DNA from: an uncultured Spirochaetota bacterium
GTDB lineage: Bacteria; Spirochaetota; Brevinematia; Brevinematales; JAOACQ01
Length of the DNA: 64,000 nucleotides
NCBI GenBank assembly: GCA_963783575.1
Contig: CAWAOD010000016.1
Location: 224,001 to 288,000 of the forward strand
Reading direction: 5' to 3'
Shown: in pieces, positions 1 through 64,000 of the stretch
Layout: every line of letters begins with the position of its first letter
Numbering within the stretch: position 1 is the stretch's first letter
Position numbers and translations under genes: made by a program
Notes under the pieces: model-generated
The model's input: only the letters and a program-made list of their open reading frames with translations
Told to the model about the DNA's origin: nothing
Database searches by the model: none

Positions 1-1993
1 TCGGTTCAATTCTCCTCCACTTGTAGGTGATGTAGCTACGCATTGGCCGGGAGCTAATCCTGAATTTGAAATTTTATAAATCTTATTTATTTCATCAAAT
101 AATTGTCTTCCACCAGATATATATAATTCCGGTTTTATGGAATTCTTATAACCCAATCCATGTGCAGAAATTGGCGATGGTAAATCCTGGTTTGGTAAAA
201 TATCAATTCTGTTGCCAATATTAGTTGCATTTGATTTATCAGCATGAATAGAGCCTACTGTTATTGAATTTATAGAATCCGCTGGAGATAGTATTTTCCT
301 GTTTCGTTTATCAAAATCAATTTTTTCCATTGTAAGTCTTAAAATAGTATCATTTGGCAGAGATTTTATTTCGTTTAAGCTTTTTTGAAGGTCAATATCG
401 GCATCAATATTACCTGCACTAACACAAAAAAGAACCTTATATTTGTTTGAAAGCCAGTCTAATAGTTTCCCACATGAACTCAAATTATTAAAAAACATCT
501 TTGACTTATCTGCTATTGAAATGTTGATTATTTTTATTGATGGAGCTGCTGCTGCTTCATTTGGACCACCTTCAAATATCCTACGAACAGAACGTAGAAT
601 CAAGTCTTCCATAAAATAATCTTTGGGGATATTTTCAAGAGGTGGATTGCTAATAAAGTCTTCTGTATCAGGTTTCATAATTGGTCTAAAATAAATTGGC
701 CTGTTAAGAGGTTCTTCATGAGCGTCCAATTCTCCATGGCATATCAGTGAAGCCATCGCAGTACCATGCTTTCTTGCGTTTGCCGGATAGTTATTTTCAT
801 CTATAAAACCATCAGGATCATCTAGATTTATTCTATTTTTCAAAAGATTATGCTGCACAAAGGGAACGCCATCGAGCACAGCAACAATAGGCTCTCCAGT
901 GGTGTTTCCAGATTTGAAATCACCTTCCATGCTTTCTGAAGGTATAAACACTTTACATTGTCCTACTGGAGGACGGAATGATCTTATACCATCGCAAGTA
1001 AAAATTTTTGAATAATCTGAATTAAGTACTTTCTCAATACTATGTATTGGTAATTCAACTTTAATCGCATGAAACCCTATTTCATTGATAGTACAAGATG
1101 ATAATATCTTTCCTTCCTCATGAATAACAAAATTCATAATACTTTTTTCTGTTATATTTCTTTGTTGTTCATTATTTCTATACCAAAGATCAATTTCAAA
1201 AAATATTTTTGATGCGGTTCCCTTTTATTTCTAATTCTTCTTTCCAAAGATCGTCAATATGGTAATCTCTTAATCGGTCTTGTACATCCCATCTTCTGAT
1301 TGTTTTTATTTGTTTGAAAATTTGAACCCATTTCCCATATCCCGGTAATTTTTTACCTCCAGAATCCCATTGTTTCCATATACCAAATAAGTCTTCTAAA
1401 GTCTGTCTGTTGCTCATACTGAGGAATAGACGTCCGCTTATAGCTTGTTTCCTGCTTGAAATAGATTCTTCTTTAATAATATTTATTATTTCTTCATTGT
1501 AATTAGAAAATTCGGGTGGGATTAATTTTTTAAAAGTATAAATATCTTTATTCGCTAAATAACCATTATTGTCAATATAAGCATTATCCAGAAGCAGATT
1601 CTAAATCAGTGAAGATTGTTTTCTGTTTATGGATTCTATCTTTGTACAAAAACTCAATTTCCCAATTTTACAATTCTGATAAAAATAATCATCAGCTTCA
1701 ATAGTTTCTTCATCAATCTCAGCAAGCCATTCAAGGCCTGGAATAGCATGTACTGCTATTTGAAAATCTTCAATCTGGCCAATAGTCTCTATTACCAACA
1801 CATATTCAGGTTCAAGACCATCAGCCGTATCACTAATGAAAGCATCTAACATGGATTCAAATTGCGGGGTAAGCCTGTCTTTTTGGTTTTGAAAAGTTGG
1901 GAAATGATATATAACTTCTCTTGGAAGTGCTTTTTTCTTTTCTCGAGATGTTGGAGTTGGTACAGGAAATATTAAAAGAGGTCTACCGGCCAT
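1..1993 (-). pseudogene. S8 subtilisin-like serine peptidase, IetS-like; interrupted and running off the window edge
   Basis: Manual translation joins ORFs 1601..1993 and 1196..1417 through an in-frame TAG at 1601-1603 (continuing ...ISGRLFLSMSNRQ). A +1 indel near 1216 then leads to FEIDLWYR...VAVLDG...HGTAMASLICHG...LFCVSAGN (catalytic Asp and His, oxyanion Asn). Starts 3 bp after the AAA ATPase stop. Confidence 0.85.
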
Positions 1994-1996
1994 TTA

Positions 1997-2974
1997 TTAT
2001 TCCTCAATATTGTTACCCACAATAAATTTATTTTCCCATTGTTTCAGTTTTTCAATAATTAATGACTTTGTATTTTCATGCTTATGTTCTAAAATTGTTT
2101 TTCTTAAAATATCTGTAAAAAAATCTTCAATTTCCGAATAACTTTTACCATTTAATTTTTCAATAAGCTTTTCCATAACATAATTAATGCTAATCCCTGT
2201 CTTTTTTATAAACATCTCTATAAATTTTTGAATTTGTATCTTATTTGGTCCTTCAAGATTTAATCTTATTTGGAACCGTCGCCATACCGCACGATCAAGA
2301 AGTTCCGGATGATTACTTGCCGCGATAACAACAACATAACTTGGAAGCCTGTCCATTTGAAGAAGTAATGAACTTACAACACGCTTAATTTCACCGGTTT
2401 CTTTTGTATCGCCTCTTTCCTTACCAATCGTATCAAATTCATCAAGAAAGAGAACACATGTTCTTGTTTTTATATAATCGAACATATTACTAAGCCGTGT
2501 TGCTGTTTCCCCTAAGTAACTGCCAATTAAGTTTTCATAGCGAATAACAAATAAAGGATACATTAATTGTGTTGCAATAGCCTCTGCAAGGCTTGTCTTA
2601 CCATTGCCTGGAGAACCTGTTAATAAAACTCTGTTTCTGGGTTCAAGACCATAAGAATGAAGTAAATCGGCTCTATGCTGTTCTTCTATCAAGTCTTTAC
2701 AAATTATTAAGGATTGATCCTCAATTATTAAATCATCAAATTGTTTTTGAGGGGTAATTTCAAAAACCAAATCTTTTGATTGTCCATTGGGACGAATAAT
2801 CGCATTATTCTTATTGACATTTTCATTTAAAATTGCAGCCAATCTGTCAGCAAGAATATCATGTTTTTTAGCCCTTTCTTCAGCAATTAGACTTTCAACG
2901 GATTTACGAAAAGAAATCATATCATTTCGATTTGCTGACTGTACCAAACTCAGTAAAATATCTGCCCTAGCCAT
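1997..2974 (-). CDS. AAA+ ATPase, IetA-like partner of the S8 peptidase
   Basis: Walker A GSPGNGKT, Walker B LFLDEFD, SRH motif LDRAVWRRF; MARADILLSL N-terminus as in ATPases of AAA-S8 pairs. Confidence 0.9.
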   Translation of the reverse strand: MARADILLSLVQSANRNDMISFRKSVESLIAEERAKKHDILADRLAAILNENVNKNNAIIRPNGQSKDLVFEITPQKQFDDLIIEDQSLIICKDLIEEQHRADLLHSYGLEPRNRVLLTGSPGNGKTSLAEAIATQLMYPLFVIRYENLIGSYLGETATRLSNMFDYIKTRTCVLFLDEFDTIGKERGDTKETGEIKRVVSSLLLQMDRLPSYVVVIAASNHPELLDRAVWRRFQIRLNLEGPNKIQIQKFIEMFIKKTGISINYVMEKLIEKLNGKSYSEIEDFFTDILRKTILEHKHENTKSLIIEKLKQWENKFIVGNNIEE

Positions 2975-3239
2975 TATAATTCCACCTAGACTCTTATATT
3001 TTATATAAAATCTATATTATTAGATTGGTAAGACAATTTGAATTGCTAATAATTTCAATTAGAAATATTTTACTTCTCGTCTGTTAAAAACACAAAAATA
3101 ATGATGATTATGTCTAAAATATTTTAATTCTTTAATTAAAATAATATTTTTTAATAGGGAATTATAATGTTGCTCGCTGTATACTTTGCCATTTTTGATT
3201 AAGTTTTTATGTGTCAAAAAGAACTTGCGAAATGTATTA

Positions 3240-3440
3240 GCTTCTGCCGGTCACTTCGATACGCATCTTTGACTCTTTAACTAGCCCCGGTCGCCGAGTG
3301 ATTTTTGCATCAGCAAAAATTGTATCGAGGCGATCGTCAACACGCGCCCCTCGACTTGTGCTGAGTTTATCGAAGTATACAATCGCTTTCGCGATAACAC
3401 TTCGATAAACTCAGTGCACCGCTCGAGGAGCGAAGAGGGG
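3240..3440. repeat. Cluster of nested REP-like palindromes
   Basis: Perfect 16-bp inverted repeat ctgagtttatcgaagt (3361-3376) / acttcgataaactcag (3399-3414); also the hairpin atttttgc-atca-gcaaaaat at 3301-3320. Confidence 0.7.
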
Positions 3441-3448
3441 GTAGGGGG

Positions 3449-4800
3449 CATAAGCGCTAACTTGATTCTTGATATTTTTACAAATCATAGCTATAATATT
3501 TATATGGAGGCGGCTATGATTAATGAAGATTGGAATATTTTAGTTTCAATGTTTCCAATAGGTTGGCGTGAAAAGGCAAAGGAAACGGGTGCATTAAGGG
3601 GATTGCGTAAGTGCAAATCTGAGGAGGACTTGCTCAGAACCCTTTTGATTCATCTGGCTGGCGGGTTTTCTCTAAGAGAAACAGTAGTAGGGGCTCGTGA
3701 AGCCAATTTAGCAGATTTATCTGATGTTGCCTTGCTGAAGCGATTAAGAAAGAGTTCGGATTGGTTGGCGTCATTATGTGAAGGTTTATTTGAGGAGCGA
3801 GGTGTGAAACTGGAAAATAAAGATGGATTTGAAGTTCGCCTTCTTGATGCTACTGTAGTTAAAGAACCTGGAAGGACGGGAAGTTTATGGAAGGTTCATT
3901 ACAGTCTTAGACTACCTACATTCAAGTGTGACTACTTTCGCGTAACTCAAATGAACGGTATAGGGACGGGTGAGTCGTTTAAACAATTTGATTTGAAACC
4001 GGGTGATTATATTATAGGTGATCGAGGTTATGGTCAGGCTCCGGGAATAAAGTTTGCCGTTGAGCAGAAAGCTTCTCTATTGGTCCGCATCAGCCCTCAT
4101 CATGTTGTAGTTAGCGATTCATCCGGTAAGCCATTTAATTGGCTGGATAGATTATCAGAAGTTTCGAAATCGGGACAAGCATGTTCAATGGAATGTTCAT
4201 TTACAATGCCCTGATAAAACCACTGTTTCCGGTAGAGTTTGTGTTATAAGAAAATCTGAACAAGCTATTCTTAAGGCTCACAAACGTATTAAAAAGCATG
4301 CTATAAAAAAGAGTCAGAAGTTAAAACCGGAGACACTAATATATGCGGAGTTTGTGATTGTATTCACAACTTTTGAAGAGTCAAGTTTTCCGCCGGCAGA
4401 AATACTGCGATGGTATAGATTACGATGGCAGGTTGAATTAGTATTTAAACGTTTTAAGCAACTTGCGGAACTTGGGCATTTGCCTAAATATACAGATGAA
4501 AGTTCCAAGGCTTGGCTGTATGGCAAATTGTTTGTGGCCCTGTTAAACGAAAAACTTATCTGGCAAGCCCAGACTTTTTCCCCCTGGGGTTATGATATTA
4601 TTAATCAGGGCAGGGATAGTAAGCCGTTGGCGTGAATTTGCATTTATGCTTCATGAAATGCAGAGAGTAATTATTCCATGCCTTTCGCTTACCGGTATTT
4701 TTATAAATTGGATAAGAATTTCCAGAGGACTTATTAATAAAAAGAGAAGAAGAAAAATGCAAATTGTGGAATATTTTTCCTTAACAAGTTAGCGCTTATG
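3449..4800 (+). mobile_element. IS4-family insertion sequence, IS186/IS421-like
   Basis: Perfect 16-bp terminal inverted repeats cataagcgctaacttg (3449-3464) and caagttagcgcttatg (4785-4800) enclose a DDE transposase; inserted in a G5...C5 palindrome. Confidence 0.92.
3516..4635 (+). pseudogene. IS4-family DDE transposase with one +1 indel near 4185
   Basis: LLDAT, IGDRGY and YRLRWQVELVFKRFK (Y-2-R-3-E-6-K signature). RBS ggagg at 3506 before ATG 3516; promoter ttgata-17-tataat at 3469-3497. Removing one T at 4184-4185 fuses the two ORFs. Confidence 0.85.
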
Positions 4801-4910
4801 GGGCATGCCCCCTTGCTCTGATTCCATTGCCGCTCAGTAATGATTTCCCTTGATTTTATAACTATTGTTTATTAGATTTATTAAGAGAATTTAAATATAA
4901 GGGAAAAAAT

Positions 4911-5888
4911 ATGAATAATATCAATAAATCATGGAAAGAAAATCCGTTCGATATAAAAAAGATAGATTTAAAGAAAATGCTTACGCCTCAGCAATATAAT
5001 GTGGTATGCGAGCACGGAACCGAAAAGCCTTTCGACAACGAATACTGGAACAATAAAAAAGCAGGTATTTATGTGGATATTGTTTCCGGTGAACCTCTTT
5101 TCAGTTCAGCCGATAAATTCGATTCCGGAACCGGATGGCCGAGTTTTACAAGGCCTATTGATAATAAAGCTGTTATTGAAAAGAAAGATAAAGGTTATGG
5201 TATGGTCCGCACCGAAGTATTAAGCAGTACTGCAGGATCGCACCTCGGGCATGTATTCGATGACGGGCCTGAACCGACCGGCCTGAGATATTGCATGAAT
5301 TCGGCGTCGCTCAGGTTTATTTCCGTGGAAAAAATGGAAGAAGAAGGCTACTCCGATTTGCTGTATCTATTTCCTGATAAAAGCAATAACCAGGTGAATA
5401 CTGAGCTGGCAACATTTTCCGCCGGTTGTTTCTGGGGGGTTGAGGCTTATTATAAGAAGGTGAAAGGCGTTATCGGCACAACTGCGGGCTATGCCGGAGG
5501 CACAAAAGAAAATCCAGGTTACGAAGAGGTTTGTACCGGTAAAACCGGCCATGCGGAAACCGTTCATATCGAATATGACCCATCGATTGTGAGTTTTGAG
5601 AGGCTGCTTTATCATTTCTGGAAAATCCACGATCCGACAACATTAAACCGCCAGGGTAATGATGTCGGTACCCAATACAGGTCTGTGATATTTTATCACA
5701 GCCCCGAACAAAAAAAATCAGCCGAAGAATCCAGATCGGCGCTCGAAAAATCAGGAAAATTCAAGAAGAAGATAGTTACTGAAATAATCCCTTTCGGGAA
5801 ATTCTGGCCCGCCGAGGAATATCATCAGGATTACCTTGATAAAAATCCATGGGGATACTGCCATGTCGATCTTTCAAATGTTGATTGA
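4911..5888 (+). CDS. msrAB: Bifunctional methionine sulfoxide reductase MsrB-MsrA
   Basis: MsrB motifs GWPSF, HLGHVF, RYCMNS; MsrA motifs GCFWG, GTQYRS, AEEYHQ. Confidence 0.95.
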
Positions 5889-5999
5889 TGATTAAATTTG
5901 ATTTTTCTGAAAACTGTTCTATAATTTAGGGTTGAGTTTGAGTATAAATAGACTATTTAATCCGTAAAAACGGAATCATAGATCAGGAGATAATAAGGA

Positions 6000-8900
6000 A
6001 TGCAGAAAAACGTAAAAGATACCGTGTATCGGTCGGTGGGCATATGCCTGGGGGCTTCAACATTTTCCATGGTGGAACTTGAAAATGGGGCGAACGGCCT
6101 TGAAATAAAGAACATCATCGTAAAAGAACACAACGGCGATCCCAAGGGAGTATTTTCCAGATATCTGGACGAATCAAATCTGGATGAAAGATATATTGCC
6201 ATAACCGGAAGAAAATTCAGGGAGATCACAAATATACCTTCGATTATCGAACCGGAGGCAACGGAGATCGCGTACCAGTTTTTGAACAAAGGTGTCAAAC
6301 ATTATGACGCGGTGGTTTCCGCGGGCGGCGAATCCTTCATCGTGTATGAAATAGATAAAAAAGGAAGGATATCGAGGATAAGTTCCGGAAATAAATGCGC
6401 TTCCGGAACAGGCGAATTTTTCTTACAGCAGATCAGGAGAATGAATGTAAGCATTAAGCAGGCAGTTGAGCTGGCAAGAACCTCAAACAATCCTCACCAG
6501 CTTTCAGGCCGCTGTTCCGTTTTCTGCAAATCCGACTGCACCCACGCGCTTAATAAGGGCGAAAGCATCGCCGATGTTACCGCCGGGCTCGCAAGGATGA
6601 TCGCGAAGAAAATCGAGGAACTTCTTGTAAGGATAGGCGCAAAAAGGGTTCTTATCGCGGGTGGAACCGCTCAGAACGACGTTGTGATTGATTTCCTGAG
6701 AGAGAGCTTTGAAGAAGTGACCGTTCCAAAAGAAGCTCCTTACTTTGAGGCTTTGGGTGCGGCTATCTGGGCGATGAATGAAAAGCAGCAGGTTAAGATT
6801 GAAAAAGGAAACTATTTTAAAGATATAAAATCCTCATTTGAATTTTTAAAACCTCTAAATCAATTTCTTGATATGGTGGATTTTAAGGAAATGCCATTTA
6901 AAAAGGCAAACGAAGGCGATGAATGCGTTGTCGGGCTTGATGTCGGTTCAACAACAACAAAAGCCGTTCTTTTCCGGGTTGAAGACGAAAAGATTCTCTG
7001 CGCCAAATATCTAAGGACTAACGGCAATCCGATTGAAGCATCAAGGCAGTGTTATCAATCGCTTTTCGATCAGCTTAACGGCACGAAAGTTAAAATAACG
7101 GGACTCGGGGTCACCGGCAGCGGCAGGTATATAGCCGGGCTTCACGCGGATACCGACGGTATAATCAACGAGATCATCGCCCACGCCAGGGCGGCGGCTC
7201 ATTTTGACGCCGGTGTGGATACAATTTTCGAAATAGGCGGCCAGGACGCTAAATATACATACCTCACCAATTCCGTGGCTTCCGACTACGCGATGAACGA
7301 GGCCTGCTCGGCAGGTACGGGAAGCTTTCTGGAAGAGTCGGCCTACGAAACGCTTGGTGTAAAAATGGAAGAAATTGCCGATATAGCTCTTTTAGCTAAA
7401 AAGCCGCCGAATTTTTCCGATCAATGCGCGGCTTTCATATCATCCGATATAAATACCGCTTTCCAGGAAGGAATCAGCAGGGAAAATATCATAGCCGGGC
7501 TTGTTTACTCAATCTGCATCAATTATGTCAACCGCGTCAAGGGTTCGCGGCAGGTCGGAAATAAGATATTTATGCAGGGCGGCGTTTGTTATAATAAAGC
7601 CGTTCCCGCGGCTATGGCTGCCCTTACAGGGAAAAAGATCATTGTACCGCCCGAACCCGGGCTTATGGGCGCATACGGAGTGGCTCTTGAAATAAAAAAC
7701 ATGATTTCAGTCGGCCTTCTTGATAAAAAAGAATTCGATTTAAAAATGCTAGCCGACAGGCAGGTTTCATACGGTAAACCGTTCATCTGCCAGGGCAGAG
7801 CCGAAAATTGCGACCGCCGCTGTGAAATAAGCATGATCCATATCGGGGATAAAAAATTCCCGTTCGGAGGAGCCTGCAATAAGTATTACAACCAGCTCCA
7901 CCGTTTGAATTATAATGTCGCGGATTTCAACCATGTAATAAAAAGACGGGAACTTCTTTTTGAGTCTTTCGCCATACCGAACCCTGAAATAAAAAAAGAT
8001 GCCCCGGTTGTGGGTTTAAACCGTTCATTTCAGGTCAATACGCTCTATCCGATGTTCTTTAACTTTTTCAATGAACTGGGCTGCAAAGTAATTATGCCGG
8101 ACAAAGTACACCAGACTGGGATCGATAAAGCAATGTCCAGCTTCTGTTTATCAGCGCAGGTCGCGCTTGGAATGTTTGAGGATTTGCTTGATAAAAAGCC
8201 GGATTACATATTTATGCCGCAGATAATGGAAATGCATGTCTCGGAGCAGAAGGATTACCGCAAGGAATACCAGACAGTCTGTATGTTTGTTCAGGGAGAG
8301 GCTTTTTACCAGAGCGCCACATTTTTAAGGGGTAAAAAAGACGGCCCGAAAATGATAACCCCGGCGCTTAATTTTATGTGCGGCTTCGACGCCGAAGAGG
8401 AAAAATTTATAGAGACCGCTTTGTTGATGGGCTTTACCCGTGAACAGGGAAAAAGGGCGCATAGCATAGCTTACAATAAGCAGATGGAATTCTTCGGCGC
8501 TATGAAAGCAGAAGGAAGAAGGATACTTTCAGAACTTGAGAAAAATCCTGAAAAGATCGCAGTTGTGCTCTTCGGCCATTCCTATAACGCGTTTGCCGAG
8601 GAAACGAACAAAGGAGTACCTTTCAAATTCGCATCCCGTGGAATAGAAATGATTCCTTACGATTTCCTGATGTACGAGGAAGAGGACAATTTCAGGAACA
8701 CTTATTGGGAAATGGGACAGAGAATAATAAAAGCGGCGCAGATTGTAAAGCGCCATAATCAGCTTTTCGGCTGCTACCTCACCAATTTCCTCTGCGCGAT
8801 AGATTCCATGATGGTTCCGCATTTCCGTGACCTGATGAAGACAAAGCCATCGCTGACTGTGGAAGTTGATACGCATACGGCGGACGCAGGAGTAAACACC

Positions 8901-10337
8901 AGGATTGAAGCCTTTATGGATGTTGTTAAAAATTATCTTAAAGTGAAGGACAAAATTCACGATCCTGTTCAGAATTTTATACCGGCAAGGACCGAGATAG
9001 ACTCGATGGGAAATATACTTTTTATCGGTTCGGATGGAAATAAATTCTCTTATAAAGATAAAAAAGTCAAGGCGGTATTCCCTTCGATGGGCGATCTGTT
9101 CTCAAGATTCGGAGCGGCGGCGCTTGAAAAGCTGGGCTGGAATGCGGAAGCCCTTCCGGTTTGCGACCGCGAGGCTCTTGACCTCGGCCGCTCGGTTACC
9201 ACAAGCAAGGAATGCCTTCCGATTATCAATATGATCGGCGAGCTTTTAAAATACCTCAAATACCGCAAAAACCCGGATGAAAAGCTGGTTCTTTTTATGG
9301 TCGCGGCCGGAGGATGCTGCCGTGTCGGGCAATACGAAATACTGCTGAATTCACTCATAGAAAAGCTGAAGCTCAAGGATGTTGCCCTCCTTACACTGTC
9401 AAACGACAACGGTTACGCGGGCCTTGGAATTCCATTCCGTTTGAACGCCGCGAAAGCAATGTATGTGACCGACGCTCTGGATGATGTCCGTTCAGTGATT
9501 AAGGCTATGGCTGTTGATAAAAAGAGCGGCATGGAAATTTTCAACAATGAAACAAATAAAATTATCGATACTTTCAACGGCAGGAATAAATTATCATTCT
9601 ATAAGCAGCTCAAGCTTTCCGTGAAGAATCTTTCAAAGATCAAGCTTATCCGGCCGGTAGAAGAAGCGAAATACGTGGGAGTTGTCGGAGAGATTTTTGT
9701 TAGAAGAGATCATTTCTCACTGATGGGAATCCCTGAAATCCTTGCCGAGAATGGTTTTGTAATGCTCGACGCGCCTGTATCGGAATGGGTAAGGTATACT
9801 GATTTTCTAAGGGATATTAAGATGTTTGAACTTAAAACAAACTTTATCGGTAACATAGAAGCCCTTATTTCAGATTTTGTTCAGAATTATCATGAAAAAA
9901 GAGTTAAAAAGCTGATGACTAAAACAGGACTTTTTGAGCCTGAAAAAATTGAGATACGGAAATATATGTCACACTCAACCCATTTCTTCCCGCTGACTTT
10001 GACGGGAGAGCCGGGATTATCTTCCGGTTCCGCACTGTATCATCTTGTGGATAAATATTGCGGAGTGATCAATGTTGGACCGTTCGGATGCATGAATTCA
10101 AGAATGACGGAAGCTGTTGCCACACCGGAAATGACTGTTGAAGGAAAGGAAAAGGCTGTCCGCAATGCAGGCGGGAAAACAGATATTTCTTATTTAAAAG
10201 AAAATAATGATATCCTGCCATTCCTCAGTGTTGAACTTGATGGGAATCCTTTTTCACAGATTATTCAGGCAAGACTTGAGACTTTTATGCTTCAAGCCGA
10301 TAGATTATATGAGGATATTCATAAAAACAATAACTAA
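6000..10337 (+). CDS. Fused acyl-CoA dehydratase activase (CoA-substrate-specific enzyme activase) with dehydratase-like C-terminal domains
   Basis: Two BadF/BadG/BcrA/BcrD ATPase domains (KCASGTG; LDVGSTTTK, EIGGQD, NEACSAGTG), followed by DTHTADAG and PFGCM segments. Confidence 0.88.
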   Translation: MQKNVKDTVYRSVGICLGASTFSMVELENGANGLEIKNIIVKEHNGDPKGVFSRYLDESNLDERYIAITGRKFREITNIPSIIEPEATEIAYQFLNKGVKHYDAVVSAGGESFIVYEIDKKGRISRISSGNKCASGTGEFFLQQIRRMNVSIKQAVELARTSNNPHQLSGRCSVFCKSDCTHALNKGESIADVTAGLARMIAKKIEELLVRIGAKRVLIAGGTAQNDVVIDFLRESFEEVTVPKEAPYFEALGAAIWAMNEKQQVKIEKGNYFKDIKSSFEFLKPLNQFLDMVDFKEMPFKKANEGDECVVGLDVGSTTTKAVLFRVEDEKILCAKYLRTNGNPIEASRQCYQSLFDQLNGTKVKITGLGVTGSGRYIAGLHADTDGIINEIIAHARAAAHFDAGVDTIFEIGGQDAKYTYLTNSVASDYAMNEACSAGTGSFLEESAYETLGVKMEEIADIALLAKKPPNFSDQCAAFISSDINTAFQEGISRENIIAGLVYSICINYVNRVKGSRQVGNKIFMQGGVCYNKAVPAAMAALTGKKIIVPPEPGLMGAYGVALEIKNMISVGLLDKKEFDLKMLADRQVSYGKPFICQGRAENCDRRCEISMIHIGDKKFPFGGACNKYYNQLHRLNYNVADFNHVIKRRELLFESFAIPNPEIKKDAPVVGLNRSFQVNTLYPMFFNFFNELGCKVIMPDKVHQTGIDKAMSSFCLSAQVALGMFEDLLDKKPDYIFMPQIMEMHVSEQKDYRKEYQTVCMFVQGEAFYQSATFLRGKKDGPKMITPALNFMCGFDAEEEKFIETALLMGFTREQGKRAHSIAYNKQMEFFGAMKAEGRRILSELEKNPEKIAVVLFGHSYNAFAEETNKGVPFKFASRGIEMIPYDFLMYEEEDNFRNTYWEMGQRIIKAAQIVKRHNQLFGCYLTNFLCAIDSMMVPHFRDLMKTKPSLTVEVDTHTADAGVNTRIEAFMDVVKNYLKVKDKIHDPVQNFIPARTEIDSMGNILFIGSDGNKFSYKDKKVKAVFPSMGDLFSRFGAAALEKLGWNAEALPVCDREALDLGRSVTTSKECLPIINMIGELLKYLKYRKNPDEKLVLFMVAAGGCCRVGQYEILLNSLIEKLKLKDVALLTLSNDNGYAGLGIPFRLNAAKAMYVTDALDDVRSVIKAMAVDKKSGMEIFNNETNKIIDTFNGRNKLSFYKQLKLSVKNLSKIKLIRPVEEAKYVGVVGEIFVRRDHFSLMGIPEILAENGFVMLDAPVSEWVRYTDFLRDIKMFELKTNFIGNIEALISDFVQNYHEKRVKKLMTKTGLFEPEKIEIRKYMSHSTHFFPLTLTGEPGLSSGSALYHLVDKYCGVINVGPFGCMNSRMTEAVATPEMTVEGKEKAVRNAGGKTDISYLKENNDILPFLSVELDGNPFSQIIQARLETFMLQADRLYEDIHKNNN

Positions 10338-10357
10338 AGATAATGCTGGTTTAAGTT

Positions 10358-11851
10358 ATGAAATTAAAAAACATCCTGAGTGGAATAGATACGGTTCTTT
10401 ATATTGAACAGCTTCCTGATGTAGACATTCAGGACATTGATAACGATTCCAGAAACATGGGTAAAAATTCTTTATTTATTGCCGCTTCCGGTTATATTGA
10501 AGACGCTCATCCTTATGTGGTTTCGGCATATAAAAAGGGATGCCGCTACTTTGTTATCGATATTCAAAAATTCGACAGTTTCAGGGATAAATATAAAGGC
10601 GCTTTTTTCATACCGGTCAAACACTTAAATGACGCCCTGTTCAGAATTTCAAAAAACTTCTTTCAGGATCCTTCGTCAAAAATGAAGCTCATCGGTATTA
10701 CCGGTACAAGCGGGAAAACCACGACCGCATTTTCGGTTTATAAAACCCTGCGAATGATGGGAATAAAGGCCGGACTTGTTGGTACTATAGAATACCGGAT
10801 TAACGACCAGGTGATACCCGCGACAAATACAACGCCGGATGTTTTATTCCTGAACCGGTTGATGTTACAGATGGTTGATCAGGGTGTAAAATATATGGTG
10901 ATGGAGGTTTCATCACATTCCCTGGCGCTTGGAAGGGTTGCCGGGCTGAATTTTGATATCTCGGCTTTCACAAGTTTTTCACAGGATCATCTGGACTTTC
11001 ACAATACAATGGAGGAATACCTTCTTGCCAAGTTAGAAATATTCGATTTATTAAGCGAATCAAATAAAGAAAAAAAAGTTGCACTGGTAAACCGTGAAAT
11101 CGATCATTATAAAGAAATTAAAAATTATGCGCTCGATCTTCCATTTATTGAATTTAAAACATATTCTCTTGAAAACGAAAACAGCGATTATTACGCCAAA
11201 ACTCTTGAAATGAACGCCGTTCATTCAACTTTTAAGCTTTTCAATAATCCGATCCGCATATCGATGATTGGTATAACAAATGTTTATAATTTTACCCTGG
11301 TTTCCGCACTTTTGATAGAGCTTGGATTCTCCATCGATCAATTCGGCAATATCCTGAAGGATATATGTGTTCCCGGAAGGATGGAATACGTTCCGAACAA
11401 CAGGGAGATTTCAGTTCTAATCGATTATGCCCATAAGCCTGACGCCCTTGAAAAGCTTTTAATTACGCTAAAAGAAGTTGTAAATAATGAAGGCAGGATA
11501 ATAACTGTTTTCGGAGCCGGCGGAGACAGGGACAAATCTAAAAGATCAATCATGGGAAGAATTGCCGGAAAATATTCTGATAAGGTAATAATAACATCCG
11601 ATAATCCCAGGACGGAAGATCCTTATGGCATAATAAGAGAAATTGAAGACGGTTTAAAAGAATCGGATATGAAGGATTATACTGTTGAAGAAAACCGTGC
11701 AAAAGCCATACGCCTTGCTTTATCCGGTGCGAAAAAGAACGACATCGTTGTAATTGCAGGTAAAGGTCATGAAGATTACCAGATAATAAACAAAACGAAA
11801 ATACATTTCAGCGATCGTGAAGAAGTGGAAAAGTTTTTCAAACAATTTTAG
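10358..11851 (+). CDS. murE: UDP-N-acetylmuramoyl-L-alanyl-D-glutamate--2,6-diaminopimelate ligase
   Basis: GITGTSGKTT, MEVSSH, DHLDFH, DYAH, DNPR, AGKGHE. Confidence 0.95.
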   Translation: MKLKNILSGIDTVLYIEQLPDVDIQDIDNDSRNMGKNSLFIAASGYIEDAHPYVVSAYKKGCRYFVIDIQKFDSFRDKYKGAFFIPVKHLNDALFRISKNFFQDPSSKMKLIGITGTSGKTTTAFSVYKTLRMMGIKAGLVGTIEYRINDQVIPATNTTPDVLFLNRLMLQMVDQGVKYMVMEVSSHSLALGRVAGLNFDISAFTSFSQDHLDFHNTMEEYLLAKLEIFDLLSESNKEKKVALVNREIDHYKEIKNYALDLPFIEFKTYSLENENSDYYAKTLEMNAVHSTFKLFNNPIRISMIGITNVYNFTLVSALLIELGFSIDQFGNILKDICVPGRMEYVPNNREISVLIDYAHKPDALEKLLITLKEVVNNEGRIITVFGAGGDRDKSKRSIMGRIAGKYSDKVIITSDNPRTEDPYGIIREIEDGLKESDMKDYTVEENRAKAIRLALSGAKKNDIVVIAGKGHEDYQIINKTKIHFSDREEVEKFFKQF

Positions 11852-11865
11852 TGTGGTTATTATAA

Positions 11866-12222
11866 ATGCATAACACTTTTTCAGGAACAGCATTAAACAA
11901 TCTCAAAGATTCCATAGCTTACAGCATATGGTTTACGGATTTGCTGATCGATGAAATAAAACCTGAAATGGCTGGAGAATCACTGATTCAGATTATAAGG
12001 GACATATATCTTTTACAAAAGAAAAAATACCTTCACACCGGAATATGTGAAGGATTGGCTGAAATCCAATTGAATCTTACAGAAAATGAGTTGTGTTTAT
12101 TGAATAAAATTGAAAAGTCAATGAGAAAGGAAGAAGAATATTTTGAGACTGTAAAATCCCTGAATTTGCCGGATTTGAAGTCTATCCTGTATAAATTAAA
12201 AAATATATTGCCGAAAGTGTAA
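11866..12222 (+). CDS. Hypothetical protein
   Basis: 118-aa ORF 14 bp downstream of murE on the same strand; no motif recognised. Confidence 0.6.
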   Translation: MHNTFSGTALNNLKDSIAYSIWFTDLLIDEIKPEMAGESLIQIIRDIYLLQKKKYLHTGICEGLAEIQLNLTENELCLLNKIEKSMRKEEEYFETVKSLNLPDLKSILYKLKNILPKV

Positions 12223-12249
12223 AATATTTTGAAAATAAATAAAAATATA

Positions 12250-12278
12250 TTTACATTTTTTATAAACTGTTTTATAAT
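12250..12278 (+). promoter_or_regulatory. sigma70-type promoter for the zinc-ribbon gene
   Basis: tttaca (12250-12255), 17-bp spacer, tataat (12273-12278). Confidence 0.6.
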
Positions 12279-12414
12279 ATGTAAGACCTAAATTATTATG
12301 GTTAAAAGCTGTGTAAAGCTTATCCTCTGATCCCCTTGAAAAAGGACGTCAGGGGGGTAAGAAGAAAGCAGGCTATTTTCTGTAGTAAAAGGTAAATAGA
12401 GAGGAGTAACGTAT

Positions 12415-12702
12415 ATGTTCCAAGACAAAACCCTAGTATGCCGCGATTGCGGTAAAGATTTCGTTTTCAGTGTATCAGAACAGGAGTTCTATGCTGAGAA
12501 AGGATTCCAGAATGATCCGGTTAGATGCCCGGACTGCAGAAAAGCTAAAAAAGCTAATAGCCGTGGAGGCTATGGAAGACAGGAGAGACAAATGTTCGAT
12601 GTAACTTGTTCTTCTTGCGGCCAGCCTACTCAAGTGCCATTCAAACCCAGCAATGACAGACCTGTTTATTGCAGGGATTGCTATACAAAAAGCCGAATGT
12701 AA
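12415..12702 (+). CDS. Zinc-ribbon / CxxC-x17-CxxC domain protein
   Basis: CRDCGKDF...RCPDCR and CSSCG...VPFKP...VYCRDCY; RBS gaggag. Confidence 0.9.
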   Translation: MFQDKTLVCRDCGKDFVFSVSEQEFYAEKGFQNDPVRCPDCRKAKKANSRGGYGRQERQMFDVTCSSCGQPTQVPFKPSNDRPVYCRDCYTKSRM

Positions 12703-12718
12703 ATCTCTGGTCATATCC

Positions 12719-12756
12719 AAAACGCTCCTGAAGTTAAACTTCAGGAGCGTTTTTTT
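12719..12756. terminator. Bidirectional intrinsic terminator
   Basis: aaaacgctcctgaagt-taa-acttcaggagcgtttttt between convergent genes. Confidence 0.85.
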
Positions 12757-13819
12757 ATGGAATTTTTATTACAACACTCGTAAAACAGATATAACAAATC
12801 AGCAAAACAAGGCCTGAAATTAAAAAAGGCATAAAATTCTCTTTATACAATACCCTCCGCTTAATCTCTATCTTAGATTTTTCCAGCTTATCAATGTCAT
12901 CATAAACTTTGCCAAGTGAAGACGGGTCATATGCCCGGTAAAATTTACCGCCGGTTATATCAGCGATAGATTCCAGCGTCTTTTCATCCATGCCTTCCCC
13001 AACCTGAAGGACATATTCATTAAATTCCAGGCTCGCGGGCTGAAGATAGAATTCGGGATTACCCAATCCGATGGTATAGATGCGGATTTTCAAATCACGG
13101 GCTATATTCGCGGCGGAAATTGGATCTATCATCCCGCTGTTATTATTTCCATCGGTTAGTAAGATAATCACTTTGCTTTTTGATTCGGATTGCCTGAGCC
13201 TGTTGATGGAGGTAGCTATGCCCATGCCGATTGCCGTTGAGTCATTTTCCGGATTGTACTGAATACTATCAATGATCTGCCCAAGCATGTTTTTATCCAG
13301 AGTAAGGGGGCATTTGGTATAGCTGTACCCGGCAAAAACAACCACGCCGATCCGGTTAAAAGTCTGCTTGTTTACATATTGAGTAATTACATCTTTTGCG
13401 GAGTTTATGCGGTCATATTTTATAAGTTTATGTGCCTGATCATAGTATACCCGCTGGCCCATAATATCTTTATACGGCGTTTTTGAAGGAAGAGTATCCA
13501 CATCCATCATACTTCCGGAAACGTCGATGGCAAGAATAATGTCTATGCCGTAATATTTTTCATTATTGATTGACTGCCCGCCCAGAGGCCTTGCCAGGGC
13601 AATCGTGAAAAAAACCAGGGCGGCAGAGATTATTATATCGGAGACCGGGTGGAATATTCCGGAAAGAAAGGAATTTTTCTTTGAAAAAATATCCGTAGTT
13701 GAAAATAACAACGAGGGGTTCAGCATCATTTTAATTTTTCCAAAGCCTTTATATTTTAAAAAAAGATATATTACAGGTACTATTAAAAATAAAAGAAAAT
13801 AGGGACTTGCAAATTTCAT
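12755..13819 (-). CDS. batA: BatA-like vWA domain membrane protein
   Basis: N-terminal FASPYFLL anchor, ALARP, MIDAS DVSGSM, TAIG, LLTDG, C-terminal TM helix. Confidence 0.85.
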   Translation of the reverse strand: MKFASPYFLLFLIVPVIYLFLKYKGFGKIKMMLNPSLLFSTTDIFSKKNSFLSGIFHPVSDIIISAALVFFTIALARPLGGQSINNEKYYGIDIILAIDVSGSMMDVDTLPSKTPYKDIMGQRVYYDQAHKLIKYDRINSAKDVITQYVNKQTFNRIGVVVFAGYSYTKCPLTLDKNMLGQIIDSIQYNPENDSTAIGMGIATSINRLRQSESKSKVIILLTDGNNNSGMIDPISAANIARDLKIRIYTIGLGNPEFYLQPASLEFNEYVLQVGEGMDEKTLESIADITGGKFYRAYDPSSLGKVYDDIDKLEKSKIEIKRRVLYKENFMPFLISGLVLLICYICFTSVVIKIP

Positions 13820-14751
13820 TTCTTTTCTCCTTCTGCATCTTCAGACCCTACCGGTATGGAAAATATTCCACGCGTCAAATTAACAAAATCAAAACTTTCC
13901 TCAATAGCGGTGTGTTTATGCTCGTTCTCAGGCAAGAATTTAGCGTATTTTACACGGTCACACATTCTAAAAATATGAAAAACGATTTCACATAATTCCG
14001 ACAATGATGCATTTGATTTCAACAGATTTTTAAATTCTCCCATTATTTCTGAAGTCGACATTTCCAGCGCGTTTATTTTAAAAATTCTTTCAATAAAACG
14101 CCTTATAGTTTCAGATATTTCAACAAATATCTCTTTTGAATTATTTTCATCCAGATTAATATCTTTTATCCTGTTTAAACTTGTTATTGCATCATCATAT
14201 GGATCAGTCTTTTCATTGATTTGGTCCTTCATTGCATAATTTTTCCTTTTTAATAATCTGAATATCACAAAACTTATTAAAGATATTATGAGTGCAGCAG
14301 CTATAATGACATAAAGAAGAAAATAATCCCGGATGGCAAAAATATCTTCAATAGGGGCCTTGTTAGTAATATTAACTGCAAGAGGATTTTGAACAACCGG
14401 GTATTCAGGCGTCAGGAATTCATTTGTTTTATTTTCCCTGACGGTCGTGACTCTTATCCCTGGTATGATAAAATTAGATAATTCAAGACTTTTGATTTTA
14501 ACACTAAAAGAATTGTTTGAAATATCTTCTAAAGATATCAATAGCGAGGTTTGAGCAAAATCATAATTTGTCGTTATAACATTCAGTATTTTTTCATTAT
14601 CGGGAAAAGTATAAACCCCTCTGAATTCCTTTAAAAACCTGACCTGATTTGTTTCCAGTAATATCTTTATATCTTTTCTGACTGTCTGTCCATAGAAAAA
14701 TGTAACGGAAAAGATAAACATCAGTATTGCCGAATAAATTATTTGTCTCAT
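13816..14751 (-). CDS. Bat-operon associated membrane protein (signal peptide plus one TM helix)
   Basis: Overlaps the batA start; C-terminal ALEMST...DRVKYAK segment typical of proteins encoded before batA. Confidence 0.7.
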   Translation of the reverse strand: MRQIIYSAILMFIFSVTFFYGQTVRKDIKILLETNQVRFLKEFRGVYTFPDNEKILNVITTNYDFAQTSLLISLEDISNNSFSVKIKSLELSNFIIPGIRVTTVRENKTNEFLTPEYPVVQNPLAVNITNKAPIEDIFAIRDYFLLYVIIAAALIISLISFVIFRLLKRKNYAMKDQINEKTDPYDDAITSLNRIKDINLDENNSKEIFVEISETIRRFIERIFKINALEMSTSEIMGEFKNLLKSNASLSELCEIVFHIFRMCDRVKYAKFLPENEHKHTAIEESFDFVNLTRGIFSIPVGSEDAEGEKK

Positions 14752-14787
14752 TTAAGCTTAATAACCTCTTTTTAATATTTAATTTGG

Positions 14788-14818
14788 TAAACTACCCTCT
14801 TTATCAAGGAGGGGAATT
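14788..14818 (+). repeat. Degenerate AAACTACCC-hairpin repeat copy
   Basis: taaactaccctctttatcaaggaggggaatt resembles the copies at 51588 and 57233. Confidence 0.5.
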
Positions 14819-14856
14819 ATTTTTTATCATTGGATTTTATTATATGTCTTAATTAT

Positions 14857-17043
14857 TTATTTTTTTGCGTATTCGATCCGTTTATGATAGTATCCCGACA
14901 GAAACTTAAAGAATTCTTCAGCTACAATTCTCAAGTCATAAAGAGTTATATCACAGTTGTCGAATTGTCCCTTTTCCATTCTCTTTTTTATAATATCATC
15001 AATTATGTCTTCAATAATATTCGTGGTAAATCTTTCATTATTTTGTGAATATGCCCTGACCGAAGCCTCAATACCGTCGGCAAGCATCAGTATAGCGGTG
15101 CCTTTTGTATGCGGTTTGGGACCCTGGTATTCATAATCCTCAATGTTAACATTCTCATCACCGAAAAGCCCAAGCGCCTGGTGATAAAAATAAGATATCG
15201 CAGTTGTCCCATGATGTTCTTTTATATAATCTATTACTTCATCCGGCAGCCTGTATTTTTTAGCCAGTTCAATGCCTGACTTAACGTGGGATTTGATAAC
15301 GGAGACGGACATTGAGACCTTTATTTCATCATGCCTGTTGTCTCCTTCCTGATTTTCAATAAAATATTGGGGAATTTCAATCTTACCAATATCATGGTAA
15401 TATCCGCCGGCTTTCGCAAGCAGTGAGTCAATGCCGAGTTTTTCAGCCGCAGCCTCGCACATATCGCCAAGTAGAAGCGAATGGTTATATGTACCGGGGG
15501 CTTCAATTTTCAGTTTCTTTAAGAGAGGGCTTGTTGTAGGATTTGTTAATTCTATAAGCCTGAACCTTGTCGGTATATTGAAAATATTTTCCAGGAGAGG
15601 CATTATTCCCGAGCTTATAATTGCGCTGATCAACCCGTTTCCGAATGAAAATAAAATAATGATGATCCATTCATACAAACCCATTTGTGAGATGCCAAAG
15701 TGCCTAACTTCACTGTTGAATATAAAATAAATAACTGAAAATACACATTCGATCAAACCTATAATCAGGGCAATGACAAAGAAATCATTCCTTTTTTTCA
15801 GAAGCTGCGATGTATAAATGGCGGAAAATGAGATAATAACAAGGTTTAAATACGTAATAAAGTCAAATGAGGGGTAAAACAATAAAAAAAATGAATATGA
15901 TATCATAAGAATAATGGCTACTCTTGTGTTATTCAGCAGAACCGGGAGCGATATGGATACAATGGCGAAAGGTATGGCCAGGAAATAAGGAATAAAGGGA
16001 ATTTCACTGTAGATATATATGGAATAATAAATGGCATTTACAAATATAAACCCAAGCATCGCCATATATAAATTGTAGTTTTTTGAAAACGTATCGCTTT
16101 CATATTTATAAAAACGGTAGATCAGGAACAGGTATAAAATCAGTGATAATAAATAATATATCCATAGTTTGGTTTTTAAATCATTTGTTTTATATTCAGT
16201 ATAAGCGATTATCTTTGCGTAGTTTTCCTCTGTAACCGTTTCTCCCCTATGAATTAGAAATTCACCGGCGTTAATCACCCTGTTGTCTTTAAGTTCCTGA
16301 ACTTCCAGTTGAATCATTTCATTCCTGATCTTAGGATCCCTGATTGCAAAAGGACGGGCAACATTAATAAAGATTTCAGAAAGCGAAGCTTTTAAAAGCG
16401 GTTCCATACCCGGGTAAATTCTATTCATATAGGATAGAACAAATTGTATATCAAGAGGATATACAATGGTTTTGTCGATCTGTACTTTTTCTATACCGGT
16501 TTTTTTTACTATTTCATAGTAATTGATACCTTGTATCGGACCCAATTCATCAATAATCGTATACTGGGAGGATATGATCTGGTAAATATATATCAGACGG
16601 TTTATGTATTTACTAATGAATTTTCTGTTTTTTAAAAGGTAATTATAGGTTTCCAGAGTAAACTGAAACTCTTTTTGATTAAAATCAAGTATAAGATTGT
16701 TTTCATCTTCAAGCAGGATATCTGAAAAATGCCTTAAATCATTATTGTAAATTTCCTCATGATTTTCGATAAAACTATAGTATTGCGGATTATTCGATTC
16801 GATCGATCTTACTAATTTTTCCAGTTCGAATTTATCGGAATAAAGAAAAGTGTATTCGGAACGTATCGTGCCTTTGGATATGCTGCCGATTTGATAATGC
16901 TTTATATCCGGTATAAGATGGCTTATTGTTATAAAAACAACAACCAGCAGGTATGTAAGGACAAATAACAATACCTGCCTGTAATTATGTGATTTGAGCC
17001 ATTCAAGTATCCGTCCGGCTATCTGGCTGTAATTTCTTTCCAT
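14857..17043 (-). CDS. 7TM-HD (HDIG) phosphohydrolase, PgpH-like c-di-AMP phosphodiesterase family
   Basis: Extracellular domain and 7TM region, then APGTYNHS, YYHDIGK, EHHGT, LMLAD; lies downstream of phoH. Confidence 0.88.
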   Translation of the reverse strand: MERNYSQIAGRILEWLKSHNYRQVLLFVLTYLLVVVFITISHLIPDIKHYQIGSISKGTIRSEYTFLYSDKFELEKLVRSIESNNPQYYSFIENHEEIYNNDLRHFSDILLEDENNLILDFNQKEFQFTLETYNYLLKNRKFISKYINRLIYIYQIISSQYTIIDELGPIQGINYYEIVKKTGIEKVQIDKTIVYPLDIQFVLSYMNRIYPGMEPLLKASLSEIFINVARPFAIRDPKIRNEMIQLEVQELKDNRVINAGEFLIHRGETVTEENYAKIIAYTEYKTNDLKTKLWIYYLLSLILYLFLIYRFYKYESDTFSKNYNLYMAMLGFIFVNAIYYSIYIYSEIPFIPYFLAIPFAIVSISLPVLLNNTRVAIILMISYSFFLLFYPSFDFITYLNLVIISFSAIYTSQLLKKRNDFFVIALIIGLIECVFSVIYFIFNSEVRHFGISQMGLYEWIIIILFSFGNGLISAIISSGIMPLLENIFNIPTRFRLIELTNPTTSPLLKKLKIEAPGTYNHSLLLGDMCEAAAEKLGIDSLLAKAGGYYHDIGKIEIPQYFIENQEGDNRHDEIKVSMSVSVIKSHVKSGIELAKKYRLPDEVIDYIKEHHGTTAISYFYHQALGLFGDENVNIEDYEYQGPKPHTKGTAILMLADGIEASVRAYSQNNERFTTNIIEDIIDDIIKKRMEKGQFDNCDITLYDLRIVAEEFFKFLSGYYHKRIEYAKK

Positions 17044-17993
17044 GACTCATTCTCTCTCTTTTCATAGATTTCAACAATTTCTTTAACCAGCCCATGCCGG
17101 ACAATATCAGATTGTTCAAAATAACTGAATTTTATTCCCTCTACTTCCTGGAACAATTCTACAGCCTGTTTTAGACCGGATTCCCTGCCATAAGGCAGAT
17201 CAATCTGCGTAATGTCGCCTGTAACCGCCATTTTGGAATTTTCTCCCAGCCTTGTCAGGAACATTTTCATCTGCATTGTTGTAGTATTTTGGCCTTCATC
17301 AAGAATGACAAAAGCGTTGGAAAGAGTTCTTCCCCTCATATAAGCAAGCGGGGCAAGCTCTATTATCTGATCTTCCATCAATGATTTCAATTCATCGGGG
17401 GACAGCATTTCATTAATCGCATCAAAAAGAGGACGCAGATACGGATCGATTTTTTCTTCCAGGGTGCCGGGAAGGAAACCGAGATTTTCACCCGCTTCAA
17501 TCACAGGCCTTGTTAAAATAACCCGTTTAACTCTTCCAATATAAAGAAGGTGTAATGCAAGACCGACCGCAAGGTATGTTTTTCCTGTTCCGGCCGGCCC
17601 AACAGCAAAAACAAGATCATAATTAAGCATCTGCCTGATATATTCTGATTGACGAAGACTTCTGGGTTTAAGCCTTCCCCCTTTTTTTGAAAGGATTAGG
17701 CCTTCTGAAATAAGTTTTTGATTACTGTAATTACCGTATTTATTTCCTTCTTCAATCATTATTTTTATTTCATTATGCGATACCGGCTGTCCTTTTCCGG
17801 TAAGAAGGCTTATATTATGCAGGACATTGCCCGCTTTTGTAACAGTTTCTTCCTCACCTTCGATAACTACCGATTCATTGGAAGGATATATTTTAACATT
17901 CAGAATTCTTTCTATCAGCCTCAGGTTCGCATCATGTACCCCGTATACAATAACAGGATCAGTACTTGAAGGAATGGGGATTTTTACCTTCAT
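17019..17993 (-). CDS. phoH: PhoH-family ATPase
   Basis: GPAGTGKT, LGFLPG, APLAYMRGRT, DEGQN, GDITQIDL. Confidence 0.93.
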   Translation of the reverse strand: MKVKIPIPSSTDPVIVYGVHDANLRLIERILNVKIYPSNESVVIEGEEETVTKAGNVLHNISLLTGKGQPVSHNEIKIMIEEGNKYGNYSNQKLISEGLILSKKGGRLKPRSLRQSEYIRQMLNYDLVFAVGPAGTGKTYLAVGLALHLLYIGRVKRVILTRPVIEAGENLGFLPGTLEEKIDPYLRPLFDAINEMLSPDELKSLMEDQIIELAPLAYMRGRTLSNAFVILDEGQNTTTMQMKMFLTRLGENSKMAVTGDITQIDLPYGRESGLKQAVELFQEVEGIKFSYFEQSDIVRHGLVKEIVEIYEKRENESWKEITAR

Positions 17994-18059
17994 TTATTTA
18001 TTTTTACCTCCAATTATTTTTGTCTTATAAAATATATATTATAGATTTATATCTGTCAA

Positions 18060-18203
18060 TTAGTCGTTTAGTCGAAAGTCTGTTAGTCGATTTGTCAGTC
18101 AGTTAATTAGTCGGCTAATCGGTAGTTGTAAATTGACATGCGGCTATCTGATAGGCTTACTAAATGACTGGCCGACTTTCGACTAATCCAACTAGGCAAC
18201 TGG
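18060..18203. repeat. Long imperfect palindrome built from ~8-bp degenerate tandem units
   Basis: Left arm has TAGTCG-like units and right arm CGACTA/CAACTA-like units; perfect 13-bp inverted repeat ttagtcgaaagtc (18068-18080) / gactttcgactaa (18174-18186). Confidence 0.7.
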
Positions 18204-18310
18204 TCCCGGCTAATTTAATTTTATCTGTTTCTTTATTATATAATTAAAATAATATAAAATATGATTAATGTATTTTTTAATAAATTAATTTCCAGAGTTA
18301 AGGAGCGCTT

Positions 18311-20611
18311 ATGAGTATAAGGATATCAATTTCTGTTTTATTGAGTTATCTTTTGATCTTAACGGCTGGATGCGGCAAGAATCAGGGTTCGGCACAAAAA
18401 GAAAATAATGGAATTTCATCATCCTTTATTGAGGTTAATACGTTAAATGAAAGGACTTATTTCAAAAATGGCTGGAAATATATCTTTGATGATAATAAAG
18501 CTTTTTCCGATGTTGATTTCGATGACTCAAATTGGCCTGTTACAAATTTTCCCCAGGCATCATTTGTTTTTGACAAAACTAAAAGCCAATACTGCTGGTT
18601 TAGATTTACGTTTACTGTTTCTAAAGATCTTGAAAATCAATCGATCGGATTATTCACCGGTAAACTTCCCGATGCCTGTGAGGTTTATTTTAACGGTTCC
18701 CTAATTGGCGGTTCGGGTTCTATGCAGCCGGGAAAATTGTTTAGTGCACCCAATACACCGAGGAGTTTTATACTTCCCAGTAAACTAATCAATATCGGAG
18801 GTAAAAATGTCCTTTCATATAAGATCTATATGATGCGCAGAGTAGGAGTTTTTGCCGATGTTTTTACAACCGATGATAATGACCGTGTCCAGACATATTT
18901 TACAGATTTTTTTCTGAATTCTGTCGTCAGTATGATTGCCAGTATTCTTTCCGTTTTTGTATGCATTTATTTCATACTGCTCTATGTCCGTGAACAGCAA
19001 AATAGGTTTAACCTTTTTATCTCGATTGGTTTCCCTTTAATGGCCATATATTTTTCAACCATATACATTGAGGTTTTGCCAATGCCCTATTTGTTAATGA
19101 TGAAATGCCAGTTTATTTCTCTATACTTGGGGCTATGCTTTTTTGTATTTTATTTTCAAGGTTTTTATCATATTCATGACAATAAAATTTTTAAGATTGT
19201 ACTTTTAACTTTAAATTTAATAGCAGCAATTGTTCTCTTTTTTACAAAAACCATTCAGGATTTCGAGTTTCGGAATGGAACGGTTTTTTATCTGTCTTTA
19301 ATAACCCCGATGCTGATTTATATACTTGTTATAACAATAATTGCCATAAGAAAACGAAACAAATATGCGATATATTTTTTAATCGGAATAATTCTTGTTA
19401 TTTTAGCAGGAATCCGGGACATGGCTTTTGCTATGAATAATTATCAGCCTCGTTTCTGGATGACTTCATGGGGGATGAGCGCATTTATTTTGTCTATATT
19501 CCTGACATCGGCAAACTGGTCGGTAGACAATCATATCGAATCCGATGAAAAATCTAAAAAACTGGAAAATCAAACCGGTATACTTAAAAATATTTTCCAG
19601 AACATTAAGGATATTGGCGAAAGAGTTTCGGAAACCGGAAGATTGCTTGATATAAGCATTTCAGACGCCACTGCAACAGTACAGCAGATGGTCAATTCAA
19701 ACCGGATCATTCTTGATAATATGGGAAACCAGGTTAATACGGTTGAGAAAAATAGTGAAATTATAGGACGAATTGTCAATTCATTCAACGGAATAGTTGA
19801 AGAAGTTGACAGGCAATCCAAATTTGTTGATGAAAGTTCAAAAGTTATTACAGATATTGTTACATCAATTTCTTCTGTTTACCAGATTACAGAGGAGGCT
19901 AAAAAGATTTCCGATACACTTTCAACCGAAGCCGAGGGAGGGAAAGATCTGGTCCAGCAATCCTCTATTGCTATCCATGCCATTGAAGATTCTTCAAACA
20001 GCGTAAAAGATATAGTCGCCGGCATCAAGGAAATTGCCGAGCAGACAAATATTCTTGCGATGAATGCCGCTATTCAATCGGCTCATGCGGGAGAATACGG
20101 TAAGGGATTCGCCGTAGTTGCCAATGAGGTCAGGAATCTTTCAGAGAACTCAGCCGGCAGGGCGGCTGAAATAAATGACCAGATAGATCATATGGTGGAT
20201 AAAATATCAAGCGGTGTTAAGCTGTTTGACAGGGTTAAAGAAAAGCTGGAAAATATCCTAATCGGGACAAAGGAAACAGCGCACCTTATAGGCGATATAA
20301 CAGGTGCTTCTCAGAAGCAGTATAACGGGACAAGTAAGATTCTCTCTTCAATTGATTCTCTTGTGAAAGCGACTGAAAATTTGAAAAATCAAACCCAGAG
20401 GCAACGTGAAGAAAGTGAAAAGATCAAATTATCTCTTCAGGAATTAAAATCTGTTGCCGCAAATATAGAGTCTTCTACCCGCGATCAGAATACCGGCGGC
20501 AATGAGATAGCAAGTATGATTGAAAAAATAAGACATATTTCCGGAGATAATCAGGAAATTCTTCAGAAGCTTGACGGTTTGATTAAGATTTCCGAAAAAA
20601 ATATGGCTTAA
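18311..20611 (+). CDS. Methyl-accepting chemotaxis protein with lipoprotein-like signal, sugar-binding-like domain and 7TM (DISM-like) sensor
   Basis: LTAGC lipobox-like motif, beta-sandwich segment (EVYFNGSLIG), about 7 TM helices, MCP signature IAEQTNILAMNAAI...GKGFAVVANEVRNL. Confidence 0.9.
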   Translation: MSIRISISVLLSYLLILTAGCGKNQGSAQKENNGISSSFIEVNTLNERTYFKNGWKYIFDDNKAFSDVDFDDSNWPVTNFPQASFVFDKTKSQYCWFRFTFTVSKDLENQSIGLFTGKLPDACEVYFNGSLIGGSGSMQPGKLFSAPNTPRSFILPSKLINIGGKNVLSYKIYMMRRVGVFADVFTTDDNDRVQTYFTDFFLNSVVSMIASILSVFVCIYFILLYVREQQNRFNLFISIGFPLMAIYFSTIYIEVLPMPYLLMMKCQFISLYLGLCFFVFYFQGFYHIHDNKIFKIVLLTLNLIAAIVLFFTKTIQDFEFRNGTVFYLSLITPMLIYILVITIIAIRKRNKYAIYFLIGIILVILAGIRDMAFAMNNYQPRFWMTSWGMSAFILSIFLTSANWSVDNHIESDEKSKKLENQTGILKNIFQNIKDIGERVSETGRLLDISISDATATVQQMVNSNRIILDNMGNQVNTVEKNSEIIGRIVNSFNGIVEEVDRQSKFVDESSKVITDIVTSISSVYQITEEAKKISDTLSTEAEGGKDLVQQSSIAIHAIEDSSNSVKDIVAGIKEIAEQTNILAMNAAIQSAHAGEYGKGFAVVANEVRNLSENSAGRAAEINDQIDHMVDKISSGVKLFDRVKEKLENILIGTKETAHLIGDITGASQKQYNGTSKILSSIDSLVKATENLKNQTQRQREESEKIKLSLQELKSVAANIESSTRDQNTGGNEIASMIEKIRHISGDNQEILQKLDGLIKISEKNMA

Positions 20612-20786
20612 ATATATAAAATTTTATATAAAAATTTTATATGTCTCGCCTTGACTTTTAAATTACCTAAAATATAATATATGGGCAGTCTATAAACTGG
20701 AGTTGCTCTTAGTTTTTGCAAGCATAAATGTGAGAAAGAAAAAGTAAAAAATATAAGAATTGATAAATTATTCAACTGGAAAAATA

Positions 20787-21704
20787 ATGACCAAACGGCA
20801 ATATATTAATGAAATTACCAGATTAAAGAAAGAAAAGGACGCAATAATACTGGCTCACAATTACCAGCTTCCCGAAATTCAGGATACTGCGGACTATATT
20901 GGTGATTCTCTTGGACTAGCGCAAAAGGCTGCTTCGATACAAAGTAGAATGATTGTTCTTTGCGGTGTCTATTTTATGGCTGAAACAGCAGCGATTTTAA
21001 ATCCCGGGAGAGATGTAATAATACCGGATGCTTCGGCGGGGTGCCCGCTTTCAGATTGCGCGAGTGCAGATATGGTGAAGGAATGGAGAAAGCTGTATCC
21101 GGATTATGAGTTTGTAGCATATGTAAATACAACGGCGGAAGTTAAAGCATTGGCTGATATATGCTGCACATCGGCAAACGCGGTTAAGATAGTTAGATCT
21201 TTAGATAATAAAAAAATCGTTTTTCTTCCCGATAAAAATCTTGGAGATTATGTAAAAATCAATGTACCGGAAAAAGAAATTGTTTTATGGCCCGGTTTTT
21301 GTGTTGTTCATGAAAATGCCAGTATCCAGGCCGTTTTAAAAACAAGGGATAAACACCCCAATGCGCTTATAATGGCTCATCCTGAATGCAGAAGAGAATT
21401 AAGAAATATTGCAGATGGGATATGCAGTACCGGCCAAATGTTTAAGTTTGTTGAAGACCATCCTGAAAATAATGAGTTTATAGTGGTCACCGAATGGGGA
21501 ATTAATTATGCCTTAAGAAAAAAATTTCCGGGGAAAAAGTTTATTGAACCGAATAAGCGTATGGAATGCATGAATATGAAGAAAATAACACTGGAGAAAT
21601 TATATCAAAGTCTAATTAATGAAAAAGCAAAAGTTACGGTAGATCCTGAGATTGCAAAAAAAGCCCGGAAATCAATTGAAAGGATGCTTGAATTAACGGT
21701 ATAA
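20787..21704 (+). CDS. nadA: Quinolinate synthase A
   Basis: ILAHNYQ, GDSL, CGVYFMAET, AYVNT, AHPEC, CMNMK; promoter ttgact-16-tataat at 20651-20678. Confidence 0.95.
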   Translation: MTKRQYINEITRLKKEKDAIILAHNYQLPEIQDTADYIGDSLGLAQKAASIQSRMIVLCGVYFMAETAAILNPGRDVIIPDASAGCPLSDCASADMVKEWRKLYPDYEFVAYVNTTAEVKALADICCTSANAVKIVRSLDNKKIVFLPDKNLGDYVKINVPEKEIVLWPGFCVVHENASIQAVLKTRDKHPNALIMAHPECRRELRNIADGICSTGQMFKFVEDHPENNEFIVVTEWGINYALRKKFPGKKFIEPNKRMECMNMKKITLEKLYQSLINEKAKVTVDPEIAKKARKSIERMLELTV

Positions 21705-21739
21705 CCCGGGAATCATACCGGATGAAATTGGAGGAAATT

Positions 21740-21892
21740 ATGGCCTATAGAGTAACTTTGGATGGAGCAATGAAAGGTGTTAAATTCGATACAAAAGAAG
21801 AAGCCGTTGATGCTATTTGGGAATTTTATAAAGATAAAATGTCTCGTCCTGATTACGAGAAATTCATACAGGAACATATTCAGGAAGCGTAA
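21740..21892 (+). CDS. Small 50-aa protein not in the ORF track (MAYRVTLDGAMKGVKFDTKEEAVDAIWEFYKDKMSRPDYEKFIQEHIQEA)
   Basis: RBS ggagg at 21730-21734; fills the gap between nadA and the phosphoesterase on the operon strand. Confidence 0.75.
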   Translation: MAYRVTLDGAMKGVKFDTKEEAVDAIWEFYKDKMSRPDYEKFIQEHIQEA

Positions 21893-21901
21893 GGTATTCA
21901 T

Positions 21902-22582
21902 TTGAAAATATTAGCCATTAGCGATGTCGTAAGCAAAAAGTTATACGGCCCGTATATTAGTGAAATTGCCGGAGATGTAGACCTGATAATATCCTGCGGA
22001 GATTTACCGGCTTATTATTTGAATTACATTGTTACGAGCCTGTGCAAGCCCCTTCTTTATGTTTGCGGTAATCATGATCATTATATTAAACAAACAGGCA
22101 GTATGAACTCACTTTCAGGGTTAGAAAAATTCTATTTTGACGAATTGGAGTATCTGAATAGTTCCAGTAATTTTGGCGGTAAAAATATGGATAACCGGAT
22201 TGAAATATTCAATAAGGTTATTTTTTCCGGATTGGAAGGTTCGGTTTTATACAACCGGGGAGAGCATCAATATACTGATAATCAGATGAGAATGAAAATA
22301 GCAAGGCTTGCCCCAAAACTTATGCTGAACAAATTGACAAACGGACGATTTATAGATATTCTGATAACCCATGCTCCGCCAAGAGGAATTCATGATAAAG
22401 AGGATCTGCCGCATCATGGATTTAAACCGTTTCTGGGATTTATGGAAAAATACCGGCCGAAATACTTGATCCACGGCCATATTCATATATATGATAATAA
22501 TGAAGTCAGGGTTACCAGGTATCTTGATACAACAGTCATAAATTGCTACGAATATCAGAAACTGGATATTGAAATACCCTGA
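21902..22582 (+). CDS. Calcineurin-like metallophosphoesterase
   Basis: AISD, SCGD, GNHD, THAPP, HGHIH. Confidence 0.9.
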   Translation: MKILAISDVVSKKLYGPYISEIAGDVDLIISCGDLPAYYLNYIVTSLCKPLLYVCGNHDHYIKQTGSMNSLSGLEKFYFDELEYLNSSSNFGGKNMDNRIEIFNKVIFSGLEGSVLYNRGEHQYTDNQMRMKIARLAPKLMLNKLTNGRFIDILITHAPPRGIHDKEDLPHHGFKPFLGFMEKYRPKYLIHGHIHIYDNNEVRVTRYLDTTVINCYEYQKLDIEIP

Positions 22583-22620
22583 TTTTGGAAGCTTAATAAA
22601 TTTATCAGAGGTTTTACTTA

Positions 22621-23547
22621 ATGAATGACTTAAACAGCGGATTCAGGTTGAAGGCCAGTTTCGATTTTGATAAAGCCAGGAATAAGGCATTCATTAACGA
22701 TATTATTAACAAAATTCTTCGTAAGAACAACGAACTTTTTCAGTTTGACGAGATCAAATATTTATTGTCACCGCATGGTATGAGTTACCGCGGAATGCAT
22801 GCAATTCCAATAAACAGGATCGTCGGCAGCGAAGGCCGGTATAACGACTTTGACAGGGACTTTCTTCCTTTAAGGGGAGATACAAGATCACGCTGGGAAA
22901 ATATCGATGTGGCAAAGATGCGGGAGGTTGTTTTACCACCGATAAGTGTTTATAAAATTCGTAATTATTATTTTGTACGCGACGGAAATCACAGGGTTTC
23001 GGTTGCCAGGGAATTAAAGCAGGAATTTATCGACGCGGAGGTAACTGAGCTTTTTGTAAAAGTTAATATTGAAGAATTAACGGAAAAAGGACTTTTAATA
23101 GCCGAAAGTATGAAGTATTTCCTTGATAAAACAAAATTCGATGAAATATTTCCTCAAACGGAAATAAACCTTACAAACCCATGGGGATATTACCGTCTGA
23201 TTGAGCATATTAAAACTTATCAATATCTCTTGAGTGAATCGGAACACAGGAAAATTCCATGGGAAGAAGCTGTAAAAAGATGGTATAATGAGCTGTTTCT
23301 AAAACTGGTCAAACTGATAAAAACCAGAAAAGTTCTGCGAAAGTTCCCGGGAAGAGAAGTAGGAGACCTATATATCTGGGTAATGGATCACTGGCATTTT
23401 TTAAAGGAAAATAAAGGCCCGGTATCGATGGAAAAAGCTCTGGAAGACTATGCTTTCCGCTATGGAAACGGAAAGATAGGTAAGATTTTTATCAAAGTTT
23501 TCGGATGGCTTAATAAATTTAATACAAAACGAAAAGAGAGGAAATAA
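22621..23547 (+). CDS. ParB/Sulfiredoxin-like domain protein (DUF4032-associated type)
   Basis: IVGSEGRYNDFD, LPPISVYK...YFVRDGNHRVSVAR; C-terminal DLYIWVMDHW. Confidence 0.8.
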   Translation: MNDLNSGFRLKASFDFDKARNKAFINDIINKILRKNNELFQFDEIKYLLSPHGMSYRGMHAIPINRIVGSEGRYNDFDRDFLPLRGDTRSRWENIDVAKMREVVLPPISVYKIRNYYFVRDGNHRVSVARELKQEFIDAEVTELFVKVNIEELTEKGLLIAESMKYFLDKTKFDEIFPQTEINLTNPWGYYRLIEHIKTYQYLLSESEHRKIPWEEAVKRWYNELFLKLVKLIKTRKVLRKFPGREVGDLYIWVMDHWHFLKENKGPVSMEKALEDYAFRYGNGKIGKIFIKVFGWLNKFNTKRKERK

Positions 23548-23552
23548 TCCGG

Positions 23553-24422
23553 ATGAATACTGTAAAAAGAGTTCTTATAATTGCAAATACACGGAAAATA
23601 CTTGTTGAAAGGGTTGTAGAGACGGCTCAGAAGGAACTCAGCCGAAGAGGCATCGATTTCTTTCTGATCTCGCCATCTTATTTTCGTCTGGATAATAAAG
23701 ACCTGCTGACAGATATTGATGCGCGTTATAAGCACAGGGATTATGACCTTATCCTTGCAATTGGCGGCGATGGAACATTTCTTTATACGGCCAGGACTTT
23801 CTTAAATTTCAATATTCCGATAGCGGGGATTAATGCCGGCAGAATAGGATTTTTAATGGAAATCAGTCCCGATGAGTTGAAGGATGCAATGGATAAAATT
23901 TGTTCAAACCAGGTGGAATTGGAAAAAAGGATGCTGCTTGAATTAAAGCTTTTGAGGGACGGCAGAAACATCTATCATTTCCCATTCCTTAATGATGCTG
24001 TCGTGTCCAAGGGCGTTCTCGCGAGAATGGTGGAAATTTCCCTTTCGCTTGGTAATGAGGCTCTTTCACAATACCGAGCCGATGGTTTGATTGTTTCAAC
24101 CCCAACAGGATCAACGGCATACAATCTTGCAGCCGGCGGACCTATCCTTACTCCTGACATAGAGGCTATGATCATTACTCCCATCTGCCCGCATACTTTA
24201 GGTATAAGACCGATTGTCACGGGAAGCGACAAAGAGCTGAAAATACACTTAATTGCTGGCGAATCGGATACAGCCATGACAGTTGATGGCCAGGAAAATT
24301 TTTATTTAAGAAAAGGCGATATGGTTATAATAAAGAAATCTGAAAGATATATCCACATTTTTGATTACGGCCAGAAACAGTTTTTCGGCGTCTTACGGGA
24401 AAAACTCGGGTGGCATATCTAA
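23553..24422 (+). CDS. nadK: NAD(+) kinase
   Basis: GGDGT, GRIGFL, LND, DGLIVSTPTGSTAY. Confidence 0.95.
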   Translation: MNTVKRVLIIANTRKILVERVVETAQKELSRRGIDFFLISPSYFRLDNKDLLTDIDARYKHRDYDLILAIGGDGTFLYTARTFLNFNIPIAGINAGRIGFLMEISPDELKDAMDKICSNQVELEKRMLLELKLLRDGRNIYHFPFLNDAVVSKGVLARMVEISLSLGNEALSQYRADGLIVSTPTGSTAYNLAAGGPILTPDIEAMIITPICPHTLGIRPIVTGSDKELKIHLIAGESDTAMTVDGQENFYLRKGDMVIIKKSERYIHIFDYGQKQFFGVLREKLGWHI

Positions 24423-24542
24423 TCATACAAAAATTGAAAATTTTTGTATGATTAGATATGTAGTTTTGTATAGCATAAATAGTAGAAAACAAAACTACTT
24501 GTTTTTTTAATTAAGTATTAATGATACTCTTCATGATGTGAG

Positions 24543-26237
24543 GTGATCATGATAGAAAGGCTTTCAATCAAAAACTACGCGATAATCGATTCGCTTGATT
24601 TGGAATTCAATAACGGCTTTCATGTATTCAGCGGTGAAACAGGCGCCGGAAAATCCATAATTGTCGGAGCGCTGGGCCTTGCTATCGGTGATAAAGGCGA
24701 TTCTTCGATGATACGAAGCGGAGAGGAAAAAGCTGTTGTTGAAGCCGAATTCAGTATGAAGAAAGGGGAAGCCATGAAGGTTCTCGACAGACTTCAAATT
24801 GAAAGAGCGGAGTCTGTCCTTGTAAGGAGGGAAATAGCCCAGAACGGGAAAAATAGGATTTTCATCAACGGCCTTCAGGAGCCTTTGTCCAAGCTTGAAG
24901 AATTAGGCGAATGGCTGGTAGATATTCATGGCCAGCATGACCACCAGCTCCTTTTAAATCAAAAAGTACATCTGGATATTCTGGACAATTTTGGTAAGCT
25001 GAAAAAAGAAAAGGAAGAAATCAGGGAAACATATACAGACCTTATTAAAAAAAATGAGGAAATAATCGAATTGGAGCAGGATGAGAAAAAACTGAACGAG
25101 GAAAAGATATTCTGGGAGAACGCCGTAACTGATATTGAAAAGTCTGCTCTTTTATCAGGAGAAGAATCCAGTCTGGCCGAGTCATTAAAAAAGATGGAAA
25201 ACGCCGAAAGGCTTAATCTTTCATTCAATAATGCCTACAGCCTTCTTTACGAGGACGAACTATCTGTTTCAAGCAGGCTTTCAAGAGCCGTTTCATTGAT
25301 AAAAGAAACCTCCTCATTTGACAAACGCTATTCGGAACTTCAGGAAATTCTAGAGGACGCTTCGGTAAAAATCGAAGAAAGCACGGATCTGATCACACAT
25401 TTCAAAGATGAACTTGATCTTGACAGTAATACCATGGAAGAAACTATTGACAGGCTTGAATTGATCAAGGATTTGAAGCGTAAATACAAGAAAACCTCGA
25501 TAGAAGAACTGAATATATACGCCGGCGAATGCCGGGAAAAGCTCAGGCGTTTTGAAAACCGGGCCGAGGAATTGGCCAGGCTTAATAGAGAAAGAGAGTC
25601 GGTTAAATCAGGACTTATAGAAAAATCCATGCAGTTATCAAGGAAAAGGCAGGATACGGCAAAAGAACTTTCTATAAAAGTTAAAAAGGAATTACAATTC
25701 CTTGGAATGGAAAAAACCGAATTCATTGTAGATATAAAATATGTAAAGGATGAGGACAGCCAGATTATAATTAATGGAATCCCGATAAAAATAAGCGAAT
25801 CCGGAATTGACCGTGTGGAATTTTTCATTGCGGTCAATCCTGGGGAAGAACCGAAACCGTTGAAGAAAGCCGCGTCGGGCGGCGAGATTTCAAGGATAAT
25901 GCTTGCTTTGAAATCAATTTTTGCGGAGAATGATTCAATCGAAACCCTTATTTTTGACGAGATAGACGTCGGTATCGGCGGCCTGACCGCCAATAATGTC
26001 GCCGTAAAGATGAAAGCGATTTCAGAAACAAAACAGGTTATTGTCATAACGCATCTGGCGCAGATCGCTTCTCAGGCTGTATTCCATTATTTCATATCAA
26101 AATTTGTGCGGGAAGGCAAAACCTTTACAGCCGTTGAAAAACTTCAGGGTGAGAAAAGAGTTGTCGAAATTGCCAGGATGCTGGGCGGCGATTCAAAGGC
26201 CGCTATCGCGCATGCTAAGGAGATACTGAAGTATTGA
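24543..26237 (+). CDS. recN: DNA repair protein RecN
   Basis: GETGAGKS, IHGQHDHQ, ASGGEISR, FDEIDVG, ITHLAQIA. Confidence 0.96.
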   Translation: MIMIERLSIKNYAIIDSLDLEFNNGFHVFSGETGAGKSIIVGALGLAIGDKGDSSMIRSGEEKAVVEAEFSMKKGEAMKVLDRLQIERAESVLVRREIAQNGKNRIFINGLQEPLSKLEELGEWLVDIHGQHDHQLLLNQKVHLDILDNFGKLKKEKEEIRETYTDLIKKNEEIIELEQDEKKLNEEKIFWENAVTDIEKSALLSGEESSLAESLKKMENAERLNLSFNNAYSLLYEDELSVSSRLSRAVSLIKETSSFDKRYSELQEILEDASVKIEESTDLITHFKDELDLDSNTMEETIDRLELIKDLKRKYKKTSIEELNIYAGECREKLRRFENRAEELARLNRERESVKSGLIEKSMQLSRKRQDTAKELSIKVKKELQFLGMEKTEFIVDIKYVKDEDSQIIINGIPIKISESGIDRVEFFIAVNPGEEPKPLKKAASGGEISRIMLALKSIFAENDSIETLIFDEIDVGIGGLTANNVAVKMKAISETKQVIVITHLAQIASQAVFHYFISKFVREGKTFTAVEKLQGEKRVVEIARMLGGDSKAAIAHAKEILKY

Positions 26238-26636
26238 TAAATTTTTATTGATCCGGATCCAAGAATTGTTCATATTTCATTTATTAGTTTTATTTAGCCT
26301 TCGTAAAGATAAATGAAATGACGGTAATTAAGATTATCAAAATAATCAATCCCATCACCAAAATCCAGGACAGCGGCCGTGCCAATATTTATTATGTTCT
26401 CGGCTTTTATTCCTCCGGCAGCGATATTGAAATAGGGGGAATGCTGGAATCTTTTCATATAGATTTTGTAATTGAGGACACCTGGTATGATGGTTCCGAT
26501 TTTAGTGTAACGGGAAATATTTACAGAAAAGCATTATCGGAATAATTGTTAAAGTATGCTTCCAATCCGGGAAAAGATTGATTTCTATTACATATCATCA
26601 TTCCTGGAAATTCAGTTCGGTTTATGGTGAATTTAA

Positions 26637-26665
26637 TTGACAATTCGGCAAATTTTTAATATAAT
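26637..26665 (+). promoter_or_regulatory. Consensus sigma70 promoter for the GH3 gene
   Basis: ttgaca (26637-26642), 17-bp spacer, tataat (26660-26665). Confidence 0.8.
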
Positions 26666-26719
26666 TACTGACTTTGTAATATTAGGTTAAAAAGTATTTA
26701 TATTAATAGGAGTTAAGTT

Positions 26720-28537
26720 ATGTCAAAACAAAGAGATGAATTTATTCAAAAAAAAGTCGGAAATATGAGTCTTGCGGAAAAAGTAGGCCAGCTTCTGACA
26801 TTTACCTGGCGCGGTGCAATGTTAACGCCAAGCGGTATTGAACAGATCACAAAATTGCAATGCGGCGGCCTTTGCCTTGAACCCTACGCCGTTGAGACCT
26901 GTAAAAACCTTTACTGGGGCAATTCACAGTATGATAAAAACTTTCAAAAACCGAAAGATTATTTTTCAATTTCAAATACTTATTTTGCAGGAAAACAATA
27001 CGGCATTAGTATTACTCCTGAGGAATACACAAAAAGGCTGAATCAATTGCAGAAAATTGCAATGGAAAGGCCTTCCGGAATTCCTCTCCATATGACGATT
27101 GATTTTGAAGGTGATTTTAAAAATGATTATACTGCCGGCGGCATTAGGCAATTCCCGGGACCTATGGGTATGGCGGCTATCGGCGACACCGATTTAACCT
27201 ATAAAATCGGTTTGACTATAGCAAAGCAATTAAGTGCTATCGGTATTACGCAAATGTATTCACCAGTATGCGATGTAAATGTAAAACCGCAGAATCCTGA
27301 AATAGGAGTAAGGTCATTCGGCGATAACCCTGAGACCTGCGCGAAACATGCTGTAGCTTTGATTAAAGGTTTACAGGAAGGCGGCATAGCGGCAACCGGG
27401 AAACACTTCCCGGGAAGAGGCAATTCGGTAACCGACGCCCATGATGTACTGGAAGTTTTAAATATGGATAAAAAGACAATGCATGAAGTCGATCTTGTTC
27501 CTTTTAAAGCGGCAATAGATTTTGGGGTAAAAGCCATTATGACCGGGCACTCTGTTTACCCGGCTTACGATGATACATACCCGACAACCTTATCGGAAAA
27601 AATCCTTCAAGGGCTTTTAAGAAAGGAATTGGGATTCAAAGGCGTTATTGTTTCAGATGCTATCGGTATGGCTGCTATTCTTAAAAAATGGCCTCTCCCG
27701 CTGGCCTGCACAATGGCAATAAAAGCCGGTGTTGATACCATACTTTTAAAAGCCGATGATGAGTCCAGGTCTCAGTGCTTCTTTGGAATTAAACAAGCCG
27801 TTGAAAAAGGGGAACTGTCTGAAGAAAGGGTCAATGATGCTGTCACTCATCTCCTGGAAATGAAGTACGACCAGGGTTTGTTTGAAACAGCAGGTAAAAA
27901 AGATCCTCAGAAAACCTTAGAAATTACAACCAGTAAAGAAATTGTTGATTTTTCAATGGATGTTGCTAAGAAAGCATTAATAGTAATGAGAGACGACAAA
28001 AAAATACTTCCTTTAAATCCCAAACAAAGAATACTTGTTATTGAACAATGTATTCCTTATGAATTTGTTGGAAAAGATCCATATTTCCACTCTCATATGT
28101 TTTGTGAGCAAATGGTAAATAACTCAACAAACCTTATTTTAACTGATACAGCTTTCTCCGCATTCGATGAAGAGATAGAAGAATGCCTCAATCTTGCTAA
28201 ACAGGCAGACCTTGTTGTTATGACCAATTATTATGCCCGGATTGTAAAAACCGGCAACAATCAGCTGCTTATCAAGAAGCTGAAAGAGGCTGGTCATAAA
28301 GTTGTTGTTGTTACAAATTTCCCCTATTTAAAAGGAACAACAAAGGAAGCCGATGCTGTCATTTGCAATTTCAGCGGTACGCCTGATTCTATAAGAGCTT
28401 CAGCCGATCTTCTTTTTGGGAAATTCAAAACTACACCTTCAACAAAAGTACCTGTAAACCTTAGTGTTGAGCAGGAAACTTCCGCCGAAAAGTTGAAAGC
28501 ACCGAAGAAGCACCCTCTAGGCTTATCTTATTGTTAA
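26720..28537 (+). CDS. Glycoside hydrolase family 3 (NagZ-like, two-domain)
   Basis: EKVGQL, IDFEG, IGVRSFG, KHFPGRG...DAH, LRKELGFKGVIVSDA. Confidence 0.88.
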   Translation: MSKQRDEFIQKKVGNMSLAEKVGQLLTFTWRGAMLTPSGIEQITKLQCGGLCLEPYAVETCKNLYWGNSQYDKNFQKPKDYFSISNTYFAGKQYGISITPEEYTKRLNQLQKIAMERPSGIPLHMTIDFEGDFKNDYTAGGIRQFPGPMGMAAIGDTDLTYKIGLTIAKQLSAIGITQMYSPVCDVNVKPQNPEIGVRSFGDNPETCAKHAVALIKGLQEGGIAATGKHFPGRGNSVTDAHDVLEVLNMDKKTMHEVDLVPFKAAIDFGVKAIMTGHSVYPAYDDTYPTTLSEKILQGLLRKELGFKGVIVSDAIGMAAILKKWPLPLACTMAIKAGVDTILLKADDESRSQCFFGIKQAVEKGELSEERVNDAVTHLLEMKYDQGLFETAGKKDPQKTLEITTSKEIVDFSMDVAKKALIVMRDDKKILPLNPKQRILVIEQCIPYEFVGKDPYFHSHMFCEQMVNNSTNLILTDTAFSAFDEEIEECLNLAKQADLVVMTNYYARIVKTGNNQLLIKKLKEAGHKVVVVTNFPYLKGTTKEADAVICNFSGTPDSIRASADLLFGKFKTTPSTKVPVNLSVEQETSAEKLKAPKKHPLGLSYC

Positions 28538-28800
28538 CAAGCGTGCCGCTTGACCGGTAATAATCCTTAGCGGTTTCTAACCTATCAAGTGGCTTTCTTC
28601 AGCAACTTACCGAAGGGTCGAATGTTGCCGAGGGCATAGTTTATTAATAATTTTCGGGATTGACACAGATTAGAAGGTAGATAAAAAGATTTTTACCCTC
28701 CTAAGCTATGGCAAAGGGGGTAAATTTTGTTAAATTTAGCGAAGATAATATCATAAAATAATGAAAATAAAGTTAGAAGTCATAATAACCTGGCGGGGTA
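28534..28800 (-). repeat. Inverted, internally divergent copy of the MITE-like element
   Basis: The reverse complement starts taccccgc and ends accggtcaagcggcacgcttgttaa, like the elements at 31542 and 51588. Confidence 0.6.
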
Positions 28801-28962
28801 CCCAAAACAATGAAAGTATGTTTTTAGTCAAGATAATAAATAACAGGAAGAATGGAAGCAATGAAAATCAAGCTTAGTATATAGAAATAGCAAAAAAATG
28901 ATTTCTTCCCATCTTCGCGTCTTCCTGTGAATTGAAAATAATTTTCAAGGGAGGATTATTAT

Positions 28963-31524
28963 ATGCTGGAATCTGACAATTTAAATATAAGCGACGTTTT
29001 TACAATATCGGGAGATCAAATCAGTGAGATTTATAAAAAGAACAAAATGGCGGTCCATTTTCAGGGAATGTCAAAAACCCTTCAATTCCCTCATACCATT
29101 GCTATTCAGGGCGCTCCTACCTGTTCCATCGGCATATCCCCCGACGGCTTATACAACAGACTGAATGATGCCGGGAGACTGATATTATTAAATCAAAATT
29201 CCATCCAGTTTGCATCAGCGCCGTTTATCCGAATCTTTGCCGACCAGGATATGGAAGATGAGAGAGATACATATGTTATGCTGACTACCAAAGACCCTAA
29301 AGCTGCTGAGTCTTACGACGATGTACCGGCATTGAAAAATTATTATCATCCTCCGATATCTGAAAATCAGACAGCGGTTTCCATCGCTACACCATTACTG
29401 GAAATATCGTATAATATGGAAAAAATCAGTGTTATAAGAAAATATATTTCTCCTTTACTGTCCGGAAATTCACAGACGCTAATGCCAATCGGAGTAGAAG
29501 AATATAAATTACTGAATAATACCGGTAAGGCACAAAAAGTTACCCTGGTAATTCCAAGACCATCCCTGGTTAATCTTCAGGAAAAGGAATTAAAACCCAT
29601 GGATCAGGATTCTGTTTATTTATGCGCAACACCGGTTAAAGGTCATGTTCATAAAGAATTTAAATCCGGGGGTATGAGAGGAGTAATTCTTAGCAGCAAG
29701 GAATGCCCGGACAGGATGGTCATTGGCGTGCCTGAAATTGAAAATGTTGACATTGATACACAGCCTTATTTTTGCTTAAACAGGCTTAAACAGGATTTAT
29801 TATTAAATGATAACGGCACTTTTTATGAAAAAAGAGATCCTATTGTCAAACAGGATTATGGCGCCGCTATTAGCCTTACAATTACGCTTGATCCTAAAGC
29901 GGCTGTGACTATTCCGTTTGCATTAGTTCTGGACTTTCCTCAACAGCATTATATTGATGGAAAAGCATTTGAGCGTAAATATATAAAAAGTTTCAAGGAT
30001 GAAAAATCAAGAGCATTGGATATGGCAAAGTTAGCCCTGGAAAATTATCCTGAATGGCTAAACCGGACAATAACGATCCAAAACAGGATTTTTAATCTGA
30101 TACGACAAAACTCTTCCTATCAAGACGATAGAGACGGCGCTTTGAGGCTGACCCGGTTGATTTTAAACGAATTCAGTTTCCCTTTATCAAATGCCGCGGT
30201 CTGGACTGAAGATAAGGATGGTAATGATTCTGCAAGGTTCCTTGAATGTTTTGATTACGCATATATTGATCCCTCGGATGTTGACTGGTATTCCATGGTA
30301 TTACTTTTTCTTTTCCCAAACATAGAAAAAGAATTATGCCAGCGATTTATCGATTCGATACTTGCGGAGGATAATACTCCACGCTTTTATCATCTCCACT
30401 CATCTTTTGTCGAAGCCAGAAAGCATTATTTTGATTATACTGACGAATATGAAGGCGAGGTAATGACCCAGATAAGAGACGCTTTTAAAATAAAAGGAAG
30501 CGTTGCTCATGATCTGGGAGCTTTACCGAAAGGTCATGCCCTTCGTAATGTAAGTGATTATGCCTGGTACAATAATAATTATTGGATCGATCTGTTCCCA
30601 AAGCTGGTATTAAGAGTATTACGCGATGTTAAATTCCTGGGTGATATGGAATTCTTAAAGAAAAACTGGGATACGCTTAAATTCGGGCTGGAATTTTCAC
30701 TGACCCTGGATTTTGACGGAGACGGAGTTCCGGAAGGCAATCCCAATGAAGTAAAAAATACGTTTGATAATCTGACTTTATTTGGCGTTGATGCTTACGA
30801 TGTAACAACTTTTCTGGCCGGCTGCCAGGCAATGATTAAAATGGCGGAGATAATGAAAGATGAACCTGCTAAAAAGCGCATCACGGAAATATTTGAAAAA
30901 GCCTCGCTGAGTTTTGAAAAGCTCTGGAGAGAGGAAAAAAGCAATACAGGCCGTGAGTTGAAGTATTATATTACCTGCTTTGATCCGAAAACAGGGGAAA
31001 CAAATACGGACATCTGGACAAACCAGCTGGATTCCCTTTGGTATTTAATATCGATAGGCGAAGTACCTTTCATTTCAGAAGACAGGGCTAAAAAAATACT
31101 TAAAACGATTTATGAGAATAACCGTACAACTATGGGCTGGGCTATGTGCCGGACAGAGGACAGCGAAGCGGTTGAATCGGAGCAGGGGCAGGATGTTTAT
31201 ACAACGTCAAATTATGTTTTTGCCCAATTGCTCGAATATTATGGAATGTCCGAAGAAAGCAAAGAAGTATATAAAGCAATGGATAAGGTTGTTTTCCAGC
31301 ATGCCAATTCATTAATAACACCGGACAATATCCGGGCTGAATATGCAAAAGAAGATGGAGAATTGACTGAAGGATCGCATTATATTGTAGCGGCTTATCC
31401 AAGGCCGGGAGCAATATTAACTCACCTGGTAATACAGTTTATTAAAGACCGGCAGAAGAAAACCAATAATACAATAATTGAATCTGATCAATTGAAGTCT
31501 TTTGCGGCTGCATTAATGAAATAA
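28963..31524 (+). CDS. Glycoside hydrolase family 116 (glucosylceramidase / beta-glucosidase-like)
   Basis: FLECFDY (nucleophile Glu region), SDVDWY, AHDLG, WIDLFPK, DFDGDGVPE, NTFDN (acid/base Asp region). Confidence 0.8.
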   Translation: MLESDNLNISDVFTISGDQISEIYKKNKMAVHFQGMSKTLQFPHTIAIQGAPTCSIGISPDGLYNRLNDAGRLILLNQNSIQFASAPFIRIFADQDMEDERDTYVMLTTKDPKAAESYDDVPALKNYYHPPISENQTAVSIATPLLEISYNMEKISVIRKYISPLLSGNSQTLMPIGVEEYKLLNNTGKAQKVTLVIPRPSLVNLQEKELKPMDQDSVYLCATPVKGHVHKEFKSGGMRGVILSSKECPDRMVIGVPEIENVDIDTQPYFCLNRLKQDLLLNDNGTFYEKRDPIVKQDYGAAISLTITLDPKAAVTIPFALVLDFPQQHYIDGKAFERKYIKSFKDEKSRALDMAKLALENYPEWLNRTITIQNRIFNLIRQNSSYQDDRDGALRLTRLILNEFSFPLSNAAVWTEDKDGNDSARFLECFDYAYIDPSDVDWYSMVLLFLFPNIEKELCQRFIDSILAEDNTPRFYHLHSSFVEARKHYFDYTDEYEGEVMTQIRDAFKIKGSVAHDLGALPKGHALRNVSDYAWYNNNYWIDLFPKLVLRVLRDVKFLGDMEFLKKNWDTLKFGLEFSLTLDFDGDGVPEGNPNEVKNTFDNLTLFGVDAYDVTTFLAGCQAMIKMAEIMKDEPAKKRITEIFEKASLSFEKLWREEKSNTGRELKYYITCFDPKTGETNTDIWTNQLDSLWYLISIGEVPFISEDRAKKILKTIYENNRTTMGWAMCRTEDSEAVESEQGQDVYTTSNYVFAQLLEYYGMSEESKEVYKAMDKVVFQHANSLITPDNIRAEYAKEDGELTEGSHYIVAAYPRPGAILTHLVIQFIKDRQKKTNNTIIESDQLKSFAAALMK

Positions 31525-31541
31525 TTACAAGTATATAATAA

Positions 31542-31662
31542 TACCCCGCAGCAAGCAGCGGGGTATTAAGTAAGAACACTAAAGGAATCCCCTTGACAGG
31601 GCTCGGGATAAACTTCGTAAGACTTCGAGAAATTAAACCGGGTCAAGCGGCACGCTTGTTAA
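31542..31662 (+). repeat. MITE/REP-like element (~120 bp)
   Basis: taccccgcagcaagcagcggggtatt...aaaccgggtcaagcggcacgcttgttaa; the first ~70 bp are nearly identical to 51593-51665. Confidence 0.8.
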
Positions 31663-31697
31663 ATTTTCAATATAAAACTTATGATTATTAAGAGGAA

Positions 31698-32591
31698 ATG
31701 ATTTTTATGAATTATGATATAACTTTTATAGGCCATATGTGTTACGATGAGATTATTCCATTCGGAGGAAAACCCGTTGTTGCTCCCGGGAGCGCGGTAT
31801 TATGCGGCGCTATGGTTGCGGCAAGGGTCGGAAAAAAAGTTGCGGCTATTGTAAAAATGTCGAAAAAAGATGAAAGCATCTTATCTTCGATGAAAGAAGC
31901 CGGCGTTGACACTTATCTTATTTCAGCCGATGTTACTACATATTCAAGGGTCCTGCATGAATCATCAAACGTAGACGAACGAAAATTGACAATTGTCAGG
32001 ACGGCCGGTCTAATTTCAATAAATGATGTTCCCAAATTAGAATCTAAATGCGTTCATCTTGCAGGGATTTCAGACTCCGAATTCAATATGAGTTTAATGA
32101 AGGGTCTGAAATCGAGGGGATACAGTATGTCGGCCGATATGCAGAGTTTTGTCCGCCAAATAACCTCTGTCACTAACGAAATAAATTTTGCCGATGTGAA
32201 GGATAAAAAGGAAATTGTAAGTTTAATGGATAAAGTCAAACTGGATATCGTCGAAGCAAAAATATTAACAGGAACGGATGATCTTGAGAAAGCCGCTATT
32301 ATTATAGAAAAATGGGGTTGTCCGGAAATAATGATCACTCATTCAAAGGGTGTATTGGCAAGAGTTAAAGGGAAAACTTACTATGAAAAGTTTTCCAATA
32401 ACAGTGTGGTAGGCAGGACAGGCCGTGGGGATACGACTTTTGCGGCTTATCTTTCGTGGAGACTTGATCATGATGCGCAGGAATCCATAAAGTTCGCGGC
32501 GGCTCTTGTTTCAATTAAGATGGAAAGCCAGGGCCCTTTTAAAGGAACACTTGAAGATGTTATGAAAAGAATAAAGGAAGAACATTCTTAA
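31698..32591 (+). CDS. PfkB/ribokinase-family carbohydrate kinase
   Basis: N-terminal IGH..D and APGSA; C-terminal GRTGRGDTTFA anion-hole motif. Confidence 0.88.
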   Translation: MIFMNYDITFIGHMCYDEIIPFGGKPVVAPGSAVLCGAMVAARVGKKVAAIVKMSKKDESILSSMKEAGVDTYLISADVTTYSRVLHESSNVDERKLTIVRTAGLISINDVPKLESKCVHLAGISDSEFNMSLMKGLKSRGYSMSADMQSFVRQITSVTNEINFADVKDKKEIVSLMDKVKLDIVEAKILTGTDDLEKAAIIIEKWGCPEIMITHSKGVLARVKGKTYYEKFSNNSVVGRTGRGDTTFAAYLSWRLDHDAQESIKFAAALVSIKMESQGPFKGTLEDVMKRIKEEHS

Positions 32592-32649
32592 GAAGCAGGG
32601 TGCTTGACTCAGGCGATGCACTGAGCAAAATGCTTTTTAATTTTTATTT

Positions 32650-32966
32650 AAACGTGATGACCGGGACGAGTAACCGTGACGGACATACAGGAAGGGAGGC
32701 CGCGACTGAGAGCCCCTCCCCGGTGCCTGACGGTGAAAACCACCCGCGAGCGGAGCCGGGAACAAAAGAAATCTTTCTTTTAAGTATCGGTATACGGGAA
32801 GGCCCGTTATAGCCTGTAAAGTGTCCGGGGTTTACAATCCCGGGAATTTGGGTGGAACCGCGGAAAAAGCTATAATCAGCTATGCTGATTAAATTAGCTA
32901 TGCTGATTAAATTAGCTATGCTGATTAAATTAGCCCTCCGTCCCTTACAGGATGGAGGGTTTTTTA
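32650..32966 (+). ncRNA. T-box riboswitch (Thr) with terminator
   Basis: AGTA bulge, AGGGA box, GACTGAGA apical loop, specifier GAA-A-ACC-A (ACC = Thr, 32739-32741), CCCGTTA, T-box aatttgggtggaaccgcg (32845-32862), antiterminator partner cgtccc, terminator ccctccgtcc/ggatggagggtttttt. Confidence 0.93.
32878..32934 (+). repeat. Tandem repeat, 3 x 18 bp (agctatgctgattaaatt)
   Basis: Three exact units at 32878, 32896 and 32914, followed by agc. Confidence 0.95.
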
Positions 32967-33006
32967 TTGCTCTTGGAATAATAAATATTATGAGAGGTAT
33001 ACCGGT

Positions 33007-34933
33007 ATGAAGATAACTTTTCCCGACGGCAGTGTGAAGGATTTTGAAACCGGTGCGACCGGATTTAACGTGGCAGTTTCAATTTCAGAAGGTTTAGCGC
33101 GAAATGCCGCCGCTTTTTCTATGAATGGAAAAATGTATGATATGGCATCACCGCTGCCTGGCGACTGCTCGATAAGAATATTGACCTTTAATGACAGGGA
33201 AGGAATTGATATTTTAAGGCACAGCACGGCTCATGTAATGTCATATGCCGTGACGAGAACTTTTCCCTGGTGTAAAACTTGCAATCGGGCCCGTTATTGA
33301 AGACGGTTTTTATTATGACTTTGATAATGCCGAATTGAAGAATTCGGATTTTGAAAGAATTGAAGCGGAAATGAAAAAGATCATTTCGGAGAAAATCCCT
33401 TTTGAAAGGATTGCGGTTTCGAGGGAAGAGGCCCTCAGTCTTTTTAAGAACGAACCATACAAAATCGAGCTTATAAACGAATTACCCGAAGGGGAAGAAA
33501 TCACAATCTACCGCCTGGGGAGTTTCACCGACCTTTGCAAGGGACCTCATCTGCCGAATGCGGGAATGATCAGTGCCTACAAGCTGCTGAGGATCGCCGG
33601 CGCATACTGGAGGGGTGATTCTAAGAATAAGATGCTGATGCGCGTATATGCTACCTGTTTTCCAAATTCCAGGGAACTGAATTCATACCTTGAAATGCGA
33701 AGGACGGCTGAGGAAAATGATCATAACAAGCTTGGGCGCGAGCTCGATCTGTTCATAACCGACAAGGATATCGGACAGGGGCTTCCACTTCTTACGCACC
33801 GCGGAGCGGTGATCAAGCAGGTTTTACAGAGATGGATCGAGGATGAGGAGTTCAAAAGGGGCTACAAGATAACCGCAACACCTTTCATGGCAAAGAGCAA
33901 CCTCTATAAGCTTTCCGGGCATTGGGATCATTACCGGGACGGGATGTTCATTTTCAAGGGAGATGAAAATAAAGGCGGATAAGAGGATCTTTACGGTCTG
34001 CGTCCCATGACATGTCCTTTCCAGTTTAAATTGTACAACCGAAAAAAACACAGCTATAAAGAACTGCCCGTTCGATATGCGGAAACTTCTACTTTATTCC
34101 GCAACGAATCTTCAGGTGAGATGCATGGCTTAATCCGGGTCAGGCAGTTTACGCTTTCGGATGCCCATATAATCTGTCTTCCCGATCAGGTGGAAACAGA
34201 ATTTATGAACGCTCTGGATTTGGTCACATATGTGATGGATACGCTCGGTTTAAAAGACAATATCACATACAGGTTTTCAAAATGGGACCCAAAAAATAAA
34301 GAAAAGTATATCGACAATCCGGAAGCATGGGAGAATTCGCAGGCTGTTCTTAAGAAAATACTCGATAAGTCCGGTTTGTCTTATTTTGAAGCAGACGGCG
34401 AGGCGGCATTTTACGGGCCGAAGCTGGACATCCAGTTTAAGAATGTCTGGGGAAAGGAGGACACAATAATAACATTACAGATTGATTTTGCCCTACCCGG
34501 AAGGTTCAATATGAAATATACCGACAGCGATGGTTCCGAGAAAACGCCGATGGTTGTTCACCGTTCCTCCATAGGATGCTATGAGAGGACAATGGCAACC
34601 CTTATCGAAAGATATGCCGGTAAATTCCCTTTCTGGATTTCTCCCGAACAGGTCCGCATACTTACTGTGAATGATACTCTTTCGGATTATGCTCATTCAA
34701 TCCGGAATAAGCTTATGGAGAGCCAGATCCGGGCTGAAGTTGATGATTCATCCGAAACATTGAACAAAAAAGTTCTGAACGCCCGGAAAGAGTACATTCC
34801 CGCAATCGTCACAGTGGGCAATAAGGAAAAAGAGGCCGGTACCATATCGGTCAGAACACTTGACGGAAAAGTCAAATTCGGCCTGGCATCGGATGAATTT
34901 ATCGGTAAATGCCGCAATCTTTGCGATACTTGA
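33007..34933 (+). pseudogene. thrS: Threonyl-tRNA synthetase with a +1 indel (~33258) and an in-frame TAA (33980-33982); true pseudogene or sequence error
   Basis: TGS domain, RHSTAH, DLCKGPH, GAYWRG, SGHWDHY, RPMTCP, RVRQFTLSDAH, AFYGPKLD, anticodon-binding domain. Confidence 0.93.
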
Positions 34934-34942
34934 AACTGTATT

Positions 34943-35569
34943 TTAATACTCAAATTCCACATCAACAGGAATTGTTGAATCGGCGGTTTTCAAGTCATTG
35001 TTCTTTGAAGCATAGCCTGATAAAAATTCACGGGTCAGGTAATATCTTTTGCCCTTTTCACCGCTTATATGGTCTTTTTTCTCAATTATAAAATATACAT
35101 CGGAATCTTTAATATCTCCGCTGTCTGTCACGCCGGCTGTATCCTGGGAATTTGTCGATTCAATGAGCCTGGTTTCGGCAATTTTTCCCTCTTTCTCTTT
35201 TTCATAAATCAGCTTTTTACTGTCCGTATAATAAGTATAATACTCATTCATATCAGTATATTCAAATTTTACAGAATACCACACTTCCCATTTGTAACTT
35301 ATACCGTTTACCAATAAAATGTCTACTCTAAGGAAATTATCGTCATAACAGGAAATTACGCCTTTAATATCACATTCCAAAACATTATTGGCATCAGAAC
35401 TCCACGCAGGTTCCTCATCGGGTGAAACAACCCAATCATCGGCAGTATAAGGTTCAAAAGCATCCTTAACTTTTGTGGAATCCCTGTGCGGCGGTGTTTC
35501 TGCAAAAATAATAACCGCAGTCATTAGAAAAAAAACAATAGAAAGTAAGAATATCAATCGCTTTTTCAT
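34943..35569 (-). CDS. Hypothetical secreted protein
   Basis: Signal peptide MKKRLIFLLS...IIFA; RBS gaaggagg. Confidence 0.75.
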   Translation of the reverse strand: MKKRLIFLLSIVFFLMTAVIIFAETPPHRDSTKVKDAFEPYTADDWVVSPDEEPAWSSDANNVLECDIKGVISCYDDNFLRVDILLVNGISYKWEVWYSVKFEYTDMNEYYTYYTDSKKLIYEKEKEGKIAETRLIESTNSQDTAGVTDSGDIKDSDVYFIIEKKDHISGEKGKRYYLTREFLSGYASKNNDLKTADSTIPVDVEFEY

Positions 35570-35697
35570 AACTTCAATCCTCCTTCGGATTTAACTTACT
35601 CAAATACCTGGTTTTGGGCCGTTAATTCTCTAAATCATCCGGGTGAATATCTCTCAGTTCAGCCGGATTAGAATAATTAATATTGCGTTTTCAAAAA

Positions 35698-36351
35698 CTA
35701 TTTTATAAGTTCCGGATATGTCCTGGTTAAAGCCTCTATTTTCGGTTTATCCCACATTTCTATATACGGATAATCCGGATTTTTATCCATAAAATGCTGG
35801 TGATAATCCTCAGCTTTGTAAAATGCAGAAAAAGTCTCCAATTTAGTAGCTATCGGTTTTGAAAAAATTTTTGCATTATTTAGAGTTTTTATATAATCTT
35901 CAGCAATACTTTTCTGCATTGGGTTTGTATAAAAAATTATCGACCTGTACTGTGTACCGAAATCAGGCCCCTGGCGGTTAATCTCCGTGGGATCATGTGC
36001 GATTGAGAAAAAAACCTTTAAAAGCGTTCCATATTTTATTACGGAAGGATCATATGTGATTTTTACCGTTTCGGCATGTCCTGTTAAACCGCTACTGACC
36101 ATCTCATAAGTCGGGTTAACTGCCGATCCGCCTGAATACCCTGTTTCCGTTCCAACCACTCCCTTCAGCCTTTCAAAAACACCTTCAACTCCCCAGAAAC
36201 ATCCGCCGGCGAATAGCGCTGTCCGGATTCCTGTTTCTTTGTCCGCCCTGGGTTCGGGAAAGGGCTTCAATGAAAATGAAATATCAGTAAACAGCAGTAA
36301 AACCGAAAAGGCAAGAGCCGTTGTTTTTATTAATCTATAAAAATTAAGCAT
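35698..36351 (-). CDS. msrA: Exported peptide-methionine (S)-S-oxide reductase
   Basis: Signal peptide, GGCFWGVE, GTQYRS, AEDYHQ. Confidence 0.93.
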   Translation of the reverse strand: MLNFYRLIKTTALAFSVLLLFTDISFSLKPFPEPRADKETGIRTALFAGGCFWGVEGVFERLKGVVGTETGYSGGSAVNPTYEMVSSGLTGHAETVKITYDPSVIKYGTLLKVFFSIAHDPTEINRQGPDFGTQYRSIIFYTNPMQKSIAEDYIKTLNNAKIFSKPIATKLETFSAFYKAEDYHQHFMDKNPDYPYIEMWDKPKIEALTRTYPELIK

Positions 36352-36484
36352 ATTTTTACCTCCAAGATCATTTAAATGAATTCATAAGATATAGACTTAT
36401 ATAGAAATTTAAATAGTTTTCAATTTTTAGTCAAATGCCTTATTATATTGTTGAAAATTTTGATTTATAATAATAGAGTAGATT

Positions 36485-36868
36485 ATGAAATATTTTTATA
36501 TCCTGATTGGAAGCGGAACCGGAGGAATAATCAGGTATCTGTTTTCAAGATGGGTTTACAGCCTGTCTGCCGGGACTTTTCCGATAGGTACGCTTGTGGT
36601 AAATTTGCTGGGATGCTTGATTATTGGTTTTCTAGCCGGATTATTTGAATATTGGGTTGTCTCACCAAATCTGAGGCTCTTTATTTTTGTCGGTTTTTTA
36701 GGCGGTTTTACAACATTTTCTTCATTCGGACTTGAAACATTCAATCTGATAAAAAATTCGGAAATCAGGTCCGCTTTTTTCAATATAATACTGAGCGATA
36801 TATTTGGGATCGGATTGGTATTTGCTGGATATTTATTATCTCAATTGTTCATTAAAGCAGTAAGATAG
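36485..36868 (+). CDS. crcB: Fluoride efflux channel FluC/CrcB
   Basis: GGIIRY, FPIGTLVVN, GFLGGFTTFSSF. Confidence 0.95.
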   Translation: MKYFYILIGSGTGGIIRYLFSRWVYSLSAGTFPIGTLVVNLLGCLIIGFLAGLFEYWVVSPNLRLFIFVGFLGGFTTFSSFGLETFNLIKNSEIRSAFFNIILSDIFGIGLVFAGYLLSQLFIKAVR

Positions 36869-36878
36869 GGAGCGTTTT

Positions 36879-37225
36879 ATGGATAATAACCGCTTAAAAA
36901 TTGTTGAAGACGATGTTTTAATACGGATTTATGTGAGCGAAAAGGAAAAGCTTCATGGAGACCGCTTTATGAATCGATAGTATTGAAAGCGAGGGAAATT
37001 GGTCTTGCAGGAGCAACTGTCTCAAGGGGGATATTGGGTTTCGGCGCAGACAGAAGGATGCATTCGGCAAAGCTTCTGGAGCTTTCTGAAAATCTTCCGA
37101 TTATTATTGAAATTGTCGACCTGGAAGAAAACATCGAGCGTTTATTGCCTTTCCTGGATGAAAACGTAAAGGACGGTTTTTTAACTATGGAAAAGGTGCA
37201 TGTCACAAAGTACCGGCATAAATAA
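36879..37225 (+). CDS. DUF190 (PII-like) protein with an apparent 1-bp deletion near 36958
   Basis: LIRIYVSE..HG / PLYESIV...GLAGATVSRGILGFG...LPIIIEIVD; usual neighbour of crcB. Confidence 0.85.
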
Positions 37226-37226
37226 T

Positions 37227-38513
37227 TTAAATGGAATGCTTATCAAAAAGCAGTTTATAAGCTTCCCTGAAAACCTGTACTTCGATAAGGCAAAATCCTG
37301 AATCTGTTTGAATATGGTCGCCTCCGTTCATAATAAAAATTATACCGAATTTTCCGGCCGGGTTGAAATACATGCCGCTTAACAATCCGAAAACATCGCC
37401 CCTGTGCCCATACATCCTGACTCCCGGTATCAAATCTTCTGTAATCTGTATAAATAATCCGTTTCCATTCCAATGCGCTTCAAGCATTCTTTCAACTGTT
37501 GATTTATTTAGAATTTTTACCATATTGGTTCCTTTATAGTAAATGCCCCCGTTGATCAGAACCTCCATAATCTTCGCTAGACCTGTAGCGCGGGTTCTGA
37601 AATTGCCCTGAGGTCCGAAAATTGCGGGATTTTTTCCGGGATCATAGCCTGTAAGGTCAGGGGGTTCTGGTTTTCCTCCCCCGTAATCGTCACCGGAAAT
37701 ATGAGGAACAAAATCCTCATCCAGCTGATAAACGACAGCGACTTTATTAATATTTGATATAGATTGAATAGTAAAACCGCCATGCATACCAAGAGGTTTG
37801 AGAATTTCGTCGTTGACAAATTGGTCGAAACGTTTTCCGGATACCTTACCGATTATGGCGCCTGCAATGATAGCCCCGAGATTACTATACTCATAAAATG
37901 TCCCCGGGGCATTATCCAGCCATATTTCGGGATTATAGTATGAACCGCCGGGGGTCAATACCTCTTTCAATGACGGTGGATTGGAAGAAAAACTTGCCGA
38001 TATGAAATCATTATTCATACCGCTGTCATTAATACCGGATGTATGCGTCATAATCTGTTTTATAGTAATGGGGACATTTGGGTATTTCGGATTTCTAACG
38101 GAATACCCAAGGTATTTGCCGATATCGTCATCAATGCTTTCAATTAAACCGGAATCGAAAAGCTTCATTAAAGCCATTCCGGTTATTGTTTTGGATATGG
38201 ATGCGATAAGAAAGACGGTGTCATTATCTACTTTTATTTTACGCCCGATATCGGCATAACCGTAATTATAGATAAACCGCACCGAATCATCTTTATACCC
38301 GAGTATGGTCATACCTACAGCATGATTCTGTTCGGCGATTTTTTTAAAAGGCTCCAGTGCAGGGTTTGGTGATTTTCCATCTGTGCCGTCAATAAATGTT
38401 TTATGATTTATAAAAGGGCTTTTGACGGGAAGAAATAGAAAAATGATTAACAAAATATAATAAATTATTGGAAATACTAAATTTTTAAATAGCATATAAT
38501 TATTATAAACCAA
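37227..38513 (-). CDS. Serine hydrolase, beta-lactamase class C / PBP-like family
   Basis: SISK (SxxK), MTHTSG, YSN, HRG; N-terminal membrane anchor. Confidence 0.88.
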   Translation of the reverse strand: MVYNNYMLFKNLVFPIIYYILLIIFLFLPVKSPFINHKTFIDGTDGKSPNPALEPFKKIAEQNHAVGMTILGYKDDSVRFIYNYGYADIGRKIKVDNDTVFLIASISKTITGMALMKLFDSGLIESIDDDIGKYLGYSVRNPKYPNVPITIKQIMTHTSGINDSGMNNDFISASFSSNPPSLKEVLTPGGSYYNPEIWLDNAPGTFYEYSNLGAIIAGAIIGKVSGKRFDQFVNDEILKPLGMHGGFTIQSISNINKVAVVYQLDEDFVPHISGDDYGGGKPEPPDLTGYDPGKNPAIFGPQGNFRTRATGLAKIMEVLINGGIYYKGTNMVKILNKSTVERMLEAHWNGNGLFIQITEDLIPGVRMYGHRGDVFGLLSGMYFNPAGKFGIIFIMNGGDHIQTDSGFCLIEVQVFREAYKLLFDKHSI

Positions 38514-38651
38514 ATCATTTTTTTAGTAAATTTGCCGGATTGATTTAGCAAAAATTTAATTTGGACAAGTTATATAATCATAAAAGACATTTTGACTTTT
38601 TTTTGTTTTTGATTAAACTTCCGATTATAGCAATAAAGGAGACATGCTATT

Positions 38652-39008
38652 ATGGAAATAATAGGTTATGGAATATTAGGAATATTGGCGGGATTGTTTA
38701 GCGGACTATTAGGTATCGGCGGAGCAATTGTAGTGATTCCGGCATTAATTTTCATTTTCGGGTTTGATCAAAAAACAGCACAGGGAACAACATTATTCCT
38801 GATGCTGCCGCCGATAGGGATTATGGCTTTTCTGGAATATTATAAAGCCGGAAATGTTAATATCAAAGCAGGCATAATTATTGCAATTTTCTTTATTCTC
38901 GGCGGGTGGCTCGGCGGAATATTTGTCGGAAGGATCGACAACAATATCCTTAGAAAAATATTCGCCCTGTTCCTGATAGCCGTTTCTGTAAATATGCTGA
39001 TTAAATGA
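38652..39008 (+). CDS. TauE/SafE (TSUP) family half-size transporter
   Basis: SGLLGIGGAIVVIP, QKTAQGTTL. Confidence 0.85.
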   Translation: MEIIGYGILGILAGLFSGLLGIGGAIVVIPALIFIFGFDQKTAQGTTLFLMLPPIGIMAFLEYYKAGNVNIKAGIIIAIFFILGGWLGGIFVGRIDNNILRKIFALFLIAVSVNMLIK

Positions 39009-39369
39009 TTGATTTGTCCCATTCGGTCAATGTCAGTATCAATCTTGTAGAAATGCTTGTATAATCACCATTAAAGTTAATCATTTTTTTTGCCTCATCA
39101 TCTTTTCCTGCCAGAACCAGAACAGCAACCTGTTTGACAATTCTATGAAATTCGGTATGAAGTTCTTTAACTTTACTGTAATATTCGGATTGTTTATCTT
39201 TTTCTGTTATTGTATCTCCGTAAAGCCATTTACCGAAATCGCAATTATTGTCTGTACCCGCCTTATCTATATCAAAATCTACCGTCATTCCGTTAATATA
39301 TTCAAGAAGCCTCCTTTTCCAGGTGCCATGGGCAAGTATAGCCTTATTGATTTCATCTTTCAGTCCCAT
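39001..39369 (-). CDS. Stand-alone CZB (chemoreceptor zinc-binding) domain protein
   Basis: AHGTWK, CDFGKWLY, HTEFH. Confidence 0.88.
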   Translation of the reverse strand: MGLKDEINKAILAHGTWKRRLLEYINGMTVDFDIDKAGTDNNCDFGKWLYGDTITEKDKQSEYYSKVKELHTEFHRIVKQVAVLVLAGKDDEAKKMINFNGDYTSISTRLILTLTEWDKSII

Positions 39370-39500
39370 TTATTTCCTCCTGATTCCTAAAATATAGTTA
39401 ATTATTCTAATAAAAGAATACAAACAAAAGTAGGATTTGTCAATTCGGAAAGTATTATAAGGGCAGTTCCAAAAACTCAATAAAAGTCACCCTGAGCTTG

Positions 39501-41191
39501 CAGACTGTGTGAAAACTCAGTAAAATTTTATAGTAAAATCGATTAATTATACAAAAACTCCATTTTTTGATATATTTTTCAAGCTAAAAAAATCTTAGTT
39601 TAAAAAATCTATCCGAATACGATAAACGATGGTTTATTAGCATCAAACCAGAGTCATAAGTCTCTTTATTCCCAATATATTCAATACTTTTATTAAATTA
39701 TGAATGAATCCTGCCAAACTGGATTCCGTCAGAACGCCATCCTTTCCCTTCATTAAAAAATAACTGTAACCCATATTCCTTTTTATCGATCCAAATGGAT
39801 GTTCACATATCTCTTTCCTTTTCTCTATGATCTTTTTCCCGGCTTCAGAACGAATTTTCCTCTTGAAGTTCTCAATTTCTTCTTTTCTAACTGGTACTTT
39901 GATACTTCGTCCTTCCACGCTTTCAGTACACTTATTTCTTACTTCACATTGGCTGCATAAGCCGCACTTGTACCTGACTATCTCTTTTCCTCCATTGACC
40001 TTCTCTACTTTTTTCCCATTTCTCACTAATGGGTTTCCCTCCGGACAATAATAAACATTTTGTCCCGGATCATATTTGAATTTATCAACCTGGTATTCTT
40101 CAGCAGGTACTCCTTTATTATCTTCTTTGCCTCGAATCCTTGCCTTATGTCCGTCATCCGGATTCGGCATATATACGTTATGTCCCTTATCTATACATTC
40201 CAGTATCTGCGGTTCGCTGTAATAACCGGCATCCGATACTTTGACCGTTTCAGTCTCTACCTTAAGCTCGTCCTTTATTTCTTCTACTCGGTCACACATT
40301 CCTGCCATCTGTTTGATATCATTGTTTTCATTCGTCACATCAATCGCCACAATCAGTTTATTCGCATCATCTACTGCCATCTGCAGATTATATGCAATGT
40401 CGGATTTCCCTTTATCATTCATAAACCGGCTTTCCGGGTCATTTGAATAATATTTCTCCATTTCAGGATTTCCCTCAAAAATCTTTTTAATAGCCTCAAC
40501 TTTATCCTTTTTTGTTTTCATTTTCTTTAAACGTTCCGCTATCTTTCCGGAAAGAAATTCAAATTCATTCTTTTCTTCCTTATCGTTCTTATCCATCTCA
40601 TTCAAATATTCTTCGATCTTTTGATCTATTCTATGTATGATTTCTTCTATGTTTTTCCTATGATAAACATTGTTATTGTGGTTTTGCGCACTGATCTTGG
40701 TTCCATCAATTCCAACAACGTCAAATGATAAAAGCCCGGCTTTATGACATATCTTCAAAAATTCTCTGAATATCGACTGTATTCCCTTCTTATTATCTTT
40801 CCTGAAGTCGGCAATCGTCTTGAAATCCGGCGCTAGTCGTCCAGTCAGCCACATCAACTCTGTGTTTCTTCGGCACTCTCTCTCTAATTTCCTGCTTGTC
40901 CTGATTTTATTCAAATATCCGTAAATATAGATTTTTAAAAGTATTTCGGATTTATATGAACTTCTGCCGGTTGATGCTTCTTTTACTTTAAAACCAACTC
41001 CTTTCATATTTAGCTTATCAACAAAAATATCTATAAACCTTACCGGATCTTCTTCTCCTAACAGATCTTCCAGTGTTTCATTGAACAGAACTATCTGATC
41101 CCTTGATTCTCCCTCAATATGCTTCATCTCTTACTCCGATTATTTTTGTTCTAATAATTATAGCATATTTACTGTGTTTTCACACAGTCTG
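39501..41191 (-). mobile_element. IS1182-family insertion sequence
   Basis: 24-bp inverted repeats cagactgtgtgaaaac(t/a)cagtaaa at 39501-39524 and 41168-41191; ttg duplicated on the flanks. Confidence 0.9.
39643..41127 (-). CDS. IS1182-family DDE transposase (intact)
   Basis: LLKIYIYGY...SRKLER...PDFKTIADFRK, IDGTK, DAGY, YYCPEG, RKEICEHPFGSIK. Confidence 0.93.
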   Translation of the reverse strand: MKHIEGESRDQIVLFNETLEDLLGEEDPVRFIDIFVDKLNMKGVGFKVKEASTGRSSYKSEILLKIYIYGYLNKIRTSRKLERECRRNTELMWLTGRLAPDFKTIADFRKDNKKGIQSIFREFLKICHKAGLLSFDVVGIDGTKISAQNHNNNVYHRKNIEEIIHRIDQKIEEYLNEMDKNDKEEKNEFEFLSGKIAERLKKMKTKKDKVEAIKKIFEGNPEMEKYYSNDPESRFMNDKGKSDIAYNLQMAVDDANKLIVAIDVTNENNDIKQMAGMCDRVEEIKDELKVETETVKVSDAGYYSEPQILECIDKGHNVYMPNPDDGHKARIRGKEDNKGVPAEEYQVDKFKYDPGQNVYYCPEGNPLVRNGKKVEKVNGGKEIVRYKCGLCSQCEVRNKCTESVEGRSIKVPVRKEEIENFKRKIRSEAGKKIIEKRKEICEHPFGSIKRNMGYSYFLMKGKDGVLTESSLAGFIHNLIKVLNILGIKRLMTLV

Positions 41192-41322
41192 TTGACGAAT
41201 GGGTGACAAGTTTTTATGTAATTATAGTCATTCTTCGTCAAGCTCAGTATGACGCTTATGGCATAAATTAGTTTTTAGAACTGCCCATAAATAAATTTTT
41301 AATAACTATTTTTAAAATTTAC

Positions 41323-41376
41323 TTGACAATCTGAAATTTTTATGGTATTCTATATCATACTAATTATATAGGAATA
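41323..41376 (+). promoter_or_regulatory. Promoter and candidate Rrf2 autoregulatory operator
   Basis: ttgaca (41323), 17-bp spacer, TG-extended tattct (41346), followed by the imperfect palindrome atcatactaattatataggaat. Confidence 0.65.
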
Positions 41377-41397
41377 ATATAATATTAGGAACCTGGA

Positions 41398-41832
41398 ATG
41401 AAATTATCTACAAAATCAAGATACGGCGTCAGGCTGATGCTTGAGCTTGCAGTGAATTATCAAAGGGGATATGTCCAGCTTAATGAAATAGCAAAAAATC
41501 AAAACATTCCCGGGAAATATTCCGAGCAGATTATCAGCCAGTTAAAATCGGCAGGCCTGGTGCAGTCACAGAGAGGCGCAATGGGAGGATATATTCTTTC
41601 AAAAAATCCCTCTGAAATTAATCTGGAGAATATTGTTGAAATACTTGAGGGAAATTTATCGCTATTGGATTGTCTTGAAGACGGCCTTTGCGAAAAAAAC
41701 GGAATGTGCCCATCTCAAAACGTATGGAGAAAGCTGTCAATTGCAATGACTGAGACGCTTGAAAATATTACGCTTGAGAATATGCTGGATGATTATAAAA
41801 TTCTAAATAATATGCTTACTTTTGATATTTAA
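41398..41832 (+). CDS. Rrf2-family transcriptional regulator (CymR/IscR-like)
   Basis: MKLSTKSRYG, SQRGAMGGY, three Cys (CLEDGLC...C); upstream of cysK. Confidence 0.9.
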   Translation: MKLSTKSRYGVRLMLELAVNYQRGYVQLNEIAKNQNIPGKYSEQIISQLKSAGLVQSQRGAMGGYILSKNPSEINLENIVEILEGNLSLLDCLEDGLCEKNGMCPSQNVWRKLSIAMTETLENITLENMLDDYKILNNMLTFDI

Positions 41833-41874
41833 ATTATTTTATTATGCTAACAGACGGTAGAATTATAAAATAAA

Positions 41875-42035
41875 CAGTTTTTTATACCCCGGTATCCGGC
41901 CTGAGAAACTGCAGATTGTAATTTTATAGAAGTGATAAAAAAAAATAGTTAACAAGTGGTTTAATTCAAGATATGCAGATAAGTGAAATAATCTAATGAA
42001 ATCACTTCCATAAAATTACAATAAGGAGGAATCAT
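41875..42035 (+). promoter_or_regulatory. Structured leader, copy 1 (before cysK)
   Basis: Near-identical to 43024-43187; contains a 22-bp inverted repeat (41915-41936 / 42001-42022) abutting the RBS. Confidence 0.7.
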
Positions 42036-42959
42036 ATGAAAGTCGCGAATAGCATTACGGATTTAATCGGTAATACGCCGCTTGTCAGGCTGAATAAACT
42101 TGCGGAGGGCCTGCAGGCTGAAGTACTGCTGAAACTGGAGTTTTTTAACCCGCTTTCCAGTATAAAGGATAGAATCGGTCTCGCTATGATCGAAGACACT
42201 GAAAAGCGCGGATTGATCAAAAAAGATACCGTTATAATCGAACCGACAAGCGGTAATACGGGAATAGCCCTGGCATTTGTCTGCGCGGCAAAAGGTTACA
42301 GGCTTATACTTGCAATGCCTGAAACATTCAGCCTTGAAAGAAGAAAGCTCCTGAAGATATTTGGGGCCGAACTTATTTTAACTGAAGGGGCAAAAGGAAT
42401 GGCTGGCGCCGTCGAAAAGGCGGAGGAACTACTGAAGCAGTTTCCTTCGGCTTTTATGCCACAGCAGTTCAAGAATCCTGCAAATCCGGAAATTCATAGG
42501 AAAACCACTGCCGAAGAAATCTGGAAAGACACCGAAGGTAAAGTGGACTTCCTTGTGGCGGGGATCGGCACAGGCGGCTCACTAACCGGTATAAGTGAAG
42601 TAATCAAAAGCAGAAAACCAGGTTTTAGGACCATAGCGGTTGAGCCGTCGGATTCGCCGATTTTATCGGGGGGAAAACCGGGACCGCATAAAATACAGGG
42701 CATAGGACCGAACTTTATTCCGGAGGTTCTTAATACCAAAATCATCGATGAGGTGATACAGGTAAAACATGAAGATGCTGGGGCAACATCCAGGCTTTTA
42801 GCAAAAAAGGAAGGCATTCTGGCCGGGATTTCTTCCGGGGCAAATGTATGGGCAGCTATCCAGGTTGCTAAAAGACCGGATAATAAAGGGAAAACTATTA
42901 TTACCATTATTCCTGACACGGGAGAAAGGTATCTCAGCACCTGGCTTTTTGATGAATAG
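42036..42959 (+). CDS. cysK: Cysteine synthase A
   Basis: [39 protein letters not shown]. Confidence 0.96.
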
Positions 42960-43023
42960 TGACTGAGTAACTTCCATAATAGTTGTTAAGTTTTGATAAG
43001 CTTAACATCAATGATATACAGCC

Positions 43024-43187
43024 GCAGTTTTTTTACACCCCGGTATTCGGCCTGAGAAAAACTGCAGAATTTTATGGAAGTGACAAAAAAAACAATAGTT
43101 AACAAGGTGATTAATTCAGGATATACAAATAAGTGAAATAATCTAATGAAGTCACTTCCATAAAATTACAATAAGGAGGAAAATAAA
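43024..43187 (+). promoter_or_regulatory. Structured leader, copy 2 (before metY)
   Basis: Perfect 17-bp inverted repeat (43068-43084 / 43151-43167) plus upstream hairpin gcagttttt...aaaaactgc. Confidence 0.7.
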
Positions 43188-44486
43188 ATGAGTGATTTTA
43201 GCCTTGAAAAGGCGGGGTTTGATACCCAAGCACTGCACGCAGGGCAGAAAGTTGATGAAACCACATCGAGAGGAGTCCCGATTTACAGGACAAGCTCCTT
43301 TATATTCAAGAGTGCGGAACATGCCGCCAATTTGTTTGGTTTGAAGGAATTTGGCAATATTTATACCCGCCTTACAAATCCAACGAATTCCGTCCTTGAG
43401 GAGCGAATTACCAAACTTGAAGGAGGAGCTGCGTCGGTATCGGTATCATCAGGAACAAGCGGAGTTTTTTATGCAATCATCAATCTGGCAAAAGTAGGCG
43501 ATGAAATTGTGTCGGCATCAAACCTTTACGGAGGCACATATACGATGTTCGACGCAATTCTTCCCGACCTCGGGATTACCGTCAAATTTGCAGATCATAA
43601 AGACCCGTTAAGCTTTGAGAAATTGATCACCCCAAAAACACGGGCTCTGTTTATTGAAACGATCGGCAACCCGGTGCTTGACTTTACGGATATTGGCGCG
43701 ATATCTGCTGTGGCAAAAAAGCATCATATTCCCTTGATTGTTGACGCTACCTTTACTACACCTTATTTGTTCAGATCAATCGAGCATGGCGCAAACATAG
43801 TGGTTAACTCGCTAACAAAATGGATAGGCGGCCATGGTACGGCGATCGGCGGGATTGTAACCGATGCCGGCAATTTCGACTGGTCTGATAAGAAATTCAC
43901 ACTTTTTAACGAGCCCGACAAAAATTATCATGGACTGCGCTGGGCGATTGACCTGGATAATTCCCTCAAGCCGATCGCATACGCTTTAAGGTTCAGGACC
44001 GTTCCTCTCCGCAACCTTGGCGCATGTTTAGCGCCGGATAATTCGTGGATATTTCTTCAGGGAACTGAAACGCTTCATGTAAGAATGCCAAGGCACAGTG
44101 AAAACGCACTTGCAGTGGCCGAATTCCTGAAAAAGCATCCGAAAGTTTCCTGGGTTCGATATCCGGGACTGAAAGATGACCCAACATATCCTATAGCCAG
44201 CAAGTATTTGAAAAAGGGGTTCGGAGGGATGGTTGTATTCGGAGTAAAGGGAGGCAGACCAGCTGGGGAAAAACTGATCGAAAGCCTGAAATTGTTTTCA
44301 CACCTCGCGAATGTCGGCGATGCAAAGTCGCTGGCGCTACATCCGGCCAGCACATCACACTCCCAGCTTTCCGAGGAACAGCAGAAAGAAGGCGGTCTGA
44401 CACCTGATCTTGTAAGGTTATCAATTGGGTTGGAAAATATCGGCGATATCAAAGCCGATCTGGACCAGGCTTTGGCGAAAGCTTAA
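43188..44486 (+). CDS. metY: O-acetylhomoserine/O-acetylserine sulfhydrylase
   Basis: GNIYTRLTNPT, LYGGT, SLTKWIGGHG, HLANVGDAKSL, RLSIGLE. Confidence 0.93.
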   Translation: MSDFSLEKAGFDTQALHAGQKVDETTSRGVPIYRTSSFIFKSAEHAANLFGLKEFGNIYTRLTNPTNSVLEERITKLEGGAASVSVSSGTSGVFYAIINLAKVGDEIVSASNLYGGTYTMFDAILPDLGITVKFADHKDPLSFEKLITPKTRALFIETIGNPVLDFTDIGAISAVAKKHHIPLIVDATFTTPYLFRSIEHGANIVVNSLTKWIGGHGTAIGGIVTDAGNFDWSDKKFTLFNEPDKNYHGLRWAIDLDNSLKPIAYALRFRTVPLRNLGACLAPDNSWIFLQGTETLHVRMPRHSENALAVAEFLKKHPKVSWVRYPGLKDDPTYPIASKYLKKGFGGMVVFGVKGGRPAGEKLIESLKLFSHLANVGDAKSLALHPASTSHSQLSEEQQKEGGLTPDLVRLSIGLENIGDIKADLDQALAKA

Positions 44487-44517
44487 ATCTTATCAATTCA
44501 TAAATAAATTCTGTATA

Positions 44518-44552
44518 ATCCGCCGGATATTTTCCGGCGGATAATTATTTTG
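44518..44552 (+). terminator. Hairpin terminator after metY
   Basis: atccgccgga-tattt-tccggcggat followed by an AT-rich tract. Confidence 0.7.
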
Positions 44553-44644
44553 ATTATATCAAAATAATTTTCAAATAAAGTTATGTCGAGCCAGTTTGCT
44601 TCAGAACTTTTTTGTTTATGTTTTTACCAATCTCAAAAATGAGA

Positions 44645-45427
44645 TTACTTTTTCATAAACATTGCGGATATCCCGGTTACAAGTAATCTTGGTGTCAATC
44701 TCAGACTAAATATCAACCACCAGTTCAGTAATCCAGTGATCACATAAGATTTTTTTTGTGCAAGCGCCCTGTAGCCGATATTCGCCACTTTATTTGCGTC
44801 CATTGCAAGGTATTTAAAATAAGGTGTTGCTTCAATATCCGCTTTTTTCGCGAATTCAGTCACCGTTGCTCCGGGACACAACGCTGTAATGCAAACACCG
44901 CAAGATCGAAGTTCATAACCGATTGCTTCACTTAAACTAAGGATATAGGCCTTAGTTGCACAATATACTGCGTTATATGGATTGGGTGCAAATGCTCCTG
45001 TGGAAGCCAGGTTTAATATCCATCCCCGTTGCTTCCGCTTCATATCCTCAGAAAAAAGGCGGCATAATACGGATGGTACTTCCAGATTGACTGTGATTAA
45101 ACCTTTAATATCATTCATTCTTGAATATGCAAAATCACCGTATACCTGATATCCGGCATTATTAACAAGGATATCAATTCCGCCTTTTTTCTGTACCTCG
45201 TAAAATAATTTATCCGGGGCACCTTCTTCCAGTAAATCCACTGCAATAATCTCAACGTTAACCTGATATATTTCCCTGATATTCCGTGCGGTATCCTCGA
45301 GAACTGCTGCATTTCTGCCGTGTAGTATAAGTGAATGACAACTTTTTGCAAAGCGATAAGCGAGAGCCAATCCAATACCGCTGGTTGCCCCTGTTATTAA
45401 TGCTCTTCCCTGTAAAATTTTTTTCAC
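44645..45427 (-). CDS. SDR-family oxidoreductase
   Basis: TGATSGIG, NNAG, YCATK. Confidence 0.92.
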   Translation of the reverse strand: MKKILQGRALITGATSGIGLALAYRFAKSCHSLILHGRNAAVLEDTARNIREIYQVNVEIIAVDLLEEGAPDKLFYEVQKKGGIDILVNNAGYQVYGDFAYSRMNDIKGLITVNLEVPSVLCRLFSEDMKRKQRGWILNLASTGAFAPNPYNAVYCATKAYILSLSEAIGYELRSCGVCITALCPGATVTEFAKKADIEATPYFKYLAMDANKVANIGYRALAQKKSYVITGLLNWWLIFSLRLTPRLLVTGISAMFMKK

Positions 45428-45440
45428 AATAATCCTCCTT

Positions 45441-45467
45441 TATATAATGACCATTGGTCATTATATA
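45441..45467. promoter_or_regulatory. TetR operator, copy before the SDR gene
   Basis: Perfect palindrome tatataatgacca-t-tggtcattatata. Confidence 0.8.
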
Positions 45468-45476
45468 GTAAAAAAA

Positions 45477-46118
45477 TTAACTTTTATGATATCCTGCAAT
45501 AACAAGTTTTAAAGCAGCACTAAGCGAATGGTTAAAATCAATCTTAAAAACTGCCATTTCAGGTATTTCAATCACCTTACGTACATTCTTTGCCGGTTCT
45601 GCCATACTCTGATAACCGGTAATTAACGCTTGAAACAAAACTAGAAATTCAGCTCCTTCTCCTTTTTTCATACCCGGTATTATCTTTTCAATAATTGATC
45701 CCATAAGCTGAATTTCAAATAATAAAAACTTCTTAAACTGATACGCCAGTTTATAAGAAATATTTTCCTCTAATACCGAATGCATTATCCGGAGAAGTTT
45801 CGGAAATTCTTTTCTCAATGACAGCCCTTCAACCAAAATACCAACCAGTTCATCCGAATGTCCTATTGGAAGAGTCTTAATGTTTTTTTTAATCCAGTCG
45901 AAATATTCACGATAACAGGCGCTTACTACACTAAAAAACAATTCTTCTTTTGTCTGGAAATACAAAAAAAATGTCCCCTTCGCAATACCGGCATTCTTTG
46001 TTATACTGGCAACTGTTACTCTCTGGTATTCTGTCAGCGCGAATAAATCCATAGCTGAAGAGATTATAGCCTGACTCCTGCTTTCCCGCTCCTCTGCGGA
46101 TAATGTTTTTCGGGGCAT
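45477..46118 (-). CDS. TetR/AcrR-family regulator
   Basis: HTH segment VASITKNAGIAKGTFFLYFQTKEELF; start MPRK chosen because of RBS aggaaaggag. Confidence 0.9.
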   Translation of the reverse strand: MPRKTLSAEERESRSQAIISSAMDLFALTEYQRVTVASITKNAGIAKGTFFLYFQTKEELFFSVVSACYREYFDWIKKNIKTLPIGHSDELVGILVEGLSLRKEFPKLLRIMHSVLEENISYKLAYQFKKFLLFEIQLMGSIIEKIIPGMKKGEGAEFLVLFQALITGYQSMAEPAKNVRKVIEIPEMAVFKIDFNHSLSAALKLVIAGYHKS

Positions 46119-46132
46119 CTCCTTTCCTCTAT

Positions 46133-46151
46133 ATATGACCATTGGTCATAT
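46133..46151. promoter_or_regulatory. TetR operator, autoregulatory copy
   Basis: atatgaccattggtcatat; same 15-bp core as at 45447. Confidence 0.8.
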
Positions 46152-46232
46152 TATAATTAAAATCTTTTCTTATGTCAAGCAATTCTGTTAAATTTTAATA
46201 TATACTAGCCGGAAATAAATTTTCAAAAACTA

Positions 46233-46277
46233 TTGACAAGGGATTAAAAATTTGATATACTTAGTAAGTACTAAGTA
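46233..46277 (+). promoter_or_regulatory. Promoter and operator of the second TetR gene
   Basis: ttgaca-17-tatact; palindrome tacttagta-ag-tactaagta (46258-46277) overlaps the -10/+1 region. Confidence 0.75.
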
Positions 46278-46291
46278 AGTATGGAGAAAAT

Positions 46292-46897
46292 ATGTCTTCT
46301 GAAAAAAGAATGAGCAGGGAAGAAAGAAGTTTACAAATTATTACCGTCGGAGAGAAGATTTTTCTGGAAAAGGGATTTAACCTTACTGCGAAAGACATTG
46401 CGGAAAAGATTGGCATTAGCGAAACTATGATCTATACAATCTTTCCTAATAAAAAAAAGATTATTGATGCTATATATGACCACCATTTTCGTGATAAAGC
46501 CGGTAGGATTAAAACCGGCGAGTTTGGGCCGGACTACAAAGAAAGGCTCACAATCTATATGTTTTATTTTCTCAAAGCGATATATACTGAAAATACGATG
46601 GAAATGCTTCTTCTTTACTCGCTGGAGAAGTCGAAAAATAAGCCTGATTTCGCAATATTGGGAAAGATAATCCCGGGTATGATAAAACCCATGGAAAATT
46701 ATCTTGCATCCGGAGTTGAAAAAGGCTATCTCCGTGAAATCGATCCGGTTTCGGCCACGGACTTTATTCATAACAGTGTTTTCAATTTTGTTTTTCTGCA
46801 TTTATTTTTTTATAAAGAAAGATATTCAGATGAAGAACTAAAAAAAATCATAGGAGGCTTTGTTGATCTAATTTTAAATGGGATTTTAAAAAAATAA
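46292..46897 (+). CDS. TetR/AcrR-family regulator
   Basis: HTH segment TAKDIAEKIGISETMIYTIFPNK. Confidence 0.88.
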   Translation: MSSEKRMSREERSLQIITVGEKIFLEKGFNLTAKDIAEKIGISETMIYTIFPNKKKIIDAIYDHHFRDKAGRIKTGEFGPDYKERLTIYMFYFLKAIYTENTMEMLLLYSLEKSKNKPDFAILGKIIPGMIKPMENYLASGVEKGYLREIDPVSATDFIHNSVFNFVFLHLFFYKERYSDEELKKIIGGFVDLILNGILKK

Positions 46898-47031
46898 CAA
46901 TTTGCAAAATTTAAATTATTTAAATTCATTTGATAAATCCGAATTACAAGTTATATGTTGCACCGGAAAATACAATATAATATCGTATTATCTATATATA
47001 TAGATAATACTATAATTTAAGGAGATAAATT

Positions 47032-47760
47032 ATGATAAGAATATCTTTAATGTTTCTATTTTTCTCAGTCGCTCTAACGGTCAGCCTGTTCGCAGAAGAT
47101 TCGCCGGACGGACTGATTAAGAAATCGGATGCTGTGTTATACGGGCAGTCCTTTACAGCCGATCTGGAGATCAGCGTATATAAAAACGGACAGTTGGATC
47201 AAACAACCCGTATGCAGGCTTTTTTAAAAGGAAATCATAAAATGATTCTCATCTATTTTTACCCGACCCGAGATAAAGACCGCGCATTGCTGAAAGACGG
47301 TGATGATTTATGGCTATATATGCCCTCGAACAGGAAATTTCTGAAAATCGGTTCCCGCCAGAGAATGGGTGAGAGCGATTTCAATTACGGTGATATCCTG
47401 AATGTAAATCTTTCCGAGGATTATGATGCTAAAATAATATCAGAGACCAACATCCAGGATCAGCCTTCATATGAATTGGAACTGCTGGCCAAGACCCCCG
47501 AGGTTACTTATGCGAAAATTATCTGTTTTATACGGAAAGCCGATCTGGCGCCGGTTAAAAGGGAATTTTATACCAAAACTGATAAGCTGATGAAGGAGAT
47601 GGTTTTTGCGGATTACCAGGGAGTGCGACCAATGAAGTTCATTATGAGCGGGACTCTGAACAAAACGGAGTATTCCACAATGGTGTTTTCAAATTTGAAG
47701 TTAAACGTTGCTCTTGAAGATGAGATGTTCACCAAATCTTTTATTGAAAGAAGAAGATAA
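47032..47760 (+). CDS. Outer-membrane lipoprotein-sorting protein (LolA-like)
   Basis: Signal peptide; LKDGDDLWLYMP and MGESDFNYGD motifs. Confidence 0.85.
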   Translation: MIRISLMFLFFSVALTVSLFAEDSPDGLIKKSDAVLYGQSFTADLEISVYKNGQLDQTTRMQAFLKGNHKMILIYFYPTRDKDRALLKDGDDLWLYMPSNRKFLKIGSRQRMGESDFNYGDILNVNLSEDYDAKIISETNIQDQPSYELELLAKTPEVTYAKIICFIRKADLAPVKREFYTKTDKLMKEMVFADYQGVRPMKFIMSGTLNKTEYSTMVFSNLKLNVALEDEMFTKSFIERRR

Positions 47761-47777
47761 GGATTAAGAGAATTGCT

Positions 47778-49112
47778 ATGAGAAAATATCTTATTATAAT
47801 ACTGATTCTTACATTAAAAGCATTGGCTTTTCCGGTAAATTTCAGCGGAAGCTTAAGCCTGGAGTCTTATTATCAGTCGGTATCAAATATAAGCCTTTTG
47901 AACCGTGATGATATCCTTGAATTACCTGCTTGGAATTACCTGGTCTCTTTTAAAACAAAGGTGTCGGATCAGCTTTTTACTGCGCAAAATCATTATTACT
48001 TGAAAGTAAGGGGTTACATAAACTTCAGCTCGACTTATGACAGCTTTTCAAACAACTATACGAATCAGGAGGGGAGCCTTTTGTTCGGAGCCGATGAGTT
48101 TTATCTGGATTATGAAGCGTTCCCCTGGCTTTATTTTCTGGCGGGTAAGGAAAGGACAATATGGGGAAACGGTCTTCTCTTCAACCCGATGGATATTATC
48201 AATCCGAAAAAAGACAGATTCAATCCCATTCATGATGAAGAAGGGGCAATGATGTTTAAAACAGTATTACAGGGCGAAAATCTATCCGCAAGCATTTATG
48301 TTCTTCCGGATTTTATCGATTCCACCAATCGCTTTGAATATATGAATACGGCAGCGGCCGGAAAGTTATCGGCGGATATTTTTGATATCGAATTTAATCT
48401 TTATTATTATGAAAGTTTTGATAAGGGGCAGGAAATAAATGCTTTGCCGAAATACGGACTTACTTTAAATTACCTTGTTCCCGGCTGGGATATGAATCTT
48501 TACACCGATTGGCTCAATGATAGGGAAAATACTTATACCTATTATAAGGACAGTGGCAATAATTATGAAAGCTATAATAAAAACAATCTGGATGCTATAT
48601 CAGGGATAATAGGCCTGTCCTATAACAAAAATTTTGGAATTCAATTCAGTATCGCCGCGGAATACTTTTACAATGGCGAAGGGTGCAATCCCAATGAGAA
48701 AAAGAATTATTTTAATTATCTGAAAAGTAATTATGATGAGCTGGACAGGATAAAAAATAAGAGCGGTATTTATGAAAATTTGCCTTCATCATCCTTAGCC
48801 GGTATACAGGAACAGAGGATCGGTATCATTAAATCGACGATAGGCATGAATGACGATTTTTATCTTAACCGCCATTACCTGGGTATTAATCTGGTATTGT
48901 CGGATATTTTCAGTTTTCTGGATTTAAAAAGTTATGTTATGACTTCGCTTCCGGATATGGATATCTTTACCTATCAGGAAGCCCAGCTTAATTTTTGGGA
49001 TAATTTTAATATTGTTTTATATAGCCTGATTGCCGGCGGAAACTCTTATTCCCAATATGGGAATAATTATTTTAATTACAGCATCGGAAATAAGATCAGT
49101 TTTATATTCTAA
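47778..49112 (+). CDS. Hypothetical outer-membrane beta-barrel-like protein
   Basis: Signal peptide, GKERTIWG..FNPMDIINP, C-terminal Phe; sits in the LolA-like/ABC operon. Confidence 0.7.
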   Translation: MRKYLIIILILTLKALAFPVNFSGSLSLESYYQSVSNISLLNRDDILELPAWNYLVSFKTKVSDQLFTAQNHYYLKVRGYINFSSTYDSFSNNYTNQEGSLLFGADEFYLDYEAFPWLYFLAGKERTIWGNGLLFNPMDIINPKKDRFNPIHDEEGAMMFKTVLQGENLSASIYVLPDFIDSTNRFEYMNTAAAGKLSADIFDIEFNLYYYESFDKGQEINALPKYGLTLNYLVPGWDMNLYTDWLNDRENTYTYYKDSGNNYESYNKNNLDAISGIIGLSYNKNFGIQFSIAAEYFYNGEGCNPNEKKNYFNYLKSNYDELDRIKNKSGIYENLPSSSLAGIQEQRIGIIKSTIGMNDDFYLNRHYLGINLVLSDIFSFLDLKSYVMTSLPDMDIFTYQEAQLNFWDNFNIVLYSLIAGGNSYSQYGNNYFNYSIGNKISFIF

Positions 49113-49134
49113 GTCATATTATGGGAGGGAGTAA

Positions 49135-50361
49135 ATGCTGCTTTTGATGCAGATGGCGTTCCGGAATGTTTTCAGGAATAAAAGAAGGACTATGATCACC
49201 GAACTGGCGATCATTTTTGGGATTGTTGTGATCGTCTTTGTCAGCGGTTTATTAAAAAGTATGGAAATCGGCTGGAGTGAAAACCTTATACAATCGGATC
49301 TCGGGCATATACAAATTATGGCAAAAGGGCTTAATGAAAATGAGAGTTTGAAATATACGATAAAAAATGGCGCCGGGATTGCGGCGCAATTAAAATCGGA
49401 TCGCAATATCAAAGCATTTTCCCCACGGATCAATGTTTCCGGTTTGGTCAGTACCGGTGAGAACACGGAGGTCTTTATCGGAACCGGTATCGATCCGGAA
49501 ACTCACCTTAAAATGCTCAGGAAAGCTACCAACAACATTGTGGAAGGGAAATATATCTCGCCCGGTGATGAGGATGGAGCTTTATTAGGAATCGGGCTTG
49601 CCGGAAAAATTCATGCAAAAGTCGGCGATATGCTGACCCTTGCCGCTAATGATAAATACGGCAGCCTGAATGCCGTGGATATCAGGGTAACAGGTATCCT
49701 GAAAGTCGGGGATAAATTCACCGACGACCACCTTGTAGTTTTTCATATAAAAAATGCGAGAACTTTAGTGAGTTTTGATCAGGATGAGGTATCAAAATTT
49801 GTCTGCACGGTATATAAAACGGATGATACAATAGCTGTTATGAATTCATTAAAAAAATCCTTTGCGGGAAATGATGGAATAGAAATTTTTTCCTGGCATG
49901 AACTTTCGAGTCTGTTAAACTCAGTTGTCATACTGTTTTCTGCCATTAGCAATATTCTCACCCTTATTCTGCTTTTCCTGACGCTGGTCGGCGTTATGAA
50001 TACAGTTCTGATGAGTACATTTGAAAGAACCCGTGAAATCGGCACCATGATGGCGATCGGCTCCTCCGGTACACAAGTGGTAGCACTTTTTATTATGGAA
50101 TCGGCGGTGATAGGCGTCATAGGCATTATTGCCGGGAATATTTTAGGCATCATTGTGAACATATTTATATCAGCCATCGGTGGGATCCACCTTCCGCCGC
50201 CGCCAACACAGACCCGCGGGATCAACCTTTTGCCTCTTATATTACCGGGGAGGCTTTTGTTTATATCCGGACTGGTTTTAATAACTTCCGTTATCGCTGC
50301 AATTTATCCGGCGGTACATGCTTCAAGGCAGAAACCGGTGGAAGCTTTAAGATCGAATTAG
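49135..50361 (+). CDS. ABC transporter permease (LolC/E, FtsX-like)
   Basis: AFRNVFRNKRRT, ERTREIGTMMAIG, AAIYPA...PVEALR. Confidence 0.9.
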   Translation: MLLLMQMAFRNVFRNKRRTMITELAIIFGIVVIVFVSGLLKSMEIGWSENLIQSDLGHIQIMAKGLNENESLKYTIKNGAGIAAQLKSDRNIKAFSPRINVSGLVSTGENTEVFIGTGIDPETHLKMLRKATNNIVEGKYISPGDEDGALLGIGLAGKIHAKVGDMLTLAANDKYGSLNAVDIRVTGILKVGDKFTDDHLVVFHIKNARTLVSFDQDEVSKFVCTVYKTDDTIAVMNSLKKSFAGNDGIEIFSWHELSSLLNSVVILFSAISNILTLILLFLTLVGVMNTVLMSTFERTREIGTMMAIGSSGTQVVALFIMESAVIGVIGIIAGNILGIIVNIFISAIGGIHLPPPPTQTRGINLLPLILPGRLLFISGLVLITSVIAAIYPAVHASRQKPVEALRSN

Positions 50362-50376
50362 AAAAAGGAGAAATAA

Positions 50377-51045
50377 ATGATTAGATTAAATGTTATCAAA
50401 AAAAATTACCGGTTGGGAGAAACAACTGTTGAGGCTTTAAAAGGGATCAGTTTTGAAATTCAAAAAGGTGATTTTATCTGTATAGCCGGAAGTTCGGGAA
50501 GCGGTAAAACGACATTGCTCAATATTATCGGATGCCTGGACAAGCAAGACAATGGGAATTATTCACTGGACGGGATTTCTATAGACAATATCCCGGATAG
50601 AGAGCTTTATAAAATCAGAAAAAAGTATATCGGGTTCATTTTCCAGAATTTTAATCTGATACCTGTATTAACGGCTTATGAAAATGTTGAATTTCCTCTG
50701 ATACTTGAGAATATTCCGAAAATAGAAAGGAAAGAGCTTGTGGAAAGGGCTCTTAAAGAAGTTGAGCTTTTTGACCGCAGTCGGCACAAACCTGACCAGC
50801 TTTCCGGAGGTCAAAGGCAGCGGGTTGCTATCGCCCGGGCTCTGGTCAAACGTCCTCCGGTAATTCTGGCCGATGAACCTACGGCAAACTTAGATTCAAC
50901 AACCGGTTTGAAAATAATCGATTTGATGAAAAAAATCAATGAGACCGACCAAACCACTTTTATTTTTTCCACACACGACCGGGGAGTGATGGAGCATTCC
51001 AAAAGAACCATCCGCCTGGTTGACGGAGATATCGTAAAGAACTGA
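50377..51045 (+). CDS. ABC transporter ATP-binding protein (LolD-like)
   Basis: GSSGSGKT, LSGGQRQR, ADEPTANLD. Confidence 0.93.
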   Translation: MIRLNVIKKNYRLGETTVEALKGISFEIQKGDFICIAGSSGSGKTTLLNIIGCLDKQDNGNYSLDGISIDNIPDRELYKIRKKYIGFIFQNFNLIPVLTAYENVEFPLILENIPKIERKELVERALKEVELFDRSRHKPDQLSGGQRQRVAIARALVKRPPVILADEPTANLDSTTGLKIIDLMKKINETDQTTFIFSTHDRGVMEHSKRTIRLVDGDIVKN

Positions 51046-51057
51046 ACAGCCGCTTAT

Positions 51058-51450
51058 TTATTTCATCAAATAGTCCATTATTGTACCGTTACCGCATTTT
51101 GACTCACTGACAATATCAAGGGCGGTTTTTCCATCCGAGTTCCTGATATTTTTATCGGCGCCATGCTTCAGTAAAAAATGAAATGAATTCTCATTACCGA
51201 GAAGCGCTGCATACATTAATGCAGTCCACCCATCGCAATTCTGGTAATTGACCGATTCACCTGCTGACAATAATGAACTTATGGTTTTTACATCATCGGA
51301 AATAGCCGCTTTAATCAGAGCATCACCCTTTCTCAGTCTATTATGGATAATAATAACGATTGATAAAAATAGAATTAATATCCCGGGGATAATATAAAAT
51401 AAAATACCCGGCATTTTCTGTATAATTAAAAGAATAAGACCGGAACTCAT
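51058..51450 (-). CDS. Membrane-anchored ankyrin-repeat protein
   Basis: N-terminal TM helix; GWTALMYAA...LLKHGAD...GKTALD. Confidence 0.85.
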   Translation of the reverse strand: MSSGLILLIIQKMPGILFYIIPGILILFLSIVIIIHNRLRKGDALIKAAISDDVKTISSLLSAGESVNYQNCDGWTALMYAALLGNENSFHFLLKHGADKNIRNSDGKTALDIVSESKCGNGTIMDYLMK

Positions 51451-51587
51451 ACTTTCTTCCCCTCAATAATATTAATTAATATAATCATATTTATCAAGGT
51501 TGATTTCCGATATTCTTGAGTTTCTGTAAATAACTTCCGAAAAGTAAAATATTGAATAATTTTTAATTCCTTTGTAAAGCTTTTAAA

Positions 51588-51783
51588 TAAACTACCCCGC
51601 AGCAAGCAGCGGGGTATTACGTAAGAACACTAAAGGAATCCCCTCGACAGGGCTCGGGATAAACTCCACAAAGCTATACGCAACTTTGTTGCGTAAGGAA
51701 TCTAAACCGGGTCAAGCAGCCTGCCTGGCCTGCCTACGCCGGGGTTTCCGGCAGGTAGACGGCAGACAGGTCACGCTTGTTAA
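51588..51783 (+). repeat. MITE/REP-like element with nested CCTGCC...GGCAGG mini-insertions
   Basis: Same ends as 31542-31662; extra ~51-bp nested palindrome at 51720-51770. Confidence 0.8.
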
Positions 51784-51806
51784 AACATTTTTCGGAGATT
51801 GTAAAT

Positions 51807-52256
51807 ATGGATTTCAAAGTATGGAATATATTCGTAAGTAAACCGATTATCGCTGCTCTGGGCGCCCAGATCAGCTCGCAGGTATTTAAAATATTCCTTC
51901 CTGTTTTTAAAGGCGGAAGGCCGGATGCGAAAAAATTTCTGAACTATGGAGATTTTCCTTCGGCGCATACTGCCTTTGTTGTTGCCGTTGTGATTTCCAT
52001 TGGACTTGAAGTGGGTTGGGGAAGCTCTATTTTCGCGCTTGGCGGAGTTATTGCCAGTATTCTAATTTATGATATAATTAAAATGAGAAAAACTATTGAA
52101 ATTAATATTAAATTGACGAAAAAGCTTATGGCGGAACATAATCTTCCAATTATTGAAAAAATACCTCAATTTAAAGGCCATACTTATATGGAAGTAATAG
52201 CCGGCGGAATATGGGGAGTAATCTGTGCAATAATTGTCGGTTTTATAAAAATTTAG
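51807..52256 (+). CDS. Divergent PAP2 family protein (DUF212)
   Basis: SQVFK, GDFPSAHTA, IYD, GHTYMEV. Confidence 0.85.
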   Translation: MDFKVWNIFVSKPIIAALGAQISSQVFKIFLPVFKGGRPDAKKFLNYGDFPSAHTAFVVAVVISIGLEVGWGSSIFALGGVIASILIYDIIKMRKTIEINIKLTKKLMAEHNLPIIEKIPQFKGHTYMEVIAGGIWGVICAIIVGFIKI

Positions 52257-52264
52257 AATAGTTA

Positions 52265-52819
52265 TCAAGTAATTATGTCTTTTCCAAGTTTGTAAGCTTC
52301 CTGCATTAAATCTATTTTTCCTGAAACTTCTCCCATTATTGTAACACCGGGAACAATTAATTTTCCCGCAATATTCATTTCGAGGTAATTAAGACTCCTT
52401 GTAAAAAACTCAATAACCGGTGCCGCAGTTTCGGGATTTTTCTCTTCAAATGGTATAACCAGAACGGCATCCTTACCCTTAATTTTGTGTCTATTTTCAG
52501 GGCAGTTAAAATATACAAACCTGTCAATAAAGCCTTTCATAAGCGCCGTCGGGCCGTACCAGTACACCGGAGTGCCGAAAACAATCATATCGCAGTCTGT
52601 GATTGATTGATAAGCCTGAATCATATCGTCCTTTTTGGAGCACCGGTTATCTTTCCAGCAGATATGACATCCGTCGCACTCCATTATATTTAGATCTTTA
52701 AGATAAATCAGTTCGGGCGTCGCGCCTTTATTTTTAGCTCCTTCAAGTATCCTGTTGACAAGTAAATCCGTATTTCCTTTTTTCCTCGGGCTTCCGATTA
52801 TGCCAAGGATTTTTTTCAT
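52265..52819 (-). CDS. Iron-sulfur flavoprotein / flavodoxin-family protein
   Basis: GSPRKKGNT, CDGCHIC...C, GTPVYW. Confidence 0.9.
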   Translation of the reverse strand: MKKILGIIGSPRKKGNTDLLVNRILEGAKNKGATPELIYLKDLNIMECDGCHICWKDNRCSKKDDMIQAYQSITDCDMIVFGTPVYWYGPTALMKGFIDRFVYFNCPENRHKIKGKDAVLVIPFEEKNPETAAPVIEFFTRSLNYLEMNIAGKLIVPGVTIMGEVSGKIDLMQEAYKLGKDIIT

Positions 52820-52835
52820 CAGTTTTCTCCCTAAT

Positions 52836-53459
52836 TTATGCTACTTGTGCGGCAGCAAAATGCTCTTCGATTATTTTTTTTACGTCGTCCAGCCATGCCG
52901 ATCTTTGCTCATAAGTGCTGTCGGATATTATCCTGTAAGTCTTTCTGAATACCCGGCTTACTCCGCAGTAATTGAAAATGCAGTCTTTCCATAATCTTTC
53001 CAGAGGATCACCGAATAACTCAAATTCCCTGCTTTCTCCTGTGTTTGAAGTGTTGAAAATAATAGCTTTTTCGGCTTTCAGAAGTCCTTTGGGAATTCCC
53101 CCGCCCGAGTCATCTTCAGTGAATTGATAAGCAAGGCCATGATGCAGAACGCGGTCAACCCAGCCTTTTAAAATTGCCGGCGGCTGTCCCCACCAATTCG
53201 GATGGACTATAACAATTCCATCGGCATTTTTTATTTCGTCGCAATGAATCTTTACCAGGCTGTTTTTCGGGCTGTCCGTAAGTATTTCCTCGCCTGTCAT
53301 TACAGGATCGAAGTTTTCAAGGTATAAATTATGAAAAAAAACCGTATGATTATTCTTAATCAATATCTTCACAACGGCGTCTGCTATTGCCGCATTGAAG
53401 CTTTTTTCATAGGGATGTCCCAATATTACAGAGATTTTCAAAATTATCTCCTGTTTCAA
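52836..53459 (-). CDS. NAD(P)H-dependent oxidoreductase (flavodoxin-2 fold)
   Basis: GHP..SFN, HPNWWGQPPAILKGWVDRV. Confidence 0.9.
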   Translation of the reverse strand: MKQEIILKISVILGHPYEKSFNAAIADAVVKILIKNNHTVFFHNLYLENFDPVMTGEEILTDSPKNSLVKIHCDEIKNADGIVIVHPNWWGQPPAILKGWVDRVLHHGLAYQFTEDDSGGGIPKGLLKAEKAIIFNTSNTGESREFELFGDPLERLWKDCIFNYCGVSRVFRKTYRIISDSTYEQRSAWLDDVKKIIEEHFAAAQVA

Positions 53460-54268
53460 AATAGATTTTTATTTTTCAATATCTTTAAGGTAATTTCCTT
53501 TGCGGTATAACCGGTAGCACCTTCAGCACCCTCTATATTTGAAGCGAAGAACAAGACTTTTCCGGCATCTTCTATATATCCAACAAACCATCCGTTTACA
53601 TTTTTATTTTCAATAACGCCGGAGCCGGTCTTTCCCGATAAAAATTTTTCTCCATTTTTTGATAAAATCAATATCTTTTTGACAATATCAATATTTTGCT
53701 TTGAAAACGGGAGTTGATTATAATAGAATTTTCTTAATATTTCAATCTGTTCTTCCGCAGAGATTTTTAGCGATGATTGAAGCCAGAAATTTGTTAAACC
53801 TCCCGATATGTCTTTATTTCCGTAATTAACTTTGTCAATGTAAAACTGTTCCCTTTCCAACCCCACCTTCAAAGCGACTTGTTGAAAATACCATACTACA
53901 GAATGTGAAACCGCCGATGCCAAGGTCTGGTCTTTATTCCAATCCTTGCTGGGGTACAAAGTTCCATCCCATTTAAATAAAGTATTTTCATCATCCAGAA
54001 CTTTAGTTTCCAGCCCTATCAAAGAATGAATGATTTTGAAGGTGGAACAAGGCGGAACCCGTGTCCTGCATCCGTCAGGATTATAGATTGTATATTTATT
54101 TGCAGTTTCGTCAAATAATATAAAACAGCCGTTGTAGCCTGTAAAATATCCGTTTAAATCCTCAATAGTTTTTTCCGGCTGTATCCCAAATCCTGCAGAA
54201 ATAAAAACAAACGGCAATAAAATCTCTAAAAACAGTATGGAAAACTTTTTCGAAAATTTAGAAATCAT
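53456..54268 (-). CDS. Class D beta-lactamase-like / BlaR1-sensor-like penicillin-binding protein
   Basis: Signal peptide, STFK, SVV, YGN, FWL, KTG, GWFVG. Confidence 0.85.
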   Translation of the reverse strand: MISKFSKKFSILFLEILLPFVFISAGFGIQPEKTIEDLNGYFTGYNGCFILFDETANKYTIYNPDGCRTRVPPCSTFKIIHSLIGLETKVLDDENTLFKWDGTLYPSKDWNKDQTLASAVSHSVVWYFQQVALKVGLEREQFYIDKVNYGNKDISGGLTNFWLQSSLKISAEEQIEILRKFYYNQLPFSKQNIDIVKKILILSKNGEKFLSGKTGSGVIENKNVNGWFVGYIEDAGKVLFFASNIEGAEGATGYTAKEITLKILKNKNLF

Positions 54269-54309
54269 TAAAGCCTCGCGAATTTAAGATTAAGTTTTAT
54301 TCTACATGT

Positions 54310-54560
54310 CAAACTTTTCTGAACATCTCTTCCGAAAGTCTTGTCAGCATTGGGATTCCACGGACTCCGTATCGAAAAGAGGAATGAGCGCCCTTACATC
54401 GTTTCCGAATGTACCATGGATCTGGTCAAGATAACCGCATTGCATCTTAACGCGGTTTTGTACAAAATCGGGCGATGTTTCTTTACAGGACGATTTATCG
54501 ATGATCATGTTTACGAGTACTCCGCCCACAGGAATATTGAAATCGTAAAACCATTTGATG
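54310..54560 (-). pseudogene. C-terminal remnant of an ArsA/Get3-family ATPase
   Basis: IKWFYDFNIPVGGVLVNMII...FVQNRVKMQ..YLDQI...IPLFDTE / RGIPMLTRL resembles ArsA C-termini; no N-terminus, and a frameshift is present. Confidence 0.6.
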
Positions 54561-54640
54561 CAATCTCATTTTAAAATTCTATAAGTAAAAATGCAATTTT
54601 TATTTATATAAAGATTGAACATCTTATTGCAGACCGGCAT

Positions 54641-54711
54641 GCAGGCCAATACTTTATTGCCGCGGTTTTGAAGCCTTCAGAGCGGTAATAATGGGAAAAA
54701 GCTCTGCCGGC
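54641..54711 (+). repeat. Composite duplication: 31-bp copy of 57257-57287 plus a 38-bp copy of WYL gene interior 57978-58015
   Basis: 30/31 and 35/38 identities by manual alignment. Confidence 0.8.
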
Positions 54712-54784
54712 AGTTTTCTTTTTTTGACTATTTTTCAGAAGGTGATTAATTTTAGCCAATAAAGAAAACAGAGGTGTTTTGATT

Positions 54785-57207
54785 ATGGTTTTGAAAATTA
54801 TAAAAACTCTGGATTATAAGGAAATGTCTTTGAAAGAAACCTTTGAATTTCAAGAAACATCGGCCGCCGGACTAACCGTAGCAGAGGGCTGTCGGCCGCC
54901 TCGCGCTATTTGGAAAGAATGAGATAACAGAAAAAAAGACAAATTATTTATTGGAATTTTTACTGCGATACTGGGGTCCAATGCCGTGGCTGATGGAAAT
55001 CGCCATGGCGCTATCGTTTGTTTTGAAGCATAATACCGAAGGAATAATTATTTTAGCATTGCTGACGATTAACTCCATTATCGGGCAAATGAATTCCACA
55101 GGATCGCATAAAGCAATCGAACTTTTGAAAAAGAAGCTAGCCATAAATTCAAAAGTATTACGCGACGGGAAGTGGATAATTGGGACTGCAAAAGATCTTG
55201 TGCCGGGTGATATTATTGTAGTTAAGCTTGGGGATATAGTCCCTGCTGACGCTAAAATTATAGATGGGGAGGTATCGGTAGACGAATCCGCCTTAACGGG
55301 GGAATCCCTGCCTGTAAATACCGGGGAATCGGGTGTTATTTATTCGGGTTCCATAGTAAAACGGGGTGAAACTAAATGTATTGTAATTAATACCGGCGCA
55401 AATACTTACTTCGGCAAAACCGCCGAACTGGTCAGGCAAGCGCAGCCTGTATCGCATCAGAAAAAAGTTATGCTGGATGTAGTCAAATATATGATGTACC
55501 TGAGCCTTATCGCGGCAATGTCCGTTTCTATATACGCTTTTTTTATTCATGTAAGTCTTTTATTTATATTGACCTTTGTCGTAATATTCTTAATGGGAGC
55601 CGTTCCGGTTGCCCTTCCGGCTGTTCTTACCATAGTTCAATCTGTCGGCGCTATGGAACTTGCAAAAAAGGGAGTGCTGGTAACCAGGCTTGATGCGATT
55701 GAGGATTCGGCTTCCATTGATGTGCTTTGCTTTGATAAGACCGGCACCATTACGCAAAACAAGCTGTCGGTAATAGACAGCGCGGCGTTCTACGGTTATA
55801 AAAAGGAGGATGTTGTTTCCGTGGCGGCTTTTGGCATCCCAAGAGCAGGGAATGGACTTAATAGACCTCGCGGTTATTGAATACGCCAAAAATATCAAAG
55901 CGGATTTGACAGGATATAAACAGGTTGAATATTTACCGTTTAATCCGTCAAAAAAAAGCACACAGGCGGTTATCGAAAATTACGGCAAGCGCTTTAACGC
56001 AATTAAAGGCGCGGCCCAGATAATAATGGGAATGTGTCCTGAAATAGACAAAAAAAGTGCGGATAATATAAAAAAAACAATAGAGGAATTTTCTCAAAAA
56101 GGATACCGGACAATTGCTGTTGCAAGGTCACCTGACGGCGAAATGAACAAACTGGAATTTGCCGGACTGCTTGCGTTAGCTGACCCTCCACGTCCGGATT
56201 CAAAAAGCATGATAGAAGAGGCAAGAAAGCTTGGAATAAAACCAATGATGCTTACCGGGGACGGCATTTTCATCGCCAAGGAAATAGCGTTGCAAACGGG
56301 TATCGGCGGTAATATTATCCGGTTCTTAGATATTCAGGATTTGATTGAAACTGAACAGATCAAGGTTATAAATGAAATTGACGGGTTCGCGGAGATCTAT
56401 CCCGAGGATAAATACCGGATAGTGAAATTACTTCAATCAACCGGTCACTTAGTCGGAATGACGGGCGATGGGGTGAATGACGCTCCTGCGCTAAAACAAG
56501 CAGAGATGGGTATAGCCGTTAGCAACGCGGCTGATGTGGCCAAAACATCTGCCAGTGTAGTCTTAACCGGTTCCGGGATAGAGTTAGTAATTGAAGCGGT
56601 TAAAACAAGCAGGCGAATTTATCAAAGGATGCTGACATGGGTTTTAAACAAGGTTACGAAAGTAATAGAAATTATTTGTTTATTAGCGATTGGTTTTTTC
56701 TGGCTTCATGATATGGTGCTTTCACTTTTAGGCATATCATTACTTGTATTCGCAAATGATTTTGTTACCATGTCTCTTGCAGGCGATAATGTAAAATCTA
56801 CCGTAAACCCCAATAAATGGAACGTAAGAAAAATCACTTTTGTTTCCTTAATTCCCGGCCTGTTGTTAGTAGCGGAGGATTTACTCGTGATAATAGCATG
56901 CAGGAATTATTTTCATCTGGATTGGGAAAAAATGCGAACTATGATTATGTTGAATCTTGTATTTAACAGCCAGTTCAGGGTATTGATTATAAGGGAAAGA
57001 ACTCACTTCTGGTCTTCGATGCCCGGGAAAGGGTTGATAATTTCCAGCCTGATAACAATAATTGTGTTTTTGCTGATAAGCGTAACCGGTTTTATTGTCC
57101 CGGCGATTGCTTTAAACCAAATTCTCGCTGTCCTGGGGTTATCAGCGTTGTTTGTTTTCTTTGTTGATTTTCCTAAATGCTATTTTTATAAAAGATTCGG
57201 ATTATAA
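54785..57207 (+). CDS. P-type (IIIA) plasma-membrane proton-efflux ATPase with two +1 indels (~54886, ~55830)
   Basis: WGPMPW, LTGES, VPVALP, DKTGT, KGA, DPPR, MLTGD, TGDGVNDAPALK. Confidence 0.9.
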
Positions 57208-57232
57208 CATTTAATTGATCTCTTTGATAAAA

Positions 57233-57288
57233 TAAACTACCCCGCGGCGATGCAACGCAGGCTAATACTTTATTGCCGCGGTTTTGAG
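57233..57288 (+). repeat. AAACTACCCC-hairpin repeat copy
   Basis: taaactaccccgcggcga...ttgccgcgg stem between convergent genes. Confidence 0.6.
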
Positions 57289-57303
57289 ACGAATTATATT
57301 TTT

Positions 57304-58233
57304 TTATCTGTACATTTCAAGTAATTTTTTGCCTTTATCTTTAAGATAATCCCTGAGCCTTTGAGGCGCCAGGATTTCCACATCGTCGCCGAAGCTCAGC
57401 ATAAAACCGTAAATCCATTCGTCCTCCGGAAACCTGGCGATGATCTTTATCGAACCATCCGGCTGGTAAACGATCTGTTCCTGTTCGAAAAAATCCTCAA
57501 CCCTTACCCTTGCGCGCTGTTTAAAAACCATCTCAATCTCGATCCAGGAACGCTTATCCCAGTTGTTTCCAGGCTGAGTATCCTCCTCACGGTAATCCCT
57601 GCGTACAAAGCTTTCCCCGGTGATTTTCATCGATTTCATTCTGGACAGCTTGAAAAAACGGAAATCATCACGGATGAGGCAGTAAGCGACAAGGTACCAT
57701 GCGTATCCCTTAAGGTATAGAATCATTGGTTCGATTTTCCGCTTTGTAACATTCCCCTGCGCGTCAAGGTACTCAATTTCAATTATTTTTCCGGCATCAA
57801 TAGCATTACGGATAGTATTCATCTTTTCTTTCTGAGTTTTACTGGTGCTCCAGGGAGAAAAATCTATAATAACATCGCGTTTTTTTTCAAAATCATCGGC
57901 CTTGTTCTTCGGCATCAAATTCTGGAGTTTTTCAACCGTGTCGTTTATTTTCCGGTCGTCTATCGTTCTGCTTACACCCTTCAGGGCGGTAATAATGGAA
58001 AAAAGCTCTGCGGGCTTAAGAACATTCCTGTCAATTCTATAATTGTCCATAATGCCGAAACCGCCATTTTTGCCGGGATAAGCGACTATTGGGATTCCAG
58101 CCTGGTTAATCGTATCAATGTCACGGTATATTGTTCGGACAGATACTTCGAAGTATTCGGCAAGTTCTTCCGCGCTGACACGGTTTCTATTCAAAATCAT
58201 TATGGTGATAGCGAATATTCGGTCAAGCTTCAT
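57304..58233 (-). CDS. YafY-family HTH-WYL-WCX transcriptional regulator
   Basis: FEVSVRTIYRDI, RKIEP...AWYLVAYC...RFFKLSRM, LSFGDDVEILAP. Confidence 0.93.
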   Translation of the reverse strand: MKLDRIFAITIMILNRNRVSAEELAEYFEVSVRTIYRDIDTINQAGIPIVAYPGKNGGFGIMDNYRIDRNVLKPAELFSIITALKGVSRTIDDRKINDTVEKLQNLMPKNKADDFEKKRDVIIDFSPWSTSKTQKEKMNTIRNAIDAGKIIEIEYLDAQGNVTKRKIEPMILYLKGYAWYLVAYCLIRDDFRFFKLSRMKSMKITGESFVRRDYREEDTQPGNNWDKRSWIEIEMVFKQRARVRVEDFFEQEQIVYQPDGSIKIIARFPEDEWIYGFMLSFGDDVEILAPQRLRDYLKDKGKKLLEMYR

Positions 58234-58286
58234 AAGTTCTTGCCCCTATAATTTAAATCCTATTTGTAACCATTTAACAATATGAA

Positions 58287-58913
58287 TTAATGTGCAATAA
58301 AAATTATATTTATTGCTAAACCTATAAATAAAACCCCGCAAGCTTTATTTAGAAAAAATGATATTTTTTTGTCCTTTCTGAGAAATCCGGAAATGGAGGA
58401 CGAAAAAATCGCCAGAATGAAGCACCAGATAGTTCCGGTTGTAATAAATGTAAACCCCAGAAAAAGAAATGAAAATGCGCCGTAATTTTTAACCGGATTG
58501 ATAAATTGCGGTAAAAATGCGAGAAAAAACAGCGCGACTTTAGGATTGAATAAATTGGTCAAAAATCCCTGCCTGAAAATTTTGAAATTATCATACTTAT
58601 TAATCGCTTTATCTTGAAATAAATCATTTTTATTCATTATTGTTTTAATGCCCAGGTAAAACAGGTATGCTGCCCCCGCATATTTTAAAATATTGAAAGC
58701 AAACGGCGAAACCTTTAACAATGCAGCCAAACCTAATGCGGTAATCAGGTTGTGGCATAAAGCGCTCGTACCTATTCCAAGAACCGATAAAACCCCGGCT
58801 TTTCTCCCCTGGGCAATGCTTCTCCCGACAATATAAACCGTATCCTGGCCCGGTGTAATATTCAATAGTATTCCTGCGGTCAAAAAAGTTATATAATTTT
58901 GGGTACCGAGCAT
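58287..58913 (-). CDS. LysE/RhtB-family translocator
   Basis: TPGQD, GAAYLFYLG, NLFNPKVALFF. Confidence 0.92.
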   Translation of the reverse strand: MLGTQNYITFLTAGILLNITPGQDTVYIVGRSIAQGRKAGVLSVLGIGTSALCHNLITALGLAALLKVSPFAFNILKYAGAAYLFYLGIKTIMNKNDLFQDKAINKYDNFKIFRQGFLTNLFNPKVALFFLAFLPQFINPVKNYGAFSFLFLGFTFITTGTIWCFILAIFSSSISGFLRKDKKISFFLNKACGVLFIGLAINIIFIAH

Positions 58914-58929
58914 AAATACTCCTGTAAAA

Positions 58930-60081
58930 CTATATATTCCCCGTCAAAAGCCTTCCCAGGAAAGGCTTTTGTATGGAAATGGCCTTGTACGGGCATGTCT
59001 CCTGGCAGCAGTAACAACGGATGCATTTATTATAATTATAAACGGGCGGGTTGATTTTTTTACAGTTTTTAAAATTAAGGGCTTTTCCTTCAACAGGGCA
59101 AACATCCACACAGGTTCCGCATTTTGTGCATTTGTTACGGTCAATGACAGGCCGCGGAATAATATAATTCTTGAAGCTTTTGAAACTTTCCACAAAACCG
59201 CCGATGTGAATGGGCTTTCTTTCAACCTTAAACTTCCTGTTAATAAAATTTTCCAGCGGTTCGCCGAAGTAAGCGGTTTCATCCTGAATATATGTGCCCA
59301 GTCCGGATTCCATGCCGTAAAAGTTTGTCGGGACCGATGACGGTTCAAGGTCGATCATCCTGCAGAAAGTTGCATCCATGGCAACCGGGTCGTTGGAAAT
59401 AATCAGGCAGTTCATTTTTACCGCGTCTCCGCCGCTGGGACCATTGCCTTCCATAGCGATAACCGCGTCCATAACAAACAAGCGGGGCTTTAAAAAATTA
59501 TTAATATCCACAAGCATTTTTGAAAAATTTGCCGCGTTTGGAATTTTAACATGAAATGCAGACTTATTCAAACCGGCCACGCAGCCGAATTGATTCTTTA
59601 TGGCCCCGGTTATAGTTGTAAATTTGTGCGTTTTCATTTTGCAGAGGCTTATAATGCCATCGGCATCCAATGCCGCCTGGGCGATATAGAATTCTTTCGC
59701 AGCAAGGCCTTCAGGATTCTGAACTAAACGTCCCTTTTCAAATTCTCCCAATTTTACGGAATACCTTTCGGCCACTTCAAAAAGACCGGATTTCTTCAAA
59801 CCGGCCAGGGGCTTCCCAAAGGCCGGCGAATCACCATAAGAGATTTGAACTCGTTCCTCTGTTAGAAGTTTTAACATGGCATTCAGAACGGATGGATGGG
59901 TCGTAACATTTTCTTCGGGAACAGCCCCAAAAAGAACATTCGGTTTTACCAGGATTTTTTCACCCTCTTTTACGAATAAACCCATTCCGCCAATAAGGGC
60001 AACCCCGCTTTTCAAAGCGTCATAAACCCTTTCCTCATTATAGTCATTACAGCGCATGACAGCGACTTTCGATTTGATCAT
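58930..60081 (-). CDS. DUF362 domain protein with two 4Fe-4S motifs
   Basis: LVKPN, KMKTH, GAIKN; CTKCGTCVDVCP and CIRCYCCQETCP. Confidence 0.9.
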   Translation of the reverse strand: MIKSKVAVMRCNDYNEERVYDALKSGVALIGGMGLFVKEGEKILVKPNVLFGAVPEENVTTHPSVLNAMLKLLTEERVQISYGDSPAFGKPLAGLKKSGLFEVAERYSVKLGEFEKGRLVQNPEGLAAKEFYIAQAALDADGIISLCKMKTHKFTTITGAIKNQFGCVAGLNKSAFHVKIPNAANFSKMLVDINNFLKPRLFVMDAVIAMEGNGPSGGDAVKMNCLIISNDPVAMDATFCRMIDLEPSSVPTNFYGMESGLGTYIQDETAYFGEPLENFINRKFKVERKPIHIGGFVESFKSFKNYIIPRPVIDRNKCTKCGTCVDVCPVEGKALNFKNCKKINPPVYNYNKCIRCYCCQETCPYKAISIQKPFLGRLLTGNI

Positions 60082-60140
60082 ATATAACCTCTCATAATAA
60101 TTATATTCTTTTCAATATGAAATGTCTATTTTTAAAGTTT

Positions 60141-61082
60141 TCAGAAAACAGGCTTTCTTCCGCTCCGTATAAGGAAAGCGAGTTCCAGCCGGCTGTTTAT
60201 TCCTGTTTTACCATAAATATGATGTATATGGTTTTTTACTGTTTTTTGAGAAATAAATAGTTTATCTGCAATTTCCCGGCTGTTCAGACCTTGCAGGATC
60301 AATAGTAAAATCTCCTGCTCCCTTTCGGTGATGTTGAATTTACTGAAAAAGACGCTGTCCGGTTCAGCTATGGCTTCTTTCCGGGAATAGCGCAGAAAGA
60401 ATCGAACGGTAAGAAATAAAAAAAAGAAATTTATAAGAAAATAGCCGGAAAGCTGAAAAATAATTTCTTTTATATTGCTTCTGCTCAAAAACCCTCCGGA
60501 TGATCTACCGGAAATCCAATCAAATAATATAAAGCCGTAGAAAAAAATCAAAACAACCGGGACAAGGCTTTTTACAAAAACATTATTGCTGATTTTTCTC
60601 CGGTAAAGAACCGTCAGAAACGGCATCAAAAGACCTGTAATAATCAAAGCGCCAGGCGTAACCCAATCCATAATTGAAAATAGAAGCGCACCTCCGGCAA
60701 TCTTTCCGGCAAAAAAATATGGAACGGACAGAGCCGCAGCAGATAATAATGTTAAAGCTGAAATAACTATTTTGCCGGTCTTTTCGAATCTCACAGACAG
60801 AAGATGCATAAGCATTATGGGAATAAAGAATAGCAGAAGCCGGCATATGTCTTTAGTCAACACATAAAATATCAATACCGTTCCATAATAAAAGGATTGA
60901 TCCAGACGTATTGAAAATAGAAGGCTTGAAAGAAACATCCGTATTGAAAAAATAAGCAAAAATGCAGTATAATATAATACCGTTTTATCCCTGTATTTTA
61001 TTAAAAGAATAGCTGACACTATAAAAGATGCAAGCCCCAGCGAAAAGGAAACGATCTGTACAAAAACTAATAAAGAAATCAT
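60141..61082 (-). CDS. Multi-TM LuxR-family regulator
   Basis: About 7 TM helices, then ITEREQEIL...IADKLFISQKTVKNHIHHIYGK. Confidence 0.9.
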   Translation of the reverse strand: MISLLVFVQIVSFSLGLASFIVSAILLIKYRDKTVLYYTAFLLIFSIRMFLSSLLFSIRLDQSFYYGTVLIFYVLTKDICRLLLFFIPIMLMHLLSVRFEKTGKIVISALTLLSAAALSVPYFFAGKIAGGALLFSIMDWVTPGALIITGLLMPFLTVLYRRKISNNVFVKSLVPVVLIFFYGFILFDWISGRSSGGFLSRSNIKEIIFQLSGYFLINFFFLFLTVRFFLRYSRKEAIAEPDSVFFSKFNITEREQEILLLILQGLNSREIADKLFISQKTVKNHIHHIYGKTGINSRLELAFLIRSGRKPVF

Positions 61083-61127
61083 AATACCTTATAAGATTTT
61101 ATAACACCATAGGCTGTTTGTCAAAAC

Positions 61128-61169
61128 ATGAATCCTTAATACCCATAATAAATGAATCCTTTTACCCAT
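61128..61169 (+). promoter_or_regulatory. Tandem candidate LuxR boxes
   Basis: atgaatccttaatacccat (61128-61146) and atgaatccttttacccat (61152-61169), directly before a -35-like ttgtaa. Confidence 0.6.
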
Positions 61170-61198
61170 TGTAAAAATGATTATACAATGTTAATATT

Positions 61199-62101
61199 AT
61201 GAAAAACAAACGGAGGATTATTATGATTAAGAATACCGGGATCTTTTTCTTAACAGCCTTACTTATACTTTTTTCAGTTTGCGGCGGTTTTGCGATGAGC
61301 GGAAAGGTACAGAATATCCCGATGAAAACATACACCGATTTGAATATTCCAGACGGGGAATTTCTCCATTATGGAGGATACAGAAACGAAGAGAAAACCG
61401 GGGATTCTTACCAGGTTATAAAAATTATAACTAATGAAAAAGGTAATATAAATTATAAAATTTACCAATATATCATATTCGGGGATAAAAACCGGAAACC
61501 GCCGGTAAGTTATATGGATTGGCCTTCATACTATTCCATTGATCCGAAATCAGGATCCGTTATCGAATCTAAAACCGTCTACCTTGATACAAATAATACT
61601 ACCAATGAAATAAACGTCAGTATGGGGTTCGAAGGATTGCTCTACTGGTCTTATAAATACAATGCTGAAAAAGGATTTGTCGAAGAAAATACAAAAACCG
61701 TTCATGACACTGTTACCAATACAAGAAATTACAAAGTATATGTAAACCAGGATTATCCGATTTGGGATGCGACATCATTGATTTATTACCTGGGACGGTT
61801 TATTGATCCTGACAGCCCCGGGATTTTTTACCTTGTCGTTCCTGAAATTATGAAGAATCCCATTCCTTTATCCTTAAGAAATGTTTCAACTGGAACACTG
61901 GAAACAAAAGCCGGGATTTTCAGGATAAAAAAAGAAAAAGTGCTCTCCGGCGATCCGTTCATAGGGAAACTGATGGAACCTTTTCTGAAAAACTGGGAAA
62001 TCTGGGTTGAGGATTCCAGCAGAAGGCTTATTATCAAACTCCATACTCCATCGGATGATTATATTATGCTGGAACAGATATCCAATGTTAAACATGAATG
62101 A
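61199..62101 (+). CDS. Hypothetical secreted protein (DUF3108-like C-terminus)
   Basis: Signal peptide; LETKAGIF and IWVEDSSRRLIIK motifs. Confidence 0.7.
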   Translation: MKNKRRIIMIKNTGIFFLTALLILFSVCGGFAMSGKVQNIPMKTYTDLNIPDGEFLHYGGYRNEEKTGDSYQVIKIITNEKGNINYKIYQYIIFGDKNRKPPVSYMDWPSYYSIDPKSGSVIESKTVYLDTNNTTNEINVSMGFEGLLYWSYKYNAEKGFVEENTKTVHDTVTNTRNYKVYVNQDYPIWDATSLIYYLGRFIDPDSPGIFYLVVPEIMKNPIPLSLRNVSTGTLETKAGIFRIKKEKVLSGDPFIGKLMEPFLKNWEIWVEDSSRRLIIKLHTPSDDYIMLEQISNVKHE

Positions 62102-62175
62102 TTGTTACAAACTATTATGTTATATTTTATCTTACTTTCAAGTTTCAATATTCTTAGAAAAATGCGCGATGATAG

Positions 62176-62955
62176 TTATGCCAATTCCGGTCTCATGATC
62201 AATACTTCGCCAATAACGTTGGAATTGGAATCCATAATCGGGTCTATCCTGTAAAACACCGTTGACTTATCACCTTTCTTTCTGATTAAAACAACTTTTT
62301 TTTCATTACGGCCCATGTTCTTTTCGGAAAGAATATGCTGGAAATCATTCTGCTTTACATTATCTTCAGAAATCGGCCCTTCCTGTTTTCTAAATACTTC
62401 CTTCAATTCTTTATGGGAAGCTTCTTTTTGATCCCATCCCGTCAGTTTCTCAGCGACCGGATTGATGAATTTAACCAGTCCCTCGGTGTCAATGGCGATA
62501 ACACCTTCGGATATACTGTTTAAAATCTCGGAAAGCCAGAGCTCATTTTCCCTGATGATCTTCTTAGCCTGGAATTTATAAAAAGCATGGTCGATCACTA
62601 TCTGGAAGGTATTGTCTTGAATTGGTTTTAGAATATAGCCATAGGATTCCACAACTCTTGCCCTCTCCACTGTATTTTCGTCGGAATACGCCGTCAAAAA
62701 AACAATTGGTATATCAAAAAGCCTGGTAATTTCCGCGGCTGTTTCAATTCCGTCCTGTTTTCCTTTAATCCGGATATCCATAAGAATCAAATCCGGTCTA
62801 TATTCTTCTATTTTCTTCATCGCCTCTATGCCGGATACCGCGATATCTGGCACGTTGTATCCCAGAGCAATAAGTTTCTTCTCAATCTCTCTCGCGATGA
62901 TGATCTCATCTTCAACAATCAGTATATTCCTCTTCAGCATATGAACCTCCGTCAA
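62176..62955 (-). CDS. Response regulator with PAS domain
   Basis: ILIVEDE, DLILMDI, FLTAY, KP; C-terminal PAS (FINPVAEKLTGW). Confidence 0.92.
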   Translation of the reverse strand: MTEVHMLKRNILIVEDEIIIAREIEKKLIALGYNVPDIAVSGIEAMKKIEEYRPDLILMDIRIKGKQDGIETAAEITRLFDIPIVFLTAYSDENTVERARVVESYGYILKPIQDNTFQIVIDHAFYKFQAKKIIRENELWLSEILNSISEGVIAIDTEGLVKFINPVAEKLTGWDQKEASHKELKEVFRKQEGPISEDNVKQNDFQHILSEKNMGRNEKKVVLIRKKGDKSTVFYRIDPIMDSNSNVIGEVLIMRPELA

Positions 62956-64000
62956 TTTTCTTTTTTGAATTTTATGATAACACCGAATCCATTTTCCCGG
63001 ATATATTCCAGTTCGCCCTCGATCTGCCGGGCCAGGTCCTGGATCAGCTTAATACCCAGCGACTTCAAGTTTTTTATGTCCATTCCCTGCGGCATACCAC
63101 TGCCATTATCACTGACCTGAAGGACAAAACTGCCTGGTTTGTTCTGCTTGAATATAATTTTAATGGTTCCTGATTTATTATCCGGAAAAGCGTATTTCAG
63201 GGAATTGGTGACCATTTCATTTACGATCAGCCCGCAGGGAATGGCCATTCCGATATTCATATTGATATTTTCCGCTTTGATATCCAGATTAATTTTTTGA
63301 AAATCCCCCCTGTATGTTGCGAATAAATAGGAAGTCAGGTCTGTAATATAATCCCCAAAGGGGATATTTAAAAAATCAGTTTTTTTATAAATCAGTTCAT
63401 GGATTATTGCCATGGATTTTACTCGGGTAATGCTGTCGTGAAATATGCCCCTGTCATAATCATTCTTTACATAATCCATCTGCAGGCTCAAAAGTCCGGC
63501 GACAGTCTGCAGGTTGTTCTTGACGCGATGGTGAATTTCCTTCAATAGGGTTTCTTTTTCCTGCAAGGAAGCGATCAGTTTTTCTTCCATTTTCTTTTTT
63601 TCTGTGATATCTCTCATTATCGAGCATTCGATATAACCTTTGCTTGTATTAACTGCGAATGTGACAATCTGAACAGTATTTATATTACCTTTTTGATTTA
63701 AAATCTCATATTCTCTAATTTTATTCAATATTGTTGATTTGCCTGTTTGAAGAAGTTCAAGCATGCAATTTTTCATTTTTTCATAAGATTCCTTTGTCTT
63801 TCTTTCCGGCATGGTCAATTGATGACGGATATCCCACAGGTATTGGTTAATAATATCTTTTTTATTTAGCCCCGTAATGTGAAACATTCCTTCATTCCAC
63901 TCGGTAATCCTCCCTTCCTCATCTGTGAGAACAATCCCATCGGGAGAAAGCTCAATGGTTTTATGAAGTTTTTCATCGCTGTCCCTCGAGGGATAAATTT
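62952..64000 (-). CDS. PAS-domain sensor histidine kinase (HisKA_2 type), 5' end outside the window
   Basis: EIHHRVKNNLQ, NEMVTNSLKYAF, VSDNGSG; the frame is open upstream of 63887 (SPDGIVLTDEEGRITEWN). Confidence 0.92.
   Translation of the reverse strand, partial: IYPSRDSDEKLHKTIELSPDGIVLTDEEGRITEWNEGMFHITGLNKKDIINQYLWDIRHQLTMPERKTKESYEKMKNCMLELLQTGKSTILNKIREYEILNQKGNINTVQIVTFAVNTSKGYIECSIMRDITEKKKMEEKLIASLQEKETLLKEIHHRVKNNLQTVAGLLSLQMDYVKNDYDRGIFHDSITRVKSMAIIHELIYKKTDFLNIPFGDYITDLTSYLFATYRGDFQKINLDIKAENINMNIGMAIPCGLIVNEMVTNSLKYAFPDNKSGTIKIIFKQNKPGSFVLQVSDNGSGMPQGMDIKNLKSLGIKLIQDLARQIEGELEYIRENGFGVIIKFKKEN

Follow-up and report, generated by a model that had tools for sequence, protein, structure and literature searches.

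SAM riboswitches and T-boxes are the usual RNA controls before methionine and cysteine genes. At the protein level, Rrf2 regulators of the CymR type control cysteine genes and regulate their own expression. In Ruminiclostridium, tandem intergenic stem-loops without sequence conservation direct transcript cutting and protect ends (PMC10311766, PMC4423207). In E. coli, RNase III requires 11 bp beside the cut (PMC1540722). We compared with these systems a sulfur operon in a window of 64,000 nucleotides, the whole stretch of DNA analysed here, in which one leader block occurs before both cysK and metY. The reading that we prefer, at about even chances, is that the leaders are a lineage-private block that originated, probably recently, by local rearrangement, was copied from RBS to RBS, and would serve the mRNA as a constitutive element for RNase III/Y processing and for stabilisation.

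The operon is encoded on one strand in the order rrf2 (41398-41832), cysK (42036-42959) and metY (43188-44486), and the operon features given below are on the plus strand. The first gene encodes an Rrf2-family regulator (CymR/IscR-like). It was over the cut-off of the Rrf2 superfamily model and under the cut-off of both the CymR and IscR equivalog models, with 118 bits for CymR against the 195 bits required. The cysteine synthase A encoded by cysK and the O-acetylhomoserine/O-acetylserine (OAH/OAS) sulfhydrylase encoded by metY were over the cut-offs of TIGR01139 and TIGR01326, respectively. Scans of the operon region gave a single promoter 5' of rrf2 and a single terminator 3' of metY. The promoter was of the sigma70 type (TTGACA-17-TATTCT with an extended -10, 41323..41351) and had the top score among 13 regional sites; the TTGACA-17 layout also precedes rrf2/cysK/metY in relatives. 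The terminator scan placed the terminator-like hairpin that closes the operon at about 44518..44552. An IS1182-family element was observed at 39643-41311; near-identical matches to its end number about 30 genome-wide. This element sits in a smaller repeat (41192-41311), also present elsewhere in the genome, just upstream of the operon promoter. In addition, the genome carries a second rrf2-cysK-metY operon at C16:24969-28121, with CysK 85%, MetY 67% and Rrf2 65% identical to the proteins of the window. A methyltransferase-like ORF lies downstream of the second operon, and a 169-nt 3' fragment of a window-type metY lies upstream of it (91% identical, dS 0.30). Since this fragment precedes the paralogous operon, it pointed to an earlier duplication and cutting of the operon in the window.

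An Rrf2-operator-like palindrome was located over the predicted transcription start at 41353..41376. With a matrix built from 15 sites in the loci of relatives, it scored 18.8 and was the top of 329 genome matches above 12, a rank that is somewhat favoured because the pattern used to choose the training sites had been drawn from these promoters, the window's included. The palindrome reads roughly TCATA[C/G]T-N7-TA[G/T]GA and lies over the predicted start of rrf2/cysK/metY operons across the order (loci L024-L033, L043 and L057). An extra site was seen inside the long rrf2-cysK gap of two relatives (L025 and L031). Judged from its conservation alone, the palindrome probably serves a CymR-like Rrf2 protein as operator, and sulfur sensing is likely done by this protein at the promoter operator via autoregulation. 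The best scores of the leaders with the same matrix were -1.0 and 4.0, and neither copy held an operator-like site.

The two leaders are near-identical spacers of about 160 nt, copy 1 at 41875-42031 before cysK and copy 2 at 43024-43181 before metY, with 87% identity over 158 nt. The duplicated unit, about 157 nt long, starts at the first hairpin 1 base and extends to the Shine-Dalgarno (SD) sequence and AAGGAGGAA. The spacer sequence 5' of hairpin 1 was unrelated between the copies (p 0.6-0.84), and the unit starts exactly at the hairpin base, a boundary easier to reconcile with selection or a mobile unit than with a random break. Hairpin 1 occupies 41875..41911 in copy 1 (about -12 kcal/mol; -12.1) without a U-tract 3' of it, and 43024..43065 in copy 2 (about -16 kcal/mol; -15.8). 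It is followed by a long inverted repeat. In copy 1, this repeat spans 41915..42022, with arms at 41915-41936 and 42001-42022 around a 64-nt A-rich loop; 21 of 22 positions are paired, with one A.C mismatch and no G-U, and the stem abuts the SD (0 nt). In copy 2, it spans 43068..43167, with arms at 43068-43084 and 43151-43167 around a 66-nt loop; all 17 positions are paired, and 5 nt separate the stem from the SD. The SD AAGGAGG lies within the duplicated unit in both cases, at 42023..42029 for cysK (ATG at 42036) and at 43173..43179 for metY (ATG at 43188). The sole small frame shared by the leaders is the 5-codon MKSLP, and the remaining frames differ between the copies. Sequence comparison also revealed a 14-nt stretch just 3' of the cysK stop (42966..42979) with a 13/14 match to the 3' arm of copy 2. 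It is possibly a scar of the duplication and a transient pairing partner of the 5' arm.

Both leaders folded better than shuffled sequences, with z values of -3.46 for copy 1 and -5.80 for copy 2, and 0 of 200 shuffles were as good for each. Hairpin 1 alone gave z values of -3.6 and -4.3, and the loop was unstructured (z 0.7 in copy 1 and -0.6 in copy 2). The long stem had energies of -21.4 and -25.3 kcal/mol in copies 1 and 2 and was predicted to be almost fully formed once transcribed, with its arms 1-6% unpaired. The middle of hairpin 1 adopted different pairing registers in the two minimum-energy folds, and the strand asymmetry of folding was small and mixed. The original prediction had described two copies of this size in an Rrf2 operon, each with a hairpin and a long stem that ends 0-5 nt before AAGGAGG, and our analysis agreed with it on all of these points.

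The operon was conserved and compact in relatives. The cysK-metY gap was 10-57 nt in 19/19 relative operons (median 19) versus 228 nt here, a count that excludes three loci, two because their MetY-like gene is distant (31-32%) and one because its cysK is truncated. The rrf2-cysK gap was at most 18 nt in 13 of 16 relatives and 160, 186 and 764 nt in the other three; here it is 203 nt. The paralogous operon of the same genome has gaps of 75 and 38 nt. Since the operon is conserved and compact in relatives, the block is a derived addition.

We searched the genome (a 4.9 Mb assembly, 90% complete) with blastn, a covariance model and a fuzzy search of four sub-parts, and exactly two leader copies were obtained, both in this one operon. 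The many scattered copies that the original prediction had named as the mark of a MITE were thus not seen in its proposed genome-wide BLASTN count. Rfam gave 0 matches in the 64-kb window at gathering thresholds. When E values up to 10 were allowed over 41100-44700, five weak matches appeared, none of them on the leaders, in agreement with the claim that no known SAM riboswitch or T-box is present. A SAM-I riboswitch was not found in the genome. Resemblances to TPP, c-di-GMP and SECIS elements were dropped, as Rfam had no match on the leaders. A sigma54 reading was also set aside by eye, the spacing being different in the two copies.

In the 42 further class genomes, blastn and the covariance model gave no leader homologue, the one blastn match (E 7e-4) being a coding A-run. 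When the model was run without filters on 19 loci that carry homologous operons, among them 4 of 14 distant metagenome Rrf2 loci, no homologue emerged either (best E 0.45). Those 14 loci were what the metagenome query with the Rrf2 protein returned, at 27-49% identity and with no close relative among them. Across 400 phylum genomes there was no full-length match, and 7 genomes had short matches at E <5e-4. A clustering of phylum matches on the 5' arm was at first read as an IS end; this was rejected when the 12 loci inspected, all 8 loci of these short matches and 4 others, proved to be A-rich chance matches in coding or unrelated DNA. The exact 20-mer of the GC-rich core was found twice in GTDB genomes, each time within a long alphaproteobacterial ORF, and the core with three mismatches had 5 matches in the class, all within ORFs. 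The stem pattern had 0 matches in metagenomes and the arm 0 in viral contigs. With 2 mismatches, the arm pattern occurred at most twice per genome across 300 phylum genomes, near the reversed-pattern control. Plasmid and phage collections gave just 16-25% query cover at E 0.5. A description of such a leader was not found in the literature searched, and an uncurated motif in the supplements of motif-discovery papers is possible. The leader block is private to this genome among those searched. A genus-private motif would be missed, because the sole same-genus genome compared is 57% complete and without the operon, and the closest CysK and MetY are 85-86% identical.

These searches bore directly on the proposal of the original prediction that the leaders are a riboswitch-like or conserved protein-bound sulfur cis-RNA. 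Homologous leaders before cysK or metY were not found across the 19 operon loci. The absence of conservation and covariation in relatives, which extended over 42 class genomes, 400 phylum genomes, GTDB and metagenomes, spoke against the proposal. A new riboswitch-type sulfur family was not supported, as neither conservation in several lineages nor an expression platform was found. The block may be under selection in this lineage alone or may merely be tolerated, the closest comparisons including no same-species genome and no complete same-genus genome.

A narrower form of the idea is that the block is a young, selected cis-regulatory RNA, switched by a protein, a metabolite or the ribosome that finishes the upstream gene, which tunes cysK and metY separately. 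Both helices are retained in both copies, the unit boundaries coincide with the structural boundaries, the GC-rich core is nearly invariant, and both copies precede sulfhydrylase genes and differ by one compensatory pair. In copy 2, moreover, a decoy pairing is predicted between the 5' arm and the 14-nt stretch that follows the cysK stop. This pairing would last until the 3' arm is made and would be lessened when a ribosome covers the stretch. However, this competing strand exists in copy 2 alone and is the weaker partner, at a predicted -14.7 kcal/mol versus -22.2 kcal/mol. Folding with a blocked arm gave no alternative structure in which the SD of both copies is hidden or freed. When the 5' arm was blocked, SD unpairing moved in opposite directions in the two copies, from 0.63 to 0.50 and from 0.31 to 0.69. 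In addition, the terminator scan called no terminator on either leader copy, and neither leader held a Cys/Met leader-peptide uORF of the kind that an attenuator uses. The core matches all lay in ORFs, no collection searched held a homologue, and the structure was not conserved beyond the rest of the block. We consider a young regulatory RNA quite unlikely.

The differences between the copies were examined for traces of selection. Before the SD there are 11 substitutions (2 in hairpin 1, 3 in the arms and 6 in the loop) plus four indels. The arms differ at 3/39 sites and the loop at 6/64 (Fisher p 1.0), and the arms were thus no more conserved than the loop. The innermost pair of the long stem is T-A in one copy and C-G in the other. 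This is the compensatory change that the original prediction had reported, and it is real, with a chance of independent mutation of p 0.017-0.046 in a simulation with two sequences. Its C/T change in hairpin 1, which keeps G-C or G-U, is also real; this change closes a 3-nt loop that the fold of copy 2 opens to 5 nt. The third arm change breaks a pair (the A.C of copy 1), and copy 2 is without 5 nt of the 5' arm and has lost 5 pairs. The description of the leaders as covarying goes back to one compensatory pair in two sequences, which also show one broken pair and a 5-bp loss. A pair-count shuffle control gave 229/500, a figure that is uninformative with two sequences and with the broken pair left out of the structure used.

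Simulated change gave a similar picture. Starting from a model ancestor with the best pairing, we split the observed changes randomly between two lineages; the summed folding energy was kept equally well in 47.5% of 1000 trials. Random mutation from copy 2 to the state of copy 1 left folding as good in 19% of trials, and the stability of copy 2 was reached from copy 1 in 0.3% of trials, a figure that bears on the ancestral state alone, for which copy 1 is an unlikely candidate. Since random change retained folding as well and the arms were no more conserved than the loop, the two copies showed no measurable sign of selection on leader structure since the duplication. If the duplication is as old as the metY fragment (dS 0.30), the 8% divergence of the copies means that they are 3-4 times more conserved than synonymous sites. 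The length differences in T-runs and A-runs between the copies may be assembly errors, as indel errors occur nearby: thrS is broken and a P-type ATPase gene is split in the same window. In thrS (33000-34933), a frameshift lies near 33300 and an in-frame TAA near 33980, and breakage of this gene points to assembly errors because the gene is essential. The P-type ATPase at 54951-57207 is split into two overlapping ORFs by a frameshift or an assembly error. A perfect long stem and one compensatory pair in two paralogous copies call for caution, and they are weak evidence for an RNA family because DNA-level copying yields the same picture.

Such errors raised the question of whether the repeat or the duplication is itself an assembly or amplification artefact. 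Besides thrS with its frameshift and stop, a 167-bp fold-back exists on contig C6, where an inverted duplication at 15392-15821 falls within an apparent ribosomal protein gene and is probably a fold-back chimera of the assembly. However, the leader copies differ by 11 substitutions and each has its own matching arms, which a single chimera would not give, and the flanking genes are intact. An artefact is very improbable.

For the preferred reading, local rearrangement followed by transcript processing, we propose the following course. The sequence before an RBS would have been copied in reverse about 65 nt upstream by template switching, which would give the 5' arm and a perfect long stem free of G-U pairs. 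Template switching can produce perfect stems and compensatory pairs in one event and is documented mostly across short loops (PMC8794818). A tandem duplication and deletion through the homology shared at AAGGAGGAA and the arm may then have placed the second copy before metY, with the 14-nt stretch behind cysK as its scar. The near-copy of the 3' arm at the cysK stop had p 0.016 by shuffles, post hoc, and a comparable one was seen in 25/3078 control genes. In copy 1, the loop has a 3' half that looks like a decayed junction of hairpin end, RBS and start (p 0.002, also post hoc), a likeness not seen in copy 2 (p 0.57), and the cysK start ranks 20-44 of 1100 gene starts for this resemblance. In addition, the 3' arm resembles the pre-SD sequence in 2 of the 5 closest metY orthologues (top 2-5%) and in some distant ones. 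These three post hoc clues, each modest and none strong, would fit a tandem duplication and deletion through RBS homology.

In the transcript, RNase III, or RNase Y beside the stem, would cut the long stem and create new cysK and metY 5' ends a few bases before the SD. Hairpin 1 would shield the 3' end of the upstream cistron, and a long stem left uncut against the SD would damp initiation. Cutting would be fixed and constitutive, with no metabolite sensing by the leader. RNase III and RNase Y are encoded, with models over cut-off, and RNase J and RNase E/G were not found in the genome at 90% completeness. The long stem of 17-22 bp exceeds the 11 bp needed by the E. coli enzyme, and RNase III processing of the leaders, one of the options that the original prediction had offered, is plausible on anatomical grounds. 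The leaders are stable stem-loops between co-transcribed genes in a host with a suitable endoribonuclease, as in elements of the SRPS type (processing/stabilising). They are likely a processing-type intergenic stem-loop, a class assigned by probable action, and they are not placed in any RNA family. A more elaborate version, to which we give a small chance, is that a de novo hairpin-plus-stem cassette arose, that RNase III releases each cistron from it, and that the ribosome finishing cysK gates metY through the 14-nt decoy, in a post-transcriptional sulfur control absent from relatives.

The genome background was surveyed for comparable structures, which this genome turned out to form readily. 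Non-coding duplications of 100-400 bp in two copies numbered 27, and 7 of these, the leaders included, had both copies within 3.5 kb on one contig. The seven close-range spacer duplications span 139-207 bp, some of them are gene-end remnants, and one other pair also ends before the starts of two neighbouring genes. The six other direct repeats (139-207 bp, 82-94% identical) each flank one or two genes, at C9:49795/53081, C14:55247/57142, C5:144068/147507, C9:394605/396994, C13:148279/149483 and C15:48108/49603, and they may mark a common gene-insertion route in this genome. Inverted repeats with arms of at least 17 nt and spacers of 30-150 nt numbered 22, several of which were IS-derived minis. 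Intergenic inverted repeats of 19-24 bp with A/T-rich interiors of 63-100 nt were seen at C13:38969-39112, C4:58444-58548 and C11:78403-78513, and they are candidates for invertible promoters or low-copy MITEs. Among 2300 SD-plus-ORF sites, 17 rows (16 distinct) had a stem of at least 14 Watson-Crick pairs ending at most 9 nt from the SD. The leaders ranked second and fourth among these stems, and the first and one other belonged to a 150-bp MITE. This family comprises C13:165265-165427 and 19 further sites, 20 copies in all at 91-100% identity. Its target duplications seem to vary in length, its flanks are often GC-rich and hairpin-like, and two copies end just before an SD. A 16/17 match of 41869-41885 to this MITE was not significant (p 0.28).

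The long inverted repeat could accordingly be read as a low-copy MITE of about 104 bp, with ends TGT...ACA and AT flanks, that jumped once before an RBS, after which the region with hairpin 1 was duplicated; the element would then be a Correia-like RNase III substrate. Ends of the TG...CA type are typical of DDE elements, and the repeat has them. Its arms are perfect Watson-Crick partners, free of G-U, and enclose an unstructured A/T-rich sequence. Terminal inverted repeats (22- and 17-nt arms) thus bound a short non-coding interior of 64-66 nt. The genome is rich in IS elements and holds IS-end minis and the 20-copy MITE, two copies of which give the same stem-before-SD shape, and in Neisseria, RNase III cuts the CREE/Correia elements (PMC2649163, PMC10969869). 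However, there was no third copy and no dispersed site, and both copies lie in one operon with shared flanks. No autonomous partner was found, the best arm match in repeat families of at least 3 copies being 15/21 in the 90% complete genome. Arm pattern counts were control-like in the 300 phylum genomes, with none in viral contigs. As a target-site duplication, the AT flanks of copy 1 are palindromic and indistinguishable from the arms, and the duplication took in hairpin 1 and the SD, which are not part of the repeat. We regard a MITE origin as unlikely.

The block could also act as DNA. An internal promoter cassette (A-tract and TTAACA-17-TATRCA) between inverted repeats, possibly invertible, would allow Rrf2-independent expression of cysK and metY. 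Reading the sequence gave a weak promoter-like pattern in each loop, with an A-tract and TTAACA-17-TATGCA at 41949..41977 in copy 1 and with TATACA as -10 at 43099-43127 in copy 2. The loop size suits a promoter, the -35-like hexamer and the 17-nt spacing are common to both copies, and the arms of the two copies could recombine with each other. In addition, two relatives (L025 and L031) have an internal operator or promoter in the long rrf2-cysK gap. However, the -10-like box is without the final T in both copies, and the promoter scan made no call there. Both loops have the same orientation, and the flipped orientation was no better promoter by eye. No recombinase was seen among 25 neighbouring ORFs scanned, and the leaders are without an operator-like site. 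A promoter cassette has a low probability.

On the preferred reading, that of a private duplication which probably affects mRNA processing as a side effect, the leaders matter little in themselves. If the cassette is functional, it would be a rare snapshot of a processing element arising and spreading within an operon. The conserved Rrf2-operator-like palindrome of the order's cysteine/methionine operons is a better-supported by-product of this work.

The leaders were finally set against the known systems. They share the position 5' of cysK and metY with SAM riboswitches and T-boxes but differ from them in having no Rfam match, terminator, anti-SD switch or conservation. As in CymR-type Rrf2 control, rrf2 heads the cysK operon here and a conserved palindrome lies over the transcription start; this likeness, however, concerns the operon promoter rather than the leaders, and the protein is under the CymR cut-off. 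With Neisseria Correia/CREE elements and with the genome's own 150-bp MITE, the leaders share an A/T-rich interior, a place 5' of genes, a size of about 100-150 bp and inverted repeats of about 20 bp at the ends (PMC2649163, PMC10969869). Those elements number tens to hundreds of copies spread over unrelated sites (PMC2649163, PMC10969869), whereas the leaders are two copies in one operon, co-duplicated with a hairpin and the SD, and have no partner IS. With SRPS of the Ruminiclostridium type, the leaders share two consecutive intercistronic stem-loops, a long stem below -15 kcal/mol, an RNase Y host and a freedom from conserved sequence (PMC10311766). The Ruminiclostridium elements described there are GC-rich hairpins with mapped cuts and are unlike one another (PMC10311766). 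In contrast, the leaders are one block present twice, with an AU-rich stem and a 65-nt loop abutting the SD, and their cuts are predicted, in a genome where no RNase J was found.
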